From Dehalococcoidia bacterium (GTDB taxonomy: Bacteria > Chloroflexota > Dehalococcoidia > Bin125), in contig CAXXSR010000001.1 in the NCBI GenBank assembly GCA_963662615.2, positions 1,056,001 through 1,120,000 on the forward strand: 64,000 nucleotides of DNA. The letters run 5' to 3'. Both the position numbers and the translations under genes were made by a program. This document shows positions 1 through 64,000 of the stretch, piece after piece; the first letter of the stretch is position 1; the number at the start of each line of letters is the position of its first letter. The notes under the pieces are model-generated. The model saw only the letters and a program-made list of their open reading frames with translations. It was not told where the DNA came from and did no database searches.

Positions 1-187
1 GCGTCAGCCAGCCCCGCGCCGCCAGCTTCTTCAGGAACCGACGCTTGAACTCCAGCGCACCGACCGGCTCCTCCTCACGCTCGTTCTGCAAGCGCCAGTG
101 ATCCGGCGGCAGCTCCTCCTGCAGGAACCGTCGCAGCTCCCCCCGGAACGCCTCTTCCGCCGCCGTGAACTGATAGTCGATTGGCAC
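1..187 (-). CDS. Acyl-CoA dehydrogenase, N-terminal part (runs off window edge)
   Basis: Manual translation MPIDYQFTAAEEAFRGELRRFLQEELP...FLKKLAARGWLT resembles the ACAD N-terminal helix; lies downstream of an enoyl-CoA hydratase. Confidence 0.8.
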   Translation of the reverse strand, partial: MPIDYQFTAAEEAFRGELRRFLQEELPPDHWRLQNEREEEPVGALEFKRRFLKKLAARGWLT

Positions 188-192
188 GAGCT

Positions 193-1107
193 CTACTCTT
201 CCTCGGACGTCTCGTCCCGCTCGATTCTTAGCTCGCCCGGTCCATGACTCGTATATGCAGCGACGAACACGTCACGCAATAACTGACGATTCTCAGCGAA
301 CTCGCTCGTGTTGACGCGGAATCGCGAAGCCTTACTACCAGCACCGCGGCCGAACAGCGGCAGGCCAGCCTCCTCGAGCTTAGTATTCCACTTCAGTTTT
401 TCGTCCGTTTGCGCGTCTACAAGTAGCCACTGTTTTTTCGGCCGCAGCGCCACAAACGCAGTGGATACGCCGTTCGCTGCAAATCCGATGTAATGCTTGT
501 TGTACTTCAGGGTCACCCCTGCAGCGAACTCCCGAATGATCCCGAGGCATCCGTCAGCCAGCGCCACCGTGGATGGACTGCCTTTCTGTTCCCAGTACTT
601 GCGATCCGCCGCGCTCGGAGGCTCCTCTTCAATACCGCCAATCTCGAATTCGTCGAGCACCGTAGCGAAGTGAAGCAGTATTTGGTCCCCCACGCGCAGC
701 GCCTGCATCTGGATTGCGATCAGTGGAACCGTTCGATTGAACAACTGGACGACGTTGATGAAGCGGCTTGTGATCTGCTCGGCAACAATCACTGCACAAT
801 GGTCGTACTGCGGGAATCGCCGCCTCTCAATGTCCCAGTACTCCAGCGTGCGGATAATGTGACTCTCGTCGAGCGCGCCGAGCATCAACTCGACCTCGTA
901 GCGGCGGTCGTTCTCCTCATCACTGAGTAGCAGGTCAAGGCGTCCGGCCTTCGGCTGTACCTTCTCTGAGTCTCTGTACTCTAGGTCTCCGAGGCCAAGG
1001 ACCGCCGGCTCCTTTGCGATGATCTTTTGAACCCACTTCTCGTTGAACTGCGGATGATCTTTTAGCGATATGACTTCGTGCTTCGTGTACGTGAGTTTCT
1101 CAACCAT
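193..1107 (-). CDS. PD-(D/E)XK / NucS-like nuclease-domain protein
   Basis: GRLDLLL...YEVELMLG...YW motif; visibly less GC-biased than neighbours. Confidence 0.6.
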   Translation of the reverse strand: MVEKLTYTKHEVISLKDHPQFNEKWVQKIIAKEPAVLGLGDLEYRDSEKVQPKAGRLDLLLSDEENDRRYEVELMLGALDESHIIRTLEYWDIERRRFPQYDHCAVIVAEQITSRFINVVQLFNRTVPLIAIQMQALRVGDQILLHFATVLDEFEIGGIEEEPPSAADRKYWEQKGSPSTVALADGCLGIIREFAAGVTLKYNKHYIGFAANGVSTAFVALRPKKQWLLVDAQTDEKLKWNTKLEEAGLPLFGRGAGSKASRFRVNTSEFAENRQLLRDVFVAAYTSHGPGELRIERDETSEEE

Positions 1108-1115
1108 CCGTGCCC

Positions 1116-1931
1116 CTACCTTCCCACGAACCGCGGCGCCCGCTTCTCCCGAAACGCTCGCGGCCCTTCCCGAGAATCCTCCGTAGTCCGCACGATCACC
1201 ATCGCCTGCTCTGCCATCTCCAGCGCCTCGTGCAGCCCCACCTCCTGCGACCGATACGCCAGCCGCTTCAACAGCTGCACCGCCACCGCCGGCCCGTTCG
1301 CGATCGCCTCGGCAAACGCCATCGTCTCTTGCATCAGCTCGTCGTGCGGCACGACGCGGGTCACGTAGCCCATCGCCAGCGCCTCCTCCGCGTCGAAGAT
1401 GCGGGCCGTCCAGAACAGCTCCAGCGCCCGCGCCATCCCCACGATGCGCGGCAGGAAGTAGGCGCCGCCGTTGCCCGGGACGAGGCCCATGCGCGCGTAG
1501 GCGGTGCCGAAGCGCGCTCGATCCGAGGCGATGCGCAGGTCCGCCATGGACGCCATGTCCATCCCCGCCCCCACAGCCCCCCCGTTCACCGCCGCGATGT
1601 ACGGCTTCTCCAGGCTCTGCAGCGCCCGCGGGATCCGCTGCACGCTGTCGCGTAGCCGATTTCGGTTCGCGGCCGGCTCCTTGCTGACCGCCCCGATCGA
1701 CGCCGCGCCGGCGCCGCCGCCCTCCGAGACGTCCGCGCCGGCGCAGAAGCCGCGCCCCGCCCCGGTCACGATCACTGCGCGCACGCCGTCGTCACCATGG
1801 GCCCGCAGGATCGCCTCGTGCCAGAGGTCGATCATCTCCGTCGAGAACGCGTTCATCCGCGCCGGACGGTTCAGGGTGATGGTCGCCACGTACCTTTGCA
1901 CGTCGTACAGCAGTGCCCGCTCACTCGTCAT
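1116..1931 (-). CDS. Enoyl-CoA hydratase/isomerase
   Basis: FCAGAD, KPYIAAVNGGAVGAG, EGPRAFREKRAPRF motifs. Confidence 0.95.
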   Translation of the reverse strand: MTSERALLYDVQRYVATITLNRPARMNAFSTEMIDLWHEAILRAHGDDGVRAVIVTGAGRGFCAGADVSEGGGAGAASIGAVSKEPAANRNRLRDSVQRIPRALQSLEKPYIAAVNGGAVGAGMDMASMADLRIASDRARFGTAYARMGLVPGNGGAYFLPRIVGMARALELFWTARIFDAEEALAMGYVTRVVPHDELMQETMAFAEAIANGPAVAVQLLKRLAYRSQEVGLHEALEMAEQAMVIVRTTEDSREGPRAFREKRAPRFVGR

Positions 1932-1990
1932 CGCGCCCTCGCCCCTTCGTCTCGATTGTCGCCCTGCCTGCCCACGCTCCCAGCGGCGGC

Positions 1991-2785
1991 TCAGTTCATC
2001 TCAATGCCGCCGTCCACGTTCAGCGACTGGCCGGTGATGTTGTGCGCATCCTCCGACGCCAGGAAGACCACGGCTTTGCCGACATCCTCCGGCGTCTGCT
2101 CCCGGCCCAGCGGACACTGCTCCTTGACGTAGCGCTCGAAGATCTCGCGCCGCTCCACCACCGACGGCGTCGCGTCCCGCCCCGCCATCGCCTCGATCTG
2201 CCGCCACAGGTTCGTCCACAGCAGCCCCGGACAGACCGCATTGACGTTGACGTTGCTCCGCGCGAGGTCGTGCGCCAGCGTTTGCGTGAGGTTGATCGCC
2301 CCCGCCTTTGAGGCGTTGTAGGGCGCCATCCCCTGCTGTCCCCGCCGTCCCGCGATGGAGGCGATGTTCACAATCTTGCCGCCCCCCGCCGACTTGAAAT
2401 GCGGCACCACGGCGCTGCTCATGATCCACATGCCCCTGAGGTTGACCTCATAGCACATGTCCCAGTCCTCCGGCGTGATGCGCCCGCCGCCGATGTGCTG
2501 GGCCACCACGCCGGCGTTGTTGACCAGGACGTCCACCTGCCCTCGTTCTGCGATCGCCCGCTCAACTCCGGCCGCCGCCGACGCCGGGTCGGTGACGTCC
2601 ACCTCCACCACCGTGCACTGGCGCCCCTCCTCGCGCACCTCGCCCGCCGTCCGCTCCGCGTTCCCCAGGTCGATATCGGCGATGACGATGTCGGCGCCCT
2701 CCTTGGCCAGCTCCAGCACGATGCCGCGGCCAACCCCCCGACCGCCCCCGGTCACGATCGCCGTCTTGCCCTCAAGCCGCCCCAT
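1991..2785 (-). CDS. Short-chain dehydrogenase/reductase
   Basis: TGGGRGVG, NNAG, YNASK motifs; GAGGAGG SD before ATG 2785. Confidence 0.95.
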   Translation of the reverse strand: MGRLEGKTAIVTGGGRGVGRGIVLELAKEGADIVIADIDLGNAERTAGEVREEGRQCTVVEVDVTDPASAAAGVERAIAERGQVDVLVNNAGVVAQHIGGGRITPEDWDMCYEVNLRGMWIMSSAVVPHFKSAGGGKIVNIASIAGRRGQQGMAPYNASKAGAINLTQTLAHDLARSNVNVNAVCPGLLWTNLWRQIEAMAGRDATPSVVERREIFERYVKEQCPLGREQTPEDVGKAVVFLASEDAHNITGQSLNVDGGIEMN

Positions 2786-2905
2786 CTTGTCCTCCTCGCC
2801 GAACCGCACCGCTCAAAGCGAACCTGTACCGCTTGTGGCAGACTCGTCCCGCCCGTGTCGAACTCGCACCGCTCGCGCTGAACTCGTCCCGACCGTGGCG
2901 AGTTC

Positions 2906-2959
2906 CTCCCGCTCGTGGTGAGCCCCTCCCGCTCGTGGTGAGCCTGTCGAACCACGAGC
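2906..2959. repeat. REP-like palindrome (loop GAGCCTGTCGA) with partial duplication
   Basis: GCTCGTGGT-GAGCCTGTCGA-ACCACGAGC perfect 9-bp stem, preceded by a duplicated left arm. Confidence 0.8.
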
Positions 2960-3022
2960 CTGCCCGCCGTCGGCCGCCGGGAGGATAACCGGCCCCGTGC
3001 GCCGCAGGAAGGACCGACCGCG

Positions 3023-3742
3023 CTACTCCCCCGTGAGCCGCACCAACGCCCCCACCCCTACGCCGTTTTCCTCGAACCATCCCTGGCACACTTCCAGCGC
3101 CCACCGATACGCCGCCGCGGGAACGTGCAGCGTCGTCGTCAGCGGCTCCATGTCCTGGATCTCACGGATCACGCCCTCCGCGTCAATGAAGGCGATGCTC
3201 AAGGGCGCCACGGTGTCCATCATCCAGAAGCCACCCCGCGTATCCGCCGGGAAGAGGAACAGCATTCCCGCGCCGTCCGACAGTGACGGCCGGAACATGA
3301 GCCCGCGCGACCGTCTCGCGGGCGTGTCAGCCAGCTCCGCGCGCAGCACACGCTTTGCTCCGCCAACCGCCGTCACCTCCACCAGCGCCGTCGCGAAGAT
3401 GATCTCGTTGGGCTGCTCCCACACGACGGCCTCCACCGCGCGCAGCCAGTACGCCTCACCCCGTTCCAGCACTGCCAGCGTCGCGATCGACGGCACGGCG
3501 GGGAAGTAGCTCGACCATGAAGCGCTTTCCGCCTCCCAGTGCCAGACCGCGGTGACCGCCTCGGCCACGCCGGCCAGGGCCCGATCCACCGGCAGGGTCT
3601 CGCCTTGATAGGCCACGTTGTTCAGGCCCGATCGCAGCGGCACGCTCAGGCCGGCGCCCGCCTCGACTCGCGGGCCCGCCTGCGGCAGCCACATAGCTGC
3701 CGCGAGCACGACCGGCACGGCGATGCGGAGAAGCCACGTCAT
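3023..3742 (-). CDS. DUF192-domain exported protein
   Basis: Signal peptide; ELADTP...RGLMFR...GMLFLF...FWMMDT..PLSIAFID...ALEV motif. Confidence 0.9.
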   Translation of the reverse strand: MTWLLRIAVPVVLAAAMWLPQAGPRVEAGAGLSVPLRSGLNNVAYQGETLPVDRALAGVAEAVTAVWHWEAESASWSSYFPAVPSIATLAVLERGEAYWLRAVEAVVWEQPNEIIFATALVEVTAVGGAKRVLRAELADTPARRSRGLMFRPSLSDGAGMLFLFPADTRGGFWMMDTVAPLSIAFIDAEGVIREIQDMEPLTTTLHVPAAAYRWALEVCQGWFEENGVGVGALVRLTGE

Positions 3743-3754
3743 CGGGCCAGTTTA

Positions 3755-3900
3755 CGCTGAGGTTGTCCGCCACTGCGCTAGCCAAGCCAGGCATTCGGGA
3801 CACCGAGGCGACGGGCAATCCCACCATTCAGAACCTGCTCGTTGAGGTGCAGCGCTGGGTGGACCGCAACGCCTGGTTCCTGCGCGCCCACCTGCGCTGA
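3755..3900 (+). pseudogene. Dps/ferritin-like C-terminal remnant
   Basis: 3790-3900 translates GIRDTEATGNPTIQNLLVEVQRWVDRNAWFLRAHLR*, like the Dps last helix; no 5' part present. Confidence 0.6.
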
Positions 3901-3940
3901 CCGACTCAGCGCCGCGGGTCGCTACTCGACGGGCGCGTCC

Positions 3941-4645
3941 CTATTCGAGAACCGAGTCCAGCTTGCTTTGGTAGTAGACGCCCATGGCGGCGTTGGCATC
4001 GACAATCTCCTTCAGCGACGCCGCCACATCGCCCCACTTCGCGCCCGGCACGCTGACGTACAGATCGCTGTCGGGCAGGCCGGTGTACGTGCGACTGCCC
4101 TTGCAGCCCAGCGACATGGCCGCAACGCCCCCGTTCACCGTCAGCGGCACCAGGGCGCACCCAGGGCGGCCCAGCATGCTCGCCACGGCATCGCCGGCGC
4201 CCGCCCGTATCGCCGCTTCGTTGAGCAGCATCGCCTGCGCTGGCTCCGCCGCCACCACCACGACGTCCGGGTCGAACGCCCCCTCGTCTGCCCGTCCGTA
4301 CGCCACGAACGCGTGCGACGCCGGCATCGTCGGGATCGACGGCACGTCCTCCGGTTGGAGGTATTTCTGCGTCACCATGAAGCCGATCGTCTCGTCCAAC
4401 TCCGCCGCTCGGCCTTGGGGCAGCGGGATGTTGTGCGTGTACGCCCCTACGGCGCAGTTGGCGTGGTCGCCCTGCTCCGTGTAGAAGGCGTCACCCTCCT
4501 GCGCCGTCTGCCAGAAGGCACAGCCCGCCGGGACGGCGCCCCCATCGTATTTCCGCACTCCCGCCGGCGCCTCGTCGAAGAATCCGATCGCGACTGGCGG
4601 CCGGCTCAGCCCCAGCAGCTCTTGCACACGCGCGCGCTGCACCAT
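3941..4645 (-). CDS. DUF169-family protein
   Basis: PPVAIGF, GCAFW, NCAVG, RPGCAL, SLGCKGSRTY Cys pattern. Confidence 0.8.
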   Translation of the reverse strand: MVQRARVQELLGLSRPPVAIGFFDEAPAGVRKYDGGAVPAGCAFWQTAQEGDAFYTEQGDHANCAVGAYTHNIPLPQGRAAELDETIGFMVTQKYLQPEDVPSIPTMPASHAFVAYGRADEGAFDPDVVVVAAEPAQAMLLNEAAIRAGAGDAVASMLGRPGCALVPLTVNGGVAAMSLGCKGSRTYTGLPDSDLYVSVPGAKWGDVAASLKEIVDANAAMGVYYQSKLDSVLE

Positions 4646-4721
4646 ATCGCTCCCTCTCGTCACACGGACTGGCCGCCTCATTCGCACCCAGCCTCTGCGA
4701 GGGTAGCGTATCCGCCGGCCC

Positions 4722-5564
4722 CTAGGCGGGCTTGCGAGCGGAGATGTCGGCCGAGCGCACGTTGTCGTGCTCCCCCTCGCCGATCGCGACGCGCACATCC
4801 ACGAAGCCGGCCGCCCCCAACTGCCGCGCGAATTCGTCCGGCCGCAGCGCGCCGGCGATGCAGCCCGCCCACTCCGACAGATACTCGCTCTTCGCGACGT
4901 CCAGCTCCTTCGTCAGGACCACATCGCTGACGCGAAAGCGTCCGCCCGGCTTCAGCGCCCGATACGCCTCCCGCAACACGCGCGGCTTATCGGGCGAAAG
5001 ATTGATCACGCAGTTGGAGATGAGCACGTCCACCGACTCGTCCTGGACCGGCAGCGCCTCGATCTGACCCCGGCGGAACTCCACGTTCGTCGCGCCCACT
5101 TTGGCCGCGTTGCCCCGCGCCAGCGCGATCATCTCCTCCGTCATATCGACGCCGATCACGCGGCCCCCGGGCCCCACTCGCTGCGCCGCCAGAAAACAGT
5201 CGATCCCCCCGCCCGATCCCAGGTCGAGCACGGTTTCGCCCGGCGCCAGCTCGGCGATCGCGGTCGGGTTGCCGCAGCCCAGCGCCGCCCCCGTGACGCT
5301 CGCTGGCAGCGCCGACGTCTCGCTGGCCTGGTAGAACGCCTTCACCGCCTCGATCTGCGCCTCGGAGGTCCCGTCCGGCGCGCAGCAGCCGGCCTCTGCG
5401 TCGTCGATCACTGCGACGACTTCGCCGGCCTGCGCGGGTCCGCACCCACCCGCGGGCCGCGTGCTCCCTGCCAGTTCGCGCCTGGCGATGCCGCCGTAGC
5501 GTTCGCGTACGGCCTCCCTGACCGTGTCCTCGTCCTGCCGCTGGTTGGCCAACGGATTGCTCAT
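4722..5564 (-). CDS. arsM: Arsenite methyltransferase
   Basis: [36 protein letters not shown] plus N-terminal CC. Confidence 0.9.
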
Positions 5565-5992
5565 CAGTCGTCTCCTTTCGTCGTGGCGCACGTTGGACAG
5601 CACGCCGGCTCCAGCGTCATCTCGTGCAGTGGCACGTCGCCTTGCGCCGCCGCCACCACCCGACCAATGGCGGGGAGATGCCGCGCCCAGGCCTCGGCGC
5701 CTAGGCGCAACGCCTCTCGGCCCTCCGTCGTCAGACGGCACACGTTGCGCGTCCGCCCGCTCTTGGTCTCAGCGCGACAGGCGATCAGCCCGGCCGCCTC
5801 CAGGTCGCGCAACCCCGGATAGATCATCGCGTCCGACGGATCGCAGCAGCCGTCGCAGAACTCGCGAATCGCGCGCGCGATGTCGTAACCGTGACGCGGC
5901 TGGTCGGTCAGCGCCGCCAGCATAAAGAGCCGGCCGGCGCTGTGCATAATGCCGGTCTCCCAGTAGTCGGGGCTGGTCAGGTCGGCGGCCAT
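5564..5992 (-). CDS. PadR-family regulator, Cys-rich
   Basis: HGYDI...[12 protein letters not shown]...LTTEG wHTH; CDGCC and C-terminal CCPTC; TGATG overlap with arsM. Confidence 0.9.
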
Positions 5993-6049
5993 GGGACCTC
6001 CACGTTCCGTTGCGCACGTTTCTTCGCGCCTCTGGTCATGTCGGGGCGC

Positions 6050-6085
6050 TATATCGCATACAGATATATAGGATAACGATGTATG
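6050..6085. promoter_or_regulatory. AT-rich inverted repeats, candidate PadR operator/divergent promoter
   Basis: TATATC-N7-GATATA and CATACA-N17-TGTATG between divergent padR and queD. Confidence 0.45.
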
Positions 6086-6162
6086 AACGCAAGTCGGGAT
6101 CTGTTCACTCCGTTACGCTCGCCCCGCCAGCGCCGCGCGCCCGCGGCGGGGAGGATGTCGCC

Positions 6163-6660
6163 ATGCCCTATCGCGTCACCGTCGAGCGGAACCGGCTGCG
6201 CTTCGCCGCCGGCCATTTCGCCACCTTCGCCGACGAGCTCGAGCCCATCCACGGCCACAACTACGACCTCTTCGTCGAGGTCGAAGGCCCCCTCACCGAA
6301 GAGTCGTGGCTGATCGACTTTTCGCTCCTCAAGCGGCTCGCCCGCGACGTCTGCCAGACGCTGGACCACAAGTTCCTCCTGCAGATGGACTCGCGCACCC
6401 TCGCCATCCGCGACCTCGACAGCCACTTCGAGGTCCAGTACCGCGACCAACCGCCGTACCGCCTGCCCAAGCGCGACGTCGCTGCCCTCCCCATCGACAA
6501 CACCACCGCCGAGCGCCTCGCCGAGTACATCGCTGGGCAGCTCAAGCCGGCCCTCGCCGCCGATGCCCCGCCCGGCCTCGTCCGCCTGCGTGTGGGCGTG
6601 GAAGAGATGCCGGGCCAGGCCGGCTGGTACGAGACGGACCTAAGCGCATCGCCCCGCTGA
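6163..6660 (+). CDS. queD: 6-pyruvoyl-tetrahydropterin synthase / QueD family
   Basis: FAAGHF, IHGHNY, IDF, LDHKFL, NTTAERLA. Confidence 0.8.
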   Translation: MPYRVTVERNRLRFAAGHFATFADELEPIHGHNYDLFVEVEGPLTEESWLIDFSLLKRLARDVCQTLDHKFLLQMDSRTLAIRDLDSHFEVQYRDQPPYRLPKRDVAALPIDNTTAERLAEYIAGQLKPALAADAPPGLVRLRVGVEEMPGQAGWYETDLSASPR

Positions 6661-6670
6661 ATTAAGGGCC

Positions 6671-6743
6671 GATCATCAAGTCCCAGCGCGAGCGCCCGCC
6701 AGGGCCGCGCTGGCCCGGACAAACCGCGAGCGCGTGCGAAAAA
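6671..6743 (+). repeat. Dispersed ~75-bp repeat, copy 1
   Basis: GATCATCAAG..GCGCGAGCG...CCGCGAGCGCGTGCGAAAAA; similar to 14967 and 62968. Confidence 0.7.
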
Positions 6744-6885
6744 GCCGTTCGCCCTGACCTGTCCTTCCGTCTGAGGAAGGAGCCTGTCGAAGGGTCGTCC
6801 TGACCTGTTCTTCCTTCTGAGGAAGGAGCTTGCCTGTCCTGATCCTTCCCTGCGGGAAGGACGAAGGGTCGAAGGGCGAACGGCA
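6744..6885. repeat. Composite nested REP-like cluster
   Basis: CCGTTCGCCCTGA...GCCTGTCGAAGGG arms with several inserted CCTGTCCT..AGGA hairpins. Confidence 0.8.
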
Positions 6886-6887
6886 AA

Positions 6888-6931
6888 CCCCCTCTCCATC
6901 CTTCCGAGGAAGGACGGAGAGGGGGCCGGGG
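6888..6931. repeat. Second palindrome family (CCCCCTCTCC/GGAGAGGGGG)
   Basis: Same arms as 27921; between convergent genes. Confidence 0.7.
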
Positions 6932-6950
6932 CTACGGTCCGTTCCTTGAC

Positions 6951-8764
6951 CTACGACGCCGCGATCGCGCACACCGCGAACACCTGCAGCTGCCAGAGCG
7001 GCGGCGGCGGGTCGTTTGGCTTCGTCTCAGGGAAGGTGCGCACCGCGACCACCTCCCACCCCGTTAGCTCAATGTCGAAGGGGGCGCTCCGCTGGAGGGC
7101 CACCTCGGACACGTTGAGTGCGATGCCGCCGTCCAGCAACACCTCGTATCCGCCCCCGATCGCCTTCTTGCCCGCCGGACAGAAGGCGACCACGCTGTGC
7201 ACCTCGCTCAAGTCAGCCGGACTCCCCGCAATGACCAACTCCAGCCCTGCCAGCCCTCCACTCGGACCCCCACCGCCAGAGGGGGCGGGACAGCCCTTCG
7301 GGCCGCTATTGGCGGGGCTCACCAGGTCGAGAGCAACCTCCGTGAAGGCGCCGGCAAGGACGTCGAACGAATCACTCGGGCAGGAGTCCCCGATGGTGAA
7401 GGTGACGGACGCAGCATCGGCGGAAAACACCAGGATCTCCCAGGTGAGCCCACCTAGGGACAGGGGCAAATTCGCGATGGTCGCCTCGCCCACGAGTTCG
7501 CCGCTTTCGTTGTCGGCTCGAACTACGGACCCGGCGGCGGCCAACTCGCCGTCTAGCAACGCCCCCGATCCAGTGCTCTCGCTTCCGAAGAACCCTTGAG
7601 GTGGCACCACTGGCGGCGGCTCCTGACCGCCACAGCCATTCGGCCCGCTATTGGCGAGGCTCACCAGGTCCAGCGCGACCTCGCTAAGCGTGCCGGACAC
7701 GACCGCAAAAGCGTCGCTTGGGCAGGAGTCGCCAATGCGGAATACCACCGTAGTAGCAACAGTTGGCTCCACCTGAATGACCCAGGTGCCATCCGTGATC
7801 GTCGTAGCATCCACCAGGACGCCCGCCTCGTTCGCAGCGCTTACTCCGGATCCGTCCGGCGCCTGGACCCCGTCCAGGAGCGCCGCCGAACCCGTGTTCA
7901 CGCTGCCGAAGAACTGGGCCGGCCCCGGCGGCACCGGCTCGATTTGCCCCCGCACTTGACCGGCCGGATTGGCCGCGGTGTGGACGTCGGCGTAGGTCTG
8001 GCCATTGCTGAGGGACGCGACGAAGGCCTCAAAATCCCCCGCCAGGACGTCCAGGAGGTCCGCGACGGTGATCGTGCCGCTCGTGAGCACGCCATCGACA
8101 GCGGGGTCGGCCGGCCCGAAGAGGAACGCCACCACCGTCCCGTTCACGTCCGGCTCGCCCAGGTGGATGTGCGCCTGCGTGATCTCCAACGCGTCCGAGG
8201 TCAGGGTGTAGTCCAGCGCCCCGTCCGTGACCATGGCATTGAAGCCGCCCGTCGCGATCGTGGTAATCGGCGGCACCACGGCGTCACCGCTCAGCGTCGC
8301 GCTGAACGACGTCGGCGGCGGCAGCGGCGGCGGCGCCTGACCGCCACAGCCACTCGTGCCGCTATTGGCGAGGCTCAAGAGGTCCAGCGCGACCTGGGTC
8401 AGCGTGCCGGACGCGACCGCAAAAGCGGCGCTTGGGCAGGAGTCTTCAATGCGGAATACGACCGTAGTGGCAGCAGTTGGCTCCACCTGAATGGCCCAGG
8501 TTCCATCCGTGATCGTCGTAGCATCCACCAGGACGCCCGCCTCGTTCGCAGCGCTCACTCCGGATCCGTCCGGCGCCTGGACCCCGTCCAGGAGCGCCGC
8601 CGATCCGGTGTTCACGCTGCCGAAGAACTGGGCCGGGGCCGGCGGGGCGCCTCCTGCGCCAGCGCTGCCGTCACTCCGTAAGCCATCGCCCCCATGATCG
8701 CCAGCGCGACCAGCGCCAGCGTCCCGCGCCTGCCCAGTGAACGCACAATCGTCAAAGTACTCAT
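6951..8764 (-). CDS. Secreted CHRD-domain protein with three ~95-aa repeats (frameshift near 8645, real or sequencing error)
   Basis: Signal peptide from ATG 8764 joins the 554-aa ORF after a 1-nt shift in a C run; AHIH...YADVHT..NPAGQVRGQI CHRD motif. Confidence 0.75.
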
Positions 8765-8859
8765 TGCTACTTCCTCGCTTTCACGCCGGAACCCGATCCG
8801 GCTCCGCTGATGAATGGACCGGGGCCGCATAGGTTACGGTCCACCGGCGGGACTTCTTG

Positions 8860-9351
8860 CTAAGGTGTGACTTCGCCCGGTGGAGGCCCCATGGGGTCGC
8901 TGCTGCAGTTAAGGCCGTCCGTCGGCGGACCATCCTTCGCCTGGCCCACCGAAGCCAGATCAAGGTCGACCTCTTCTATCTCGCCGGAAACCCACGGGAA
9001 CGACACACTTTCTTCGGAATAGGACCCGCGCGCCGAAATGATGAACCTGACGCTGGTAGCGCTCCCCGGGTCAACCTGAATAAACCAGACCCCCTGACAG
9101 ATGGGCGAGGCGCCAACAATATCTCCGCCCACGTTGAGGGCACTGACCACGCCGCCGCTCCGGATGTCCTTGCCGTCAAGCGTTGCCGGCGAGCCGTTTT
9201 CGAGGTCGCCATAAAATGCATGTGGCGGGGGCGGCGGCGGCTGTGCGCTGGCCGTCGATAAGCCGAAGGCCATCGCGCCCATGACCGCCAGCGCGACCAG
9301 CGCTAGCGTCCCGCGTCTGCCCAGTGACCGCATACTCGTCACATTTCTCAT
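8860..9351 (-). CDS. Secreted paralogue with a single copy of the same repeat domain
   Basis: Signal RSLGRRGTLALVALAxMGAMA shared with downstream gene; FYG...ATLDG...WFIQVDP. Confidence 0.75.
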   Translation of the reverse strand: MRNVTSMRSLGRRGTLALVALAVMGAMAFGLSTASAQPPPPPPHAFYGDLENGSPATLDGKDIRSGGVVSALNVGGDIVGASPICQGVWFIQVDPGSATSVRFIISARGSYSEESVSFPWVSGEIEEVDLDLASVGQAKDGPPTDGLNCSSDPMGPPPGEVTP

Positions 9352-9817
9352 CGTTGCTTCCTCACGTTCGCGCCGGAACCTGTTTCGGCTGCGCTGCTAG
9401 ATGCACGGGGATGCCCTCCGGTGCGGTCCACTCCCGCGATTGGCAACGCCGCCAAGAACGGCAGTCCAAACAGGGACTGGCCCATGGTTGCCGGCAGCGC
9501 CGGCTCGCCGAACCTCGCGTCAATCGATGTCATCTCTGCATCGCCCTCCCATTCCCCAGAGCCCATCGTCGCGCCGCCCATGCCATCCCAAACGACGGCG
9601 CGCCTCCATAGGTTCCGGATCCTCCCGAATGGTCGAAGTGCGCGGGAACTTACTAGAGCGCGATGTCGTTTGGCATCGTATGAACGACGACCACCGCAAC
9701 ATCCCCTGCCGCGACCCGCCCCCTCTGAGGCCCTAGCGCCGCGCCCCTCGATGGCGCGCGCGCACCTTGATCCCTCACCTTCACGTGAAGGATCCGACGG
9801 AAAGGAATTTTCTAATC

Positions 9818-10435
9818 ATGTATTTACTGAGACGCAGACACCAAACGACAGCCCTGGTCCTCGTCCTGGCCGCCATGCTCGTTGCCCTCGCCCTCGCGGT
9901 GGTGCTCCCAGGGCGAGCCGAAGCGGGCCATGTTCAGAAGACGACGAACCAGTCGGTGAGCGTCAGCGCGAGCGGCGAAGTGGGCGGTACGTTTTTGAGT
10001 GTGAATACCTTCTTCTTCGTCAACGATTTCGGTGAAGGAGGGCAGGCCAGCGTCTTCTGGAATGACGGCGTGACAGGAGTCTGCCAAGGCTCTGCGCCCA
10101 TCGATAGCACAGATCTGGTCACGAACTTCGACACAGCGGTTGATCTCGACGTGACCCTAACGCTCAAGGGGATCGAGGGAGAGGTCGATTGCGCTCTCCT
10201 CGGAACGGAAGTGACCCTTAACCTCGACTGGGATTCCACCGCAGTGACATCGACCACCCGCTCCAACACGCGTGGCCCAACCTTCCACTGTCGCAGCACG
10301 GGAACCACTCACGACGCTCGCCTGAGCGGTACGACCGACGAGATCGGTATAGCTGGCTCGGCCTTGGATTTCGCGTTCATGAGCTTCAACACGAGCGTGT
10401 GTCAGAACCAGTTGCACGGAGAGGGACGCCCCTAA
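9818..10435 (+). CDS. Secreted hypothetical protein
   Basis: AAAGGA SD, signal peptide ending AEA, Thr/Ser-rich with four Cys, followed by strong hairpin. Confidence 0.7.
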   Translation: MYLLRRRHQTTALVLVLAAMLVALALAVVLPGRAEAGHVQKTTNQSVSVSASGEVGGTFLSVNTFFFVNDFGEGGQASVFWNDGVTGVCQGSAPIDSTDLVTNFDTAVDLDVTLTLKGIEGEVDCALLGTEVTLNLDWDSTAVTSTTRSNTRGPTFHCRSTGTTHDARLSGTTDEIGIAGSALDFAFMSFNTSVCQNQLHGEGRP

Positions 10436-10461
10436 CGGCGGTTCAGAGCCCGCATGGACTG

Positions 10462-10497
10462 AAGGCTCCGGTCCTTCCCAGGAAGGACCGGAGCCTT
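10462..10497. terminator. 17-bp perfect inverted repeat, probable terminator between convergent genes
   Basis: AAGGCTCCGGTCCTTCC-CA-GGAAGGACCGGAGCCTT. Confidence 0.75.
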
Positions 10498-10602
10498 GCG
10501 CTTCCCAGACGTGATTGACGGCGGGGGTCGATCAGCGCGAGCCGGAGTCGGTGCTGGGCGACCCCATCCTGCGCGACGGCACAGGGGAGCCCGCTGCGGC
10601 GG

Positions 10603-11829
10603 CTAGCTGACCCGCGCCCTCGCGGCTCCGGGCTGCGGCTGCGGCGTCTTGGCGCTGACCAGCTCCACGTCGTTGGACAGCGCCGAAACTACGCGCACCT
10701 TCAACGCATCCAGGCCCCATCCCGTCGCGGCCGAGATCAGGACGGTGTCCGGCCGGGCGGCGGTCAGCTCCTCGCTAAGCCCGTCCACCCCAACCGCTTC
10801 CGCCTCCGGCGCTTCCCTACCAAGGCCCAAGAGGTCCGCCTTGTTCAGCGCCGTCACCCGCGGGCGATCGGCCAGCCCCAACTCCGCCAGCGAGTCCTCT
10901 ACGGTCTGTCTCTGCTCGGCGGCGTCCGCGTGCGTGATGTCCACCACGTGCAGGAGGACATCGGCGTCTTCCAGCTCTTCCAGCGTGGCCCGGAACGCCG
11001 CCACCAGCTCGGCGGGCAGCTTCTGGATGAAGCCCACCGTATCGGTCAGCAGCACTTCCAGGTCATCGCGCAGCCGCCAGCGTCGTGTCACCGGGTCCAG
11101 CGTCTCGAAGAGCCGCTCGTCGGCGCGCACGTCGGCGCGGGTGAGGGCGTTCAGTAGCGTGCTCTTGCCGGCGTTCGTGTAGCCCACCAGCGCGACTACC
11201 AGCGCGCCCGCCCGCTGCCGGCTCCGACGATAGCGGCGCCGGTGCCGTCGCACCTGCTCCAGCCGCTGCTTGAGCCGCCGGATATGGTTGCGAATGAGGC
11301 GACGGTCCGTCTCCAACTGCGTTTCGCCCGGCCCCCGCGCGCCTATGGCGCCTTCCATCCGCTCCAAGTGCGACCACTGCCCCGCCAGTCGCGGCAGCAG
11401 GTATTCGTGCTGCGCCAGCGCCACCTGCAGCGCCCCCTCCGACGACCGCGCCCGCTGCGCGAAGATGTCCAGGATCAGCGCCGTGCGGTCAATCACCTTC
11501 ACCGCCAGCGCCTCCTCCAGCGTCCGCTGTTGGGCGGGCGTTAATTGATCGTCGAAGATCGCCAGCGTGTAGTCCAGCGCGCCGCGCAGGTCGTGCAGCT
11601 CACGCAGCTTCCCCTTGCCCACGTACGAGTGTGGGTCCGGGTGCTTCAGCCTCTGAATCACCCGCTCCACCGGCACCGCGCCCGCGCTCCAGGCGAGCTG
11701 CGCCAGCTCCTCCACGGAAGCCTCAACATTCCAGTGCTGGGAAGCAGGCGAATCCACCGCCACCAGGATCGCCCGCTCAGGGGCGGGAGCGGTGGGGTTG
11801 CGATGCGACGGCCGACGTCGTTTCGCGAT
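10603..11829 (-). CDS. hflX: GTPase HflX (probable ATC start)
   Basis: GPGETQLETDRR, GYTNAGKS, DTVGF, NKAD; conserved ERAILV lies upstream of the first canonical start. Confidence 0.95.
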   Translation of the reverse strand: MAKRRRPSHRNPTAPAPERAILVAVDSPASQHWNVEASVEELAQLAWSAGAVPVERVIQRLKHPDPHSYVGKGKLRELHDLRGALDYTLAIFDDQLTPAQQRTLEEALAVKVIDRTALILDIFAQRARSSEGALQVALAQHEYLLPRLAGQWSHLERMEGAIGARGPGETQLETDRRLIRNHIRRLKQRLEQVRRHRRRYRRSRQRAGALVVALVGYTNAGKSTLLNALTRADVRADERLFETLDPVTRRWRLRDDLEVLLTDTVGFIQKLPAELVAAFRATLEELEDADVLLHVVDITHADAAEQRQTVEDSLAELGLADRPRVTALNKADLLGLGREAPEAEAVGVDGLSEELTAARPDTVLISAATGWGLDALKVRVVSALSNDVELVSAKTPQPQPGAARARVS

Positions 11830-11901
11830 TGCGATCTCCTCAGCGACGGGGCCGCGCGCAGGGGCAACCGAGCGCCGCTCCTTCAGAATAGAGGATCAGC
11901 C

Positions 11902-13065
11902 TTATCCCGCCGTCCAATCGGCCATGCGGCGGATCCCTTCCTCCAGCTGATCGTCCGCGATCGTCAAGGAGAGGCGCACGTAGCCCTCTCCGTACTCGCC
12001 GTACCCCCGACCCGGCGTCACCACCACCGCCTTCTCCTCCAGCAGCCGCGCCGCGAAATCGCCGCTCGTGATGCCGTCGGGCGCCTTGGCCCAGACGTAG
12101 AGGCTGGCCTGCGGCGTCCGCACTCGCAGTCCCATCTGCCGCAGCGCCGGTACCAGACGGTCTCGACGCCGCTCCAGGATCGCGTTGTTGCGCGCAATGC
12201 AGGCTTGGTCGCCCTGCAGCGCTTCGATCGCCATCAGCTGGATCGCCTGCGGGATGCCGCTGTCGATGTTCGACTTCACCCGCATCAGCGCGTTGATCAG
12301 CTCTTTGTCGCCGGCCGCCCAGCCGATCCGCCAGCCCGTCATGTTGTACGTCTTGCTGAAGGAGAAGAACTCGATCCCCAGCTCCCGCGCCCCCTCCACC
12401 TGCAGCAGCGACGGCGCTCGGTAGCCGTCGTAGCCCACCTCGCTGTAGGCGTTGTCGTGGCACAGGACCAGCTCGTACCGCCGCGCGAAGGCCACCGCTT
12501 CCGCGAAGAAGTCGGGCGGCGCCACCGCCGCCGTGGGGTTATTGGGGTAGTTCAGCCAGAGCAGCTTCGCCCTGCGCGCGATCGCCTCGGGCACCGCCGA
12601 CAGATCGGGCAGCCAGTCGTTCTCTTCCCGCAGCGGCAGCAGGTGCGACTCCCCGCCCGCGAACATGGTGCCAATGCTGTAGACCGGGTAGCCGGGATCG
12701 GGCACCAGCGCGACGTCGCCGGGGTCGATGAAGCACAACGGCACGTGCGCGATCCCCTCCTTGGCCCCAATCAGCGGCAGGATCTCGCTCTCCGGGTCGA
12801 ACGGGAGCCCGAAGCGATGCTCCATCCAGGCGGCGATCGCCTCCCGCAGCTGCGGCAGCCCTTCCGACTCCGGGTAGCGATGGTTGGGCGGGTCGTCCGA
12901 CGCCGTGTGCAGCGCCTGCAAGATGTGATCCGGCGTGGGCAGGTCCGGATCGCCGATCCCGAACGTGACCACGTCGATCCCCTGCGATCGCTTCGCGGCG
13001 ATGGCGCGGCTGATCTCCACGAACAGGTAGGCCGGCAGCGACTCGACCCGCTTGGCCACGCGCAT
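11902..13065 (-). CDS. dapL: LL-diaminopimelate aminotransferase (class I/II)
   Basis: LPAYLF, GIGDPD, NYPNNPT, SFSKTYNMTGWRIG, KSNIDSG; near dapF. Confidence 0.85.
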   Translation of the reverse strand: MRVAKRVESLPAYLFVEISRAIAAKRSQGIDVVTFGIGDPDLPTPDHILQALHTASDDPPNHRYPESEGLPQLREAIAAWMEHRFGLPFDPESEILPLIGAKEGIAHVPLCFIDPGDVALVPDPGYPVYSIGTMFAGGESHLLPLREENDWLPDLSAVPEAIARRAKLLWLNYPNNPTAAVAPPDFFAEAVAFARRYELVLCHDNAYSEVGYDGYRAPSLLQVEGARELGIEFFSFSKTYNMTGWRIGWAAGDKELINALMRVKSNIDSGIPQAIQLMAIEALQGDQACIARNNAILERRRDRLVPALRQMGLRVRTPQASLYVWAKAPDGITSGDFAARLLEEKAVVVTPGRGYGEYGEGYVRLSLTIADDQLEEGIRRMADWTAG

Positions 13066-13154
13066 CTGTGGCTCCTCCAGCATCAGCCAGGAGCGTGACG
13101 CCCGGCCGCAACGGTCAGGAGATCATCGGCGCTCGTGCTCGCGCCGACGCTACT

Positions 13155-14075
13155 CTAGAACCTGCCAAAGATCTTGCCGACTTTAACGTAGCCCGTCACC
13201 TTCTCGGCCTGACGGCGGCGCACCTCCGCTGGGTCCACGGGGCGGCTGAAGATCAGCCCTCGTCCCTGGTGCCCAAACCCATGCGCTTTCCAGAACGGCT
13301 CGCCCACCGCGTCGCTCGCCACGCGCACGCTCAGCGCACGCCGGTCGTGTCGTCGCCCGTACTCGCAGGCCGCCTGCACCAGCGCCGCGGCTGGAGCGTC
13401 CCCGTCGCAGCGAAACTCCTCCGCCACCATGCCGCGCCCCTCTCCATCCACGATGCGCATGTAACCGGCCGGCCGCCCGGCGACCTCCGCCACCCCCACC
13501 CAGAGGGCGTCCGCAAAGAACTGGGACGGGAGCGGCGGCGCCATGGCGTCCTCGCCTGCCAGGCGCTCCTCCAGGGCCACAACGATGCCGGCATCGCCCT
13601 CCCTCGCTTCGCGTACGCGTACTGCCGGCGACGGCCCCGGCGCCGCTACAGCGCCCACGTCAGTGCAGCGCATCAGCGCGAACTCCGCAGGCTCGTCGAA
13701 CCCCGCGGCCCGCAGGATCGGCTCAACCAGATGCCGGTGCGGAAAGTCGGAGAAGTCCAGCGTCATCACACTGGCGGCGCTGTCCTCGCAGGCGAATTGC
13801 CCCACTTCGTCCAGCATCGCCGCCAGCTCCTGCCGCATGACCTCAACGCCGTCAAACTCGTAGAAGATCTTGAATCGACGCCCGCAGCGAACGCCCAACA
13901 CGGTGCCCCCCTCGCGCAGGACCACGACAACGTTCGCCCCTGAGGCGAGCGTTTCGATAGCCAAGTCCGGGAGATTGCGGTAGACCTGCCGCCGCGACGC
14001 GATGCTCTTGTGACGCCGGCGCACCAAGCCGGGCCGGCGGTCCTGGGCGAAGCGCGTCCAGTCAGGCAGGACCAT
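13155..14075 (-). CDS. GNAT-like acetyltransferase-domain protein
   Basis: VRVREAREGD, VAEVAGRPAGY, FWKAHGF. Confidence 0.6.
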   Translation of the reverse strand: MVLPDWTRFAQDRRPGLVRRRHKSIASRRQVYRNLPDLAIETLASGANVVVVLREGGTVLGVRCGRRFKIFYEFDGVEVMRQELAAMLDEVGQFACEDSAASVMTLDFSDFPHRHLVEPILRAAGFDEPAEFALMRCTDVGAVAAPGPSPAVRVREAREGDAGIVVALEERLAGEDAMAPPLPSQFFADALWVGVAEVAGRPAGYMRIVDGEGRGMVAEEFRCDGDAPAAALVQAACEYGRRHDRRALSVRVASDAVGEPFWKAHGFGHQGRGLIFSRPVDPAEVRRRQAEKVTGYVKVGKIFGRF

Positions 14076-14919
14076 CCGCCCCCCACTCCCCTTCAAAAAC
14101 GTAGGCGGCCGGCCCTTCCAGGTACACAGGGCCGGCGCCGTCCCATTCCACATCCAAATCGCCGCCGGGAAGGCTCACCGTTACCCGCTCCGACGCCAGC
14201 CCGTGCAGACGCGCCGCCACCAGCGACGCGCAGGCGCCGGTGCCGCACGCCAACGTCAGGCCCGCGCCGCGCTCCCACACCCGCACCCGCAGCCGGTCGG
14301 CCGCGGGCACGTTCACGATCTCGAAGTTCGTCCGCTCTGGAAATCGCTCGTGGCGCTCCACCAGCGGCCCCACGCGCTCCAGCGCGATCTCCTCCAGGGG
14401 CGTTTCGGTGAGGTGCACGGCGTGCGGATTGCCCATCGACACGCAGGTCAAGGACCACTCACGCTCTTCGACGTCGATCCGCAGGTCCAGGACGGGCCCA
14501 TCGCCCTCGACCAACACCGGGATCTCGCTGGGCGCCAGCGCGGGCACGCCCATGGCGACGCGCACCCGATCAATGACGCCGTCCCGCCGGCTGAACGACG
14601 CCGCCAGAATCCCCGCCACGGTCTCCACCTCCAGGGCGCCGTCCCTGGCCGCCACGCCGCCGCGCTCCACGGCGTACTTCACGAAGCAGCGCAGCCCGTT
14701 GCCGCACATCTCGGCCTCGGAGCCGTCCGGGTTGTACATCCGCATCCCCACCGCCGCCCGTGCCGACTCCTCCACCACCAGCAGGCCGTCGGCGCCGACG
14801 CCGAAGTGGCGGTCGCAGAGGGGCGCCGCCAGCGCCTGCCAGTCCGCCTCCTGCCGGCGGCCGTCCACAAGCACGAAATCGTTGCCCGTGCCCTGCACTT
14901 TGATGAACGGGATCCCCAT
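14062..14919 (-). CDS. dapF: Diaminopimelate epimerase
   Basis: GNDF, EMCGNGLRC, SMGNPH, ERGAGLTLACGTGACA. Confidence 0.97.
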   Translation of the reverse strand: MGIPFIKVQGTGNDFVLVDGRRQEADWQALAAPLCDRHFGVGADGLLVVEESARAAVGMRMYNPDGSEAEMCGNGLRCFVKYAVERGGVAARDGALEVETVAGILAASFSRRDGVIDRVRVAMGVPALAPSEIPVLVEGDGPVLDLRIDVEEREWSLTCVSMGNPHAVHLTETPLEEIALERVGPLVERHERFPERTNFEIVNVPAADRLRVRVWERGAGLTLACGTGACASLVAARLHGLASERVTVSLPGGDLDVEWDGAGPVYLEGPAAYVFEGEWGADGPA

Positions 14920-14966
14920 GACCCCCCGATTGTACGCGCCGCCCCGCGCCTGTCGATGCCGGTCGC

Positions 14967-15038
14967 GACATCAAACCCCGGCGCGAGCGGTCACTAGCGC
15001 CGCGCTGCTCCCGACGAGCCGCGAGCGCGGGCGAAAAA
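14967..15038 (+). repeat. Dispersed ~75-bp repeat, copy 2
   Basis: CATCAAACCCCGGCGCGAGCGGTCAC...CCGCGAGCGCGGGCGAAAAA. Confidence 0.7.
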
Positions 15039-15098
15039 CCCGTTCGTCCCGAGCGTGTCGAAGAGCCTGTCCTGAGCTTGCCGAAGGAGCGAACGGAA
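15039..15098. repeat. Nested REP-like palindrome
   Basis: CCGTTCG...GAGCGTGTCGAAGAG-CCTGTCCTGAGCTTGCCGAAGGA-GCGAACGG. Confidence 0.75.
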
Positions 15099-15102
15099 CA
15101 GC

Positions 15103-16062
15103 TCAGCCCCCGGCTGCGACCAGCGCCTCCGCCACATCCGTGCACCAGCGAATGCGCGCGTCACTGCGACGGAACCAAGCGCGCTGGCGGCGGGCGAAGC
15201 GACGCGTGCCCCGCTTGGCCTCCTCCACGGCTTCTTCGAGCGAAAACTCGCCTCGCAGGTACCGCACCACTTCCGCATAGCCAATGCTGGCCAGACCGGG
15301 CGCGTCGTCGGGCAGCCCCGCGCCCGCCCAGCCGGACAACAGCGCCTCCGTCTCCTCGACTAAGCCTCGCGCGAACATCTCCTCCACCCGCGCGTCGATG
15401 CGGCGATAGAGTTCGTCGGCCTCGACCACCGGCGCCACCACCACCGCGGGCATCGGATCGCGCGCCTCGTGCCACGACGAGATCGGCCGCCCCGTCGCCC
15501 GCTGCACCTCCAGCGCCCGCACCACGCGACGCACGTTGCCGGGAAGCATGCCGGCCGCCGCCTTGGGGTCAACCGACGCCAACGCCGCGTGGAGGCTCGC
15601 CAGCCCCTCTCGCTTCGCCCGCGCCTCCATCTCCGCGCGAAAATCCGCGTCCGGCGGCACGTTGGGCACGTCCCAACCCTCCAACAGCGCCCACACGTAT
15701 TGCCCTGTCCCGCCCACGAGCAGCGGCCTCCGGCCGCGCCCACGGATCTCGGCGACGGCCGCGCGTGCCTCGCGCAGGTATCGCGCCAGGTGGTAGCGCT
15801 CGCGCGGGTCCACGTGGTCCAGGCAGTGGTGCCGGACCCGCGCCAGCTCCTCCCTGCTGGGCTTGGCCGTGCCGATGTCCAGCCCGCGGTAGACCTGCCG
15901 GCTGTCCGCCCCCACGATCTCGCCGCCACCGTCGCCGGCCTCGGCCAGCGCCAGCCCCCACGACGTCTTCCCTGTCGCCGTGGGGCCCACTACAGCAATC
16001 AGGCGCGACCCTCCCACCCCACCCGCCTCGACGGCCGCCTGCCCCGGTTGCGCGACGGTCAT
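15103..16062 (-). CDS. miaA: tRNA dimethylallyltransferase
   Basis: GPTATGKT, ADSRQVYRGLDIGTAKP, GGTGQY, FARRQRAWF. Confidence 0.96.
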   Translation of the reverse strand: MTVAQPGQAAVEAGGVGGSRLIAVVGPTATGKTSWGLALAEAGDGGGEIVGADSRQVYRGLDIGTAKPSREELARVRHHCLDHVDPRERYHLARYLREARAAVAEIRGRGRRPLLVGGTGQYVWALLEGWDVPNVPPDADFRAEMEARAKREGLASLHAALASVDPKAAAGMLPGNVRRVVRALEVQRATGRPISSWHEARDPMPAVVVAPVVEADELYRRIDARVEEMFARGLVEETEALLSGWAGAGLPDDAPGLASIGYAEVVRYLRGEFSLEEAVEEAKRGTRRFARRQRAWFRRSDARIRWCTDVAEALVAAGG

Positions 16063-16069
16063 ACGCGCG

Positions 16070-16852
16070 TCAAACGCGCTTCGCCGCCGCGATCGCGCGC
16101 GTGATCGCCAGGAACGCCTCAGCGTCCAGTGAGGCGCCGCCCACGAGGGCGCCGTCGACGTCGGGCTGCGCCGCGAACTCGGCAACGTTGTCGGGCTTCA
16201 CCGATCCGCCGTAGAGGATCCGCGCCGACTGCGCCCGCTCCTCGCCGGCCAGTCGCGCCAGCAGGCCCCGGATCAGCCCGGCGGCCGCCTGCGCCTGCTC
16301 GCCGCTGGCCGCCTGACCCGTGCCGATCGCCCACACCGGCTCGTAGGCAATGACGATGCCCTCGGGGATCGCTACACCTTGCAGCGCCCCCGTCACCTGC
16401 CGCTCCAGCACCACCTCCGTCCGCTCCGACCGACGCTCCTCCTCTCGCTCTCCCACCGCCAGGATCGGTCGCAGGCCGTGTCGCAGCGCCGCCACGATCT
16501 TACGGTTCAGCGATGCATCATCCTCGCAGAAGTGTTGCCGCCGTTCCGAGTGCCCCAGGATCACCCAGTCCGCCACCTCGGCCAGCTGGCCGGGACTGAC
16601 CTCGCCGGTGTAGGCCCCTTCCTCGGCGAAGTGCATGTTCTGTCCGGCGACGCCCACCTCCGTGCCCGCCAAACGCTCTCGCACTCGAGCGAGTTGCAGG
16701 AATCCCGGCGCTAGCACCACCTCCACTCCGTCGATGTCGTGCAGCCCGGTTTCATTCCCGCCGCCGCGCAGCCCCTCGCAGAGGCGGTCGGCCTCGGCGG
16801 CCGTCAGGTGCATCTTCCAGTTGCCCACACTCACGGGCGTTCGCTCTGCCAT
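16070..16852 (-). CDS. tpiA: Triosephosphate isomerase
   Basis: GNWKMH, GHSERR, AYEPVWAIGTG, LVGGASL. Confidence 0.97.
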   Translation of the reverse strand: MAERTPVSVGNWKMHLTAAEADRLCEGLRGGGNETGLHDIDGVEVVLAPGFLQLARVRERLAGTEVGVAGQNMHFAEEGAYTGEVSPGQLAEVADWVILGHSERRQHFCEDDASLNRKIVAALRHGLRPILAVGEREEERRSERTEVVLERQVTGALQGVAIPEGIVIAYEPVWAIGTGQAASGEQAQAAAGLIRGLLARLAGEERAQSARILYGGSVKPDNVAEFAAQPDVDGALVGGASLDAEAFLAITRAIAAAKRV

Positions 16853-16964
16853 TGTCAATCCCGTCGTCGGCTCACGGCCCTCGCGCCGGCCCCACTGCGC
16901 CGGCCCCGTAGCGCCGGCCCCGTCGCGCCAGCCCGTAGCCGTCGCCGGCATCGCGCCGCAACGG

Positions 16965-18179
16965 CTACGCCCCGTACTTCGCCAGTCGACCGGCGTGCGC
17001 CATAGCCAGCGGCAGCGCCTCCGTGGCGGGAAACGTCCCCAACGCCCCCTGCGCGCAGTGCCCCTCATCGAAGCGCGCGTCCGGCTGGTGCCGAACCCAC
17101 CGCGCTGAGAGCAGGAACGGCACCGGGTGCCAGGAGTGCGCCCCCATGGCGGCCGGCGTCGAATGGTCGCCGCTCACCATGAGCACGTCCGGGTCCAGGT
17201 CCAGCAAGGCCGGAATCTGCGCGTCCAGCTCTTCGATTCGCGAGACCTTCGCCGGGAAATCGCCGTCCTCGCCGGCGGCGTCCGTGTCCTTGTAGTGCAT
17301 GAAGAAGAAGTCGAAGCGGTCCCAGTGCTCTCGCACCGACGCGATCTGATCCTGAAATGTGGCTCCCGCCGCCAGCGCCGTCATCCCGGCCAACGTCGCC
17401 AGGCCGCGGTACATGGGATATAACGCGCAGCTCGCCGGCCGCAGGCCCCAGACGTCGGCCATCGCCGGCAGCGACGGCCTCCTCGCGAAACCGCGCAGCA
17501 GGATCCCGTTCGCCTGCTCCTCGGATGCAAGCACCTCCGCGGCAGCGCCGACGAAGCGGTTGACGACGTCCGCCGTGCGCTCTCCCCCCGGCGCCATCGG
17601 CTCGCAGCGCAGCGGCGGCACATCCGTGCGCTGCGGATCCGTCTCCGTGACCACGTCCGAGAGGCCCTCGCCGCGAAGCACCAGCACGAAGCGATGCTCA
17701 CGCACCGGCTCCACGAACAGCTCCACGCCTTGACCCGCAATCCCGGCCTCGACCGCTCGCAGCCGCTCCACGATCCTCCGCGACCGCTCCGTGGCGATGC
17801 GCCCGGCCCGACGGTCGCTGATCCGGCCCGTGGCATCCAGCGTGCAGAAATTGCCCCGCGCGGCCACATCGTCCGGTCCCAGGGCAAAGTCGATCCCCAG
17901 CGCCTCCAGCGCCCCCCGTCCCACCTGGAAGCGGAACGGATCGTAGCCGAAAAGGGCCAGATGCCCCGGGCCGGAGCCGGGCGTGATCCCGGACCCCACT
18001 GGGACAGTCAAGCCCAGCGCGCTCCGCGCCGCCAGCCCGTCCAGGTGGGGCGTCTGCGCCGTCTCCAGCTCGCTCCGGCCGCTGTCGGGATGGGGCAGCC
18101 CGCCCAGGCCGTCCGCCACCAGGAGAAGGATCTTGGACTCGGCCGGTCGCTGGAGCTGGCGCGCCAGTTCCAGGTCCAT
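16965..18179 (-). CDS. apgM: BPG-independent phosphoglycerate mutase (ApgM type)
   Basis: DGLGG, PGSGPGHLALFGY, TDAAGEDG, GDHSTP, HSWHPVP. Confidence 0.92.
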   Translation of the reverse strand: MDLELARQLQRPAESKILLLVADGLGGLPHPDSGRSELETAQTPHLDGLAARSALGLTVPVGSGITPGSGPGHLALFGYDPFRFQVGRGALEALGIDFALGPDDVAARGNFCTLDATGRISDRRAGRIATERSRRIVERLRAVEAGIAGQGVELFVEPVREHRFVLVLRGEGLSDVVTETDPQRTDVPPLRCEPMAPGGERTADVVNRFVGAAAEVLASEEQANGILLRGFARRPSLPAMADVWGLRPASCALYPMYRGLATLAGMTALAAGATFQDQIASVREHWDRFDFFFMHYKDTDAAGEDGDFPAKVSRIEELDAQIPALLDLDPDVLMVSGDHSTPAAMGAHSWHPVPFLLSARWVRHQPDARFDEGHCAQGALGTFPATEALPLAMAHAGRLAKYGA

Positions 18180-18213
18180 GGCCGCTCCTCCGTCGCTCTC
18201 GCTGCGCCGGCGC

Positions 18214-19431
18214 CTATCTCGCTTTGGCTGGCTGTGCGTCCGGGAGGACGGCGAGGCCGGGCAGCTCCCGCCCCTCCAGCAGCTCCAGCGCGGCGCCGCC
18301 GCCGGTGCTAACGTGCGTCAGGCGATCGGCCACACCCGCCTCCGCGACCGCCTGCAGCGTCTCACCGCCGCAGACGATGGTCTTGCCCTCGAGCCCCGCC
18401 AGCGCCCGCGCCAGCCAGCGCGTCCCCCCCGCGAACGCCTCCCGCTCGAACAGCCCCAGCGGCCCGTTCCACACCACCACGTCGGCCGACTCCAGCGCTC
18501 CCCGGAACCGCTCGATCGTCCGCGGCCCCACGTCAAAAATCTGCCAGCCCTCTGGTACCGATTCCTCGGCGAAGACCAGCGGGCGCGCGCACGGCGGCTG
18601 CTCCGGCCCGCGGGCGATCACACCATCGACCGGCAGCAGGACCTCGCAGCCCGCCCGCTCCGCGGCGCTCAGCAACGCCCGCGCCTCATCCACCAAGCTC
18701 GGCTCCGCCAGCGACGCGCCCACCGCCATCCCCTGCGCCAGCAGGAACGTGTTCGCCATCGCGCCGCCAATGCAGAGCGAGTTCGCCTTCTGTACCAGCG
18801 CGCGCAGCAGGCCCAGCTTGTCGCTCACCTTCGCGCCGCCGCTGACCACCGTGACCGTCTGGCCCCGCCGACGGCCGTTGGCGGGAAACACGTTGGCTAA
18901 GTTCTCGATCTCCCGCTCCATCAGCAGCCCCGACGCCGCCGGCAGCAGATGCGCGATCGCCTCGGTGGAGGCGTGCGCGCGATGCGCCGCCCCAAAGGCG
19001 TCGTTCACGTACAGCTCGACCGGTTGCGCCAGCAGGCGGGCGAAGCGGCGCTCATTGCCCTCTTCGCCGGAATGGAAGCGCAGGTTCTCCAGCAGCAGGA
19101 CCTCCCCGGGCTCCAGCGCCTTCACCGCCGCCTTCACGTCTGGGCCAACGCTGTCTGACGCCATGCGCACAGGCCGTCGCAGCAACTCTTGCAGCCGCTC
19201 GGCGACGGGCCTCAGGCGCAACTCCGCTCGCACTCGTCCCTGCGGCCGGCCCAAATGGGAGCAGGCGACCACCGTGGCCTCGTTCTCCAGCAGAAATTGC
19301 AAGGTGGGCAGCGTGGCGCGAATGCGGCTATCGTCGGCGACGGCCCCGGCGCGCAGCGGCACGTTCAAGTCCGCCCGCACCAGCACCCGCCGTCCGCGCA
19401 CATCGAGATCGCGAACCGTCTTCTTCTTCAC
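18214..19431 (-). CDS. pgk: Phosphoglycerate kinase
   Basis: RADLNVP, SHLGRP, LLENLRF, GGAKVSDK, STGGGA. Confidence 0.97.
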   Translation of the reverse strand: MKKKTVRDLDVRGRRVLVRADLNVPLRAGAVADDSRIRATLPTLQFLLENEATVVACSHLGRPQGRVRAELRLRPVAERLQELLRRPVRMASDSVGPDVKAAVKALEPGEVLLLENLRFHSGEEGNERRFARLLAQPVELYVNDAFGAAHRAHASTEAIAHLLPAASGLLMEREIENLANVFPANGRRRGQTVTVVSGGAKVSDKLGLLRALVQKANSLCIGGAMANTFLLAQGMAVGASLAEPSLVDEARALLSAAERAGCEVLLPVDGVIARGPEQPPCARPLVFAEESVPEGWQIFDVGPRTIERFRGALESADVVVWNGPLGLFEREAFAGGTRWLARALAGLEGKTIVCGGETLQAVAEAGVADRLTHVSTGGGAALELLEGRELPGLAVLPDAQPAKAR

Positions 19432-19907
19432 CGAGGAGTGCTCCGCTCGCTCAGCGCCGGAGGCGCGCGACGGGCGTCGAGCGCGTCAATCTTCGCCACG
19501 CGCTGGGCGTGACGACCACCCTGCGGTTGCGCCTCCAGGAACGCGCGCAGCACCTCCAGCGCCACCTGCGTGCCCACGGCGTACGAACCCAACGCCAGGA
19601 CGTTGCAGTCGGTGTGCTCGCGCGCCCGCCGAGCGGACCAGCCGTCGCTGCACAGCGCCGCGCGCACGCCCGGCACCTTATTCGCCACGACGCTCATCCC
19701 CACGCCGTTGCTGCAGATGAGCACGCCGAGGTCGGCTTCATGGGCGGCCACGGCCTCCGCCAGCGGCTGCGCGATGTCGGGATAATCCACGGGTGCGTCG
19801 CTGTTCGCGCCAAAATCGGCGATCTCGTAGCCTGCCGTCACCAGCTCGTCTGTGAGGAAGCGCTTCAAGTTGAAGCCGGCGTGGTCGCTGCCGATCGCAA
19901 TCCGCAC
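19428..19907 (-). CDS. rpiB: Ribose-5-phosphate isomerase B
   Basis: GSDHAG, VDYPD, ICSNGVG, ANKVPGVRAA, GGRH. Confidence 0.95.
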   Translation of the reverse strand: MRIAIGSDHAGFNLKRFLTDELVTAGYEIADFGANSDAPVDYPDIAQPLAEAVAAHEADLGVLICSNGVGMSVVANKVPGVRAALCSDGWSARRAREHTDCNVLALGSYAVGTQVALEVLRAFLEAQPQGGRHAQRVAKIDALDARRAPPALSERSTPR

Positions 19908-19954
19908 AATCTCGCTCCGCATCCCCGCCGGCGCTGTAGCGCGGCGCTCCTGAT

Positions 19955-20608
19955 TCAGCGGCGGCCGGCCGCCAGGTGCTCGGAGAGCAGCTTGCCCACC
20001 TGCGCCTCATCCAGGGCGCCCGCCCGCACGATGCGCGGCGTCGCCGCGGTGCAGTCGAGAATAGTCGACGCCGTGCCCTCTGGCGCCACACCCATGGGCG
20101 GGAGAATGGTGACCGCGTCGCCGAATGTCTCGTGCACGGCAATGGCGCTCACGGGCGCGGGCTCCCCGTGCCGGTTGGCGCTGCTTCCCGTGATCGGCTC
20201 CCCCACGGCGGCCAGCAGCGCCAGCGCCAGCGGATTCTGGGGAATGCGCACCGCCACGGTCTTGCCCGGCACGGCCAGGGATCGCCAGCTGGGATGGCGC
20301 GGCAGCACCAGCGTCAGGGGCCCCGGCCAGGCCGCGGCCGCCAGCGACCGCAGGGCAGCCGGTGTTTCTGCCGCCACGATGTCCAGCCAGGTCAGGTCGG
20401 GGAGGAAGATCGGCATGGGATCGCAGTCCGGGCGCCGCTTGAGGGCGAAGCAGTGCATCACCGCCGCCCCGTCGCTGGCCAGGACGCTGAGGGCGTACTG
20501 CGTCTCCGTGGGCACCGCCACCACGCCGCCGCTCATCAGCGCCTCGCGGCCCCGCTCAACGAACGTCGCGAACTCGCCGCGCTGCTCCACCGCACCTCTC
20601 CGCACCAT
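19955..20608 (-). CDS. tsaC: Threonylcarbamoyl-AMP synthase (Sua5/TsaC)
   Basis: VPTETQYAL, WPGPLT, AVRIP, SSANRHG, STILD. Confidence 0.92.
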   Translation of the reverse strand: MVRRGAVEQRGEFATFVERGREALMSGGVVAVPTETQYALSVLASDGAAVMHCFALKRRPDCDPMPIFLPDLTWLDIVAAETPAALRSLAAAAWPGPLTLVLPRHPSWRSLAVPGKTVAVRIPQNPLALALLAAVGEPITGSSANRHGEPAPVSAIAVHETFGDAVTILPPMGVAPEGTASTILDCTAATPRIVRAGALDEAQVGKLLSEHLAAGRR

Positions 20609-20713
20609 TGCCGACCTAGGCTAGGACAAGGCTAGGACAACTGTTCTTGACCTCGAGTATACACCTGCGCTACACCTGCGAGAGGGAGCACCTAACCCAC
20701 CGAAGGAGCGACG

Positions 20714-22408
20714 TTGCCGGAGCGTAGCCCATCCCCGTCTCCGCCTCGCATCCGCACCTCCGACGACCTTGAAGTCTCCTCCTACCTGGCCTCGGCCGGC
20801 GGAGGGCCGGGGGAGCCTGCCGCCGATCGTCCGGCGCTGCCGGACCGCCCCCCCGCCCAGCGCCCGCGCGAGACCATCGTCATCCTGGACTTCGGCTCAC
20901 AGACCAGCATGCTCATCGCGCGGCGTGTGCGCGACCTCCACGTCTACTGCGAACTGCTCCCGCACACCGCCACCTGGGAGCAGGTCCAGGCGCTCAACCC
21001 CAAGGGCTTCATCCTTTCGGGCGGCCCCGCCTCCGCAATCGATGAGGGCGCCCCGCAGGCGCCGGCGTTCATCTATCAGAGCGGCCTCCCGGTCCTGGGC
21101 ATCTGCTACGGCATGCAACTCATTGCCGCGCAACTGGGGGGCCGCGTCGCCGCGGCGCAGGAGCGGGAGTTCGGCCACGCCCTCCTCCACAACAGCCCGT
21201 CCGATGGCAACGGTTCCGCGCTCCTGGCGGGACTCCCGGAACCCATGGCCGTCTGGATGAGTCACGGCGACCGCATCGCGGAGCTTCCCCCCGGCTTCCG
21301 CACCCTGGGCTCCAGCGAGTCCATCCCCATTGCCGCAATGGGCAACGACGCCGGCATCTACGGCATCCAGTTTCATCCGGAAGTGGTCCACACCCCCCAC
21401 GGCGACCGCCTCCTGGCGAACTTCGTCCGCGACATCTGCGGCTGCGCCGCCGACTGGACGCCGGACAGCTTCATTGACATGGCCGTGGCGCAGATTCGCG
21501 CCACCGTGGGCGACAAGCGCGTCATCTGCGCTCTGAGCGGCGGCGTGGACTCCGCCGTCGCCGCCGCTCTGGTGCATCGCGCCGTGGGCGACCAGCTCAG
21601 CTGCATCTTTGTCGACAACGGCCTCCTCCGGCGCGAGGAGCCGGAGCGTGTGCTCCGCACCTTCCGCAAGCACCTCCGCATCGACCTCCGCCACGTCGAT
21701 GCCGGCGACCGCTTTCAACAGGGGCTCGCCGGCGTCACGGACCCCGAGAGCAAGCGCAAACGCGTCGGCGAAACGTTCATCGCCGTCTTCGAGCAGGTGG
21801 CTTCAGACCTGGGCGCGGTGGAGTTCATGGTCCAGGGCACCACCTACCCCGACGTCGTCGAGAGCGCCGGTGTGGGCGGCGTCACCGCGGCGATCAAATC
21901 CCACCACAACGTCGGCGGCCTCCCCGAGCACATGCAGTTCGCCCTCGTTGAGCCGCTGCGCTACCTGTTCAAGGACGAGGTGCGGCAAGTAGGTCTCCAG
22001 TTGGGCCTGCCGGACGAGATGATCTTTCGCCAGCCCTTCCCGGGACCCGGCCTGGCCATCCGCATCATCGGCGAGGTGACGCCGGCCAAGCTGGAGATTC
22101 TGCGTGCGGCCGACTGGGTGGTGATGGACGAGGTCAAGGCGGCCGGCCTCTACCGCGACCTCTGGCAGGCCTTCGCCATCCTCACCGACACCCGCTCCGT
22201 GGGCGTCCAGGGCGACGCCCGCACCTACGGCTACGTCGTCGCCGTGCGCGCGGTCAACGCCGCCGACGCCATGACGGCGGACTGGGCCCGCCTCCCCTAC
22301 GACGTCATGGCCCGCATCTCCAACCGCATCGTCAATGAGGTGCCGGAGGTGAACCGGGTGGTGCTGGACATCACCTCCAAGCCGCCCGGCACCATTGAAT
22401 GGGAATGA
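20714..22408 (+). CDS. guaA: GMP synthase
   Basis: [34 protein letters not shown]. Confidence 0.98.
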
Positions 22409-22437
22409 CGCTGGTCAGCCTCGCGCGGGAACGAGCC

Positions 22438-22471
22438 CCGTTCACCCTGAGCCTGTCGAAGGGCGAACGGC
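22438..22471. repeat. REP-like palindrome
   Basis: CCGTTCACCCTGAGCCTGTCGAAGGGCGAACGG. Confidence 0.85.
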
Positions 22472-22495
22472 GAGATCAGCGGAGGTGAGACCCCC

Positions 22496-23047
22496 ATGAT
22501 CATCACCATCTGCGCCAGCATGACCCTGGCGGAGCGGATCCGCGCGGTCCAAGAGCAACTCCGCGCGCTCGGCCACACCGTCTACGTCCCTGTCGAGGTT
22601 GAGGAGTTCGACTACCAGGACGCCACCACGGAGGAGCGCGCCGACCTCAAGCGCACGCACGACCTGATCCGCGAGCACTGGCGCAAGATCCAGCGATCGG
22701 ACGCCATCCTCGTCCTCAACGAGGACGCCAAGGGCTTTCGCCACTACATCGGCGGCAACTCCTTCTTGGAGATGGGCTTCGCCCACATCCTCCATCTGCC
22801 CATCTACCTCATGCACGACGTCCCCGACATGCCCTATGCCAGCGAGATGGAGGCCATGGACGTCGCCATCATTCGCGGCGACCTCACGCGCATGCCCCTG
22901 ACCCCTCCCGCTCGCCCTGACCTGTCCTTCCCTCCTGGGAAGGAGCCTCTGGAAGGGCGGGAGCCTGCCCCTCCCGTTCGTCCTGAGCCTGTCGAAGGGG
23001 GAACGGACAGCGGAACCCGCAATGAGGCCGTGGAGCGCGCCCCGTGA
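22496..23047 (+). CDS. Nucleoside 2-deoxyribosyltransferase-like protein with REP-encoded tail
   Basis: ITICASM, KIQRSDAILVLN, YIGGNSFLEMGFA; GGAGGTGA SD; GTGA overlap with purD. Confidence 0.65.
   Translation: MIITICASMTLAERIRAVQEQLRALGHTVYVPVEVEEFDYQDATTEERADLKRTHDLIREHWRKIQRSDAILVLNEDAKGFRHYIGGNSFLEMGFAHILHLPIYLMHDVPDMPYASEMEAMDVAIIRGDLTRMPLTPPARPDLSFPPGKEPLEGREPAPPVRPEPVEGGTDSGTRNEAVERAP
22908..23006. repeat. Two REP-like palindromes inside the 3' end of the ORF
   Basis: CCCTGACCTGTCCTTCCCTCCTGGGAAGGAGCCT... and CCGTTCGTCCTGAGCCTGTCGAAGGGGGAACGG. Confidence 0.8.
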
Positions 23048-24306
23048 AAGTCCTCCTGGTCGGCAGCGGCGGCCGCGAGCACGCCCTCGCCTGGGCGCTG
23101 GCCCGCAGCCCCCGCCTCACCGACCTGCTCTGCGCCCCCGGCAATGCCGGCACCGCCGCCCTCGGCGCCAACCTGCCTATCGACGCCGCCGACATCGACG
23201 CCCTCGTCCATGTCGCAATCACACACCGCGTGGACCTGGTCGTCGTCGGGCCCGAGGGTCCGCTCGCCGCCGGCCTCGTCGATGCCCTCGCCGCCCGCGA
23301 CATCCCCGCCTTCGGGCCCACTCGCGCCGCCGCCGAGATCGAATCGTCGAAGCAGTTCGCCAAGCAGCTCATGCGGCAGGCCGGCCTGCCCCACGCCGCC
23401 GGCCGCGCCTACCGGGACGCCGCCTGCGCCCACGCCTACATTGACCACGCCTTCCGCGAGCCGCCCGTGATCAAGGCCGACGGGCTCGCGGCCGGCAAGG
23501 GCGTGATCGTCCCCGCCACCATGGCCGAGGCGCACGCCGCCGTCGACGACCTCCTCGCCGGCCGCTTCGGCGACGCCTCCCGCACCGTCGTGGTGGAGGA
23601 GCGGCTCGCGGGGCTTGAGGCCAGCGCCATGGCCTTCTGCGACGGCGAGACCGTCGCGCCCATGCCCCTCTCCTGCGACTACAAGCGCGCCCTCGACGAC
23701 GACCAAGGCTCCAACACCGGCGGCATGGGCGTCTACAGCCCGCCCGGCTTCATCTCCGCCCACAGATCCCAACGCCTCTTCGACAGGGTCCATGAGCCGG
23801 TGCTGCGCGCCTTGCGGGACGCGGGTCGCCCCTTCCGTGGCGTCCTCTACGCCGGGCTCATGGTCAACGAGGGCGAGCCTGCGGTGTTGGAATTCAACTG
23901 CCGCTTTGGTGACCCGGAGACGCAGGCTGTCCTGCCCTTGCTCCGCAGCGACCTCCTGGAGGTGCTCCGCGCCTGCGCCACCGGGACACTGGCGGACGTG
24001 CCCTTGGAATGGAGCGACGACGCCACCGTCGGCGTCGTGCTCGCCAGCGGCGGCTACCCCGGCGCCTACGAGACCGGCAAGCCCATCCACGGCCTCGACG
24101 CGATCGACGACGATGCGCTGCTCTTCCACGCCGGTACCCGCCTCGCCGACGACGGCGCGGTCCTCACCGCCGGCGGCCGCGTTCTCACGGTCGTTGCCCG
24201 CGCCCCGACCTTGGCCCAGGCGCGCGACCGCGCCTACGACAACGCCGCGCGTATCGAGTTCGAGGGGCGGACATATCGCAGCGACATCGCGCGGCGCGAG
24301 CTATGA
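23044..24306 (+). CDS. purD: Phosphoribosylamine-glycine ligase
   Basis: GSGGREHAL, KADGLAAGKGV, NTGGMG, EFNCRFGDPETQ. Confidence 0.98.
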   Translation: MKVLLVGSGGREHALAWALARSPRLTDLLCAPGNAGTAALGANLPIDAADIDALVHVAITHRVDLVVVGPEGPLAAGLVDALAARDIPAFGPTRAAAEIESSKQFAKQLMRQAGLPHAAGRAYRDAACAHAYIDHAFREPPVIKADGLAAGKGVIVPATMAEAHAAVDDLLAGRFGDASRTVVVEERLAGLEASAMAFCDGETVAPMPLSCDYKRALDDDQGSNTGGMGVYSPPGFISAHRSQRLFDRVHEPVLRALRDAGRPFRGVLYAGLMVNEGEPAVLEFNCRFGDPETQAVLPLLRSDLLEVLRACATGTLADVPLEWSDDATVGVVLASGGYPGAYETGKPIHGLDAIDDDALLFHAGTRLADDGAVLTAGGRVLTVVARAPTLAQARDRAYDNAARIEFEGRTYRSDIARREL

Positions 24307-24345
24307 CGGGCCCGTGCAGGGCCTGGGCGCCGCTTGCCGCCCACC

Positions 24346-24425
24346 CATGAGTCGTCGCCACTTCATGAGTCGCCACTTCATGAGTCGCCACTTCATGAGT
24401 CGCCACTTCATGAGTCGCCACTTCA
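24346..24425. repeat. 15-bp tandem repeat CATGAGTCGCCACTT (4 perfect + 1 variant)
   Basis: Directly visible; no spacers. Confidence 0.95.
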
Positions 24426-24497
24426 CAAGTCGATAGATCCACGCAAATGGAATACCTTTGTGCGGTTCACAGAGTCCGCAAGAAAGCGATGCGAAAA

Positions 24498-24833
24498 ATG
24501 GCCGAGCCAAGCCTTACCACCCGCGCCGACACCCGCGAGGTAGAGATGTGGTCGGGCGTCTCCCGGCGCACCCTCAACTACGGCGAGCACACCTCCATTC
24601 ACGAGATTCGCATGGCCCGGGGGAGCGTTGTGCCGCCGCACACGCATCCCCATGAACAGACCGGCTACCTCGTGTCGGGGCGGATGCTGATTGAGATGCC
24701 GGGGCTGCGCAAGGAGCTCGCGGCGGGCGACTCCTGGCTCATTCCCGGCGGCGTGGAGCATTCCGCGACGGCCCGGGAAGACGCGCTCTTCGTTGACGTC
24801 TTCTCGCCCGCGCGGGAGGAATACCGCGACTGA
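24498..24833 (+). CDS. Cupin-domain protein
   Basis: HTHPHEQTGY...GDSWLIPGGVEH...DVFSPAREEY. Confidence 0.9.
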   Translation: MAEPSLTTRADTREVEMWSGVSRRTLNYGEHTSIHEIRMARGSVVPPHTHPHEQTGYLVSGRMLIEMPGLRKELAAGDSWLIPGGVEHSATAREDALFVDVFSPAREEYRD

Positions 24834-24957
24834 TGCCCGGACGGCCAAACCGCCCACGACATCACCAACCCAGCGCCGCCCCGCGGTGGAACACCCGGCC
24901 CACTGGCCACCAGACCCAGGAGTGCATCTCAACACCATCAGCGGGCGCGCGAAGAAC

Positions 24958-26250
24958 ATGATCCCCCGATACTCCCGCCCCCAGATGGCCGCCCTCTGGT
25001 CCGACCAGGCCAAGTACGAACGCTGGCTCCAGGTGGAACTCGCCGTCATCCAAGCCTGGGCGGCCGAGGGCCGCATCCCCCCCGACGACGCCGACGCCAT
25101 CGTCGCGGGCGCCGCCTTCGACTTGGACGACATCGACCGCTACCAGGCCGAGACCCACCACGACGTCACGGCCTTCCTCCGCTCCCTCACCGATCGCCTT
25201 GGCCCCGAGGGCCGCTGGCTCCATTTGGGCCTAACCTCCTCCGACGTCTGGGACACCGCCACCGCCCTCCAGCTCCGCGACGCCGCCGCCCTCTTGGAAA
25301 CGGAGCTGCAGCGCCTGCACGATGTCCTCGTCGTCCAGGCCCGCGCGCACAAGGACACCTTGATGGCCGGGCGCACCCACGGGGTCCACGCCGAGCCCAC
25401 GACCTTCGGGCTCGTCCTCGCCGTTTGGGTCGACGAGGTCCGCCGCCACCAAACCCGCCTCGCCGCCGCGAAGGAGACCGTTGCCTACGGCAAGATCAGC
25501 GGCGCGGTTGGTACCCATGCCACGGTGCCCCCGTCGCTGGAGGAGCGCGTCTGCGATCGGCTGGGCCTCCAGGTCGCGCCTGTCTCCAACCAGATCCTCC
25601 AGCGCGACCGCCACGCCCACTTCGTCAACACACTCGCCCTGATCGGGGCATCGCTGGAGAAGTTCGCCGTCGAGATCCGCCACCTCCAGCTCACCGAAGT
25701 GCGTGAGGCGGAAGAGCCGTTCCTGCCCGGCCAGACCGGCTCCTCCGCCATGCCTCACAAGCGCAACCCGGAGAAGTGCGAACGGATCTGCGGCCTCGCC
25801 CGCCTGCTCCGCGGCTACGCCGCCACCGCCATGGAGAACGTCGCGCTTTGGCATGAGCGCGACATCAGCCACTCCAGCGCCGAGCGCATCGTCCTGCCCG
25901 ACTCCTGCATCCTCCTTGACTACATGCTGGACCTCTTCCGCTGGATCATGGAGAACCTGCGCGTCTACCCCAAACAGATGCGTGAGAATCTGGAGCGCTC
26001 CTGCGGGCTCGTCTACTCCCAGCGCGTGCTGCTGGCGATGGTGGAGCGCGGTGTGGAGCGAGAGCAGGCCTACCAGATCGTGCAGCGACACGCGCAGACG
26101 GCCTGGGACGAGCGCCGCTCCTTCCTGGACATCTTGCAGCACGACGAGCACGTCCTCGCGCTCATCCCTGACCAGGAGCTGCGGGAATGCTTCGACCCCG
26201 CCTTCTATCTCCGCCATGTGGACGCGACGTTTCAGCGATTGGGCATCTAG
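24958..26250 (+). CDS. purB: Adenylosuccinate lyase
   Basis: MIPRYSR, GRTHGVHAEP, GSSAMPHKRNP. Confidence 0.98.
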   Translation: MIPRYSRPQMAALWSDQAKYERWLQVELAVIQAWAAEGRIPPDDADAIVAGAAFDLDDIDRYQAETHHDVTAFLRSLTDRLGPEGRWLHLGLTSSDVWDTATALQLRDAAALLETELQRLHDVLVVQARAHKDTLMAGRTHGVHAEPTTFGLVLAVWVDEVRRHQTRLAAAKETVAYGKISGAVGTHATVPPSLEERVCDRLGLQVAPVSNQILQRDRHAHFVNTLALIGASLEKFAVEIRHLQLTEVREAEEPFLPGQTGSSAMPHKRNPEKCERICGLARLLRGYAATAMENVALWHERDISHSSAERIVLPDSCILLDYMLDLFRWIMENLRVYPKQMRENLERSCGLVYSQRVLLAMVERGVEREQAYQIVQRHAQTAWDERRSFLDILQHDEHVLALIPDQELRECFDPAFYLRHVDATFQRLGI

Positions 26251-26254
26251 CACA

Positions 26255-27199
26255 ATGAGCGCCACCGAAACCCGCGACGTGATGCTGACATCCGACCTCC
26301 CCCTGCCCAAGAAACAGGGCAAGGTCCGCGACATCTATGACCTTGGCTCCTCGGAATGGGGCGACCGCCTCCTCATCGTCGCCAGCGATCGTGTCTCCGC
26401 CTTCGACGTCGTCCTGCCCAACGGCATCCCCGACAAGGGCCGCGTCCTCACGCAAATGTCGGCCTTCTGGTTCGAGCGCACTCGCGAGGTGGTCCCGAAC
26501 CACATGATCCGTGTCATCGATTCCACCTCCAACCCCGATCTTCCCCTCTCCCTCCCGCCCCAATACATCGGCCGCTCCATGCTCGTGCGCAAAGCCGAGC
26601 CGGTCATGTTGGAGGCGATCGTGCGCGGCTACCTCTCAGGCAGCGGCTGGAAGGATTACCAGGCCGGCGGCCGCATCTGCGGCATCGCCTTGCCCCCCGG
26701 CTTGCGCGAGTCCGACGCCCTCCCCCAAGCCATCTTCACCCCCTCCACGAAGGCGGAGACCGGCCACGACGAGAACATCACCTACGAGGAGGCCGCCGCG
26801 CTCGTCGGGGAAGATCTCGCCAACGCCATCAAGGTCCGCGCCCTCGCCCTCTACACCTACGGCCTCGAGCGGGCCCTGCAGCGCGGCTTCCTCATCGCCG
26901 ATACCAAGTTCGAGTTCGGCCTGGTCGAAAACGACGAGGGCGAACGCGAGCCGATCCTGATCGACGAAGCGCTCACCCCGGATTCGTCGCGCTTTTGGGA
27001 CGTCGCCATCTACCAGCCTGACCGGCCTCAGCCCTCCTACGACAAGCAGCCCCTGCGCGACTGGCTGGAGGCGCGCGACTGGAACAAACAGCCCCCGGCC
27101 CCCGCGCTCCCCCCGGAGGTCGTGGCCGACCTCCGCGATCGCTACCTCCAGGCCTTCACCCGCATCACCGACCGCGACCTGCTCCGCCCGCCCGCCTAA
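26255..27199 (+). CDS. purC: SAICAR synthase
   Basis: GKVRDIY, SDRVSAFD, IADTKFEFG, TPDSSRFW. Confidence 0.97.
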   Translation: MSATETRDVMLTSDLPLPKKQGKVRDIYDLGSSEWGDRLLIVASDRVSAFDVVLPNGIPDKGRVLTQMSAFWFERTREVVPNHMIRVIDSTSNPDLPLSLPPQYIGRSMLVRKAEPVMLEAIVRGYLSGSGWKDYQAGGRICGIALPPGLRESDALPQAIFTPSTKAETGHDENITYEEAAALVGEDLANAIKVRALALYTYGLERALQRGFLIADTKFEFGLVENDEGEREPILIDEALTPDSSRFWDVAIYQPDRPQPSYDKQPLRDWLEARDWNKQPPAPALPPEVVADLRDRYLQAFTRITDRDLLRPPA

Positions 27200-27202
27200 C
27201 CC

Positions 27203-27312
27203 CCGCTCACCCTGACCTGTCCTTGCCGGCTGGGAAGGAGCTTGTCGAAGAGCCGAACCACGCCGCAGCGGTGCTATTCCGTTCGTCCTGAGCCTGTCGA
27301 AGGGCGAACGGC
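27203..27312. repeat. Two REP-like palindromes upstream of GIY-YIG gene
   Basis: CACCCTGACCTGTCCTT..GAAGGAGCTTGTCGAAG and CCGTTCGTCCTGAGCCTGTCGAAGGGCGAACGG. Confidence 0.85.
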
Positions 27313-27324
27313 CAAAGGCGAAAG

Positions 27325-27633
27325 ATGAGCTTCTTCGTTTACATCATCCGTTGCGCTGACGGGTCGTATTACACGGGCCACACCGACGACCTTGAGGCCC
27401 GCATCGCAGCACACCACGAGGGCGCCATCCCCGGATATACTCGCAGCCGTCGACCGGTCGCGTTTCAGTTTTCACAGGAGTTCGCGGCCAGGGAGGAAGC
27501 CCTCGCACGCGAGTCTCAAATCAAGCGCTGGACCCGTCGAAAGAAGGAGGCGCTCATTCGGGGCGACTGGGAGGGCCTCCAAGCGTTTTCGCCCGTTCGT
27601 GGTTCGACAAGCTCACCACGAACGGGAGGCTAA
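27325..27633 (+). CDS. GIY-YIG nuclease (UPF0213-like)
   Basis: FVYIIRCADGSYYTGHT...RIAAH...ALARESQIKRWTRRKKEAL. Confidence 0.92.
   Translation: MSFFVYIIRCADGSYYTGHTDDLEARIAAHHEGAIPGYTRSRRPVAFQFSQEFAAREEALARESQIKRWTRRKKEALIRGDWEGLQAFSPVRGSTSSPRTGG
27592..27626. repeat. REP-like palindrome in inverted orientation at the GIY-YIG 3' end
   Basis: CCCGTTCGTGGT-TCGACAAGCTC-ACCACGAACGGG. Confidence 0.85.
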
Positions 27634-27643
27634 AGGCTGCCAG

Positions 27644-27916
27644 ATGCACTTCAAAGCCGACATTTACGTCACCCTCAAGCGCACCGTCAACGACCCCGAG
27701 GGCCTGACCATCAAGGGCGCCCTCCACCAGCTCGACTTCGTCGATGTAGACGACGTCCGCGCCGGCAAATACATCGAACTCTGGCTCGACGCGCCCGACA
27801 AAGCGAGCGCCGAAGCGCGTATTGACGCCATGTGCGACAAGCTCCTCGCCAACCCCGTCATCGAGAGCTACCGCTACACCGTCACCGCCGCCGATCCAGC
27901 CGGGACCAAGAAGTGA
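27644..27916 (+). CDS. purS: FGAM synthase subunit PurS
   Basis: VNDPEG, VRAGKYIEL, CDKLLANPVIE. Confidence 0.95.
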   Translation: MHFKADIYVTLKRTVNDPEGLTIKGALHQLDFVDVDDVRAGKYIELWLDAPDKASAEARIDAMCDKLLANPVIESYRYTVTAADPAGTKK

Positions 27917-27920
27917 GTCT

Positions 27921-27966
27921 CCCCCTCTCCATCGCTCTGTGATGGAGAGGGGGCCAGGGGGTGAGG
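27921..27966. repeat. Second palindrome family, possible terminator between purS and hisB
   Basis: CCCCCTCTCCATC...GATGGAGAGGGGG-CCAGGGGGTGAG. Confidence 0.7.
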
Positions 27967-28596
27967 TCACGCCCTCAGCGTCCCCTTCGTGCTCGGCACC
28001 GCGTCCGCCTCCCCCTCGATGATCCGCACGGCGTCCCGCAGCGACCGCGCCAGCGCCTTGAACGCCGCCTCCAGGATGTGGTGGTCGTTCTCCCCGGCCA
28101 GTTGCCGCACGTGCAGCGCCAGGCGCGCCTCCTGCGCGAACGAATGAAGAAAATGCTTCGCCAGCGACGCCGGCAGCTCCCCGATCTTGTCGCCGTGGAA
28201 CTTCAGCCCGATCGCGGCGTAGGGGCGGCCGCTCAGATCCAGCGCCACCTGCACCAGCGACTCGTCCAGCGGCACCGTGCGGTCCCCCATCCGCGCGATG
28301 CCCGCCCGCTCGCCCAGCGCCTGGTCCAGCGCCTGGCCTAGCGCCAGCCCAATGTCCTCCACCGTGTGGTGCTGGTCGACGTGCAGATCGCCCGTCGCGC
28401 GCACCCGCAGGTCGAAGCCGCCGTGTCGGGCTAGCTGCTCCAGCATGTGGTCCAGCATGCCGATGCCCGTCTCGACCTGCGCCTGCCCGCTGCCCTCCAG
28501 CCGCAGCGCCACCTCGATCTCGGTCTCGCGCGTCTTCCGCTGAACCGTGCTCTCGCGCACTTCCCGCTCCGTTCCCGCGTTCGCGTCGGGTTCCAT
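27967..28596 (-). CDS. hisB: Imidazoleglycerol-phosphate dehydratase (start uncertain)
   Basis: RKTRET, DHML, DQHHTVED, NDHHILEA, PSTKG. Confidence 0.96.
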   Translation of the reverse strand: MEPDANAGTEREVRESTVQRKTRETEIEVALRLEGSGQAQVETGIGMLDHMLEQLARHGGFDLRVRATGDLHVDQHHTVEDIGLALGQALDQALGERAGIARMGDRTVPLDESLVQVALDLSGRPYAAIGLKFHGDKIGELPASLAKHFLHSFAQEARLALHVRQLAGENDHHILEAAFKALARSLRDAVRIIEGEADAVPSTKGTLRA

Positions 28597-28664
28597 CGTC
28601 GCAACCAATACCGCGTCGCGCCACCGCGCCATCCGCTAACCGCAGAGCCGCGGGACGGGTTAAT

Positions 28665-29285
28665 TCACTCCGAACCTGTGTCAGTTCTCTCCAGACCAAA
28701 CACGTCATTAAATGCATCAACCACTTCAAACGTGTAAGGAACCCTCGCTCGCCCGACAAAGGCTGTCACCCGGCCGCGCGGTCGCGTGACGAACACCCTC
28801 ACAAGTGCCCGCCCGGAAAGGTTTGTCATCGCGCTCGTGCCGATCCCTCCGTCATCGAAGAACCCACCGTCCACCGCGAAATGGACCTCTACATCCGCGG
28901 CTTTTTCCCCTCTCAACTCCACAATAAACGTCACCCACTCTCCCAAAGTGCTAACGCCGGGTAGGCGAGACAACGTGATGGTGGAAATCCCATCACCCGC
29001 CTCGCCGGTCAGACCACTAACCATCAGACACGGAGCATTGATGACTTGATCCAAAGAGAGCGGCTCGCCCTCTGGCCTTCTCGTAGATGCATCAGGAGGC
29101 TGTTCACCCTTCTCGTTCGCGCCAACGATTGAAATGTTGATAGTGCTGTCCTTGACGTTTCCGAATCCCAGTGTTTGGCTCTGCTTGCCGGACCTGAACG
29201 ACTGCTCGGCGATCGGGTGCTTCTGCAGCCGATCCCGAAGCCATCCAAACGCTTTCCAGGCGGGGCCGAGCATCAAAATTTCCAC
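28665..29285 (-). CDS. Hypothetical protein (possible Ig-like C-terminus)
   Basis: 206-aa ORF filling the hisC-hisB gap, AT-richer than flanks. Confidence 0.55.
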   Translation of the reverse strand: MEILMLGPAWKAFGWLRDRLQKHPIAEQSFRSGKQSQTLGFGNVKDSTINISIVGANEKGEQPPDASTRRPEGEPLSLDQVINAPCLMVSGLTGEAGDGISTITLSRLPGVSTLGEWVTFIVELRGEKAADVEVHFAVDGGFFDDGGIGTSAMTNLSGRALVRVFVTRPRGRVTAFVGRARVPYTFEVVDAFNDVFGLERTDTGSE

Positions 29286-29324
29286 CCTGCAACCCTTGTC
29301 TTCTCGCGATGCGTAGCAATTCGG

Positions 29325-30449
29325 CTAATCGAGCCCCAACTCTTCCCCCACCGCCCGCAGCCGCTCCATAAGCACCGGCGTCTGCTCCGGTCGCGGCACG
29401 CTGATCCGCACGCAGTTCCGCAGTCGCGGCGTGGAGAAGTAGCGCACGAAGACTCCTCGCTGGGCCAGCGCCTCCCGGAGCGCCAAGCCGTCCGGCGCGC
29501 CCGGCTGAGAAGAGCGCACCTCGCAGAGGAGAAAATTCGCCGCCGACGGATACGGCCGCAGCCAGCCCAGCGCCGACAGCTCCCGGAACAGCGTCTCCCG
29601 TTCCGCCACGATGGTGCGCACGCGCTCCTCAAGCTCGTCGCGCGCCTCCAGCGCCGCCAGCACGGCCGCCTCCGCCGCTCGATTCACGCTGTACGGCGGC
29701 TTGGCCCGCAGCAGCACCTCCGCCACGCCCTCGGGAAAGACGCCGTAGCCAATCCGCAATCCCGCCAGCCCCGCCCACTTGCTGAACGTCCGCAGCACGA
29801 TCAACCGTGGCTCCTCCTCCACCCAAGGGATGAAGGAGCTCCCGGCGAACTCCCCGTACGCCTCGTCCACCAGCACCGTCGCGCCGGTCGCCAGCAGCGC
29901 CCGCAGCTCCTCGGGCGACAGGGCGTTGCCGGTCGGATTGTTCGGCGACGCCAACATGATCAGCGACGTCGCCTCCGTCACCGTCGCCTCGACCCGCTCG
30001 ATGTCGATGCTGAAGTCGTCGCGCCGCTCCACCGCGTCCACCGCCAACCCCTGCACCTCCGCCACGAAGCGGTACATGTCGAACGCGGGCGGGCAGACCA
30101 GCACCCGCTCGCCCGGTCCCACCAGCACCCGCACCGCTAGGTCCAGCAGCTCGTCGGAGCCGGCCCCCGCCACCACGCGATCCATCGGTGCCCCCGCGTA
30201 CCCCGCAATGGCGCCACGAACCTCCGATTGCAGCGGATCGGGGTAGACGGCGTAGCGATCGCAGCGCGCGATCGCCTCCTGCACCCACGCCACGGTGCCG
30301 AACGGGTTCTCGTTCGCGTCCAGCTTCAGCACCTCGGCGGGGTCCAGCCCGGCTCGACGCGCCAGCTCCTCCACCGGCTCCACAGCCTCGTACGGTGGCA
30401 GCGCCAGCAGACTGGCACGGATGCGCGGTGGCTCACTTGGATCGGGCAT
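29325..30449 (-). CDS. hisC: Histidinol-phosphate aminotransferase
   Basis: LDANENP, GSDELL, PNNPTG, DEAY, RTFSKWAGLAGLRIGY. Confidence 0.96.
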   Translation of the reverse strand: MPDPSEPPRIRASLLALPPYEAVEPVEELARRAGLDPAEVLKLDANENPFGTVAWVQEAIARCDRYAVYPDPLQSEVRGAIAGYAGAPMDRVVAGAGSDELLDLAVRVLVGPGERVLVCPPAFDMYRFVAEVQGLAVDAVERRDDFSIDIERVEATVTEATSLIMLASPNNPTGNALSPEELRALLATGATVLVDEAYGEFAGSSFIPWVEEEPRLIVLRTFSKWAGLAGLRIGYGVFPEGVAEVLLRAKPPYSVNRAAEAAVLAALEARDELEERVRTIVAERETLFRELSALGWLRPYPSAANFLLCEVRSSQPGAPDGLALREALAQRGVFVRYFSTPRLRNCVRISVPRPEQTPVLMERLRAVGEELGLD

Positions 30450-30525
30450 CGATCAACCGCTCACTGATCCATCGCCCGCCCGCTCGACGCCGGCGGGCTG
30501 GCGCTGCTGGCACGCCGACAGCTCC

Positions 30526-31881
30526 TCATCGATCGCTCCGGCGCAGCTCAAGCGAGCGGGCGTGGCCGGTCAGCCCCTCCGCCTTGGCGATGGTGACCGC
30601 CGCCGGTCCGATCTTCTGCAGCAGCGCCTCCGTGACCTGCACCACCGTGGTGATCTTGAGAAACTCGCCTACGTGCAGCGGCGAGGCGTAACGCGCGCTC
30701 CCTCCCGTGGGCATGACGTGGCTCGGCCCCGCCACGTAGTCGGCCAGCGCCTCCGGTGACGACTCTCCCACGAACAGTCCGCCGACGTTGCGCACGGATT
30801 CGGCCTGCTTGGCCGCGTCGCGGGTCATCAGCGCCAGGTGTTCGGGCGCGTACTCGTTCGCCAGCGACAGCGACTCCGCCAGCGACGCCGTCAGCACGAT
30901 ACCGCCGCGATTGTGAAACGCCGCCAGCGCGATCTTGCCCCGCTCCAGCGTCGCCGCCTGTTGCGGCACAATCCGAGCCACCGCCTCCGCCAGCGCTTCG
31001 TTGTCCGTGATCAGGATTGGCGCCGCCAGAGCGTCGTGCTCCGCCTGCGCCAGCAAGTCGGCGGCGCAGAGGTCGGGATCGGCGCTGTCGTCCGCTACCA
31101 CCACCGTCTCCGTGGGACCGTAGATCGCGTCGATGCCGACGTCGCCGAAGACCAGCCGCTTCGCCAGCGTCACGAAGCGGTTGCCCGGTCCAAAGATCTT
31201 GTCCACCGCCGGGATGCTCTCGGTGCCGTAGGCCAAGGCCGCAATCGCCTGCGCCCCACCCACTTTGTAGATCGTGCCGACCCCGGCGATCTCCGCCGCC
31301 ACCAGCTTCAGCGGCGACACGCGCCCGGCCGAGCCGCCCTCACCGGCGCTGATCGGGCTGGCGATGCAGATCTCCTCCACGCCCGCTACCACGGCCGGGA
31401 TCGCCGTGTGCAGCACCGTCGACGGATACACCACCGTCGTCCCCGGCACGTACAGCCCCGCTCGTCGCAGCGGCCGCACCACCTGCCCCAACCCGTCCAC
31501 GTCGAACGAGGTCGCCGCATGCGCCAGCTGGCGCTCGTGGAAGGCGCGCACCCGCTGCGCCGCGATCTGTATCGCCTGCAACGTGGCCCCATCCACGGCC
31601 GCGCGGGCGGCGACGAACTCTTCCTCGCTCACCGTCCAGGCGTCCGGCGCTTGCCCGTCCAGGGCCAGCGAGAAGCGTCGCAGCGCGGCGTCCCCCTCGC
31701 TGCGCACCGCCGCCACGATCCGCCGCACCGCCTCCTCCGCCGTCAGCGTCTCGCCGAACAGCGCCCGGATAACGCGCTCTTCGTCGGGACTGAGCGCGGC
31801 CTCCTCCGGCCGCCGACGCTGGAAGATGGACCGGCGCGCCGCCTCGACCCCCCGTACGATCGGCAGCGACGCTAGCGACAC
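30526..31881 (-). CDS. hisD: Histidinol dehydrogenase
   Basis: GLYVPG, GGAQAIAALAYGT, GPGN, QAEHD, APEHL, GPSHVMPT. Confidence 0.97.
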   Translation of the reverse strand: MSLASLPIVRGVEAARRSIFQRRRPEEAALSPDEERVIRALFGETLTAEEAVRRIVAAVRSEGDAALRRFSLALDGQAPDAWTVSEEEFVAARAAVDGATLQAIQIAAQRVRAFHERQLAHAATSFDVDGLGQVVRPLRRAGLYVPGTTVVYPSTVLHTAIPAVVAGVEEICIASPISAGEGGSAGRVSPLKLVAAEIAGVGTIYKVGGAQAIAALAYGTESIPAVDKIFGPGNRFVTLAKRLVFGDVGIDAIYGPTETVVVADDSADPDLCAADLLAQAEHDALAAPILITDNEALAEAVARIVPQQAATLERGKIALAAFHNRGGIVLTASLAESLSLANEYAPEHLALMTRDAAKQAESVRNVGGLFVGESSPEALADYVAGPSHVMPTGGSARYASPLHVGEFLKITTVVQVTEALLQKIGPAAVTIAKAEGLTGHARSLELRRSDR

Positions 31882-32633
31882 GCCAGGTACTCCCGCAGCG
31901 CCTGCGCGGCCTGCTCGCTCACCCGCTCAAAGAAGCCGTCCACTTCGGCCATCTCCACGCTCCGCACCGTCTCCTCCAGCAGCGTCGGGATCTGCTCCAG
32001 GAAGCCCTGATAGTCCGATTCCGATCGCACCCCTGCCTGCCGCAGGTGACGTGAAGCAATGTAGGCGAAACGCTCCCAGTCCGGGGCATGCTCGGTCACA
32101 CTGGCGCTCACGTCCCGCCACTTCTCCAGCGTGGCCCGATCGACGAACCCCGCATCGATCTCGACGGCCGTCGCGAACAGAGCGTCGCGAACGGCCAGCA
32201 TCGTCTCCTGGTCCTCGCGTTCGCGCCGGTCCAGTTCGTATTGCAGGATCCGGTCGAGCAGATTCGCCCGTTCGCTGCCCCCCAACGCGGAGCGCACGCC
32301 GAAGTGGGGGCGGTACACCTGGGTGATGTACAGCTGATCCATGATCAGGTGCGTGACGAAGCCGCAGGCCCAGGCGCAGGTGCTGCTGCTCAAGTTCGCG
32401 GGGTCGCGCAGGTGCGGATGCGCGGCGAAGAACGCTCCCACGCTGTCCTGATGCCCTTCTTCGCGCAGATCAAAAAAGTGCGTGCGCTCGCGTTCCCAGC
32501 GCGTCAGGACGCGGATGTCCGGCGTGGTGGCGCCCAACAAAAATTCGCCCGACCGCTCCTCCAGCAGGGGCGCGTCAATGAGCGCCCCCGCACGGCGCGC
32601 CGTCACCATGTGCGACACGAGCGGTGGCACCAT
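31872..32633 (-). CDS. Zinc-dependent phospholipase C-like family protein
   Basis: N-terminal His, FLLGATTPD, THFF, GFVTHLIMD. Confidence 0.7.
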   Translation of the reverse strand: MVPPLVSHMVTARRAGALIDAPLLEERSGEFLLGATTPDIRVLTRWERERTHFFDLREEGHQDSVGAFFAAHPHLRDPANLSSSTCAWACGFVTHLIMDQLYITQVYRPHFGVRSALGGSERANLLDRILQYELDRREREDQETMLAVRDALFATAVEIDAGFVDRATLEKWRDVSASVTEHAPDWERFAYIASRHLRQAGVRSESDYQGFLEQIPTLLEETVRSVEMAEVDGFFERVSEQAAQALREYLACR

Positions 32634-32635
32634 TG

Positions 32636-32800
32636 TCCTCGCAGACGACGACCTCGCAGCCGGTGACCTCGCAGCTGCACTCGCGGAAGGGCCCGCGCCC
32701 GCCCGCGTGCGCACCAGTGTACATGCGGGGGTTCGCCACTGCGTCCACAGATACAGCGTCCATCGACACGGCGTCCACCAATACGGCGTCCACCTATACT
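32636..32800. repeat. Two sets of degenerate 15-bp tandem units
   Basis: CCTCGCAG x3 and GCGTCCA x4 at 15-bp period in a divergent intergenic region. Confidence 0.7.
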
Positions 32801-32878
32801 GCAACGAAATTGACCTCCAGACGCGGGGCGGGCCACTGTGACGCCCGTGTGCTCAGGCACCACGAAGGGAGTTGCCGC

Positions 32879-34399
32879 GTGCGCTCGCCTGTCGCCCCCC
32901 GTTCCGGCGTCCCACGTCACAGGCGCCCGCCGCGGGCGCTCCTCTTCGGCCTCGTCGCGGTCGCCGGCTTGCTCCTCTTCGCCTGCGGCGACGACGTCCC
33001 CCGCCGCGCCGTGCACCTCTCCGAACTCGACAACGACATCGGCCCGGTGACGGCCAACTTCGTTGACCGCGCCCTCGATCACGCCGAGAACCATGACGCC
33101 GCCGCCTGGATCCTCCTCCTCGACACGCCCGGCGGCCTCGTCACCGCCACCGACGACATCGTCCAGCGCATCGCGAAGGCAACCGTGCCTGTGGCGGTCT
33201 ACGTCAGCCCCGCCGGCGCCCGCGCCGCCTCCGCCGGCACCTTCATCACCATGGCCGCGCACGTCGCCGCCATGGCGCCCAGCACACAGATCGGCGCGGC
33301 CACGCCGGTGGGCGCGGGCGGCGCGGACATTGAGGGCTCCTTGGGCCGCAAGATCCTCAACGACGCCTCCGCCGACATTCGCGCCATCGCCCAGCTGCGC
33401 GAGCGCAACCAGGAATGGGCCGAAAGCGCGGTCCGCGAAGCGGTCTCCGCCACCGCGGAGGAGGCCGTCGAGCTCAACGTCGTCGACCTCGTCGCCACCG
33501 ACGTCACGGATCTCCTCGCCCAGATCGACGGGCGCAGCATCGTCCTCGCCGGCTTCGTCGCGGGCGAGCCCGCCGGCCCCGCCCTCACGATTCGCACCCG
33601 CGGCGCGCCCATCGTTGAGACCAACATGAACTTCTTTGAGAACGTGTTGGACTTCGTGGCGGACCCCAACATCGCCTTCCTGCTCATTACCCTCGGTGGT
33701 CTCGCCTTGGTGATCGAGCTGTTCTCGCCGGGCCTCCTCGGCCCCGGCATCTTCGGTGTGATCGCGCTCCTGCTCGGTTTCTTCGCCTTGGGCAGCCTGG
33801 ACACCAACCCGGCCGGGCTCGCCCTGCTCGCCATCGCCCTCGTCCTCATCGTCGCGGAGATCTTCGTGGCCGGCTTCGGAGTGCTCGGGATCGGCGGGAT
33901 CATCGCCCTCTTCTTCGGCGGCCTCTTGCTGATCAGCGACTCCCCCAACGCCGAAAAGGTCTCGCTCTGGCTTCTCTTCGCTGTCGTAGCCGCCGTCGCC
34001 GCCACGGTCCTCGCCCTCTTCCTCCTGATCGTGAGCGACCGCCGCAAGCAGAAGGTGGCCACCAGCCTCGCCGACCGTATGGTCGGGCAGACGGGCGTCG
34101 TCCGCTCCACTCTCGACCCCGTAGGTACCGCGCTCGTCGGCTCCGAACTCTGGACCGCCCGCAGCGAGGGCGGATCCCTCCCCGCCGAGACCCCCGTCCG
34201 CGTTGTCGGCGTCGACGGTCTCCGCCTCCTCGTCGAGGCCCCCGCGGCTGCCGAGGGCAGCCAGGACTCCGAAGACACTCCGGACACCGAAGACACCGTC
34301 GCGCCACCGTCCCCGCCCGACGCGCCGCCGCTCGAGCGCCCGCCGGGGTCCAGCGCCGCTAGGGAGGGGTCGGAGAAGCCGCCGGCGGACGCAGGCTGA
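32879..34399 (+). CDS. nfeD: NfeD-family membrane-bound serine protease
   Basis: LDTPGG, AASAGTFI, IGAATPV, TM helices, C-terminal OB fold (ELWTARS). Confidence 0.9.
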   Translation: MRSPVAPRSGVPRHRRPPRALLFGLVAVAGLLLFACGDDVPRRAVHLSELDNDIGPVTANFVDRALDHAENHDAAAWILLLDTPGGLVTATDDIVQRIAKATVPVAVYVSPAGARAASAGTFITMAAHVAAMAPSTQIGAATPVGAGGADIEGSLGRKILNDASADIRAIAQLRERNQEWAESAVREAVSATAEEAVELNVVDLVATDVTDLLAQIDGRSIVLAGFVAGEPAGPALTIRTRGAPIVETNMNFFENVLDFVADPNIAFLLITLGGLALVIELFSPGLLGPGIFGVIALLLGFFALGSLDTNPAGLALLAIALVLIVAEIFVAGFGVLGIGGIIALFFGGLLLISDSPNAEKVSLWLLFAVVAAVAATVLALFLLIVSDRRKQKVATSLADRMVGQTGVVRSTLDPVGTALVGSELWTARSEGGSLPAETPVRVVGVDGLRLLVEAPAAAEGSQDSEDTPDTEDTVAPPSPPDAPPLERPPGSSAAREGSEKPPADAG

Positions 34400-35165
34400 C
34401 CTCACCGGCAAGAAAGCGTCGCCGCTCCCCCGTCTCCAGGCGCACCACCAGCGCCCCCTCCTCCGTCACGTCCTCGGCCACCCCCTCCACCACACCACCG
34501 GCCTGGTCCGCCAGGCTGACGGGCCGTCCCAGCGTCTCCAGCCGTGCCCGCCACCCCTGCAGCAGCGCCGGCGTGGTGGCACCGTCGTAGGCCCGTTCAA
34601 AGGCGTTCAGCGTCGCCGCCAGGATCGGCTCGCGCGCCAGCGGCCTGCCCCGCTCCAGCGCCAGGCTCGTGGCCGGTCCCTCAATGGCGCCGCCGAACGC
34701 GCCGGGGTCGAAGTTGACGTTGATGCCAATCCCCACCAGCGCGAAGCGCGGCCGCCCCCCCACCCACTCGCTCTCCACCAAGATGCCCACGAACTTCTTG
34801 CCCCGCAGGTGCAGGTCGTTCGGCCACTTGATCCGCGGGTAAAGGTTGACCACCTGCTCCACCGCGTTCGCGACCGCCACCGCCGTCAGTATGCTCAGCC
34901 GCTGCAATCGCGCCGCCGAAGGCCGCACCACGATGGTGAAGTAGAGGTTTTGCCCCCCCGGGGAGACCCAGGACCGGCCGCGCGTCCCCCGGCCCCGGCT
35001 CTGCTCCTCCGCGATGACGACGGTGCCCGTCGGCGCTCCGTCCTCCGCGGCGGCGCGAGCGTCGTCCATCGTCGACGTGGTGCGCAGGCGATAGATCAGC
35101 CGCCGCCCCACCCGCCGCGTGCGCAGGTCCTCGGCCACGGCCTTGCGGCTCAGTCGGACTCCCAC
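34359..35165 (-). CDS. birA: Biotin-protein ligase (no HTH)
   Basis: STMD, EEQSRGRGTRGRSW, IKWPND, KFVGILVE, GIGINVN. Confidence 0.93.
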   Translation of the reverse strand: MGVRLSRKAVAEDLRTRRVGRRLIYRLRTTSTMDDARAAAEDGAPTGTVVIAEEQSRGRGTRGRSWVSPGGQNLYFTIVVRPSAARLQRLSILTAVAVANAVEQVVNLYPRIKWPNDLHLRGKKFVGILVESEWVGGRPRFALVGIGINVNFDPGAFGGAIEGPATSLALERGRPLAREPILAATLNAFERAYDGATTPALLQGWRARLETLGRPVSLADQAGGVVEGVAEDVTEEGALVVRLETGERRRFLAGEVSLRPPAASPTPP

Positions 35166-35224
35166 GCCCCCACGGTAGGCCGCATCACTGTGCGGAGCGA
35201 AACCGTGCGCAACGCGAGCAAAGA

Positions 35225-35370
35225 GCAAGCCCCCGGCTCGCGCCGGGGGCTTGTCAGATTTCGTGCCCAGGTGATGCTCCTAGGACTCACCCACCTCCTT
35301 CGATGCGCGGTCGTCGGCTCCATCCCTGGGCAGCAAACTATGTCCCAAGTCGCATCACCTCCTTTCCTGC
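35225..35370 (-). ncRNA. Candidate structured small RNA / sORF transcript with two SD motifs
   Basis: TACACT -10 like box at 35376-35381, AAAGGAGGTGAT and GAAGGAGGTG, long-range complementarity, terminal hairpin. Confidence 0.45.
35226..35253 (-). terminator. GC-rich hairpin, probable terminator of the small RNA candidate
   Basis: CAAGCCCCCGGC-TCGC-GCCGGGGGCTTG. Confidence 0.65.
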
Positions 35371-35661
35371 TCTCCAGTGTACCAGGCCTTCCTGATCCCC
35401 ACTATGGCGGCAAAGACCTGCCCCCCAATGGCTGGGAGGGACCGCCTCCGGTAGGCGCTGGCGTCGGCCCGCCCGCTCCGATGCCGAGCGACCCGAAACC
35501 GCGGCGATTACCCGAAATTGTTCGACGGCTTGGCTGACCTGCTCAAGCCTCTCCTGATAAACCGCTTAGGGTTTGATCGATCTCGTACATGACGAGGGCC
35601 CTATGAAAAGCCGTACGAAAAACTACACGCCTTGGGATTGTCAAGGTCGCGATGCTGGGGA

Positions 35662-35970
35662 CTACATCTCCATCACTTCGGCGACTTCAACTGTGCCCAT
35701 TTCAAGGAACGGGCACCCCTTCACCATTGCAACAGCAGCATCCATGCTGTCGGCTTTCACGATAGAAAAACCCATCAAGGGATTCGACCCACCATCGTCT
35801 GAGACGCCACCGGAGCTTACGGTCTTAGCCTTTCCCAAGGGAGTACCGGGGTTGACCACGGCATCCCCCAGGCCGCCGACCCAGGATTCGAATCTCGCCT
35901 TTTGTTTGGCTCCCTCTTCAGGGCTCTCAGGCATTTTCCCACCGTGATAGGCAAGGACGTATTCAGACAT
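35662..35970 (-). CDS. YciI-like protein
   Basis: YVLAYHGG...GFSIVKADSMDAAV...CPFL...VEVAE; AGGAG SD. Confidence 0.85.
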   Translation of the reverse strand: MSEYVLAYHGGKMPESPEEGAKQKARFESWVGGLGDAVVNPGTPLGKAKTVSSGGVSDDGGSNPLMGFSIVKADSMDAAVAMVKGCPFLEMGTVEVAEVMEM

Positions 35971-36036
35971 CGATCTCCTCTTTCTCATTTGCAGTTCGTA
36001 AGACGCTCTAGTTTCCGAACCAACGATCGTGAGGTC

Positions 36037-37386
36037 TTACAGATTGCCCGTCACCTCTTTGACCCCCTCCTCCACGATGGTGAGGATCGCGTCCACCTCC
36101 TCCGCCGTCGCCACCAGCGGTGGCGCCAGCACGAAGGAGTCCCCGCGAATGCGCGTGATCAGACCCCGACGTTGGCAGGCGTTCCGCAGCCGCACGCCCA
36201 TGCGCATCTCCTCGTCGAAGGGGACGTCGTTCTCGGGATCTTGCAGTAGGTCCAGGCCGCACATGAAGCCCAGCCCCCGCACATTGCCCACGTAGCGGTT
36301 CTCGCCGAGCAGCATCAGCCCGTTCAGAAGCTGCTCGCCCCGTGCCGCAGCGTTCTCCACCAGCCCCTCCTCTTCGATGATGGCGAGGTTGCGCAGCGCC
36401 ACCGCCGCCGCAACGGCGTGACCCGAGTTCGTATAGCCGTGCATGAACTTGACGCTGGGGTCGGCGCCGGTGATCGTCTCGAACACCTCCCGCGACCACA
36501 CCGACGCCCCCAGCGGCATGTACGCGCTCGTGATCGCCTTCGACACCGACATCAGGTCCGGCAGCACCCCAAAGTGCTCCAGCGCGAACCACCTCCCCGT
36601 GCGGCCGAAGCCCGTGATCACTTCGTCCGCGATCAGGAGCACCTCGTAGCGGTCGCAGACCTCGCGTAGCTGACGGAAGTAATCCGGCGGCGGCGGGTGG
36701 ACGCCACCGCCGCCCTGCACCGGCTCCGCGATCACCGCCGCCACCGTCTCCGGCCCCTCTCGCTCGATCGTCTCCGCAATGTTGTCAACATTGTTGTTGC
36801 CGGGATCAATGCGCGCCCCGCCGCTCGGCATCGGCTCCACGCTCGCCGCCGGCACGATCTCGTGTACCCGCGGTTCAAAATTGGGGTAATACATGGACAT
36901 CCCCGTCGCCGACATGCAGGCCAGGGTCGTCCCGTGGTACCCCTCCACCCGGCTGATCACCTTGACCTTCCCCGGCCGCCCCTTCATTGCCCAGTAGAAA
37001 CGCGCCGTCTTAAAGCTGGTCTCGTTTGAATCCGCGCCCGAGGTGCCGAAAAACACCGCCTGCATGTTGTCGTAGGCCAGCTCCACCAGCTTGGCCGCCA
37101 GCTCAATGGCCGGCTCGTTGCTGGAGCCCACGTAACTGCTGTTGAAGGCCAGCCGCTCCATCTGCCGCGCGGCGGCCTCCGCCAGCTCTCGGCGCCCGTG
37201 CCCCACCGCCACGTTCCACAGCGAGGAGAGGCCGTCAATGTAGCGCTGCCCGTCGTGCCCGTAGAGGTAGATCCCTTCCCCTCGCTCGTACAGCAGCGGC
37301 TCCTGGTGATCGCTGGGATGGGAGAGCGGATGCACCCAGTGGGCGAGATCTTTCCGCACCAGCTCCCGGTACCGTGCATCGTCCAT
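36037..37386 (-). CDS. Class III aminotransferase
   Basis: YIDGLSSLW, YHGTT, IAEPVQG, ADEVITGFGRTG, VSKAIT, HGYTNSGH. Confidence 0.95.
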   Translation of the reverse strand: MDDARYRELVRKDLAHWVHPLSHPSDHQEPLLYERGEGIYLYGHDGQRYIDGLSSLWNVAVGHGRRELAEAAARQMERLAFNSSYVGSSNEPAIELAAKLVELAYDNMQAVFFGTSGADSNETSFKTARFYWAMKGRPGKVKVISRVEGYHGTTLACMSATGMSMYYPNFEPRVHEIVPAASVEPMPSGGARIDPGNNNVDNIAETIEREGPETVAAVIAEPVQGGGGVHPPPPDYFRQLREVCDRYEVLLIADEVITGFGRTGRWFALEHFGVLPDLMSVSKAITSAYMPLGASVWSREVFETITGADPSVKFMHGYTNSGHAVAAAVALRNLAIIEEEGLVENAAARGEQLLNGLMLLGENRYVGNVRGLGFMCGLDLLQDPENDVPFDEEMRMGVRLRNACQRRGLITRIRGDSFVLAPPLVATAEEVDAILTIVEEGVKEVTGNL

Positions 37387-37422
37387 GCTGAGTCCTTCCT
37401 TGCGATCCACCCTCGACGGCGA

Positions 37423-39024
37423 TCAGCCCTGCCGCCCCGCCAGCAGCTCCCGCGCGACCGCCCGATCATCCCACGGCTCCACCGTCTCGCCAACGATGAG
37501 CGTCTGCTCCGCGCCCTTCCCGGCGATCAGCACGTAATCCCCCGCCGAGGCCAGCATGAACGCCCGCCCGATTGCCCGTCGGCGGTCGGGCTCCTCCTCG
37601 AAATCGGCGCCCGCCTGGCGTCCTGCCGCCTCCATCGCCTTCGCGATCTCCCGCACGATCGCCGCCGGATCCTCCGAGCGCGGATTCTCACTGGTGAGCA
37701 CCGCGTAGTCGGCGAACTCCGCCGCCGCCGCTCCCATCCCGCCGCGCCGGCCCGGGTCGCGCTCCCCCGCGCAGCCGAAGACAACGATCAGCCGGCCCTG
37801 CACCAGCGCTCTCACCTCCGCCAACACCACGCCAAACGCCGCCGCCGTCGCGGCCGCATCCACCACCACCGTGAACGGTTGCCCCGCCTCGATCCGCTCC
37901 ATCCGGCCCGGCACCTCGCGCAGTTGGCCAATCCCCCGCGCCATCGCCTCCGGCCCCACACCCAGCGCCCAGCAAGCGCCCGCCGCCGACAGCGCATTGC
38001 GCACGTTGAAGCGCCCCGGCAGCGCCAGCCGCGCCGTGGCGGCGCCCGCCCGCGTCGCGATCCGGAACTCGGAGCGCTCCACCTCCAGCACCACGTCCCC
38101 CGCCGATACGTCCAGCTCGCCGCCATTGACGCCACCTCGGCCGTTGAAACCCCCGCCGTCGAAGCCAACGCGGACCATTGCGGCCGAGGTGGCGGCCCCC
38201 ACGGCTTCGGCATACGGGTCGTCGGCATGGACCACGCCGCGCTTCGGGGTCCCCTTCGCCACGGACGTATCCAGCGCCTGGAACAGGCGCAGCTTTGCCG
38301 CCAGGTACTCCTCGCGCGTCTTGTGGAAATCCAGATGGTCGTCGCTGAGGCCGGTAAAGACGCCCACGTCGTACTCGCAACCGTCCAGACGGTGCAGCGC
38401 CAGCCCGTGCGACGTCGACTCGATCACCGCGTACGTTACCCCCGCCGCCACCATCTCCGCCAGCAGCGACTGCACCTGCGGCGCTTCTGGGCTGCTCTGC
38501 GTGATCGTGTTCATGCGCCACTCGTCGCCCACCTTGAACTGCACGCCACCGATGATCCCGGTGCGCCGGCCCGCCGCCTCCAATATTGACGATGTCAAGT
38601 AGCAGGTCGTGCTCTTGCCGTCCGTGCCCGTCACCCCCACCACGGTGAGACGGCGCGCCGGGAAGCCGTGGAACGCCGCCGACAGGGCCGCCAGCGCGAC
38701 GCGCGTATCGGCGACCTCCACGACGCTGACGTCGTCGCGCCCGAGCAACGGTTCCCACTGCGCTCGACGGTCGCTCTGCACCACGACGGCCTGGGCCCCG
38801 GCCGCCACGACCGCGTCCAAGAAGCTGTGCCCGTCCACGTGAAAGCCCGGCACGGCCACGAAACAGGCGCCGGCTTGCAGGTCACGGGAATCCTGACTGA
38901 TCTGGGTCACGGCGCCACCACTGGCGACACCGCGGGCGCCACCGCGGGCGACACCGCCCTGGGGGCCGTGCTGCGCCTTGACGGGCGTGGCCTCCAGCAG
39001 GGCGGCAAGAGTACGATCCGTCAC
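37423..39024 (-). CDS. murE: MurE-like Mur ligase
   Basis: DSR, GVTGTDGKST, ESTSHGL, DHLDFH, VPGRME, FGCAGERD, ENPRSE, IAGKG. Confidence 0.85.
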   Translation of the reverse strand: MTDRTLAALLEATPVKAQHGPQGGVARGGARGVASGGAVTQISQDSRDLQAGACFVAVPGFHVDGHSFLDAVVAAGAQAVVVQSDRRAQWEPLLGRDDVSVVEVADTRVALAALSAAFHGFPARRLTVVGVTGTDGKSTTCYLTSSILEAAGRRTGIIGGVQFKVGDEWRMNTITQSSPEAPQVQSLLAEMVAAGVTYAVIESTSHGLALHRLDGCEYDVGVFTGLSDDHLDFHKTREEYLAAKLRLFQALDTSVAKGTPKRGVVHADDPYAEAVGAATSAAMVRVGFDGGGFNGRGGVNGGELDVSAGDVVLEVERSEFRIATRAGAATARLALPGRFNVRNALSAAGACWALGVGPEAMARGIGQLREVPGRMERIEAGQPFTVVVDAAATAAAFGVVLAEVRALVQGRLIVVFGCAGERDPGRRGGMGAAAAEFADYAVLTSENPRSEDPAAIVREIAKAMEAAGRQAGADFEEEPDRRRAIGRAFMLASAGDYVLIAGKGAEQTLIVGETVEPWDDRAVARELLAGRQG

Positions 39025-39114
39025 GCGCCGCTCCCCTCACCAGAGCAGCATCGCGCCCCCTGCAGGGCGTCGCAACGGCGGGGGTGGCACGGCGCGACGG
39101 CACTCGAGGTCGTG

Positions 39115-39519
39115 GCGGCCAGGCGACCTGTAAGCCGAGTTCTGTATCCCTCCCGCCGTGCCCGCCCGCCGTTGCCGGCGCGCGGGAGCAGGAAGGACGG
39201 TGGCCATCTCTCTACGACGACGGTTACCCGCCGCCTCCAGCGACCTACCCGAGGGCGGAGTGAGGCGCTCCCTGGCCCTCCTATTTGGTCTTGCTCCGGG
39301 CGGGGCTTGCCCAGCCGGCCGGTCACCCGACCGCTGGTGCGCTCTTACCGCACCATTTCACCCTTACCCTCCCCGAATAGGAAGGGCGGTATGTTTCTGT
39401 GGCGCTATCCGTGAGGTCGCCCTCCCTGGGAGTTACCCAGCGCCCTGCCTCAATGGAGCTCGGACTTTCCTCGACCCTTCCTCGCAGGAAGGGCCGCGAC
39501 CACCCGGTCGCCTGGCCGC
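39115..39519 (-). ncRNA. rnpB: RNase P RNA (class A)
   Basis: GAGGAAAGTCCGAGCTCC and ACAGAACTCGGCTTAC universal motifs; GCGGCCAGGCGACC terminal pairing. Confidence 0.97.
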
Positions 39520-39557
39520 ACGTCGATCCTACTACGTCGCGCCCACAGCTCCGGCAG

Positions 39558-39971
39558 CTACAGCACTTGCGACAGCCGTCCGTCCAGCGCCGCGTTCGCC
39601 AGCGCGTCGGCGCGCGCGTTCTCGGCGCGCGGCACATGCTGGACGCTGAAGCCCTCCAGCCGCTCAATGAGCGCGGAGAGTCGCGCGAAGAGCGGCTTCA
39701 ACTTCGCGTTGCGAACGCGGTAGCGCCCCTCCAACTGTCGCACCAGCAGCTCGGAATCCAAATTTAATTCCAGGGCGGTTGCGCCCAGGGCCAGCGCCGC
39801 CTCAACGGCGGCGATGGCGCCTCGGTACTCAGCGACGTTATTGGTGGCGCGGCCAATGGCCTCCGCCAGAGCCCGCAGCTCCCCGCCGTTCTCGTCCAGC
39901 ACCGACACCCCGTAGGCGGCCGGTCCGGGATTGCCGCGGGCGGCGCCGTCGGCGTAGGCGATCAGGCGCAC
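39558..39971 (-). CDS. rnhA: Ribonuclease HI
   Basis: YADGAARGNPGPA, TNNVAEY, DSELLVRQ, HVPRAENARADALAN. Confidence 0.95.
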   Translation of the reverse strand: MRLIAYADGAARGNPGPAAYGVSVLDENGGELRALAEAIGRATNNVAEYRGAIAAVEAALALGATALELNLDSELLVRQLEGRYRVRNAKLKPLFARLSALIERLEGFSVQHVPRAENARADALANAALDGRLSQVL

Positions 39972-40014
39972 GGTGCACTGCCTCGCGCTGCGCCGCCCGC
40001 GCTGCCGCGTGGGA

Positions 40015-41442
40015 TCATGGGCGCAGGATCGTGCGCACGCGATCGTCGTCCACCAGCACCTTCTCCACCAGGTCGCGCACCAGCGCCTGCCGCTCCTCGA
40101 ACGGCAAGCGTCCCCACTCACTGCGCACCCGTTCGCGCTGCTGTTCCTGGTGGCGCCGGCGATCGCTGTCGGAGGCCTGCGCCTCGGCCCGATGAGCCAG
40201 CGTCGCCAGATCCGCCTCGGCCAGCAGATACTCTCCCGCGACCTCGTGCGCCGTCTCCCGAAGCTGCTCCGGCCGCAGCCGGCCGCCGGCGGCGAGCCCC
40301 AAGCTCCCGCTCAACTGCCGGTCCAGCGACCGCATCCGGCTCCGCACCCGCGCTTCCGCCATGGCCGTCTCCGCCGCTACCGCCTTCGAATCGCCGGCGC
40401 TCACCACCGTCGATTGCAGCGCCCCGCTCGCTTCACCCGTCAGGTGCCGCACCACCTCGGCCTCCAGGTCATCGGCCCGCTGCGTGTGGTACGCCCCCAC
40501 CGACTGATTCGTACGCGCCTCGCTCTGGTAGTAGCGATAGGTGCTCTTCACCACCTCCCCATCTCGACGCGTCCACTGCTGCCGTCGTGTGACGCCGATC
40601 ATCCGCGTGCCGCCGTCATTGCAGTGGACCAAGCCCGACAACAGAAAGTGGCTGGGGCGCGCCGGCGCCGCCGGCCGGCGGCGGCCCTGCATCCGCTCCT
40701 CCACGGCGTCGAAGTCGCTCACCGACACGATCGCGGTGTGGTTGCTGGGCACCCGTACCCCAAAGCGCGCATAGGTTCCCAGATAGACGCGATTGCGCAG
40801 CAGGTCGCGAATGGTGACCATGCTCCAGTTGCCGTCCCGGCGCGTGCGGTAGCCCTCTTCATTCAGACGCTTGGCGATCCGGCGGATGCCGAGCCCTTCC
40901 CGCAGGTAGAGGCGAAAGATATGGCGCAGCAGCGCCGCCTCGTCCTCTACGATCGCCAAACGCCCGTCCGCTCCGGCCCGATAGCCGTACGGCGGTCGCC
41001 CCAACACCTGCCCTTGGACTGCGAGTCGCCGCATCGCCTCCCGCACCCGCTCGCCCACCCCCGAAGACGCCCGTTGCGCCGACCACAGTTTCAGCATCCG
41101 CGCCTCGTCCAGCGCCCCTTCTTCCATGGAGATGACCCGCGCCCCGCTGGCCGTGATCTGAAAGTAGGCCCGCGCCGCCTCCGTAGCGCCCGCGCCCAGC
41201 CGCTCGAACGACGCCGCCACCACCACCAGGAACCCCTTCTCCGGCCTGCTGAGGTACTCCAGCAACTGCCGCAGACCCGGACGTTCCCCGTCGCCGCTGG
41301 GATCGAGGAATGCCGCCGCCGGCTCGTAGCCGTTCGCATCGCAGTAGGCCAGGAAATCGTCGTTTTGCTGCGACAGAGAAGCGCCGCGTGGCGCGTCGGC
41401 TCGCCTTCCCGGAAATTCGCTGAAGTAGCCAACGGCCCGCAT
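40015..41442 (-). CDS. Large serine recombinase-family protein with degenerate active site
   Basis: Resolvase-like N-terminus (RPGLRQLL), PPYGY, IAKRLNEEG, LRNRVYLG, LLSGLVHC, coiled coil; YxRxS and DRxxR motifs not conserved. Confidence 0.85.
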   Translation of the reverse strand: MRAVGYFSEFPGRRADAPRGASLSQQNDDFLAYCDANGYEPAAAFLDPSGDGERPGLRQLLEYLSRPEKGFLVVVAASFERLGAGATEAARAYFQITASGARVISMEEGALDEARMLKLWSAQRASSGVGERVREAMRRLAVQGQVLGRPPYGYRAGADGRLAIVEDEAALLRHIFRLYLREGLGIRRIAKRLNEEGYRTRRDGNWSMVTIRDLLRNRVYLGTYARFGVRVPSNHTAIVSVSDFDAVEERMQGRRRPAAPARPSHFLLSGLVHCNDGGTRMIGVTRRQQWTRRDGEVVKSTYRYYQSEARTNQSVGAYHTQRADDLEAEVVRHLTGEASGALQSTVVSAGDSKAVAAETAMAEARVRSRMRSLDRQLSGSLGLAAGGRLRPEQLRETAHEVAGEYLLAEADLATLAHRAEAQASDSDRRRHQEQQRERVRSEWGRLPFEERQALVRDLVEKVLVDDDRVRTILRP

Positions 41443-41463
41443 GCTGCTCCTAGGGCAGTGCTC

Positions 41464-42162
41464 TTACCGCAAGAAGACGATCCGTCCACAGGCAGGACAG
41501 TTCACCACCTCGGCCCCGCGCCGCGCCCGCGTCAGCATCATGGTCGGCAGCGTCAGCCGACAGGCGCCACAGACGCCGCCCTCCGCCACGGCCACGACCA
41601 GCGGATTGCGGCTGCGGTGGTCGTCGTAGACGGCCAAGTCCCCCTCTTTCATCGAGGCCCGCTGCTCGCCCGCTTCCACATCGATCGAATCGGATTGCTC
41701 GACCAGCTCGCGGCGTTGCGTCTCCAGCTCCGACTCCCGCTCGCTCCAGTCGGCCTCCACACGCTTCAACAGCCGCACCAGGTAATCGCGCGCCTCCCGG
41801 TCCAGCTCCTCCCGCTCCAGCTGGGCCAGCCCGCTCTCTTCCTGCGCCTTCAGCCCACGCCGCAGAGCAAATATCTCCTCCTGCAGGCTGCGCAGCTCGC
41901 GAGATTCGGTGATGGCGCCGCTGTAGAGCTTTTCCTCTTCCGCCGTGATCTTCAGCCGTGACGCCTCGGCCTCCGCTTCTTTCTTCTTGCGATCGCCGGT
42001 CGCCTCCTTGAGCAGCCCCTTCTGAGCGTCCACTTCGCCACGCAGCGCATCCAGAAACGGCGGCCGGCCCAACAACGCCTCCACCTCTTTGAGCCGCTTC
42101 TTGATCGTGTCTAACCGCCCATCCACCTCCTGGAGGGTGATCATCTCCGCGATGTTGTCCAC
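41464..42162 (-). CDS. Coiled-coil C4-type zinc-ribbon protein (DUF164-like)
   Basis: LQEVD...coiled coil...CGACRL...CPACGRIVF; GGAG SD before GTG 42162. Confidence 0.9.
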   Translation of the reverse strand: MDNIAEMITLQEVDGRLDTIKKRLKEVEALLGRPPFLDALRGEVDAQKGLLKEATGDRKKKEAEAEASRLKITAEEEKLYSGAITESRELRSLQEEIFALRRGLKAQEESGLAQLEREELDREARDYLVRLLKRVEADWSERESELETQRRELVEQSDSIDVEAGEQRASMKEGDLAVYDDHRSRNPLVVAVAEGGVCGACRLTLPTMMLTRARRGAEVVNCPACGRIVFLR

Positions 42163-42216
42163 GCGATTCTCCGCTTCGATTAGGTAACCACAGTCTACGA
42201 ACCGCGACTCGCGCCG

Positions 42217-42288
42217 CGCAAGCACCACCGCGGGCACCACCGCAAGCACCACCGCAAGCACCACCGCAAGCACCACCGCGGGCGCCGC
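42217..42288. repeat. 12-bp tandem repeat CGC(AA/GG)GCACCAC x6
   Basis: Visible in divergent intergenic region; last copy degenerate. Confidence 0.9.
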
Positions 42289-42327
42289 TTCCTCTGGTTG
42301 CAAGCCTCTGGTTGCTAGGATACTGCC

Positions 42328-42873
42328 GTGACCCGGCAACGTCCGCGCCCGGCCGACAGTGAGGCCTCCCTCTCGTTCAATGTCTCCACCCTGCTCGCCG
42401 AGCCCATCGGCAGCCAGCGGCGCCACACCATCGCCGAGGCGCCGTTCACCTTCAACGGCTTCGTCACGCGCGTGGCGGGAACCGTCGATTTCCTTCGCAC
42501 CGACGGCTCCATCATGGTCACCGCGGACCTGTCGCTGCACATCGAGGAGATCTGCGGCCGCTGCCTCCGACCCTTCGTAACGCCCTTCACCGTTCGCTTC
42601 AGCGAGGAGTTCTGGCCTGCGTTCGACCCTCTCACGCGCGAGCGCGTGCACGTCCCCGAAGAGCGCGAAGGCTTTCCCATCAGCGACGGGCACCTCGACC
42701 TTGGCGAAGCCATCCGCCAATATGTGGAGATGGCGCGCTCCATGCGGCCGCTCTGCGGGCGGCCGGCCTGCCCCGCGGTCGCGGAGCCGGTGCCCCTCGA
42801 CCGCCGCGACGAGGCGGCCGTCGACAGTCGCTGGGCCGCGCTCCAAACCCTGCGCGACCACCTCAACGAGTGA
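42328..42873 (+). CDS. yceD: YceD/DUF177 protein
   Basis: CGRCL, LDLGEAIRQ, PLC...C, DSRWAAL; upstream of rpmF. Confidence 0.9.
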   Translation: MTRQRPRPADSEASLSFNVSTLLAEPIGSQRRHTIAEAPFTFNGFVTRVAGTVDFLRTDGSIMVTADLSLHIEEICGRCLRPFVTPFTVRFSEEFWPAFDPLTRERVHVPEEREGFPISDGHLDLGEAIRQYVEMARSMRPLCGRPACPAVAEPVPLDRRDEAAVDSRWAALQTLRDHLNE

Positions 42874-42905
42874 TCGGCGCGCGCGGCCTGCGAGAGGACT
42901 AGGCT

Positions 42906-43091
42906 GTGGCCCCGCTACCGAAACGCAAATATGCCAAAACCCGACAACGGCTGCGGCGGCACCACCTTGTGCAACGCCGCGCCACCTTGACCACCTGTCC
43001 CACCTGCCACTCCACCACGGTCGCGCATCAGGTCTGCTACGAGTGCGGCCGCTACCGGGGCCGGCAAGTGCTGGAAGTCGGCGAGGAGTAG
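42906..43091 (+). CDS. rpmF: 50S ribosomal protein L32
   Basis: PLPKRK...CPTC...HQVCYECGRYRGRQV. Confidence 0.95.
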   Translation: MAPLPKRKYAKTRQRLRRHHLVQRRATLTTCPTCHSTTVAHQVCYECGRYRGRQVLEVGEE

Positions 43092-43093
43092 GC

Positions 43094-44044
43094 ATGGGCG
43101 CCGCGCTTACCGCCCCGGCCTGGCTCTTCCCAGGACAGGGCGCCCAGAAGGTGGGTATGGGCCGCGACCTTTACGAAGCGATCCCGCAAGCACGCGAGAT
43201 CTTCGAGCGCGCCGACGCCGCCCTCGACCGCCCCCTCTCCGAGATCATCTTCAACGGCCCGGAAGAGACGCTGGTGCAGACGGTCAACGCCCAGCCCGCC
43301 ATCTTTACCACCAGCCTCGCCTGCCTGGCCGGCGCGCGGGCGCTCAACGCCGATCTTCGCGCGCCCCCCGCCTTCGTCGCCGGCCACAGCCTGGGCGAAT
43401 ACACCGCCCTGGTCGCCGCCGGCTCCCTCGCAATCGAAGACGGCGTCCGCCTGGTCCAGCGGCGCGGCCGCCTCATGCAACGGGCCGGCGAAGAGCAGCC
43501 CGGCACGCTCGCCGCCATCTTGGGCCTGGGCGAAAATGAGATCGAAGCCGTCTGCCTGGAGACCGGCGCCGAGATCTGCAACGTCAACGCCCCCACCCAG
43601 ATCGTCGTGGGCGGCAGCCACCCCGCCGTCGCCCGCGCCATGGACCTCGCCCGGGCCCGCGGCGCCCGCCGCACCCTTCCCCTCCGGGTCAGCGCCGCCT
43701 TCCACTCCTCCCTCATGCAGCCGGCCGCCGACACCATGAAGCGCGAGCTGGAGCGGGTGTCCTTCCAGCAACCCCAAGTGCCCCTGGTCGCCAACGTCAC
43801 CGGCGCCGTCATCAATTCCAGCGACGCCGTCCGCACCGAACTTGCCCAGCAAGTGGGCCGCGCCGTCCGCTGGCGCGAGTCCGTCGAGTTCATGCTCGCC
43901 GCCGGCGTCCGCACTTTCGTCGAGATCGGCCCCGGCACCGCGCTCACCAGCCTGGTCAAGGCCGCCGCCAAGGACCTCAAGCTCACGCTCACGCTCACGC
44001 TGCACAACTTCAACACCATCGACTCGATCCGCGGCGGCCGCTAG
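43094..44044 (+). CDS. fabD: Malonyl-CoA:ACP transacylase
   Basis: FPGQGAQ, AGHSLGEY, VSAAFHS, EIGPG. Confidence 0.96.
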   Translation: MGAALTAPAWLFPGQGAQKVGMGRDLYEAIPQAREIFERADAALDRPLSEIIFNGPEETLVQTVNAQPAIFTTSLACLAGARALNADLRAPPAFVAGHSLGEYTALVAAGSLAIEDGVRLVQRRGRLMQRAGEEQPGTLAAILGLGENEIEAVCLETGAEICNVNAPTQIVVGGSHPAVARAMDLARARGARRTLPLRVSAAFHSSLMQPAADTMKRELERVSFQQPQVPLVANVTGAVINSSDAVRTELAQQVGRAVRWRESVEFMLAAGVRTFVEIGPGTALTSLVKAAAKDLKLTLTLTLHNFNTIDSIRGGR

Positions 44045-44061
44045 CCGCCCAAGGGCGGACC

Positions 44062-44538
44062 GTGGCCAAGATCTACAAGCGAGCCCGCGTTCGCGCCTTC
44101 CGCGCCCTCTTCGAGGCGGAGTTCGGCCGCTGTGCCGCTCTGGATGCCCTCCGCCGCGACCTCGCCGGCCCCGAGGGCAGCCACGCCACCGTCTCCAACG
44201 CCGACCGTGCCTACGCCGAGGCCCTGGTCCAGGGCCTGCAGCAACACCGTGAGCAGCTGGACCGCATCATTGCGGAAACGGCGCCCCGCTGGCCGCTGGA
44301 CCAGATCGCCGTCGTGGACCTCACCATCCTCCGCATTGCGCTCTACGAGCTCCTGGTCAATAATGCCGCCGTCCCCACCGCGGCCGTGATCAACGAAGCC
44401 GTGGAGCTGGCCAAGACCTACGGCGCCGACGCGAGCTCCCGCTTTGTCAACGGCGTCCTGGGAACTGTCAGCCGCGACCGCCTGGCCGCGCCGGTCGCTC
44501 GGAAACCGGAATCGGAGGAACCGCATGGCTCTCTATGA
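44062..44538 (+). CDS. nusB: Transcription antitermination factor NusB
   Basis: [27 protein letters not shown]. Confidence 0.95.
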
Positions 44539-44782
44539 GCGGATCCGCGGGATTATCGAGAACCAGTTGGGCGTCGACGCGGAGCAGGTCACGCTCCAAG
44601 CCTCGTTCGTCGACGATCTCGGCGCCGACTCGCTCGACCTTGTCGAACTGATCATGGCCTTCGAGGACGAGTTCAAAGACGAGGTGAAGGAGCTGGAGAT
44701 TACCGACGAAGAGGCCGAAGGCCTCGCTACCGTCCAGGCCGCCATCGATTTCCTCGTCAGCAAGGGCGTGCCCAAGGACTGA
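44525..44782 (+). CDS. acpP: Acyl carrier protein
   Basis: [18 protein letters not shown]. Confidence 0.97.
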
Positions 44783-44798
44783 TCGTCGCCCCGGACGG

Positions 44799-44892
44799 CG
44801 CCACTGTCTTCGCACCACTGTCTTGGCGCCACCCTCTTCGCGCCACGGTCTTCGCGCGCAACGGTCTTCGGCCCACTGTCTTCGCGGCCCAC
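44799..44892. repeat. Degenerate ~14-bp tandem repeat (CCACTGTCTTCG core, ~6 units)
   Basis: Visible between acpP and tatB. Confidence 0.75.
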
Positions 44893-44959
44893 AGCGGCGC
44901 GCTAAAAGATCGGATACGCTGGAGCGGGCGCGCGTCCGCGCAGCGCACGCGGGAGCGGC

Positions 44960-45487
44960 ATGGAACTCTTCGGCATCGGCATCCTTGAGATCCTGCTCAT
45001 CTTCGTGCTCTTCGCCATCATCTTCGGTCCTCACCGCCTCCCCGAGATCGCCGCACAGTTCGGTCGCGCCGTCCGCGTCCTGCGCGCCTACGCCCGCGAC
45101 TTCCGCGACGAATACCTCACCGACATTGAAGAGATGAAGGATGAGGTGCTCGATCTGCGCCAGGACCTGCAGGCCACCGACGCGGAATTGCGCCGCGAGG
45201 TCCAAGACGTGGATCAGGAACTCCGCATGGCCGTGCGCGAAGCGGAGCGCGACGCCGAGAGCGTCGTGCGCGAGACCAAGGAGGGGGCGCTGGGCAAGGA
45301 GTCGCCCCCATCACCGGCTGGCGGGAACGCGTCTCGCCAAGAGCAAGCAATCCCGCGCCGGCGCTTCGCCAGGCGCCGCGCGCGGACGAGCGCGCCTCCC
45401 TCCTCCCGCCCGACCAACGTCATCTCCATCGCCGCGCGCCGGCCCGCCCGCGGGGCGCCCTCTCGCGGGGTGAAGGATCGCCCCTAA
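44960..45487 (+). CDS. tatB: TatA/TatB translocase subunit
   Basis: GIGILEI...IFGPHRLPE; long charged tail; upstream of tatC. Confidence 0.8.
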   Translation: MELFGIGILEILLIFVLFAIIFGPHRLPEIAAQFGRAVRVLRAYARDFRDEYLTDIEEMKDEVLDLRQDLQATDAELRREVQDVDQELRMAVREAERDAESVVRETKEGALGKESPPSPAGGNASRQEQAIPRRRFARRRARTSAPPSSRPTNVISIAARRPARGAPSRGVKDRP

Positions 45488-45493
45488 GCCACC

Positions 45494-46267
45494 GTGGCCA
45501 CCCAGCCCGACCCAGAGAGCGACCCCGACCCCGCCGCCGGTCAGCTCCTCACCCTGGGCGAGCACCTCGCGGAGCTGCGTCGGCGCCTGACTATCTCGCT
45601 CCTCGCTCTTCTCCTCGCCACAGTCTCCGCCCTCGTCTTCGCCGGGGACATCATGAATTACTTGCTGGAGCCGGCCCGTGACGCCGATCCGGGCTTTGAC
45701 CCCATCTTCACCGAGCTGCTCGGCTACGTCTCGGCCTACGTCAAGGTGGGCCTCCTCGTCGGCGTCGCCGGGGCCATGCCCGTGGTGCTCTACCAGATGC
45801 TCGCCTTCATCAAGCCCGGCCTTACCAAGCGGGAGCGCCGCTGGGTGATCCCCATCGTCCTGCTTGGCGCCCTCTCGTTCGCCGGCGGCGGCGCCTTCGC
45901 CTTCTACATCGCCTGGCCGCCCGCGCTCGACTTCCTCCTCAATTTCGGCGACGATATCGCCGACGCCGAAATTCGCATCAACAACTACATTGACATGCTC
46001 TCCCGCTTCATCTTCTGGACCGGCCTGGTCTTCCAGATGCCCCTGTTGCTCATGGGCCTGGGAGCGCTGGGGCTGGTCCGCGCCCGGCGTCTCATCCGTG
46101 GGTGGCGCTGGGCCGTGATCGGCACCTTCCTCATCGCCGCCCTCATCACCCCCTCCATCGATCCCGTGACGCAGGCGACGGTTGCCCTGCCCCTCATGGC
46201 CCTCTACGGGCTGGGCGTGCTCCTGGTCTGGCTCGTGCAGGATCGCGGCCTCGGCCGCCCCCTCTGA
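45494..46267 (+). CDS. tatC: TatC translocase
   Basis: EHLAELRRRL, FIKPGL, FQMP, ITPSIDP. Confidence 0.95.
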   Translation: MATQPDPESDPDPAAGQLLTLGEHLAELRRRLTISLLALLLATVSALVFAGDIMNYLLEPARDADPGFDPIFTELLGYVSAYVKVGLLVGVAGAMPVVLYQMLAFIKPGLTKRERRWVIPIVLLGALSFAGGGAFAFYIAWPPALDFLLNFGDDIADAEIRINNYIDMLSRFIFWTGLVFQMPLLLMGLGALGLVRARRLIRGWRWAVIGTFLIAALITPSIDPVTQATVALPLMALYGLGVLLVWLVQDRGLGRPL

Positions 46268-46463
46268 CCGCCGCCCCCTCCCACGCACGACAGCCCTCAC
46301 GGCTGAGCCTGCCCTGAGAACCCTGTTGAACCTCGTTATGCCCCTGAGGATGCCCTCACAAGGATGCGATGCCCAGCCGGCCGTGTTACTTCTGGGGAGC
46401 TACCGCTGAGAGAGTGGCGGCCGCGGCGCACGAACCCGCGGCGACGAGAGCCACGGTGTCGCC

Positions 46464-47093
46464 ATGGACCTCGAACAACTTCACGACGTCAACGAGCGCA
46501 TCGCGTCTTGCATCGCCTGCCCGCTCGCCGCCGGCCGCACCCGCACCGTCCCCGGCGATGGCGACCCCAACGCCGAGCTGATGTTCATTGGCGAAGCGCC
46601 GGGCTTTCACGAGGACCGCCAGGGGCGGCCGTTCGTGGGCCAGTCCGGCAAGATCCTGGATGACCTCTTGGCCACCATTGGCCTCAGCCGCGCCCACGTC
46701 TTCGTGGCCAACATGGTCAAATGCCGCCCCCCCAGCAACCGCGACCCTGAGATCGCCGAGATGGCCGCCTGTGAGCCGTTCCTGAGCGAGCAGATTGCCG
46801 GCATCCGCCCCAAGCTGATCGTCCCCCTCGGGCGCATCGCCCTGCAGTACTTCGTCCCGGGAGCGACCATCTCACGCACGCACGGCAAATCCGTCCGCGC
46901 CGGCGTCCACCTCATCTACCCCGTCTATCATCCCGCCGCCGCCCTCCGCCAAGGCGCCTTACTCCGCGTCCTGCGCCAGGATTTCCAGCGCATCCCCGAA
47001 CTGCTCGCCGGCGCCCCGCGCCCCACGGTGCAGGAAACCGTGCAGGAAGAGGCCCCCGCCCAGGAAAGCGCATCGCAGCTGCCCCTTCTTTAG
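46464..47093 (+). CDS. Uracil-DNA glycosylase family 4
   Basis: IGEAPG, PFVG, KCRPP, YHPAAALR with Fe-S cysteines. Confidence 0.95.
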   Translation: MDLEQLHDVNERIASCIACPLAAGRTRTVPGDGDPNAELMFIGEAPGFHEDRQGRPFVGQSGKILDDLLATIGLSRAHVFVANMVKCRPPSNRDPEIAEMAACEPFLSEQIAGIRPKLIVPLGRIALQYFVPGATISRTHGKSVRAGVHLIYPVYHPAAALRQGALLRVLRQDFQRIPELLAGAPRPTVQETVQEEAPAQESASQLPLL

Positions 47094-47130
47094 CCGCAGT
47101 GCGCCGGGCCCCATCCTGCCGTACCGTGGT

Positions 47131-47214
47131 CGCATGACCAGGCGCATGACCAGGCGCATGACCAGGCGCATGACCAGGCGCATGACCAGGCGCATGACCA
47201 GGCGCATGACCAGG
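47131..47214. repeat. Perfect 12-bp tandem repeat CGCATGACCAGG x7
   Basis: Directly visible just upstream of rnj. Confidence 0.97.
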
Positions 47215-47222
47215 CTGGCCCT

Positions 47223-48890
47223 GTGAAGGAGGTTCCGGCCAACGCACTGCGCGTGGTCCCGCTGGGCGGGCTGGGCGAAATCGGCCGCAACATGATGGTC
47301 TTCGAGACCGCCGACGACATGGTCGTCGTCGACGCCGGCATCATGTTCCCGCCCCAGGAGATGCTCGGTGTTGACGCCATCATCCCGGACATCACCTACA
47401 TCACCGAGCGACGCGCCAAGCTGCGCGCCTACCTGATCACGCACGGGCATGAGGATCACATCGGCGCTCTGCCCTACGTGGTGCCGGAGATTCCGGCGCC
47501 CATCTACGCCACCCGCCTCACGCAAGGGCTCATCGACGTCAAGTTTCGCGACCTCCGCGGCGAGAACATCGAACGGGTCACGCTCACTCCGGACTTCCGC
47601 GCGGACTTTGGCTCAATTCAGGCGGAATTCTTCTCCGTCGCCCACTCCATTCCCGACGCCATGGGCATCGCGCTGCGGACCCCCGCCGGCCTCGTCGTCC
47701 ACACCGGCGACTTCAAGATCGACCACACGCCGGTGATGAGCCCCCCCACCGACCTGCCCCGCCTGGCCGCCTACGGCGACGAGGGCATCCGCCTCCTCTG
47801 CAGCGACTCCACCTACGCCGACCGAGCCGGCCACACCCCCTCGGAGCGCGTCGTCGGCGAGGCCCTGGAGCAGATCATGCTGACCGCACCCGGACGCGTG
47901 ATCATCGCCACCTTCGCCTCCCAGATCGCCCGCGTGCAGCAGATCATCCACGGCGCTCAGGCCGCCGGCCGCACGGTCTTCGTGACCGGCCGCTCCATGG
48001 TCCAGAACGTGCGCATGGCGCGGGAGCTGGCCTACATCCAGGCCGAGGCCGGCGCCATCCGCGACATCAGCGAGCACGCGCGCTTCCCCGACGAGGAGGT
48101 CCTCATCATCTGCACCGGCGGCCAAGGCGAGCCCATGTCCGCCCTCGCGCGCATGGCCACCGGCGACCATCGCGACGTCACCCTCAAGCCCGGCGACACC
48201 GTCGTGCTCTCCTCCAGCCCCATCCCCGGCAACGAGGCCGCCGTCAACCGCACCATTGACAACCTCTACCGCGTCGGCGCCGACGTCCGCTACACCGGCG
48301 GCGGGGACCAGGACGTCCACGTCCACGGCCACGCCGCCCAAGAAGAGCTCAAAACGGTCTTGGGTCTCACCCGCCCCCACCACTTCATCCCCATCCACGG
48401 CGAATTCCGCCACCTGACGCACCACGTCCGCCTCGCCGCCGCCACGGGGGTGCCCGGCGACCAATGTCATGTGCTCGTGGACGGCGCCGTCTTCCAGATC
48501 ACCGCGGACACCGCGACCACCTTGGAGGACGTCCCCGCCTCCTACGTCTACGTGGACGGCCTCAACGTCGGGGGCGTGGACCACACGGTCCTCCGCGACC
48601 GCCGCCATCTCGCCTCCGAGGGCGTCGTCGTGCTCGTCGTCGCCGTCGATCACCAGACCGGGCAGATCGTCGGCGACGTTGACCTCGTCTCCCGAGGCGT
48701 CGCCGACTTGGACGAATCCCCCGAACTGAACAAGCGCACCGTCGATCGCGTCTATGAGGCGCTCGGCCGCGAGGATCACCCTGTGGAGTGGAACCTCCTG
48801 CAGGACATCCTCAAACGTGAGATCTCCAAGTTCCTGTACCGCGAAACTCACCAGCGCCCTATGGTGTTACCGGTGGCTGTGGAGGTCTAG
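47223..48890 (+). CDS. rnj: Ribonuclease J
   Basis: PLGGLGEIGRN, THGHEDHIG, HTGDFK, PIHGE. Confidence 0.96.
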   Translation: MKEVPANALRVVPLGGLGEIGRNMMVFETADDMVVVDAGIMFPPQEMLGVDAIIPDITYITERRAKLRAYLITHGHEDHIGALPYVVPEIPAPIYATRLTQGLIDVKFRDLRGENIERVTLTPDFRADFGSIQAEFFSVAHSIPDAMGIALRTPAGLVVHTGDFKIDHTPVMSPPTDLPRLAAYGDEGIRLLCSDSTYADRAGHTPSERVVGEALEQIMLTAPGRVIIATFASQIARVQQIIHGAQAAGRTVFVTGRSMVQNVRMARELAYIQAEAGAIRDISEHARFPDEEVLIICTGGQGEPMSALARMATGDHRDVTLKPGDTVVLSSSPIPGNEAAVNRTIDNLYRVGADVRYTGGGDQDVHVHGHAAQEELKTVLGLTRPHHFIPIHGEFRHLTHHVRLAAATGVPGDQCHVLVDGAVFQITADTATTLEDVPASYVYVDGLNVGGVDHTVLRDRRHLASEGVVVLVVAVDHQTGQIVGDVDLVSRGVADLDESPELNKRTVDRVYEALGREDHPVEWNLLQDILKREISKFLYRETHQRPMVLPVAVEV

Positions 48891-48936
48891 CCCTCTCCGG
48901 GGTGAGCGCTGCTGTGCGCAGCGGGCGGGACCGGGC

Positions 48937-51330
48937 ATGGCCGGCGCAGCAACGAGATCTCGAGCAGGGCGGCGCCGTCTGGCGTCCCGTTTCAGCCCTC
49001 GTGCGAAACTCCTCCCCCTCGCCTCCGCGAGCTTGCGCGCGTACCGCCTCCCCCTCCTTGGCGTCGCGACCGTGCTCGCCGTCGCCGCCATCACGAACTG
49101 GCTCACCGCACCGGTGGATCTGCTGCCTTCGCTCCGCGACGGCCTCGTCGAGGCGCTGGGACTGGGCGTGTTCCTCGTCGTCGCGGCCCTGCTGCTCGCC
49201 GCCCTCTGGCTCCTGGCGGGCGCGCCGACCCCCGGCTGGCCCGTCCTGCGACGGCTGACCGGCGCCGTGCTCTGGGCCCTCTTTGCCCTCGGCATCGCCG
49301 GGCTCTTCCGCCCCGCCTGGGACGTCGGCGACGTGGACCTCGCCGCGACCACCGTCGGCGGCGACGTCGGAGATCGGCTCAGCTCCCCCCTGGGCGCCGT
49401 CATCATGCTCGCGCTCGCCCTCAGCGCCGCCTTGCTGACCGCACCCTCCCTGACCCTGCGCGGCCTCGGCGCCACCCTCGGCGGCACCGCCGCCGGCATC
49501 GGCGCCATTGCCGCCGCGACCGCCCACCTCCGCCCTCCAATGCTCTCCCTGCGCCTTCCAGGCCGCAGCCGCCACGACCCTTGGGACCACTCCACCCGAC
49601 ACGATGCCACAGCCGCGGCTGACGCGGACGATGCCGACGCCATCGGCCTCACTGAGGATGACGATGCGGACTTGTTCGAGGCCGACGACGACCTCGCGGA
49701 GGAAGACGGCGCGGACTCCGATGAGCCTGACGAAATGGCGCTCCCACCGGCGGTCGACGGCCGCACCAGCGCCGGCGGCTGGGAGCTGCCGCCCCTGAGC
49801 CTGCTCAATCCGGACCACGCGCCCCGCAACCGGCGCGACAGTGAGCGCCTGGCCCGGACCATCATTGAGACTCTGGCCTCGTTCGGGGTGGACGCCGCCG
49901 TCACACAGATCAATCAGGGCCCGGCGGTGACGCAGTTCGGCGTGGAACCGGGGTGGGAAGTCAAGACCAAGCTGGTCTCCCTTCGCGACGAGACGGGCCG
50001 CCCGCTCCTGGACGACAGCGGCCGCCCGCTCCAGCGCGAGGAAGAGGTGGGACGCACGCGCGTGCGCGTCAGCAAGATCACCCGCCTCGCCAACGACCTC
50101 GCCCTCGCCCTCGCCGCACCCTCCATCCGCGTGGAGGCGCCCGTGCCGGGCCGCTCCGTGATCGGCATTGAGGTGCCCACCGCCGACCGGCGCCTCGTCG
50201 CCCTGCGCGACGTCATTGAATCGGCCGAGTGCCAGAAGGCGCTCCGCAACGGCGGCCTGCCCATCGCGCTCGGGCGCGCCGTCAGCGGCAAGCCGGTGGT
50301 CCGCGACCTCACCCGCATGCCGCACCTGCTCATCGCCGGCGCCACCGGTTCCGGCAAGAGCGTCTGCATCAACTCCATCATCGCCTGCCTTCTGATGCAC
50401 TTCTCGCCGCAGGAGCTGCGACTGGTCCTCATCGATCCCAAGCGCGTGGAACTGACCGACTACGCCGCCGTTCCCCATCTCGCCTTCTCCCGCGTCATCA
50501 CCGACGCCGATGAAGTGGTCACGGTCCTGGCCGCCATGCTCACGGAGATGGAGCGCCGCTACCTCCTCTTCCAGCGCACCGGCGCGCGCAACGTCGCCGC
50601 CTACAACGCCGCCGGCCATCCCAGCGGCAAGCTGCCCTTCTGGGTCGTCGTCGTTGACGAACTCGCCGATCTGATGATGACCGCCCCCGCCGAGGTGGAG
50701 CAGCAGCTCGTGCGCCTGGCCCAGCTCGCCCGGGCCACCGGCATCCACCTCGTCATCGCCACCCAGCGCCCCTCGGTGGACGTGGTCACCGGACTCATCA
50801 AAGCGAATTTCCCCACCCGGCTCGCCTTCGCCACCTCCTCGGCGACGGACTCGCGCGTCATCATCGATCACGGCGGCGCCGAAAAGCTGCTCGGCCGCGG
50901 CGACATGCTCTTCGTCAGCAGCGAGGGGCACGCCCTGCAACGCGTCCAGGGCACCTACGTCTCCGACGACGAGATCGCCGCGCTCATTGACTTCTGGACG
51001 GACGAGCGCTTCCGGCACATCCCCCGCCCCACCCTGGACCATCTCTTGCAAGAGGCTGCCGCCAAGCAGGACGGGGAGTCGTCAGAGGCAGAGCTTCCCG
51101 TCGACACCCCCTCCCCCGGCGAGCGCGACACGCTCTACCCCCGCGCCCTCGCCCTGGCCCGCGACCACTCGCGCGTCTCCGCCTCCTTGCTGCAACGACG
51201 CCTACGCGTGGGCTACCCTCGCGCCGCCCGCCTCATTGACGAACTCGAAGCGGAAGGCGTTGTCGCCCCTGCCGAGGGCGGCCAGTCGCGGCCGGTGCTC
51301 GCGCCCGAGACGACCGTGGAGTCGCGCTAA
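48937..51330 (+). CDS. ftsK: DNA translocase FtsK
   Basis: TM N-terminus, GATGSGKS, DELADLM, ATQRPS, gamma domain LQRRLRVGYPRAAR. Confidence 0.96.
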   Translation: MAGAATRSRAGRRRLASRFSPRAKLLPLASASLRAYRLPLLGVATVLAVAAITNWLTAPVDLLPSLRDGLVEALGLGVFLVVAALLLAALWLLAGAPTPGWPVLRRLTGAVLWALFALGIAGLFRPAWDVGDVDLAATTVGGDVGDRLSSPLGAVIMLALALSAALLTAPSLTLRGLGATLGGTAAGIGAIAAATAHLRPPMLSLRLPGRSRHDPWDHSTRHDATAAADADDADAIGLTEDDDADLFEADDDLAEEDGADSDEPDEMALPPAVDGRTSAGGWELPPLSLLNPDHAPRNRRDSERLARTIIETLASFGVDAAVTQINQGPAVTQFGVEPGWEVKTKLVSLRDETGRPLLDDSGRPLQREEEVGRTRVRVSKITRLANDLALALAAPSIRVEAPVPGRSVIGIEVPTADRRLVALRDVIESAECQKALRNGGLPIALGRAVSGKPVVRDLTRMPHLLIAGATGSGKSVCINSIIACLLMHFSPQELRLVLIDPKRVELTDYAAVPHLAFSRVITDADEVVTVLAAMLTEMERRYLLFQRTGARNVAAYNAAGHPSGKLPFWVVVVDELADLMMTAPAEVEQQLVRLAQLARATGIHLVIATQRPSVDVVTGLIKANFPTRLAFATSSATDSRVIIDHGGAEKLLGRGDMLFVSSEGHALQRVQGTYVSDDEIAALIDFWTDERFRHIPRPTLDHLLQEAAAKQDGESSEAELPVDTPSPGERDTLYPRALALARDHSRVSASLLQRRLRVGYPRAARLIDELEAEGVVAPAEGGQSRPVLAPETTVESR

Positions 51331-51450
51331 GGGGCGTCAGGCCCCGCATCTCCTGTTCCGTCGGCGCTGGCCTCCCCACGCCGCACCACACATAATGGGA
51401 TGGCGGACCCAGCGGCATCCGCACCCGCGCAGAGAGAAGGACCGAACGGC

Positions 51451-53283
51451 ATGCGCGCCCTCGCCGACCTCGTCGCTCGCTGGCGCACGCCCCAGCCGGA
51501 GCCGGCTCAGCTCCCGGCCGATCAGGGAGCCTGTGTCCTCTGCGGCGCTGCCACCGCCGACATGGAGGCGTTTGCCTTCAAAGGAGTCTGCGAGCGCTGC
51601 GGATTCCACCACGCCATCAGCGCGCGCACGCGCATCCGACTCCTCTCCGACGCCGAAACCTTTCGCGAAACGCGCGCCTCCACCACCGCCATCGATCCGC
51701 TCTCGTTTGCGGACGGCGGCGCCTACAAGCGCCAGTTGCGGGACGCCTTCCGCCGCACCGCCCTGCGTGAGGCCGCCCTCACCGGCGTCTGCCGCCTGCA
51801 CGGCCGCCCCGTCATGCTCGTCGTGCTGGACTTCGGCTTCATGGGCGGCAGCATGGGCGTCGTCGTCGGCGAGCGCGTCGCCCAGGCCTTCGAGGACGCC
51901 GCCAAGGACAAACTCCCGCTCATCTCCGTCATCTCCAGCAGCGGCATGCGCATGCGTGAAGGGCTGCTCGCCCTCTCCCAGATGGCCAAGACCGCCGCCG
52001 CCGCCCGCCGCCATCACGATCGCGGCCTCGCCCACTTCAGCATCTTCGCCAACCCCTCCACGGGAGGCGTCTTCGCCTCCTTCGCCAATCTCGCCGACGT
52101 GATCATTGGCGAGCCCGGCGCCCTCATGGGCTACGCCTCCCTGCGCGCTATCGAAGAGAATGAGGGCGCGCCGCTGCCACCCCACGCGCACAGCGCCGAA
52201 TCGCACCTGGAGCACGGCCTGATCGACCAGGTCATCGGGCGCGACCGCCAGCGCGAGCTGCTCGGCGCCCTGATCGACCTCACCAGCCCCCCCTACCGCC
52301 TGGAGATCACGCGGCCCCTGGAGCCGTTCCGCCAGCGGGCCCAGCGGCAGTTGAGCCCCTGGCACGAAGTCGCCCTCGCCCGCCACGCCCGCCGCCCCTC
52401 CGCGCTGGGCTACATCGGCCGCATGACCACTTCCTTCGTGGAGATTCACGGCGACCGCAGCAGCGGCGACGACCCCACCGTCGTCGCCGGCTTCGCCGAT
52501 CTCGGCGGGGAAGCCGTGATGATCGTCGGCCAGCAGCGCTCCGAGAACGGCGCCGAGCAGCCCTCCCGCATCGGCGCCGAGGGCGTCCGCAAGGCGACGC
52601 GCGCGCTGCGCCTGGCCGAGAAGTTCTCCCTCCCCGTGCTCACGCTCATTGACACCCAGGGCGCCGCCCGCACCCGCCAGGCGGAGGAGCGGGGCATTGG
52701 CCATGCCATCGCCGAGAACCTGGCGGCCATGTCCGCCCTGCGCACGCCCATCGTCGCCGCCGTTATCGGCGAAGGCGGCAGCGGCGCCGCGCTCGCCTTC
52801 GGCCTTGCTGACCGCGTCCTCATGCTGGAGCACGCCATCTTCAGCGTGGTCTCTCCGGAGGATGCCGCCGCCGCCCTGTACCGCGACGCGCAGCGCGCCG
52901 ATCAGATGGCCGGCGCCCTCCGTCTCACCGTCCAAGACGCCGTCGAACTCGGCCTCGTGGACCACGTCGTCCCCGAACCGCCCGGAGGCGCCCATGAAGA
53001 TCACGACGCTGCCGCCGCCATGCTGAAAAGCGCGGTCCTGCAGCAGTTGGGCGATCTCAGACGGACGGGGACGTCACGCCTCCTCAAGCGCCGCTACGCC
53101 AAGTACCGACACACACCGGGGTACCAGAACTTCTTCCGCGTCAGCCTGGAACGGAACCTCAGCGACCTGCGCGCCTCGCTGCGGGGGCGCTTGCACCGCG
53201 CCCTGCACCGCGCTCTGCCCCGGCGCTCACCCGCTCCCCCGGCCGACAGCGACGACGACGCCGGCGGCATTCCCATCCCATAA
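51451..53283 (+). CDS. accD: Fused acetyl-CoA carboxylase carboxyltransferase beta-alpha (AccD-AccA); alternative start 51400
   Basis: CxxC..CxxC Zn finger, FMGGSMG, TGGVFAS, then EIHGDR, GEGGSGAALA, VPEPPGGAH. Confidence 0.9.
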   Translation: MRALADLVARWRTPQPEPAQLPADQGACVLCGAATADMEAFAFKGVCERCGFHHAISARTRIRLLSDAETFRETRASTTAIDPLSFADGGAYKRQLRDAFRRTALREAALTGVCRLHGRPVMLVVLDFGFMGGSMGVVVGERVAQAFEDAAKDKLPLISVISSSGMRMREGLLALSQMAKTAAAARRHHDRGLAHFSIFANPSTGGVFASFANLADVIIGEPGALMGYASLRAIEENEGAPLPPHAHSAESHLEHGLIDQVIGRDRQRELLGALIDLTSPPYRLEITRPLEPFRQRAQRQLSPWHEVALARHARRPSALGYIGRMTTSFVEIHGDRSSGDDPTVVAGFADLGGEAVMIVGQQRSENGAEQPSRIGAEGVRKATRALRLAEKFSLPVLTLIDTQGAARTRQAEERGIGHAIAENLAAMSALRTPIVAAVIGEGGSGAALAFGLADRVLMLEHAIFSVVSPEDAAAALYRDAQRADQMAGALRLTVQDAVELGLVDHVVPEPPGGAHEDHDAAAAMLKSAVLQQLGDLRRTGTSRLLKRRYAKYRHTPGYQNFFRVSLERNLSDLRASLRGRLHRALHRALPRRSPAPPADSDDDAGGIPIP

Positions 53284-53314
53284 CCCACCAGCTAGCCCAC
53301 CGCCGAGCCAATCG

Positions 53315-54114
53315 CTAGCTATGAGCCTCCGCTTCCCCGGGGATCTCGCTGGCGGACACAGTCCCCTCCTGCACGCTGTCGCCCCCCTCGTCGGCGGCCG
53401 GCGCCATCAGTTCGTAGAGGCGTTGGCGCTCCCCACGCCCCGCAGCCGTCGCATGCCGCGGTCCAACCAGCGCGACGGGCCAAAGGCCGCGGCCGCCGCC
53501 TCAAACACGTGCCCCGACAGCCAGATCTCGCCGCCTGCGCTCTTCGCCAAGATTCGCTCCGCCATGTTGACGGTCCGCCCCAGGACGTCCCCGCCCGGTC
53601 GCAGGATCACTTCCCCCCGGTGCAGCCCCATCCGCACCCGCACCGGCCAGTCCGGCCGCCCTGCCGCCCGCGCCGCGATCCGCTGCTGGATGTTTACCGC
53701 GCACGCCACCGCCTGCGCCGCGTCCGCGAAGAGAACGAGAAAGCCGTCACCCGTGTTCTTCACCTCAAAGCCGGCGTAGCGCCCGATCGCTTCGCGGACA
53801 ATGCTGTTGTGATCGTCGACGATCTCGGCCCAGGCGCGGTCCCCCAGCCGCTCCGTGAGCTGCACCGAGTCCTCAATGTCGGTGAAGAGCACGGTCAGCG
53901 GCTCGCCACTGGCCGGGATCAGCGCTGCCGTCAGCGCGCGCCCATCGTTGGGGCAGAAGGCGGAATCCGCTGGGGCCTGCTCCCCACAGAACGCGCACAC
54001 TCGCGGCCCCGACGACTCCGCTCCCAGGTCATCGGACAGGATCCATTCCGGCACACTGGCGGGGCGTCGCCGCAGCGCGTCCGGCCGGTCGCTTGCGGTC
54101 AATGCTGTTCCCAC
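53315..54114 (-). CDS. Class III adenylate/guanylate cyclase with Zn ribbon (frameshift near 53432)
   Basis: LFTDIEDS, KNTGDGF, RMGLHRG, VNMAERI; the LRGV..RLYEL end is completed by a 1-nt shift in a G run. Confidence 0.8.
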
Positions 54115-54159
54115 CCCCCCGCAGTGGCAACGGTCGCCCCGGCAGGGGCCGCCACGTCC

Positions 54160-54250
54160 CCCTCACCCACTGCGCGAACCGCCCACTGTGCCAACCACCA
54201 ACAGCGCCAACCACCCACTGGCCAACCCACCCAGAGTGCAAACCGCCCAC
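54160..54250. repeat. Degenerate C/A-rich tandem units (AACCxCCCAC)
   Basis: About five similar units upstream of the cyclase. Confidence 0.55.
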
Positions 54251-54406
54251 CGAAGTCGTAGCGGTGGGCAGTCAACGGCGGCGCTGGCGCCGGCGGGCGG
54301 CGTCTCCAACGGCGCCACCGTGCTCCCGGCGATTCTGACGGCGAGTGAAACGTCATCCTAGCAAGGCGCTTGGAACCGGTCAAATGTTCTAAACAGCACC
54401 TTGCCT

Positions 54407-56527
54407 TCAGCCCCGCTCCCCCCCCGGCGACGCCGGCTCCTTGCGCCGCCGCCCTTGCCGCCGCAGCGGCCGCCGCCGGCGCCCGTACGACTGGTCCGTC
54501 CACTGCGGCAGATCCTCCAGCTCGTCGCCCGTGAGTTCCCGTCGCAGGTCCACAATTTGGTCGCGCAGCGCCGCCGCCTGCTCGAACGCCAGCTCCCTGG
54601 CGGCCTGCTTCATCTCTTGCTCCAGCCGCTTGATCATCCGAGCGATCTGGTCCCGCGATTCCGGGACCGGACCGGCCCGGTACTCGCCGGGCTCCTCCGC
54701 CGCCTGCCGCACCTGATCGGTGATGTCGCGCACCGCCTTCTGAATGCTCGTGGGCACAATCCCGTGCTCAGCGTTGTGGCGCTCTTGCGCCCCGCGCCGA
54801 CGCTGCGTCTCCGCGATCGCGTGGCGCATGGAATCCGTGATCGAATCCGCGTACATGATCGCGTGGCCGTTCGCGTGCCGCGCCGCCCGGCCCATGGTCT
54901 GAATCATCGTCGTCTCGCTGCGCAGGTAGCCCTCTTTGTCGGCGTCCAAGATCACCACCAGGCTCACCTCGGGCAGGTCCAGCCCCTCACGCAGCAGGTT
55001 GATCCCCACCACGCAGTCGAACACCCCCAGCCGCAGATCGCGCAGCACCTCCACCCGTTCAAACGTGTCCTGCTCGCTGTGCAGATAGTGCGTCTTGATG
55101 CCCACCTCGCGCAGATAGTCGGCCAGGTCCTCCGCCATCTTCTTGGTCAGCGTCGTCACCAGCGCCCGCTCGCCCTGTGTCACGCGCGCCTTGACTTCCG
55201 CCACCAGGTCGTCAATCTGCCCCGCCGTGGGCCGCACTTCCACTTGCGGGTCCAGCAGGCCCGTGGGCCGGATGATCTGCTCCACTACCTGGGTCGAGTT
55301 TCGACGCTCGTAGTCGCTCGGCGTCGCCGACACGAAGATGACTTGGTTGATGTGGCGCTCGAACTCCTCGAAGCTCAAGGGCCGATTGTCCAGCGCCGAG
55401 GGCAGCCGGAAGCCGTAGTCCACCAGCGTTTGTTTGCGGCTGACGTCGCCGCCGTACATGCCCCGCAACTGCGGCACGGACATGTGGCTCTCGTCAACGA
55501 TCAGCAGCCAATCGCGCGGGAAGTAGTCCAGCAGCGTCCACGGCGTGCTCCCCGGCCCCCGCCGCGCCAGGTGACGCGAGTAGTTCTCAATGCCTGGGCA
55601 ATAGCCCACCTCGCGCAGCGTTTCCAGGTCATAGCGCGTGCGCTCTTCCAGCCGCGCCGCCTCTAAGATCTTGTCCTCCGCCCGAAATTGTCGCAGCCGC
55701 TCCGCCAGCTCCACCTCAATGTCGGCCACGGCCGCCTCCAGCCGCTCGTCCGACGTCACGAAATGCTTCGCCGGGTAGATGTCCACCCGCTCCCGCTCCG
55801 CCAGCAGCTCCCCCGTCAGCGGATCCAACTCCACGACCCGCTCCACCACGTCGTCCCAGAACTCGATCCGCACCGCCAGATCTTCGTAGGAGGGATGGAT
55901 GGTGAGCGTATCGCCGCGAATCCGGAAGCGACCGCGCGTCAGCGTCATCTCGTCGCGCTCGTACTGCTGGTCCACCAGCCGACGCAGGATCTGGTTGCGC
56001 GGCGTCCGCTGCCCCTTCTTCAACGTCAGCACCATGGACTGGTACTCTTCCGGCTCGCCCAAGCCGAAGATGCACGACACGGACGCCACGATCAGCACGT
56101 CGCGCCGCTCGAACAGCGCCCGCGTCGCCGCGTGCCGGAGCTTGTCGATCTCGGCGTTGATGTCGGACTCTTTCGCAATGTACGTGTCCGACCGCGGCAC
56201 ATACGCCTCCGGCTGGTAGTAGTCGTAGTAGGAGACGAAAAACTCCACCGAGTTGTTGGGGAAGAACTCCCGGAACTCGGAACAGAGCTGTGCCGCCAGC
56301 GTCTTGTTGTGTGCCAGCACCAGCGTGGGACGGTTCACCTGCGCCACCACGTTCGCGATCGTGAACGTTTTGCCGGAGCCCGTGACGCCGAGCAAGGTCT
56401 GGGCCCGGTCGCCCCGGCGCAGCCCCTCGACCAGCGGCCCGATCGCCTGCTCCTGATCGCCCTGCGGCGCAAACGCCGACACTAGCTCGAACTGCGACGC
56501 TGTCGCCGTCCCGCCTTCTGCGGCCAT
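54407..56527 (-). CDS. uvrB: Excinuclease ABC subunit B
   Basis: [32 protein letters not shown]. Confidence 0.98.
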
Positions 56528-56958
56528 CACCACCTGCTCACAGGAATTGCGCCTCGCCATGCCGGACGCGATGCCGAACGGGCGGCGCCCTCGTGCCACG
56601 CGCGCATCAGATAGGCCTCCTTGGGCACAAGCCTGCCGTCGACCGGGTCCACCATCAGCAGAAACGCCTCCAGGGCGTGAGCGCCAATGAGGGGCGGCGC
56701 GGCTGGCACGCCGAACAGGCAGAAGATCGGTCGCCGCACTCCGTCCAACTCGGCGTTCACTTGGCCCAAGTCCAACTGCTCCTCCTCGCCATTGGCCAGG
56801 CGCGCGCGAATCTGTCCAAATGGCGTCACGCGCAAGCGCTCCAGCACGGCGGCTGGAAACATGCTGAACGTCGCGCCCGTATCGATCAGCGCATCGATGG
56901 TCTCGGAGTCCTGCCCCGTCGCCGACACCAGCGTGATCGGATGCGTAAACGTACCCAC
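56527..56958 (-). CDS. Clan AA (retropepsin-like) aspartyl protease
   Basis: ALIDTGAT and LIGAHALE motifs. Confidence 0.85.
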
Positions 56959-57151
56959 GCCATCACCATATAGGACGGCGCGATGCCGTCGCGAGTCGCG
57001 GTATCGACCCAGGAACACAAGCATCCATCGGGAGGGTGAGTGCGTGCGAGGAGCGCCGGGCCCTGCGTCCCGCTAAGCGGTTCGGTCCCCGGCGGCGGCG
57101 ATCACCCCAAGCACAGGCGCCCGACGGACAGGCACCCAAGGCCCAGGCGCC

Positions 57152-57970
57152 CTAGGCGCTGAGCGCCTGGGCGTCGTCCATGTCGGCCGCCACCACGCGA
57201 TTGCGGCCGGCGTGTTTGGCTTCATACAGGGCCAAGTCTGCTTGGCGCAGCAGGCCCATTGCATCCAGCGCCCGTCCCGACCGCCCACAGGCCACCCCGA
57301 CCGACGCCGTCACCGGCGGGCCGCTCCACCGCTCGCCCCAATGCAGCGTGGCGACATGCCGGCGCATCTTCTCCGCCACGATCCGCGCCTCCTCCACCGA
57401 TGCCTCCGGCAGCAGCACGGCGAACTCGTCGCCACCAAGCCGCCCGATCAAGTCGGACTGGCGCAGCGCGGCCCGCAGCGCTTCCGCCACTGCCGCCAGC
57501 AGCTGGTCGCCCGCGTCATGCCCGGCGCGGTCGTTCACGGCCTTGAAGTGGTCCAGGTCCAGCATGATCAGGGACGGCGCACTGCCGTAGCGATCCGCTC
57601 GGCGCCACTCCTGCTCCAGCTTCTCGTGCCACGACCGCCGGTTGTCCAACCCCGTCAGTGCGTCCACGCGCGCCAGCCGTTCCATCGCCGCCGCGCTCTG
57701 CCGCAGCTCCAAATTGGCCCGGATGAATCGCCATTCCTGCCGCACGCGCCGTCGCCGTTCGCGCCGGGCCTGCAGCGAGACGAACGCCAGCGCCGCCAGC
57801 AGAGGCAGCACGACGACCGCCAGCACATCCGCCGACGCGCCCGTCCACGCCGCCAAGCGCTCGCCCACCTCCAGCAACGCGGCAACCGCGCCGATCGCCT
57901 CCGTCGCCACGACCGTGGTCAAGAAGTACGCGTGGTAGCGCCGCGCCCGGCGCAGCCAATCCGCTCCCAT
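57152..57970 (-). CDS. Membrane-anchored diguanylate cyclase
   Basis: Two TM segments, DALTGL, DLDHFK, GGDEF, ADLALY. Confidence 0.95.
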   Translation of the reverse strand: MGADWLRRARRYHAYFLTTVVATEAIGAVAALLEVGERLAAWTGASADVLAVVVLPLLAALAFVSLQARRERRRRVRQEWRFIRANLELRQSAAAMERLARVDALTGLDNRRSWHEKLEQEWRRADRYGSAPSLIMLDLDHFKAVNDRAGHDAGDQLLAAVAEALRAALRQSDLIGRLGGDEFAVLLPEASVEEARIVAEKMRRHVATLHWGERWSGPPVTASVGVACGRSGRALDAMGLLRQADLALYEAKHAGRNRVVAADMDDAQALSA

Positions 57971-58083
57971 ACCAAAAGGATCGCCCCTGGACGGCGGCGC
58001 CGATGTCGGGGGTTTCCCTTACGACGGCGCCCTGATCGCCTGTATTCTTTCCCCGCCCGGCCCGCCGCCGGCGGGAAACGGCC

Positions 58084-58716
58084 TCAGCTCGCCCCCGCCC
58101 CCAGCCGCCGGAAGACCGCCCGCAGGACCGCCTCGGCCGCGGGCTCCAGATCCTCCGACGCCACCTCCTGCACCCACTCTTGCGCTTCCCGCCGTTGGTA
58201 GCCCAGGCTGACCAGGGCCGCCACGGCGTCGGCCAGGGCCCGCTCAAGCTCCCGCGGCGGCTCCGGCGGCGGCTCGCGGTAGTGCTCGTCGCGCAGCAGC
58301 GCCTCCTCCACCACCTTCCCTTTCAGCTCGGCCACGATCTGGTCGGCCTGCCGCTTGCCCACGCCGGGAAGCTGCTGCAACGCTGCCTTGTCCTCCGCCT
58401 CGATCCACCGCGCAATCGTTGACACCGACGCCGCCAGCGCCCGTTGCGCCTTCGTGGCGCCGATCCCGCGCACCTTCATGAACTTCTTGAAGAACTCTCG
58501 CTCCACCGGCCGCAGGAAGCCGATCAAAATCGGCGTGGGCGCGCGCTCCGAGACGTGGTAGTAGGTGTAGAAGTCCACCCGCTCGGGCCGCCCCTCCATC
58601 GCCCGCCAGCAGTAGGTGGGCAGATACACCTCGTACCACAGCCCCCCCACCTCAATCTCGACGCTCTGCGTCTCGTCGTTCCAGCGCTTCGCCGCGCCCT
58701 GAATCCGCGAGATCAT
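58084..58716 (-). CDS. ruvA: Holliday junction protein RuvA
   Basis: MISRIQG, VRGIG, PGVGKR, ALVSLGY. Confidence 0.9.
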   Translation of the reverse strand: MISRIQGAAKRWNDETQSVEIEVGGLWYEVYLPTYCWRAMEGRPERVDFYTYYHVSERAPTPILIGFLRPVEREFFKKFMKVRGIGATKAQRALAASVSTIARWIEAEDKAALQQLPGVGKRQADQIVAELKGKVVEEALLRDEHYREPPPEPPRELERALADAVAALVSLGYQRREAQEWVQEVASEDLEPAAEAVLRAVFRRLGAGAS

Positions 58717-59267
58717 GGCGCCGGCGTCCGCGCCCAGGCGCCGCCGCCGAGAAGGAAGTGACAGTACGCCACCGCCAGCGCATCCGACGCGTCGTGTGGC
58801 GCGACCTCAGCTGCCAGGTCCAAGCGCAGGCGCAGCGCTTCCGCCACCGCCCCTTTGGCCGCATTGCCGTCCCCGGTCACCGCCTGCTTCACTTGCCGCG
58901 GGGCGTACTCGAAGACGGGCAGATCACGCTGCGCCGCTGCCAGCATGGCCGCCGCCTGCGCCTGCGCCAGCGCCAGCGCCGACTGCGCATTCACCTTGAC
59001 GAACGGCCGCTCCAACGCCACCGCCAGCGGCTCGTGCGCGTCGATCACCTCCAGCAGGCTCGCCATGATCGTCTGCAGACGCGCCGGCCGCGCCGCCGAC
59101 GGGTCCGGGGCAATCACCCCGAACGCGCCCAGTTGCGCTTCCCGGCCCACGATCAGAATGCCCCAGCCCGTGTGCCGCAACCCAGGATCGAGCCCCAGGA
59201 GGCGCCCGCCGGCGCTCTCCCCGACGGCGACACGTTCCCCGGCAGCCACCGCGTTCCTCTCAGGCAT
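58713..59267 (-). CDS. ruvC: Holliday junction resolvase RuvC
   Basis: GLDPG, EYAPRQVK, DASDALAVA. Confidence 0.94.
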   Translation of the reverse strand: MPERNAVAAGERVAVGESAGGRLLGLDPGLRHTGWGILIVGREAQLGAFGVIAPDPSAARPARLQTIMASLLEVIDAHEPLAVALERPFVKVNAQSALALAQAQAAAMLAAAQRDLPVFEYAPRQVKQAVTGDGNAAKGAVAEALRLRLDLAAEVAPHDASDALAVAYCHFLLGGGAWARTPAP

Positions 59268-60006
59268 CAACCAGGACGGAGTCCGGGAAATCCGCGTTGG
59301 TGTAGACGCGCTGGACGTCGTCCAGATCCTCCAACGCCTCAATCAGGCGCAGCAGCGCCCGCGCTGTGGCCTCCTCCACCGCTACCACGCTCTTCGGGCG
59401 CATCACCACTTCGGCCGACCCAATCGTCGCCCCAGACGCCGCCAGCCGGTCTCGCATCGCCTCCAGATCGGAGGGCGCCGTCACCACTTCAATCAGCTCC
59501 GCATCCGCGTCCACGTCCTCGGCGCCCGCGTCGATCGCCGCCAGCGCGATCTCGCTGCTCTCGGCGCCCGCCTCCACGTCAATGGCAATGACGCCCTTCT
59601 GCTCAAAGACCCAGGCGACGCTCCCGGTTTCGCCCATGCTGCCGCCGGCTTTCGTCAGCGTCGAGCGAATATCCGCCACCGAGCGGTTGCGATTGTCCGT
59701 CAGGGAGTCGATCAGGAGCGCCCCACCACCCGGCCCGTAAGCCTCGTAGAGGATCTCCTCCCAAGTGTTGCCCCCGGCGCTGCTCGTCGCCCGTTTAATG
59801 GCCCGCTGAATCGTCTCCTTGGGCATATTGGCCTGGCGCGCCCGGTTCAGCGCCAGCCGCAGCGTCGCGTTGTCGTCCGCGTTGGGCCCGCCCTGCCGCG
59901 CCGCGACGCTGATCTCTCGCCCGATCTTCGTGAACAGCTTGGACCGGCGTGCGTCCGTGACGCCCTTCTGCCGTTTGATCTGCGACCATTTCGAATGTCC
60001 GGACAT
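59260..60006 (-). CDS. yebC: YebC/PmpR family protein
   Basis: MSGHSKW, YEAYGPGG, TDNRNR, DDVQRVYTN. Confidence 0.97.
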   Translation of the reverse strand: MSGHSKWSQIKRQKGVTDARRSKLFTKIGREISVAARQGGPNADDNATLRLALNRARQANMPKETIQRAIKRATSSAGGNTWEEILYEAYGPGGGALLIDSLTDNRNRSVADIRSTLTKAGGSMGETGSVAWVFEQKGVIAIDVEAGAESSEIALAAIDAGAEDVDADAELIEVVTAPSDLEAMRDRLAASGATIGSAEVVMRPKSVVAVEEATARALLRLIEALEDLDDVQRVYTNADFPDSVLVDA

Positions 60007-60157
60007 CACCGTCCTCCGCAGCCCGGCCGGTCGGCGCGGGCCCATCGTACCACCAGCGTCCGGCCGCCCTCGCGGGGCCACGGCGCGGCGCTGCTCGGTC
60101 GTGAACGCGCCCCCCGTCCGCTAACGCGCTCTCTACCGCGAACGCGCTCCTCTGCCA

Positions 60158-60916
60158 CTAACCCAACAGCAGTTGACGCGCCTCGTCCAGCGCGTGGAAG
60201 GCGGTCAGGTCCGTGTCCAGCGGCGTCACCGACACCAGCCCGTGCCCCACCGCCCACACGTCCGTGCCCTCCGGGAGGTTCGCCTGCGCGACGTATTCCA
60301 GCCGCCGCTGGATCATCCCCTCCGGCGTCACCTCGTCCAGCAGCCGCTCCACACTGCGCGACGCCAGCGTCGTCACGCGCGTCGTCGCCAGCTCCTCGGG
60401 CGGCCGTGGCGGCACGTTCACGTTGAGAAAGAGCGCCCGTCCCGACGCCAGCAACGCCCCCGCGATTCGCGCCCCCACCGCCGCCGCCGCTCCCAAATAC
60501 GTCGGCTCCGACGACGCCAGCGACACCGCCAGCGACGGCAGCCCCCGGTGGAACCCCTGCATGGCGGCGCCCACGGTCCCGGAGTGGATCACGTCCGCTC
60601 CCAAGTTGGGGCCCGGATTGACCCCGGAGACCACCATGTCCACCGGCCGCGGCGCATGCTGGCGCAGCCCAACGATCACCGCGTCCGTGGGCGTGCCGCT
60701 CACCTGCCACGCGGCCACCCCGTCCACGAGGCTGGGGGCCCGCTCCGACTGCAGCTCTTGGTGGAGTGTGAAGGCCGTGCCGCTGCCCGACTGCTGGAGC
60801 GCCGGCGCGGCCACCATGACCTCGCCCAGCGGCAGCAGGGCCTGCACCAGCAGCCGCAGGCCCTCCGCATCAATCCCGTCGTCGTTGGTCACCAGGATGA
60901 GGGGCGGTGGGCTCAC
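60158..60916 (-). CDS. surE: 5'/3'-nucleotidase SurE
   Basis: LVTNDDG, GTPTD, SGVN, SGTVGAA. Confidence 0.95.
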   Translation of the reverse strand: MSPPPLILVTNDDGIDAEGLRLLVQALLPLGEVMVAAPALQQSGSGTAFTLHQELQSERAPSLVDGVAAWQVSGTPTDAVIVGLRQHAPRPVDMVVSGVNPGPNLGADVIHSGTVGAAMQGFHRGLPSLAVSLASSEPTYLGAAAAVGARIAGALLASGRALFLNVNVPPRPPEELATTRVTTLASRSVERLLDEVTPEGMIQRRLEYVAQANLPEGTDVWAVGHGLVSVTPLDTDLTAFHALDEARQLLLG

Positions 60917-60941
60917 GCCTCGATAATGGCCCCCAGCGCCT

Positions 60942-61838
60942 TCAGGCGGAAGAGCGCAGCGCCCGCGGCAGCGCCTCCTGGCTGAGGCCGCTCGGGTCGG
61001 GCAGCCCCAACCAGCGATTGTCGATCAGCCGCGTCGAGCCGACTTGCGCCGCCACCGCCAGCAGCGCCATCTCGTCCACCTCGTCCAGCTCCTCCAGCGT
61101 ATCGATCGACGCGCAGGCAACGTAGCCGGTCTGGAGCGCCGCCTCCCCTTCCAGCACCTCCCGCACCGCCCCCCGCAGCGCATCCCCGCGGCGCTCGCCT
61201 TGGGCGAAGAGCGTCGCTCCGGCCTCCAAACCTCGAGGGATCGCGCCGGCCGATGACCGCTCCTCCGCCGTCAGGTTCCGATTGCGACTGCTCAGCGCCA
61301 GGCCGTCGGCCTCCCGCACGGTCGGCACGGGCACCACGGTGGTGGGAATCGCCAGGTCGCGCACCAGCTTCGCCAGCACCAGCAGTTGCTGGGCGTCCTT
61401 CATCCCGAAGTAGGTCCGCTCCGCCTGCGCTATCTGCATCAGCTTGACCACGACGGTGGTCACGCCGCGAAAGTGCCCCGGCCGGCTCGACCCCTCCAGC
61501 CGCTCTGCCAGCGAGCCGCCCACCTCCACCGACGTCGAGAACCCTTCCGGATACATCATGGCGCCGGTCGGCAGGAAGACCGCACGCACCCCCAGATCGG
61601 CCAGGAGGCGCGCGTCACCTTCAAGGTCGCGCGGGTACTGCTCGAAGTCCTCGTGCGGGCCGAATTGCAGCGGGTTGACGAAGATCGAGACGATCACCCG
61701 GTCGCTCTCGGCAGCGGCCCGACGCACCAACGCCAGGTGGCCGTCGTGCAGCGCGCCCATCGTCGGCACGAAGCCCACGCTGCCCGTATCGGCCGCCCGC
61801 CACGCCCGCACCGCCGCGATCGTCGCCAAGCGCTCCAC
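60942..61838 (-). CDS. panC: Pantothenate synthetase
   Basis: PTMGALHDGH, FVNPLQF, RPGHF, LALSSRN, RLIDN. Confidence 0.97.
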   Translation of the reverse strand: MERLATIAAVRAWRAADTGSVGFVPTMGALHDGHLALVRRAAAESDRVIVSIFVNPLQFGPHEDFEQYPRDLEGDARLLADLGVRAVFLPTGAMMYPEGFSTSVEVGGSLAERLEGSSRPGHFRGVTTVVVKLMQIAQAERTYFGMKDAQQLLVLAKLVRDLAIPTTVVPVPTVREADGLALSSRNRNLTAEERSSAGAIPRGLEAGATLFAQGERRGDALRGAVREVLEGEAALQTGYVACASIDTLEELDEVDEMALLAVAAQVGSTRLIDNRWLGLPDPSGLSQEALPRALRSSA

Positions 61839-61871
61839 GGCTACCGTCTCCGAACAAAGAGCGAAACGGCC

Positions 61872-62735
61872 TCAGGGCGCCGTCGCGTTGATCTCGTCAA
61901 TCAGTCGCGCCAGCACGTCGCCCGCCTTCGCCTCCACCCCCACCGACTGCGCCGCTGTGGGGAACTCGCCCCGCCGCACCGCGTGGAGGTAGTTCTCCAG
62001 CCCGTGCCGGACCTGCGGCCCCAGCTTGGCAAAGTGCCGGCTGTGCCGCGGCAGGAACTCCTCCAGCAGCCCCAGGATATCGTGCCAGACCTGGATCTCG
62101 GCGTCGCACTCGCGGCCGGCCCCAATGCCGATGGTCGGGATGCGCAGCGCCCGGCTGACCTCGCCGGCCAGCGGCGCCGGAATCAGCTCCAGCACGATGG
62201 CGAAGCAACCCGCGGCCTCCAGCGCCGTGGCGTCTTCCCGTAGCCGCGCCGCGTCGGCCTGGGACTTGCCCTGCACCTTGTGGCCGCCGAACTGCCGCAC
62301 CGACTGCGGCGTCAGGCCCAGATGGCCCATCACGGGAATGCCGCTGGCCACCATCCGCTCGACCGCCGGCACCACGCGGGCGCCGCCCTCCAGCTTCACC
62401 GCCGTCGCGCCGCCCTCTTGCATCAACCGCGCCGCGTTGCGCAGCGCCTCGTCGTCGGAGACCTGGTACGACCCGAACGGCATGTCCGCCACCACAATGG
62501 TCCGCACCGTGCCCCGCACCACCGGCTTCGTGTGGTGCAGGATCTCCTCCAGCGTCACCGGGATGGTGGAGTCGTAGCCCAGCAGCGCCGTCCCCAGCGA
62601 GTCGCCCACCAACACGGCCGGAAACCCCACCGACTCGGCCAGCCGCGCGCTGGGGTGGTCGTAGCACGTCACCATCGCGAAGCGTTCGCCCCGCTCCTTC
62701 ATCGCCCGCAGGCTGTGCACCGATTGACGTCCCAT
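61872..62735 (-). CDS. panB: 3-methyl-2-oxobutanoate hydroxymethyltransferase
   Basis: LVGDSLG, ADMPF, VKLEGG, GHLGLTPQS, IGIGAG. Confidence 0.97.
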   Translation of the reverse strand: MGRQSVHSLRAMKERGERFAMVTCYDHPSARLAESVGFPAVLVGDSLGTALLGYDSTIPVTLEEILHHTKPVVRGTVRTIVVADMPFGSYQVSDDEALRNAARLMQEGGATAVKLEGGARVVPAVERMVASGIPVMGHLGLTPQSVRQFGGHKVQGKSQADAARLREDATALEAAGCFAIVLELIPAPLAGEVSRALRIPTIGIGAGRECDAEIQVWHDILGLLEEFLPRHSRHFAKLGPQVRHGLENYLHAVRRGEFPTAAQSVGVEAKAGDVLARLIDEINATAP

Positions 62736-62840
62736 CGTGCCCGTCTCCCTCCGCCGGAATCTCCAGGCGCCCGGAACGTAACGACCCCCGGATCACCCTG
62801 TCAATGCGACCGCCTGCCCAGCGGCGCGCAAGGCAACGAT

Positions 62841-62894
62841 CCGCTCACCCTGACCTGTCCTTCGCGCAGCGAAGGAGCCTGTCGAAGGGCGAAC
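62841..62894. repeat. REP-like palindrome with inserted hairpin
   Basis: CGCTCACCCTGA-CCTGTCCTTCGCGCAGCGAAGGA-GCCTGTCGAAGGGCGAAC. Confidence 0.85.
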
Positions 62895-62967
62895 ACGGGC
62901 GCCGACATCGTCCCGATCACCAAGCCCCAGCGCGACCAAGTCCGTTCCCGGACGCCGCGATCGTCCT

Positions 62968-63045
62968 GATCATCAAGCCCCCGCGCGAGCGATGCGGTCA
63001 CGAACGCCGCCGTGGTCCAGACGGGCCGCGAGCGCGGGCGAAAAA
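62968..63045 (+). repeat. Dispersed ~75-bp repeat, copy 3
   Basis: GATCATCAAGCCCCCGCGCGAGCG...CCGCGAGCGCGGGCGAAAAA; a partial copy starts at 62915. Confidence 0.7.
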
Positions 63046-63117
63046 GTCGAACCGCGAACACGAACGCTGGCGCCGAGTGCCGCCGCCCTTGGCGCCGCCA
63101 CTCCTGTTGCTAGGGCT

Positions 63118-63610
63118 TTAATACCGACTGCGCGGATCGCGCAGTGATAGCGCGATGCGACTCTTCCGTTCCTCGACCTCCAGATGCCGAGTGGCATTGG
63201 CGCTCGAGCCCGGGTCGTGAGATGAATCGATACGAACGAGCTGGTTCAGTGTCTCCTCAAATAGCTTGTGGAGGTCGATCAGGCGCTGAGCGTCCTTGAT
63301 CGTACCCACCTCTTCGAAGTAGAGGCTACTGGGACTCTTGATTTCGAGACGGTGGCCGTCGTGTGGAGGGCACACCGAACCAGCTGGCGGAGATCGGCGC
63401 TCGAAAAGAGCCGCCGAACGCTCTCCTCGTCGCTGCCCTTGACGATGAACTGATGATCGAACTCCGAGTCGCCCGTCTCGATGTCCTGCGCCCCGAGCCA
63501 TCGCCATCAACCGGCGGAATGAACCGCCGCTCGGCACACCTTGAAGCGAAACCGACGCCCGCCCTGGTACTGTGCCTCCATCCGTGTGTAGGTATTGTAG
63601 TCTTCCTGAC
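63118..63610 (-). pseudogene. DUF3137-like pseudogene
   Basis: YTRMEAQY..FRFKV..*..LGAQDIETGDSEFDHQFIVKGSDEESVRRLF, then another frame LYFEEVGTIKD..LFEETLNQL; internal stop and frameshift; family recalled from memory. Confidence 0.55.
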
Positions 63611-63634
63611 CTGCCCTTCGTCGGGATCATCGTA

Positions 63635-63759
63635 GCCGCATTGACGCCGACGGCTTGGACCTTGACCAACACCTCATCGTCCCCAACCGTCGGTTCTGGG
63701 ATCTCTTCGAGCTTCAGAACATCGGGCGAACCATATTTGTGGCGGACGATTGCTTTCAT
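63635..63759 (-). pseudogene. MDR-family (NAD(P)-dependent alcohol dehydrogenase/quinone reductase-like) 5' fragment
   Basis: MKAIVRHKYGSPDVLKLEEIPEPTVGDDEVLVKVQAVGVN, then similarity ends. Confidence 0.75.
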
Positions 63760-63819
63760 CGTGTCGCCCGTCCAATGTGCAGGGCTCGCCCGTCCCTGAC
63801 TTAGCCGGCGGTCCGCGCC

Positions 63820-64000
63820 TCACACGATGCGAGCGTGTCCCTCTGCCAGATAACGGATGGCCTCGGCGACACCTTTCCGGCTTCGATGAACTCTTTCAAG
63901 ACAACCAGGGGGTCTGTGGTTTCCTTCGAAATGCGGCGCGGGCCCGGCAGCTGGCTCACGAACGGTGACAACACGAGCATTTTGAAAAAGCGACCCAGGC
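63820..64000 (-). pseudogene. MDR-family oxidoreductase 3' end with internal deletion/frameshift
   Basis: LSPFVSQ...LVVLKEFIEAGKV shifts to VAEAIRYLAEGHARIV*. Confidence 0.65.

Follow-up and report, generated by a model that had tools for sequence, protein, structure and literature searches.

A candidate small-RNA family of Chloroflexota that combines two Shine–Dalgarno motifs with an internal mimic of the 16S rRNA tail

The classical leader-peptide attenuators, trpL and hisL, consist of a promoter, a Shine–Dalgarno (SD) sequence, a short open reading frame, a helix and a terminator. SgrS/SgrT, RNAIII/hld and SR1/SR1P are dual-function small RNAs with a small open reading frame, and the STAB-SD of Bacillus cryIIIA is an SD sequence at the 5′ end that serves as a stabiliser. 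How does an element on the minus strand of the window (the whole 64,000-nucleotide stretch of DNA that was analysed) compare with these systems? Its layout is that of trpL and hisL: an apparent promoter of its own, a strong SD, a small ORF (sORF) of about 20 codons, a helix from the ORF to the stretch after the stop codon and a terminator about 150 nt from the start. It differs from them in having no predicted antiterminator and no shared regulatory codons, and in that the gene after it is often leaderless-type, convergent or unrelated. With the dual-function RNAs it shares what looks like an independent, terminated small transcript with a structured RNA body and a short ORF, but its SD, far longer than usual, sits right at the 5′ end, and the internal mimic of the 16S tail and the stop-proximal second SD (SD2) are not known from those RNAs. 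CsrB and RsmZ likewise have GGA motifs in a small terminated RNA; in the element, however, few such sites are conserved, and most of the genomes carrying it have no CsrA match.

The original prediction of a candidate small RNA depended on the absence of a match to a known family, and on this point it holds. With Rfam 15 at curated thresholds only RNase P (39115–39515) passes in the whole window, and the loci of 16 relatives, searched at E up to 0.1, give sub-threshold matches only. The nearest family is RF01867 (CC2171), with 21.2 bits and E 0.027 at 35226–35374 on the minus strand against a gathering score of 75; it is also the best for a distant relative (L258), at 24.1 bits, again below 75. 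The CC2171 consensus has GAAAGGAGGUGA a few bases from the 5′ end and a GUG about 7 nt on, and an arm CAUuGuC right after the GUG pairs with GaCaAUG just ahead of the terminator; in the consensus line of this weak match the parts appear to follow the same order as in the element. Scores of 21.2 and 24.1 bits are those of a non-member, and the phylum differs (Alphaproteobacteria, e.g. Caulobacter). Expression of CC2171 in Methylorubrum is reported from a Northern blot (10.1101/2022.01.24.477521). Another likeness is to the type I toxin system aapA3/IsoA3, for which a short ORF, an SD-masking anti-SD, a long-distance helix and a co-transcriptional window of SD exposure are reported (PMC6733600); the element differs in its hydrophilic and unconserved peptide, in showing no evident antitoxin RNA and in being a single chromosomal copy across the phylum. 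No description of the element was found in the main texts of the open-access literature searched.

Anatomy, relatives and covariation

Direct reading of the sequence finds every minus-strand feature of the original prediction in its place. The predicted transcript unit of about 150 nt runs from 35371 to 35222 on the minus strand, an extent given by the covariance-model match. Ahead of it lies an extended −10 box, TGgTACACT (35376..35384, minus), with TACACT at 35381..35376 and TGg before it, from which a start at about 35371–35368 is predicted; a simple sigma-70 scan gave no full −35/−10 match in the window. All further parts are on the same strand. The first SD, SD1 (GAAAGGAGGTGAT, in RNA GAAAGGAGGUGAU; 35366..35354), precedes an sORF (35280..35348) that in translation has a TTG start at 35348, 22 codons, a TAG stop at 35282..35280 and the peptide MGHSLLPRDGADDRASKEVGES. 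Within the sORF lie the 5′ arm of a helix, P1 (UGCCCAGGGAUG; 35321..35332, from the forced fold), and SD2 (GAAGGAGGTG, in RNA GAAGGAGGUG; 35301..35292), whose GAGGU ends 10 nt before the stop codon. Past the stop comes the anti-SD mimic GCAUCACCU (35269..35277), which resembles the 16S tail and can pair with AGGUGAUGC of SD1 at 35360..35352. It is overlapped by the 3′ arm of P1 (CAUCACCUGGGCA; 35264..35276), located by the duplex test and the forced fold. The intrinsic terminator (35216..35253) has a 12-bp stem, a GCGA loop and the tail CUCUUUGCUC; 10 of the 12 pairs of its hairpin (35253..35226) are G-C, and CTCTTTGCTC follows.

Could such an arrangement arise by chance? The 151 nt of the minus strand fold with z = −4.33 (0 of 200 shuffles as good) and the plus strand with z = −3.06 (1 of 200). 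The analysis confirms, at the level of sequence, a conserved, folded, predicted small RNA and not a chance arrangement; its sequence points to an independent promoter and terminator, as in a small mRNA. Covariance model R1 has one match in the whole genome (G000:C1:1091222-1091371, minus strand; 64.3 bits, E 2.6e-12), and the element is thus present in one copy. The conserved homologues on which the original prediction also depended exist in many other genomes. Relatives occur in 19 of 24 genomes of the same family, in other Dehalococcoidia families, and in at least 29 genomes read (53 likely) of 401 from Chloroflexota. Part of the family was gathered by patterns requiring AGGAGGTGATG and NUG-G, and with an ORF filter of 12–30 codons, which makes an invariant SD1, and the ORF statistics obtained there, partly a product of the selection; the blastn and covariance-model set is the unbiased part. 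Family f1 dominates several of the counts, and kin are not independent. Not counted are 21 places from the pattern scan of the phylum, which are ordinary genes (e.g. an AMP-binding enzyme motif, rplJ) or have no terminator. Of 92 distinct members, 74 have a TAnnnT hexamer that ends 2–16 nt (mostly 11–12 nt) before AGGAGG; the same was found in 4 of 92 control windows.

With MAFFT and RNAalifold, 20 mixed sequences yielded hardly any structure, their arms being misaligned, and this alignment was replaced by one of 39 sequences of the same type (family f1) and by an alignment-free duplex test. In the 39 sequences 96.0% of cells are paired and the covariation score is 0.166; shuffles score 0.084, none of 500 reaching the observed value, and slid partners score 0.041 at most. 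Five pairs of P1 and six of the terminator have changed on both sides. The duplex between early sORF and pre-terminator stretch has a mean z of −4.1 over 92 distinct members, 95% of them below −2, with quite different sequences. These comparisons show P1, as a predicted pairing, to be a covariation-supported long-range helix joining the early sORF to the stretch before the terminator. The body between its arms varies in sequence, length and sub-hairpins, and the conserved letters are SD-like or anti-SD-like. A 5′ hairpin over SD1 in f1 (alignment columns 6–43) was left out of the model: none of its pairs shows a change in both arms, and in 11 of the 39 sequences two of them do not form.

Public sequencing runs touch on the question of expression. 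Of 24 listed, 20 hold the stretch wholly or partly, and one of these is on record as RNA. This lone overlapping RNA run is a metatranscriptome (0.05 share of words) whose one contig, of 161 nt, spans 34786–34946, inside birA; because these data are contigs, missing cover over the element proves nothing. Another run gave no cover at all, and two DNA runs cover the region.

Ribosome-binding sites, the mimic and the reading frame

SD1 matches the 16S 3′ tail of the same genome (GGAUCACCUCCUUUCU) perfectly over 13 nt, and two further pairs are possible upstream of these. In the 2.66-Mb genome GAAAGGAGGTGAT is found twice, once in the element and once, as its complement, at the 3′ end of the 16S gene itself, and SD1 is, as predicted from this pairing, the strongest ribosome-binding site in its genome. 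A second genomic site with AAGGAGGTGAT (C2:160285) falls within a long antisense coding stretch and is no paralogue. All blastn and covariance-model matches read contain AGGAGGTGATG, and the spacing from GGAGG to the start is 8 nt (51 members) or 9 nt (42 members) in 93 of 93. An SD2-like motif occurs in 70 of 92 members; it ends 6–10 nt before the stop in all but one of 71, at exactly 10 nt in 54 of them. Is SD2 the SD of a downstream or overlapping cistron? A conserved start codon 5–10 nt after it was not found in the relatives read by eye. A further hallmark of the family is a complement to SD1 near the end of the sORF: a gapless one of at least 8 nt is found in 62 of 92 members, where shuffles lead one to expect 21.

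The switchable pairing that had been proposed for the element is borne out in the folding model, in which both alternatives exist. Forcing AGGUGAUGC:GCAUCACCU gives −72.7 kcal/mol, equal to the minimum free energy (MFE) fold, which includes CUUGGGAC:GUCCUAGG, and forcing UGCCCAGG:CCUGGGCA gives −71.3 kcal/mol. The two conformers of the window's RNA thus differ by 1.4 kcal/mol, and both use the letters CCU at 35271..35269. SD1 is unpaired in folds of the first 60–95 nt of this RNA. Some members have GCGUCACC in place of GCAUCACC, the pairing being kept via U-G, and in the hairpin of SD2 with CCUCC all one-sided changes are wobble-compatible, with 99.6% of cells paired in the 39-sequence alignment. 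In the commonest f1 form SD2 is paired and SD1 has no long partner; it is offered only the 8-nt CGCCUCCU, already paired to SD2, and gating of SD1 is therefore not universal.

Constraint on the sORF is best judged from 64 distinct relatives gathered without any ORF condition. In these it is open for 19–25 codons, while the other frames, frame +1 included, run from 2 to more than 79. In the aligned relatives all three stop codons interchange at the stop position, and no sense codon is seen there. A collection of 104 unique ORFs, which was restricted to 12–30 codons and still includes 11 sequences later judged unrelated, has the starts ATG (62), TTG (34), GTG (6) and CTG (2) and the stops TAG (53), TAA (36) and TGA (15). 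The first base of the start codon can be any of the four, and what is constrained may therefore be ‘UGG’ rather than a start codon. The peptides, hydrophilic, highly variable and without a membrane-like stretch, differ greatly between lineages (MGHSQLSPRYRRRSAVEVGAS, MDSSHCCPSIWTSCTEVTVC, MDERSTKRGAVASPRLDR, MGSSKHTGVTAGEAR); one and the same CAUCACCUC motif encodes HHL in certain lineages and ASP in others, and even within a single family the residues in the middle are free to vary. With pN/pS at 0.65 in the sORF frame against 1.24 and 0.79 in the off frames, and 13, 15 and 15 variable columns by codon position, no clear selection on the peptide is apparent, which leads us to read the element as a small mRNA-like regulatory RNA whose ribosome site would be gated by SD/anti-SD pairing.

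The birA neighbourhood and competing explanations

Downstream on the same strand lies birA (34359..35165), encoding a group-I biotin protein ligase without a DNA-binding domain (Pfam BPL_LplA_LipB and BPL_C; NCBIfam TIGR00121, 152 bits against a cut-off of 83). A −10-like box, TACCGT (35172..35177, minus), stands 6 nt upstream of its likely start, GTG 35165, outside the RNA. Such a TAnnnT box is found 6–7 nt before the birA start in 28 of 38 loci, compared with 5 of 1238 control positions, and birA appears to have its own, leaderless-type promoter. All 16 representatives of families f1 and f2 have birA downstream in the same orientation, as do 12 of the 26 metagenome loci tested and 5 of 16 loci from other families; elsewhere the element is followed by AIRS, TilS, MurJ, GreA or SmpB genes, or by convergent genes. 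The spacer between terminator and birA varies widely in length, and in some loci (L273, L093) birA has an SD, starts 14–35 nt past the terminator and shows no evident promoter. Adjacency to birA is widely conserved, and our best explanation does not account for it. Two links to biotin were dropped. The upstream aminotransferase is not taken for BioA (TIGR00508, 342 bits, below the cut-off of 405), since generic aminotransferase models score higher. A biotin riboswitch has no conserved core here, and many members are not near biotin genes; a riboswitch-type ligand-binding core, with invariant junction or loop nucleotides, was not found in the members compared.

Is the element then a leader of birA? 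The original prediction had offered an attenuator, and a leader peptide or other cis regulator, whose translation or folding would set read-through or occlude the birA promoter, has the classical layout in its favour (promoter, SD, short ORF, helix from ORF to post-stop region, terminator), along with the adjacency counts just given and the two loci in which birA follows closely with an SD and no evident promoter. What tells against it is the terminator. The MFE keeps it in 90 of 92 members folded whole, in 88 of 92 with the sORF masked and in 80 of 83 when the mask extends to 12 nt beyond the stop, and its loss costs about 20 kcal/mol on average; in the window's RNA it withstands every mask. 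No antiterminator alternative is predicted in whole or ribosome-masked folds of members. The leaderless-type box before birA in most loci points the same way, since a read-through transcript would carry an internal start without an SD, as do the variable spacer, the varied, in part convergent, other neighbours and the lack of any run of codons for a sensed amino acid common to the collected peptides. We consider the attenuator not supported, and cis control of birA in general quite unlikely. Titration of CsrA/RsmA by GGA motifs, also among the early proposals, fares worse and seems very improbable. Known CsrA sponges have many more GGA sites; the window's RNA does have seven GGA triplets, and its genome encodes CsrA (71.5 bits), but two of the triplets lie within conserved AAGGAGG and only those of SD1 and SD2 are conserved, so that the two or three conserved sites fall far below the sponges. 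A CsrA match, moreover, is present in only 12 of 53 element-bearing Chloroflexota genomes (7 of the 29 read directly), and the 41 without one include genomes 95–99% complete. Hardly more credible is a type I toxin-like mRNA, its SD masked by anti-SD stretches and a 5′–3′ interaction. The SD, internal anti-SD and long-range helix do resemble what is reported for the aapA3 mRNA of Helicobacter pylori (PMC6733600), against which stand the hydrophilic, variable peptides without a membrane-like stretch, the single copy in a housekeeping context and an opposite strand that, inspected by eye, showed no conserved antisense promoter.

Two further explanations turn on whether the sORF is read, and on what its product would do. 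The fixed distance from SD2 to the stop makes sense only if a ribosome reads the frame; the frame keeps 19–25 codons while frame +1 drifts from 2 to more than 79, three stops interchange at one position with no sense codon, and the usage ATG > TTG > GTG > CTG with 8–9-nt spacing is the pattern of real start sites. All this weighs against a non-translated small RNA, in which the 5′ SD-like stretch would bind the free 30S tail or another C-rich RNA, as a stabiliser or 30S decoy, with the ORF a by-product. That explanation is nonetheless a possible, if rather unlikely, one. A complementarity of 13–15 nt exceeds what initiation needs and marks the best-conserved part, the idea of an SD that stabilises from the 5′ end has a precedent in STAB-SD, codon-position bias is absent with pN/pS at 0.65, the first ‘start’ position takes all four bases, and the peptide motifs EV, HHL/ASP and S-C-C coincide with SD2, the anti-SD mimic and the GUUGC arm of P1 (which pairs with GCAAC). 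This coincidence of conserved residues with RNA pairing partners counts equally against a functional micropeptide some 20 residues long, such as a BirA partner or modulator or a metal binder rich in Cys and His, with the RNA structure only tuning its expression. In its favour are the conserved start, stop and length, a pN/pS that is lower in the sORF frame than in the other two, a recurring N-terminal M-[DG]-x-S, recurring Cys/His-rich stretches, and birA downstream in many families. Yet the peptides diverge between lineages and are free in their middle residues within one family, the pN/pS of 0.65 is a weak signal for a protein that a whole phylum has retained, and many members are not beside birA. 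We regard a working micropeptide as unlikely.

Proposed working

Our preferred explanation, held tentatively and with a little less than even confidence, is that a small autonomous gene encodes a structured RNA some 150 nt long that acts as a miniature mRNA; on this view the element is neither a terminator–antiterminator attenuator of birA nor dependent on CsrA. Its autonomy is argued from the −10 box at a fixed distance, the covarying terminator, the one copy per genome and the neighbours that differ between lineages. Of the roles initially suggested, the regulated sORF and the ribosome-binding RNA fit best, given the family-wide SD1, start, ORF length, SD2 and mimic; the sponge is disfavoured and the attenuator not supported. 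The comparisons show the anatomy to be conserved, P1 and the terminator to covary and the ORF to be constrained; transcription, translation, switching and any output are inferred.

How might the miniature mRNA work? SD1 at the 5′ end would pair with the whole single-stranded 16S 3′ tail, 8–9 nt before the NUG start, and about 20 codons would be read. SD2 seems placed to pair with a ribosome that has the stop codon in its A site. The internal copy of the 16S tail, the anti-SD mimic, may pair with either SD1 or SD2, and P1 would tie the early sORF to the stretch just before the terminator, so that the RNA could toggle between an SD1-open form, with P1 formed and SD2 paired to the mimic, and an SD1-closed form. 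Since SD1 is free in folds of the RNA while the first ~100 nt are made, ribosomes could load co-transcriptionally and unfold the RNA by translating it. The effector is probably ribosome engagement, or its effect on the fold or lifetime of the RNA, and probably not the peptide.

One may go further and imagine a dedicated ribosome-engaging device, although we think this improbable. It would capture the 30S subunit via the entire 16S tail, have some 20 codons read and hold the ribosome at the stop by SD2, with the mimic competing with ribosomes for SD1; its fold or lifetime would then report or buffer free intact ribosomes. Such an RNA would be an ancient housekeeping RNA of Chloroflexota, possibly CC2171-like, and from its fixed place before birA one might suspect that translation capacity and lipid synthesis are connected.

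If the element is real, it founds a single-copy family of small RNAs with an sORF, so far undescribed, that spans much of a major and for the most part uncultured phylum. A whole-tail SD, an internal tail mimic and an SD2 at an initiation-like distance from the stop have, to our knowledge, not been described together as one unit. The element would offer a compact natural system for SD/anti-SD gating of ribosome loading and termination, and is a candidate ribosome sensor or sink. For the annotation of Chloroflexota genomes, it would mean that birA is probably leaderless and that between it and murE (or an aminotransferase) lies a gene so far not annotated.

Architecture of the element

The element is a candidate RNA of about 150 nt on the minus strand (35371..35222), lying between a -10 box and a terminator of its own. 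Every item of the feature list in the original prediction is found on this strand, and the order of parts fills 35384..35216. An extended -10 box (TGgTACACT, 35384..35376) is followed by a first Shine-Dalgarno sequence, SD1 (GAAAGGAGGUGAU, 35366..35354), and by a 22-codon frame, the sORF, which runs from TTG 35348 to TAG 35282..35280 and contains a second Shine-Dalgarno sequence, SD2 (GAAGGAGGUG, 35301..35292). Directly past the sORF stop comes GCAUCACCU (35277..35269), and a hairpin of 12 pairs (35253..35226), then CUCUUUGCUC, makes the terminator. Compared with shuffles, the minus strand folds with z = -4.33 (0 of 200 shuffles equal it) and the plus strand with z = -3.06. The two competing pairings behind the proposed switch are real and close in energy, at -72.7 kcal/mol for SD1 with GCAUCACCU and -71.3 kcal/mol for UGCCCAGG with CCUGGGCA.

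What does SD1 match? A single 16S gene is present in the genome (2.66 Mb, 68% G+C, two contigs), and it ends in the 3' tail GGAUCACCUCCUUUCU. SD1 complements 13 consecutive letters of this tail, with two further upstream pairs possible, and the 13-mer has just two copies genome-wide, the second being the 16S gene itself. Of 2224 long ORFs in a rough survey, 903 have an SD-like word ahead of an early start, versus 533 at inner control positions, a difference that points to frequent SD-led starts in this organism; leaderless-looking starts (148 versus 38 at controls) are a minority.

On the same strand the element is flanked upstream by a partial YCII-like ORF (35988..35662), a class-III aminotransferase (37410..36037) and murE, and downstream by birA, a group-I biotin protein ligase. 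The YCII-like ORF, whose Pfam match covers the C-terminal half of the domain only, stands between aminotransferase and element in this genome only, followed by ~260 nt of unassigned sequence; in relatives the aminotransferase or murE is immediately upstream. The 35400-35988 region looks like an insertion or gene remnant. The G+C-rich core of the terminator stem has several exact 14-16-nt copies elsewhere in this genome, clustered at two places (contig C1, ~379.2-379.5 and ~384.6-384.9 kb); these could be a repeat family or recurrent terminators.

A family across Chloroflexota

The predicted RNA has conserved homologues well beyond its own family, across Chloroflexota families. When 40 relatives were searched with blastn, its 5' part was found in 19 of the 24 same-family genomes. 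An exact pattern built from those sequences hits 51 loci among ~185,000 species' genomes, all 51 in uncultured Dehalococcoidia or Chloroflexota assemblies. The 47 distinct clade variants all keep the -10 box at a fixed distance, GGAAAGGAGGUGAUGC and TTG, as well as an open frame 21-25 codons long with GGAGGUG close to its end, an in-frame stop and the terminator. A covariance model, R1, gives one match each in 17 genomes of a class-wide sample of 151, seven further families included; members of these families start with ATG (GGAGGUGAUGCGC AUG GAC...), and their frames are 19-24 codons long. The ATG form matches at least 117 metagenome loci. Among the matches listed, the frame is no longer than 35 codons in 58, and about 30 are judged clearly related. 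In a phylum sample of 401 genomes a looser pattern matches 89, against about 17 for a reversed control. Reading part of these matches confirms the element in at least 29 genomes; 24 more are counted as likely, their matched string being identical to that of a confirmed genome, and 21 places proved to be ordinary genes and were dropped. The pooled, de-duplicated set holds 104 unique ORFs, of which 11 were excluded as unrelated, leaving the ~92 members used in later counts.

Over the element and in 16 distant members, no Rfam 15 family passes its threshold, and the main texts of the open-access papers searched (anti-SD, small-ORF, Chloroflexi/Chloroflexota small RNA and CC2171) contain no description of the element. 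The sole recurring weak Rfam match is CC2171 (RF01867), which scores 21.2 and 24.1 bits where the gathering score is 75. The consensus of this alphaproteobacterial RNA has a 5' GAAAGGAGGUGA, GUG ~7 nt on, and a helix arm that pairs with a stretch next to the terminator. Judged from the printed consensus, the order of parts is like that of the element, and CC2171 may be a ribosome-binding small RNA too, either analogous or related. Published passages on CC2171 report expression and one covarying pair, and no function. Within the window, the sole Rfam threshold match is RNase P RNA class A (39115-39515, minus strand, 294.8 bits).

Conserved pairing and a short, probably translated frame

The alignment A2, 39 sequences of the commonest form, gives a consensus fold in which a long-range helix, P1, joins ORF codons ~7-12 to the pre-terminator stretch. 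Inner helices, the terminator and an apical hairpin pairing SD2 (GGAGGU) with GCCUCC complete it. Paired cells amount to 96.0%, and the covariation score is 0.166 versus 0.084 shuffled (none of 500 shuffles attains 0.166) and at most 0.041 with partners slid. Both sides change in five pairs of P1 and six of the terminator; the SD2:CCUCC hairpin, 99.6% paired, has one-sided wobble-compatible changes only. A 5' hairpin over SD1 was set aside, as it lacks covariation support in A2. P1 recurs in the further families from wholly different sequences, for instance CGUAGCUA/UAGCUACG and CAGGCCUUAC/GUAAGGCCUG, and among the 92 members the duplex of the early ORF with the 45-nt stretch ahead of the terminator has a mean z of -4.1 against shuffles (95% below -2). 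In the window's lineage and two others, AUCACCU(C) past the stop replaces the CCUCC beside SD2 and is able to pair with SD1. One lineage (locus L101, genome G079) carries an extra hairpin, GGAGGAAUCACCGAACCUCC, inserted ~80-110 nt into the element, a second SD/anti-SD pair with a 16S-tail-like AAUCACC.

A -10-like TAnnnT ends 2-16 nt (mostly 11-12) before AGGAGG in 74 of 92 members versus 4 of 92 control windows, which places the predicted RNA 5' end a few bases before SD1. From GGAGG to the start there are 8 nt in 51 members and 9 nt in 42. The mimic, an internal anti-SD copy of the 16S tail (a gapless SD1 complement of at least 8 nt near the ORF end), is present in 62 of 92 members, with 21 expected from shuffles. 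In one subfamily it is GCAUCACCUCC, a perfect partner of GGAGGUGAUGC, which explains the conserved GAUGC past the SD; some members have GCGUCACC instead and retain the pairing via U-G. An SD2-like word lies within the ORF in 70 of 92 members, and the end of GAGGU is 6-10 nt from the stop codon in 70 of 71 (10 nt in 54). The distance from SD2 to the last sense codon is thus initiation-like, and we infer that SD2 would base-pair to the 16S tail when a ribosome has the stop in its A site.

Is the sORF translated? SD1 and its distance to the start fit a start site. Among the 104 ORFs, before the 11 exclusions, starts are ATG (62), TTG (34), GTG (6) and CTG (2), and stops TAG (53), TAA (36) and TGA (15); in the 21-codon group the stop position holds TAA (22), TAG (12) or TGA (4) and never a sense codon. 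In 64 distinct sequences gathered without an ORF condition the frame spans 19-25 codons, and frame +1 anything from 2 to more than 79. Translation is likely on these comparisons. Other results speak against a functional peptide. Variable columns number 13, 15 and 15 at codon positions 1, 2 and 3, and pN/pS is 0.65 in the ORF frame versus 1.24 and 0.79 in the other frames (273 pairs). The peptides differ greatly between lineages, and the residues that recur coincide with RNA motifs: EV is SD2, HHL (some lineages) and ASP (others) are the mimic CAUCACCUC in two reading frames, and S-C-C is the GUUGC arm of P1, partner of a conserved GCAAC. We conclude that the act of translating probably weighs more than the product.

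Possible modes of action

What could such an RNA do? Attenuators, STAB-SD sequences, sponges and dual-function sRNAs are the systems to compare it with. Type I toxin mRNAs are another. Our best reading, tentative and somewhat short of an even chance, sees the element as an autonomous, structured mini-mRNA in which SD/anti-SD pairing gates the ribosome site. SD1 would stay unpaired during synthesis of the first ~95 nt, the mimic emerging at ~nt 95-103; a loading ribosome would unfold P1, whose 5' arm starts ~10-20 nt past the start codon, and would encounter SD2 on terminating. The output could be sensing or buffering of free ribosomes, control of the RNA's own stability, or action in trans. 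The sole run recorded as RNA with any of the stretch, the metatranscriptome X20, has a 161-nt contig within birA (34786-34946, 3 differences), which hints at transcriptional activity of a close relative in that sample; X20 consists of contigs, so its lack of cover over the element is uninformative on expression.

The original prediction also offered a CsrA sponge and an attenuator for birA. CsrA is encoded in the window's genome and was found in 7 of the 29 element genomes read directly, and in just 12 of all 53 element-bearing genomes of the phylum sample; many genomes that are 95-99% complete carry the element without a CsrA match. (Genomes marked as unpublished are part of these counts: G203 counts both as a carrier, by its identical string, and as CsrA-positive, G378 as CsrA-positive only, and the G485 pattern match is left out of the element count.) A sponge for CsrA cannot be the general function. 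The case for birA starts from position: it lies downstream on the same strand in 16 of 16 representatives of the window's family and its sister family, at 12 of 26 metagenome loci tested and at 5 of 16 loci in further families of the phylum, so the adjacency is old and widespread. Three observations speak against attenuation. Folding the 92 members, unmasked or ribosome-masked, predicts no antiterminator; the terminator is in the minimum-energy fold of 90 of 92 whole RNAs, 88 of 92 ORF-masked RNAs and 80 of 83 masked to 12 nt past the stop, and its removal costs ~20 kcal/mol. Then, birA appears leaderless in most loci: TAnnnT precedes its start in 28 of 38 (by 6 nt in 27 and 7 nt in 1), with a control rate of 5 in 1238 positions, and a read-through RNA would therefore hold the birA start buried and without an SD. 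Finally, other members precede different genes (AIRS-type, TilS, MurJ, GreA, SmpB), and some have convergent genes downstream. A cis effect may exist in the few lineages where birA has an SD, no evident promoter, and a place 14-35 nt from the terminator.

In the window the birA start reads TACCGT, six bases, GTG 35165 (minus strand, 35163-35177), and the longest-ORF start, TTG 35228 inside the terminator, is probably wrong. Loci L011, L016 and L036 have further TAnnnT-led birA starts. The spacer from terminator to birA varies widely in length among loci. In the 'AVASP' subfamily (metagenome loci L125, L152, L181, L187), the ORFs tried for the convergent gene have no Pfam match, and the end of this gene is conserved just past the terminator, with similar opposite-strand sequence.

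Follow-up and report, generated by a model that had tools for sequence, protein, structure and literature searches.

Serine integrases are familiar as enzymes that belong to phages, transposons and elements excised during development. Among the large serine recombinases (LSRs), SPβ SprA/YokA, PhiC31 Int, Bxb1 Int and Listeria A118 Int have the same domain order and fold, over the full length, as the protein reported here: a resolvase fold, helix E, a recombinase domain, a ribbon domain with an inserted coiled coil, and C-terminal strands. Unlike these enzymes the protein lacks the nucleophile serine, R8, R71 and, in its lineage, three zinc ligands; its gene lies outside a mobile element, without att sites, and is single copy, syntenic and vertically inherited. 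REP-associated tyrosine transposases are an example of a mobile-element enzyme that became a fixed host gene, present once and inherited vertically, but they belong to another enzyme superfamily and keep their catalytic residues, which the present family has lost. Tn3 and γδ resolvases bind the accessory sites II and III and repress tnpA and tnpR. Their dimers bind, bend and synapse DNA without catalysis, which is the nearest precedent for a dead member; they are, however, catalytically competent and transposon-encoded, whereas the present family appears to be permanently non-catalytic and is a host gene. The architectural role of resolvase is the topic of PMC2428073 and PMC9943657, as far as their accessible text extends. 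A literature search, mostly of journals outside subscription, returned no description of a catalytically inactive or domesticated LSR and no account in print of the Dehalococcoidia family.

Genomic context of the LSR-like gene

The features of the locus, which lies in the window (the whole 64-kb stretch of DNA that was analysed), are listed in Table 1. The LSR-like ORF starts 21 bp past the stop codon of the Zn-ribbon gene (41464), with AGGAG 6 nt ahead of its ATG, and ends 43 bp short of the GTG of the RNase HI gene (39971). These distances and the intact frame agree with the initial annotation, which had proposed an apparently catalytically dead LSR domesticated in a Zn-ribbon–rnhA–rnpB locus. 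As also noted there, the composition of the gene is host-like (GC3 of 0.842 versus 0.84–0.91 in the neighbours) and phage genes and att-like repeats are lacking nearby: the 13 neighbouring ORFs scanned within approximately 10 kb are all housekeeping genes (hisC, hisD, NfeD, birA, an aminotransferase, rpmF, fabD, nusB, acpP, tatA, tatC, UDG and ftsK), and the direct and inverted repeats between 34000 and 48000 are low-identity GC-rich matches only. A Pfam scan also identified murE and yceD near the gene. The hallmarks of a mobile-element integrase (a mobile element, att sites, a patchy distribution) are not found for this gene.

Table 1. Features of the LSR-like locus, with positions in the window; residue numbers refer to the LSR-like protein.
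Feature	Position	Strand	Basis or remark
LSR homologue, predicted to be catalytically dead (P0001)	40015..41442	-	Intact ORF, 475 aa plus stop
CT398/DUF164-type Zn-ribbon protein with coiled coil (232 aa; start codon GTG)	41464..42162	-	Constant upstream neighbour
RNase HI, 137 aa	39558..39971	-	RVT_3 68.9 bits, RNase_H 38 bits
RNase P RNA (rnpB), bacterial class A	39115..39515	-	RF00010 294.8 bits, model 1–367 of 367
Promoter-like element (TTGCGC-N18-TAGACT) with a conserved leader (CCTAATCGAAGCGGAGA), ahead of the Zn-ribbon gene	42168..42221	-	Putative
Resolvase-fold N-terminal domain without active site, residues 1–112	41107..41442	-	Pfam Resolvase and AF2
Nucleophile-loop remnant, residues 8–21	41380..41421	-	Sequence, AF2
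Long helix, equivalent of helix E, residues 113–142	41017..41106	-	AF2 helices 113–126, 128–142
Recombinase (DNA-binding) domain, residues 150–255	40678..40995	-	PF07508; most conserved part
Zinc-ribbon-domain fold, residues 266–335	40438..40647	-	Beta hairpins 280–291, 297–307 (AF2)
Coiled-coil hairpin, residues 352–421	40180..40389	-	AF2 helices 352–385, 391–421

The upstream gene encodes a protein with the coiled-coil hairpin and C4 zinc ribbon of the CT398/HP0958/DUF164 type [PF02591, 42.6 bits (cut-off 29.1); PF24481, 27.8 bits (cut-off 27)], in which C198, C201, C222 and C225 are invariant among 53 sequences; its match to NCBIfam CdsZ (28.3 bits) is far under the cut-off of 275. Its start codon was picked by means of an orthologue alignment and the conserved leader. 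By eye, the leader and the promoter-like element are conserved in nine close relatives (L042–L048, L050 and L074) of the 16 displayed; a consensus scan, which returned 0 promoters and 2 terminators versus 1.4 expected, did not call the element. The best NCBIfam match of the downstream RNase HI is the RNase H/acid phosphatase N-terminal part (145.5 bits, cut-off 326).

Predicted fold and domains

The AF2 model of the LSR-like protein (mean pLDDT 86.2) predicts the whole LSR fold: a catalytic-like domain, a long helix, a recombinase domain and a zinc-ribbon domain with a coiled coil. The top Foldseek matches of the model are LSR–DNA complexes (E 1.8e-21 to 1e-14), the best being the integrases of SPβ (9y66, E 1.8e-21), PhiC31 (9tep), Bxb1 (9iu2) and A118 (4kis); γδ resolvase, Tn3 resolvase and the TP901-1 catalytic domain are matched as well. 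A Resolvase-type N-terminal domain followed by helix E, the arrangement of the serine recombinase superfamily, is present. Pfam Resolvase (PF00239) matches residues 20–145 with 37.6 bits (cut-off 23.3); the match covers profile positions 13–144 only, so the serine strand falls outside it. The N-terminal domain is modelled with block pLDDT values of 83–96 except at the loop, where the block 11–20 has a mean of 59. In the helix E region W120 is invariant and R134 and A141 are nearly so.

The recombinase domain matches PF07508 over profile positions 1–102 of 102 [77.6 bits (cut-off 21.1), E 9.5e-22], and G185, R187, N194, T200, R201, W206, S207, M208, R212, D213, L215, R216, N217, Y220, G222 and Y224 are invariant among 53 sequences; the preservation of this DNA-binding domain, suggested at the outset, is clear. 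The zinc-ribbon domain scores just below the cut-off of Pfam Zn_ribbon_recom (PF13408, 24.3 versus 25.3 bits). C274 is present in 71/71 family members and is the one Cys ligand left in the window protein, which has G, S and G in place of C277, C307 and C316 (each present in 33/71). The partial loss of zinc ligands that had been described is therefore correct for this protein, at three of four, but it is a trait of part of the family, 33/71 members retaining all four Cys. In the window lineage the loss could weaken the outer DNA contact of LSRs. The coiled-coil hairpin, an LSR motif recognized here from the predicted structure, aligns with the coiled-coil region of active LSRs and of A118 integrase.

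Matches to the NCBIfam LSR equivalogs (XisF, CcrA/B/C) are far under their cut-offs and begin at about residue 120. The window's genome also encodes three canonical LSR paralogues (L001, L003 and L004), which have the same Pfam Recombinase domain (56.8–80 bits) but keep YxRVSTDxQ and DRxxR, and match the window protein only at E 1e-8 to 1e-11.

Loss of the catalytic residues

According to the accessible part of PMC2794168, Y6, R8, S10, D36, R68 and R71 are crucial in Tn3 resolvase and no mutation strongly inhibits site binding. Profile–profile alignment (hhalign; probability 100, 446 columns) to active LSRs pairs S8, F10, E80, R81 and A84 of the window protein with R8, the nucleophile S10, D67, R68 and R71, and MAFFT likewise places S8, F10 and A84 on R8, S10 and R71. 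Three of the six crucial residues are gone (R8 to S8, S10 to F10, R71 to A84), whereas Y6, D36 (as D47) and R68 (as R81) are retained; the catalytic loss that had been claimed thus extends to the serine and two of the arginines and not to the other half of the set. The motifs are MRAVGYFSEF, FERLGA, HCNDGG and YRYYQSE, and the original readings of YFSEF, ERLGA, CNDG and YYQS within them are accurate. Beyond S8, the nucleophile-loop remnant has no Ser, Thr, Cys or Tyr. The sequence confirms that the window protein should be catalytically dead.

The loss is consistent across orthologues. Position 10 is occupied by 15 different residues in 71 members (P14, Y7, S7, F6, C6, T6, R5, A5 and others), being Ser in 7/71 and, in the second set, 9/53; position 8 is S38, R26 and T7. 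The equivalent of R68 is R14, H24, N7, S7 or others, and that of R71 is R in four members and otherwise A13, G12, P12 or others; no member of the 71 has all three catalytic arginines (R8, R68, R71). All six catalytic residues are kept by 0/71 and 0/53 members. Both R8 and S10 occur in 5 of 71 and 7 of 53, every one of them without R68, and among 101 full-length representatives (E to approximately 1e-30) just the three weakest contain both active-site motifs.

A recombinase or invertase that remains active at a so far unnoticed site in the chromosome, by way of a shifted nucleophile (Ser8/Thr8 or, in certain lineages, Thr10), is, in our judgement, very unlikely. Position 8 is S or T in 45/71 members, L141 and L142 (family f27) read Y-F-R-V-T, and the entire synapsis apparatus (helix E and coiled coil) is conserved; the retained Y6, D36 and, in the window protein, R68, together with S8 lying two residues ahead of the nucleophile position, would also favour activity. 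However, neither position 8 nor position 10 provides a conserved candidate nucleophile, the equivalents of R68 and R71 are variable, and the loop differs in length among homologues, from approximately 8 residues to over 40. Inverted and direct repeats are lacking around the locus, and the same gene order in 78/80 loci means that no invertible or excisable segment is apparent. Residual chemistry is formally conceivable in those members that have Ser at position 10 or read Y-F-R-V-T.

Distribution, inheritance and selection

One full-length copy is present in 227/401 sampled genomes of the same class. The distribution by family is all-or-none: the gene is found in families f1 (30/30), f16 (30/30), f24 (12/12), f6 (23/25) and f27 (19/21), and is missing from f14 (0/13), f83 (0/11) and f85 (0/12). 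Genomes of the same family have one full-length copy in 24/24 cases, and in a sample of the phylum (301 genomes) the eight genomes matched at E ≤ 1e-30 are all of the same class. In the gene tree every genus with several members is monophyletic (6/6), and the number of label changes, 12, is the lowest possible; protein distances correlate with those of the Zn-ribbon gene (r = 0.90; Mantel, 0 of 999). The family, whose members are annotated as ‘recombinase family protein’ or ‘site-specific DNA recombinase’, exists in many uncultured Dehalococcoidia as a conserved chromosomal gene that is present once per genome and passed on vertically.

Purifying selection acts on all domains. NG86 dN/dS is 0.074–0.31 in 10 close pairs (dS < 0.6), and 0.08–0.28 for the dead N-terminal domain in 10 close pairs; the recombinase domain of one close pair gives approximately 1, at a dS of 0.012 that reflects too few changes to count. 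The pair L012/L014 was left out because an in-frame TAG in L014 shifts the codon alignment. The LSR-like protein diverges more slowly than its Zn-ribbon neighbour (mean p-distance 0.485 versus 0.634).

These data make it extremely unlikely that the gene is the decaying, functionless remnant of an integrase from a prophage or integrative element, on its way to becoming a pseudogene. Such decay would account for the lost catalytic residues and zinc ligands and for the interrupted copies found in two MAGs, one with an in-frame TAG (G001) and the other with two frameshifts (G030). Expression of the gene was not seen either: three RNA-library runs contain only 5–6% of the words, and the RNA-library contigs lie on rnpB (39115–39546), many of these coming from the conserved RNase P RNA of other organisms, plus two tiny low-depth pieces in 40627–40842. 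The RNA data are contigs, however, so protein genes left uncovered in them are not thereby silent, and both interrupted copies are in MAGs where assembly errors are the likely cause (one fragmented, one a single contig 81% complete). Nearly all 227 genomes have the frame intact and at full length, down to identities of about 30%, dN/dS is 0.07–0.31 in every domain, dozens of residues are invariant in a protein more conserved than the adjoining Zn-ribbon protein, and a gene of host-like composition stands among neighbours without mobile genes.

Gene order across relatives

The Zn-ribbon gene lies within 200 bp upstream in 78/80 loci, the LSR-like gene following it by 7–66 bp, and at 243 and 263 bp in the remaining two. 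Downstream, rnhA is found within 300 bp in 64/80 loci; rnpB lies downstream in the same orientation and no more than 1.5 kb away in 64/80, and it is somewhere in the flank in 73/80. Members only 30–40% identical still have the Zn-ribbon gene adjacent in 7/8 cases and rnpB in 6/8. The LSR-like gene thus has the Zn-ribbon gene as its constant partner and rnpB as a less strict one. The association with RNase HI that had been proposed is not obligatory, as rnhA is absent beside the gene in 16/80 loci, the closest relative among them. Nor is the gene an integral part of the cluster in which the initial annotation placed it: in genomes without the LSR-like gene the Zn-ribbon and rnhA/rnpB genes are directly adjacent. 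As the Zn-ribbon–(rnhA)–rnpB cluster occurs without the LSR-like gene, it is older than the insertion, and since the Zn-ribbon–rnpB cluster is both older and wider than the gene, the adjacency may mark a former landing site rather than a shared function.

An action on RNA or R-loops with RNase HI and RNase P RNA, in place of duplex DNA, is suggested by the clustering with rnhA and rnpB, the latter following the gene within approximately 50 bp in several lineages. We regard it as distinctly improbable: rnhA is dispensable at the locus, the Zn-ribbon–rnpB cluster predates the gene, a normal gene for the RNase P protein is present elsewhere in the genome, and all domains are binders of duplex DNA in solved LSR complexes. 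A role as substitute for the RNase P protein was rejected, given that normal rnpA (93.5 bits).

Search for target sites and partners

No DNA target turned up in the repeat, footprint and consensus searches, which counts against the reading preferred below. The only inverted repeat between 39000 and 42400 is a 14-nt palindrome inside the coding region, and in 16 relatives visual footprinting of the region ahead of the Zn-ribbon gene showed neither a dyad nor an operator that is conserved. Tandem arrays of 12 bp at 38911–38957 and 42217–42279 were dismissed as candidate binding arrays, since relatives do not share them and they belong to 24 arrays with unrelated units scattered genome-wide. Separately, the 18-mers repeated across the genome are of the REP-like kind and show no evident connection with the LSR-like gene. 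Complex prediction for the LSR-like protein with its Zn-ribbon neighbour (alignments A3 and A2) scored 0.01, the mark being 0.32, an outcome that speaks neither for binding nor against it.

The protein might instead be a regulator of, or decoy for, active serine integrases, either occupying an attB-like site near rnpB or forming mixed inactive complexes. The DNA-binding and coiled-coil parts needed for site recognition and integrase–integrase contacts are kept, the window's genome has its three canonical paralogues, and the gene adjoins a stable RNA gene, the sort of place that mobile elements target. We think this unlikely, since in 5/5 small genomes (94–99% complete) the sole PF07508 match and the sole full Resolvase-domain matches are in the LSR-like gene, so that the gene can do without a resident partner. 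The searches for att-like sites found none, PADLOC defence models match 0 families for the protein and both neighbours, and DNA-contact regions that are near-invariant across the class are better explained by a fixed target in the host than by an arms race.

Discussion

The protein is probably an exapted, non-catalytic, vertically inherited LSR that binds or bridges DNA at specific sites. The LSR fold, the loss of the catalytic set, selection, synteny, inheritance that follows taxonomy and independence from an active serine recombinase form the basis of this reading. The first description of the gene as both dead and domesticated is borne out by the catalytic loss, purifying selection and vertical single-copy inheritance, and the orthologue alignment, gene order and dN/dS that it had put forward as checks all agree with it. 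Retention in many Dehalococcoidia of a protein that has lost its DNA-cutting residues implies that it probably now only binds or bridges DNA.

We suggest that in an ancestor belonging to Dehalococcoidia an integrase-type gene was fixed between rnhA/rnpB and a Zn-ribbon gene of the CT398/DUF164 type, lost its active site and would thereafter have been a vertically transmitted single-copy host gene. For the present-day protein we infer DNA binding, dimerisation and a link to RNA polymerase. It would still dimerise through the N-terminal domain and long helix and use its near-invariant recombinase and ribbon domains to recognize a specific DNA sequence that is itself conserved; its coiled coil may still pair sites that could no longer be cut, and it would act on DNA as a regulator or architectural protein.

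Near-constant translation right after the Zn-ribbon protein makes it probable that the two serve the same pathway. In the accessible part of a preprint (10.64898/2026.07.15.738315) the CT398-family protein ML1638 is predicted by AlphaFold3 to bind RNA polymerase β′. With this prediction for the Zn-ribbon family, this shared pathway may be that of transcription, with rnpB downstream as a possible target. A more speculative proposal, which we put forward tentatively and consider doubtful as it stands, is that the class-wide exapted family is a sequence-specific DNA-bridging adaptor for an RNA-polymerase-associated CT398-type protein, controlling transcription (for example of RNase P RNA) or local chromosome architecture. 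It would keep site recognition and synapsis, and the window protein would be its first member seen.

For annotation, there is a risk that genes of this family are counted in error as mobile-element markers in MAGs of Dehalococcoidia. If the preferred reading of a DNA-binding or DNA-bridging protein is true, the family would offer, in a naturally ‘binding-only’ LSR, a means to study how sites are recognized and how coiled-coil control works; it might also yield programmable modules that bind or bridge DNA, and would give a handle on the CT398/DUF164–rnhA–rnpB cluster, which recurs across bacterial phyla. It would be a clear case of recombinase exaptation in bacteria, a large and old vertical family in which the scaffold for DNA recognition and synapsis was kept and the chemistry discarded.

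A predicted serine recombinase fold without its active site

The 475-aa ORF between the CT398/DUF164-type Zn-ribbon gene and the RNase HI gene (rnhA) encodes a homologue of the large serine recombinases (LSRs). Pfam matches its Recombinase domain at 77.6 bits and Zn_ribbon_recom at 24.3 bits, slightly below the 25.3 cut-off. The Resolvase match (37.6 bits) spans profile positions 13–144 only, so the strand and loop of the catalytic Ser are unmatched; no NCBIfam equivalog exceeded its own cut-off for this protein. An AlphaFold2 model from an alignment of 71 homologues reaches a mean pLDDT of 86.2 and is poorly defined only at residues 11–20 (N-terminal domain), 260–262 and 345–350. Foldseek against the PDB identifies the full-length SPbeta, PhiC31 and Bxb1 integrase–DNA complexes, together with the C-terminal domains of A118 integrase (E 1.8e-21 to 1e-14), with small resolvases ranking next for the N-terminal part; a PDB sequence search gives the same picture. 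As modelled, the protein is a complete LSR fold lacking an active site.

The motifs YFSEF, ERLGA, CNDG and YYQS quoted in the initial annotation are all present. Aligning the family profile to three active relatives from the edge of our homology search gave a collinear alignment of 446 columns (probability 100), and MAFFT with the three canonical LSRs encoded elsewhere in the genome (G000) returned the identical register. These paralogues keep YxRVSTDxQ and DRxxR. In Tn3 resolvase Y6, R8, S10, D36, R68 and R71 are crucial, and none of the mutations described in that work strongly inhibited site binding (Olorunniji & Stark, PMC2794168). Our protein retains Y6, D36 (as D47) and R68 and has lost R8, S10 and R71. 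Ser, Thr, Cys and Tyr are absent from its post-strand-1 loop (residues 9–21). Counting against a dead site, S8 sits near the nucleophile position.

Catalytic positions in the 475-aa protein (profile alignment) and residue counts among 71 homologues (alignment A1)
Tn3/gamma-delta resolvase residue	475-aa protein	Counts of 71
Y6	Y6	
R8	S8	S38 R26 T7
S10 (nucleophile)	F10	15 different residues: P14 Y7 S7 F6 C6 T6 R5 A5 and others
D67	E80	E18 A18 R6 S5 D5 and others
R68	R81	H24 R14 N7 S7 and others
R71	A84	A13 G12 P12 and others, R4

Decay and conservation across the family

The Ser loss first read in this one protein extends to most members of its family. All six crucial residues occur together in 0/71 homologues (A1) and 0/53 family members (alignment A3); R8 and S10 are both present in five members of A1 and seven of A3, every one without R68. 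The nucleophile loop varies from about 8 to >40 residues. A search of 1.84 billion cluster representatives gave 142 clusters at E <= 1e-30, and among the 101 full-length representatives listed YxRxS and DRxxR coincide only in the three weakest (E about 1e-30). From its residues, the family as a whole appears to be catalytically dead; counting against this, a minority of the members carry Ser at position 10 and two of those examined carry Thr.

Two divergent members (L141 and L142, family f27) read M-R-x-I-G-Y-F-R-V-T, keeping R8 with Thr at the nucleophile position, and have S, H and P as D67/R68/R71 equivalents; they look like a stage midway in the decay of the active site. The Zn ligands seem to tell of stepwise decay too: C274 is universal, and C277, C307 and C316 are kept jointly in 33 of the 71 and lost in the lineage of the 475-aa protein, whose ribbon domain has no Zn site.

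Invariant or near-invariant stretches lie in the recombinase domain (GRPPYGY, WSMVTIRDxLRNRVYxGTY) and the ribbon domain (MIGVxRRQxW, YRYYQ...TNQS..YHTRRA), and the C-terminal strands also hold such residues. A shorter variant of about 420 aa, found in 23/25 genomes of family f6 (L035 of genome G029), misses the usual N-terminal strand. It retains the recombinase domain and a ribbon domain in which every Cys ligand is present, which suggests that these two domains are the functional core. The Zn-ribbon gene, rnhA and the RNase P RNA gene (rnpB) were not detected within 3 kb of L035.

Purifying selection and vertical inheritance

For the dN/dS comparison proposed in the initial annotation, the 10 pairs of orthologues whose dS is under 0.6 gave Nei–Gojobori ratios of 0.074–0.31 for the whole gene and 0.08–0.28 for the N-terminal domain, which places the gene under constraint. 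One further pair was left out because an in-frame stop displaced the codon alignment. In one very close pair the recombinase-domain ratio is near 1, at a dS of 0.012 that leaves too few changes for the value to carry weight.

Within the family, one full-length orthologue (identity 47–66%) is present in each of the 24 further genomes. In a class sample of 401 genomes (completeness >= 85%, match at E <= 1e-30), 227 match, nearly always once; this tally includes the unpublished genome G505, without which it is 226/400. Presence follows an all-or-none pattern at family level: f1 (30/30), f16 (30/30), f24 (12/12), f31 (5/5) and f89 (7/7) are carriers, f6 (23/25) and f27 (19/21) mostly so, and f14 (0/13), f83 (0/11) and f85 (0/12) are non-carriers. 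Only 8 of 301 genomes in a phylum sample matched, every one from the same class. A species-representative scan found 371 encoding stretches; titles among the 80 listed are all MAGs of Dehalococcoidia, Chloroflexota/Chloroflexi or "uncultured Chloroflexia", and the ESM Atlas clusters of the family also come from Chloroflexota. Source annotation reads merely "recombinase family protein" or "site-specific DNA recombinase".

The gene is inherited vertically. A maximum-likelihood tree of 27 orthologues recovers all six multi-member genera as clades, sets the family of the window's genome apart from three others (support 100/99) and requires 12 label changes, the minimum possible. Pairwise distances of the recombinase-like and Zn-ribbon proteins correlate (r = 0.90; 0/999 permutations as high), and the former evolves more slowly (mean p-distance 0.485 vs 0.634).

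Two orthologues are interrupted, that of G001 (L014/L044; a MAG of 130 contigs) by one in-frame TAG and that of G030 (L033; a single-contig MAG of 81% completeness) by two frameshifts that split it over three frames. These are probably assembly errors, though true decay would look the same in such MAGs.

A fixed position in an old gene cluster

As the initial annotation had claimed, the composition is host-like (GC3 0.842 vs 0.84–0.91 in neighbours) and phage genes are absent: the ~20 kb around the gene hold only housekeeping genes, with hisC, hisD, NfeD, birA, an aminotransferase and murE on one flank and yceD, rpmF, fabD, nusB, acpP, tatA, tatC, UDG and ftsK on the other. A repeat search around the locus likewise found no flanking att-like repeats. 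Repeat searches, footprinting in relatives and a consensus scan at the locus gave no operator, dyad or att-like site.

Features of the locus and genome (window positions unless C1 of G000 is indicated)
Feature	Position	Strand	Remarks
Coiled-coil/Zn-ribbon protein, 232 aa	41464–42162	(-)	Pfam CT398_CC and Zn_ribbon_9 matches
475-aa ORF	40015–41442	(-)	starts 21 bp after Zn-ribbon gene
RNase HI gene	39558–39971	(-)	43 bp past 475-aa ORF
RNase P RNA	39115–39515	(-)	42 bp past RNase HI gene; RF00010, 294.8 bits
murE ORF as listed	37423–39024	(-)	
Promoter-like element and 17-nt leader	42168–42221		before Zn-ribbon GTG start
12-bp tandem array	42217–42279		5.2 copies; in/near intergenic DNA
12-bp tandem array	38911–38957		3.9 copies; in/near intergenic DNA
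12-bp tandem array	47119–47227		about 7 copies; in/near intergenic DNA
Canonical LSR gene L001	C1 1681603–1684935		
Canonical LSR gene L003	C1 1641247–1644567		
Canonical LSR gene L004	C1 939285–942542		

The position is fixed among orthologues. At 78/80 loci from named MAGs the Zn-ribbon gene lies upstream on the same strand within 200 bp (mostly 7–66 bp); at the remaining two the distances are 243 and 263 bp. Downstream, rnhA lies within 300 bp at 64/80 loci and rnpB on the same strand within 1.5 kb at 64/80; rnpB is elsewhere in the flank at 9/80 and was not found there at 7/80. The 31 loci of close relatives and of relatives at class level show concordant synteny. At 30–40% identity the Zn-ribbon gene still adjoins in 7/8 members and rnpB follows in 6/8, directly and without rnhA between in four of the eight; the closest relative (66% identity) has no rnhA at the locus. 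In a few genomes (L029 of G039, L060, L105) rnpB either precedes the Zn-ribbon gene or is encoded on the other strand from the recombinase-like gene, so co-transcription with rnpB is not universal.

Among class genomes without the recombinase-like gene, Zn-ribbon, rnhA and rnpB adjoin in two and Zn-ribbon and rnpB in two; a fifth (L037) has the Zn-ribbon gene, with rnhA and rnpB not detected in the flank. In other phyla rnhA is reported beside DUF164 genes, with the RNase P RNA gene too in Borrelia (HP0958 family; PMC3372290). Together these layouts indicate that the cluster is old and that the recombinase-like gene was inserted within Dehalococcoidia.

In the closest genera (L042–L050, L074) two conserved features precede the GTG with which the Zn-ribbon gene starts: a promoter-like element (TTGCGC-N18-TAGACT) and a 17-nt leader, CCTAATCGAAGCGGAGA, longer than a ribosome-binding site needs. 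Two of the 12-bp arrays (42217 and 38911; mutual identity 69–77%) bracket the rnpB-to-Zn-ribbon cluster. Relatives lack the array at this locus, a public DNA run carries the locus minus one repeat unit at 42234, and the 24 period-12 arrays genome-wide have unrelated units. The listed murE ORF has an N-terminal extension of ~38 residues crossing a 12-bp array; as its Mur ligase domains start at residue 39, translation probably begins further downstream than listed. Some 18-mers occur 14–27 times in G000 (e.g. families around GGCGCGAGCCGCCACCAA and CCCTTCGACAGGCTCAGGACGAACGG) and resemble dispersed repeats of the REP or MITE kind.

Autonomy and putative function

In five small genomes (94–99% complete) this gene is the sole Recombinase-domain match, and Resolvase-domain matches fall in the same ORFs with one exception, a sub-threshold fragment of 83 aa that contains a stop codon. 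The dead LSR homologue is autonomous and needs no active partner. Elsewhere in G000, L001, L003 and L004 have intact YxRVST and DRxxR motifs (the L003 region has an in-frame TAG in the tblastn match), and a normal rnpA gene is present. PADLOC gave no matches for the protein or its two neighbours.

The protein may retain the non-catalytic abilities of an LSR. It would dimerize via the N-terminal domain and helix E, both under purifying selection, and its near-invariant recombinase and ribbon domains would recognize a specific duplex sequence; two bound sites could be paired through the coiled coil. The missing Zn site of the ribbon domain in this lineage counts against such DNA contact. Class-wide invariance of the DNA-recognition regions argues for one conserved host target rather than diverse att sites. 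Resolvase dimers at accessory sites, and resolvase acting as a repressor, are the closest functional precedent.

The recombinase-like gene adjoins the CT398-type gene tightly, in many cases almost overlapping it, which suggests that both products are made together. A 2026 preprint (10.64898/2026.07.15.738315) presents an AlphaFold3 prediction that the CT398-type family binds RNA polymerase beta'. On that prediction a role linked to transcription is plausible, perhaps at rnpB downstream. Neither an inactive or domesticated LSR nor this family is described in the papers reached by our full-text literature search, which covered few subscription journals. We regard the family as a pseudo-enzyme that derives from an LSR and became fixed in uncultured bacteria as one of their own genes, an evolutionary case of unusual clarity and breadth.
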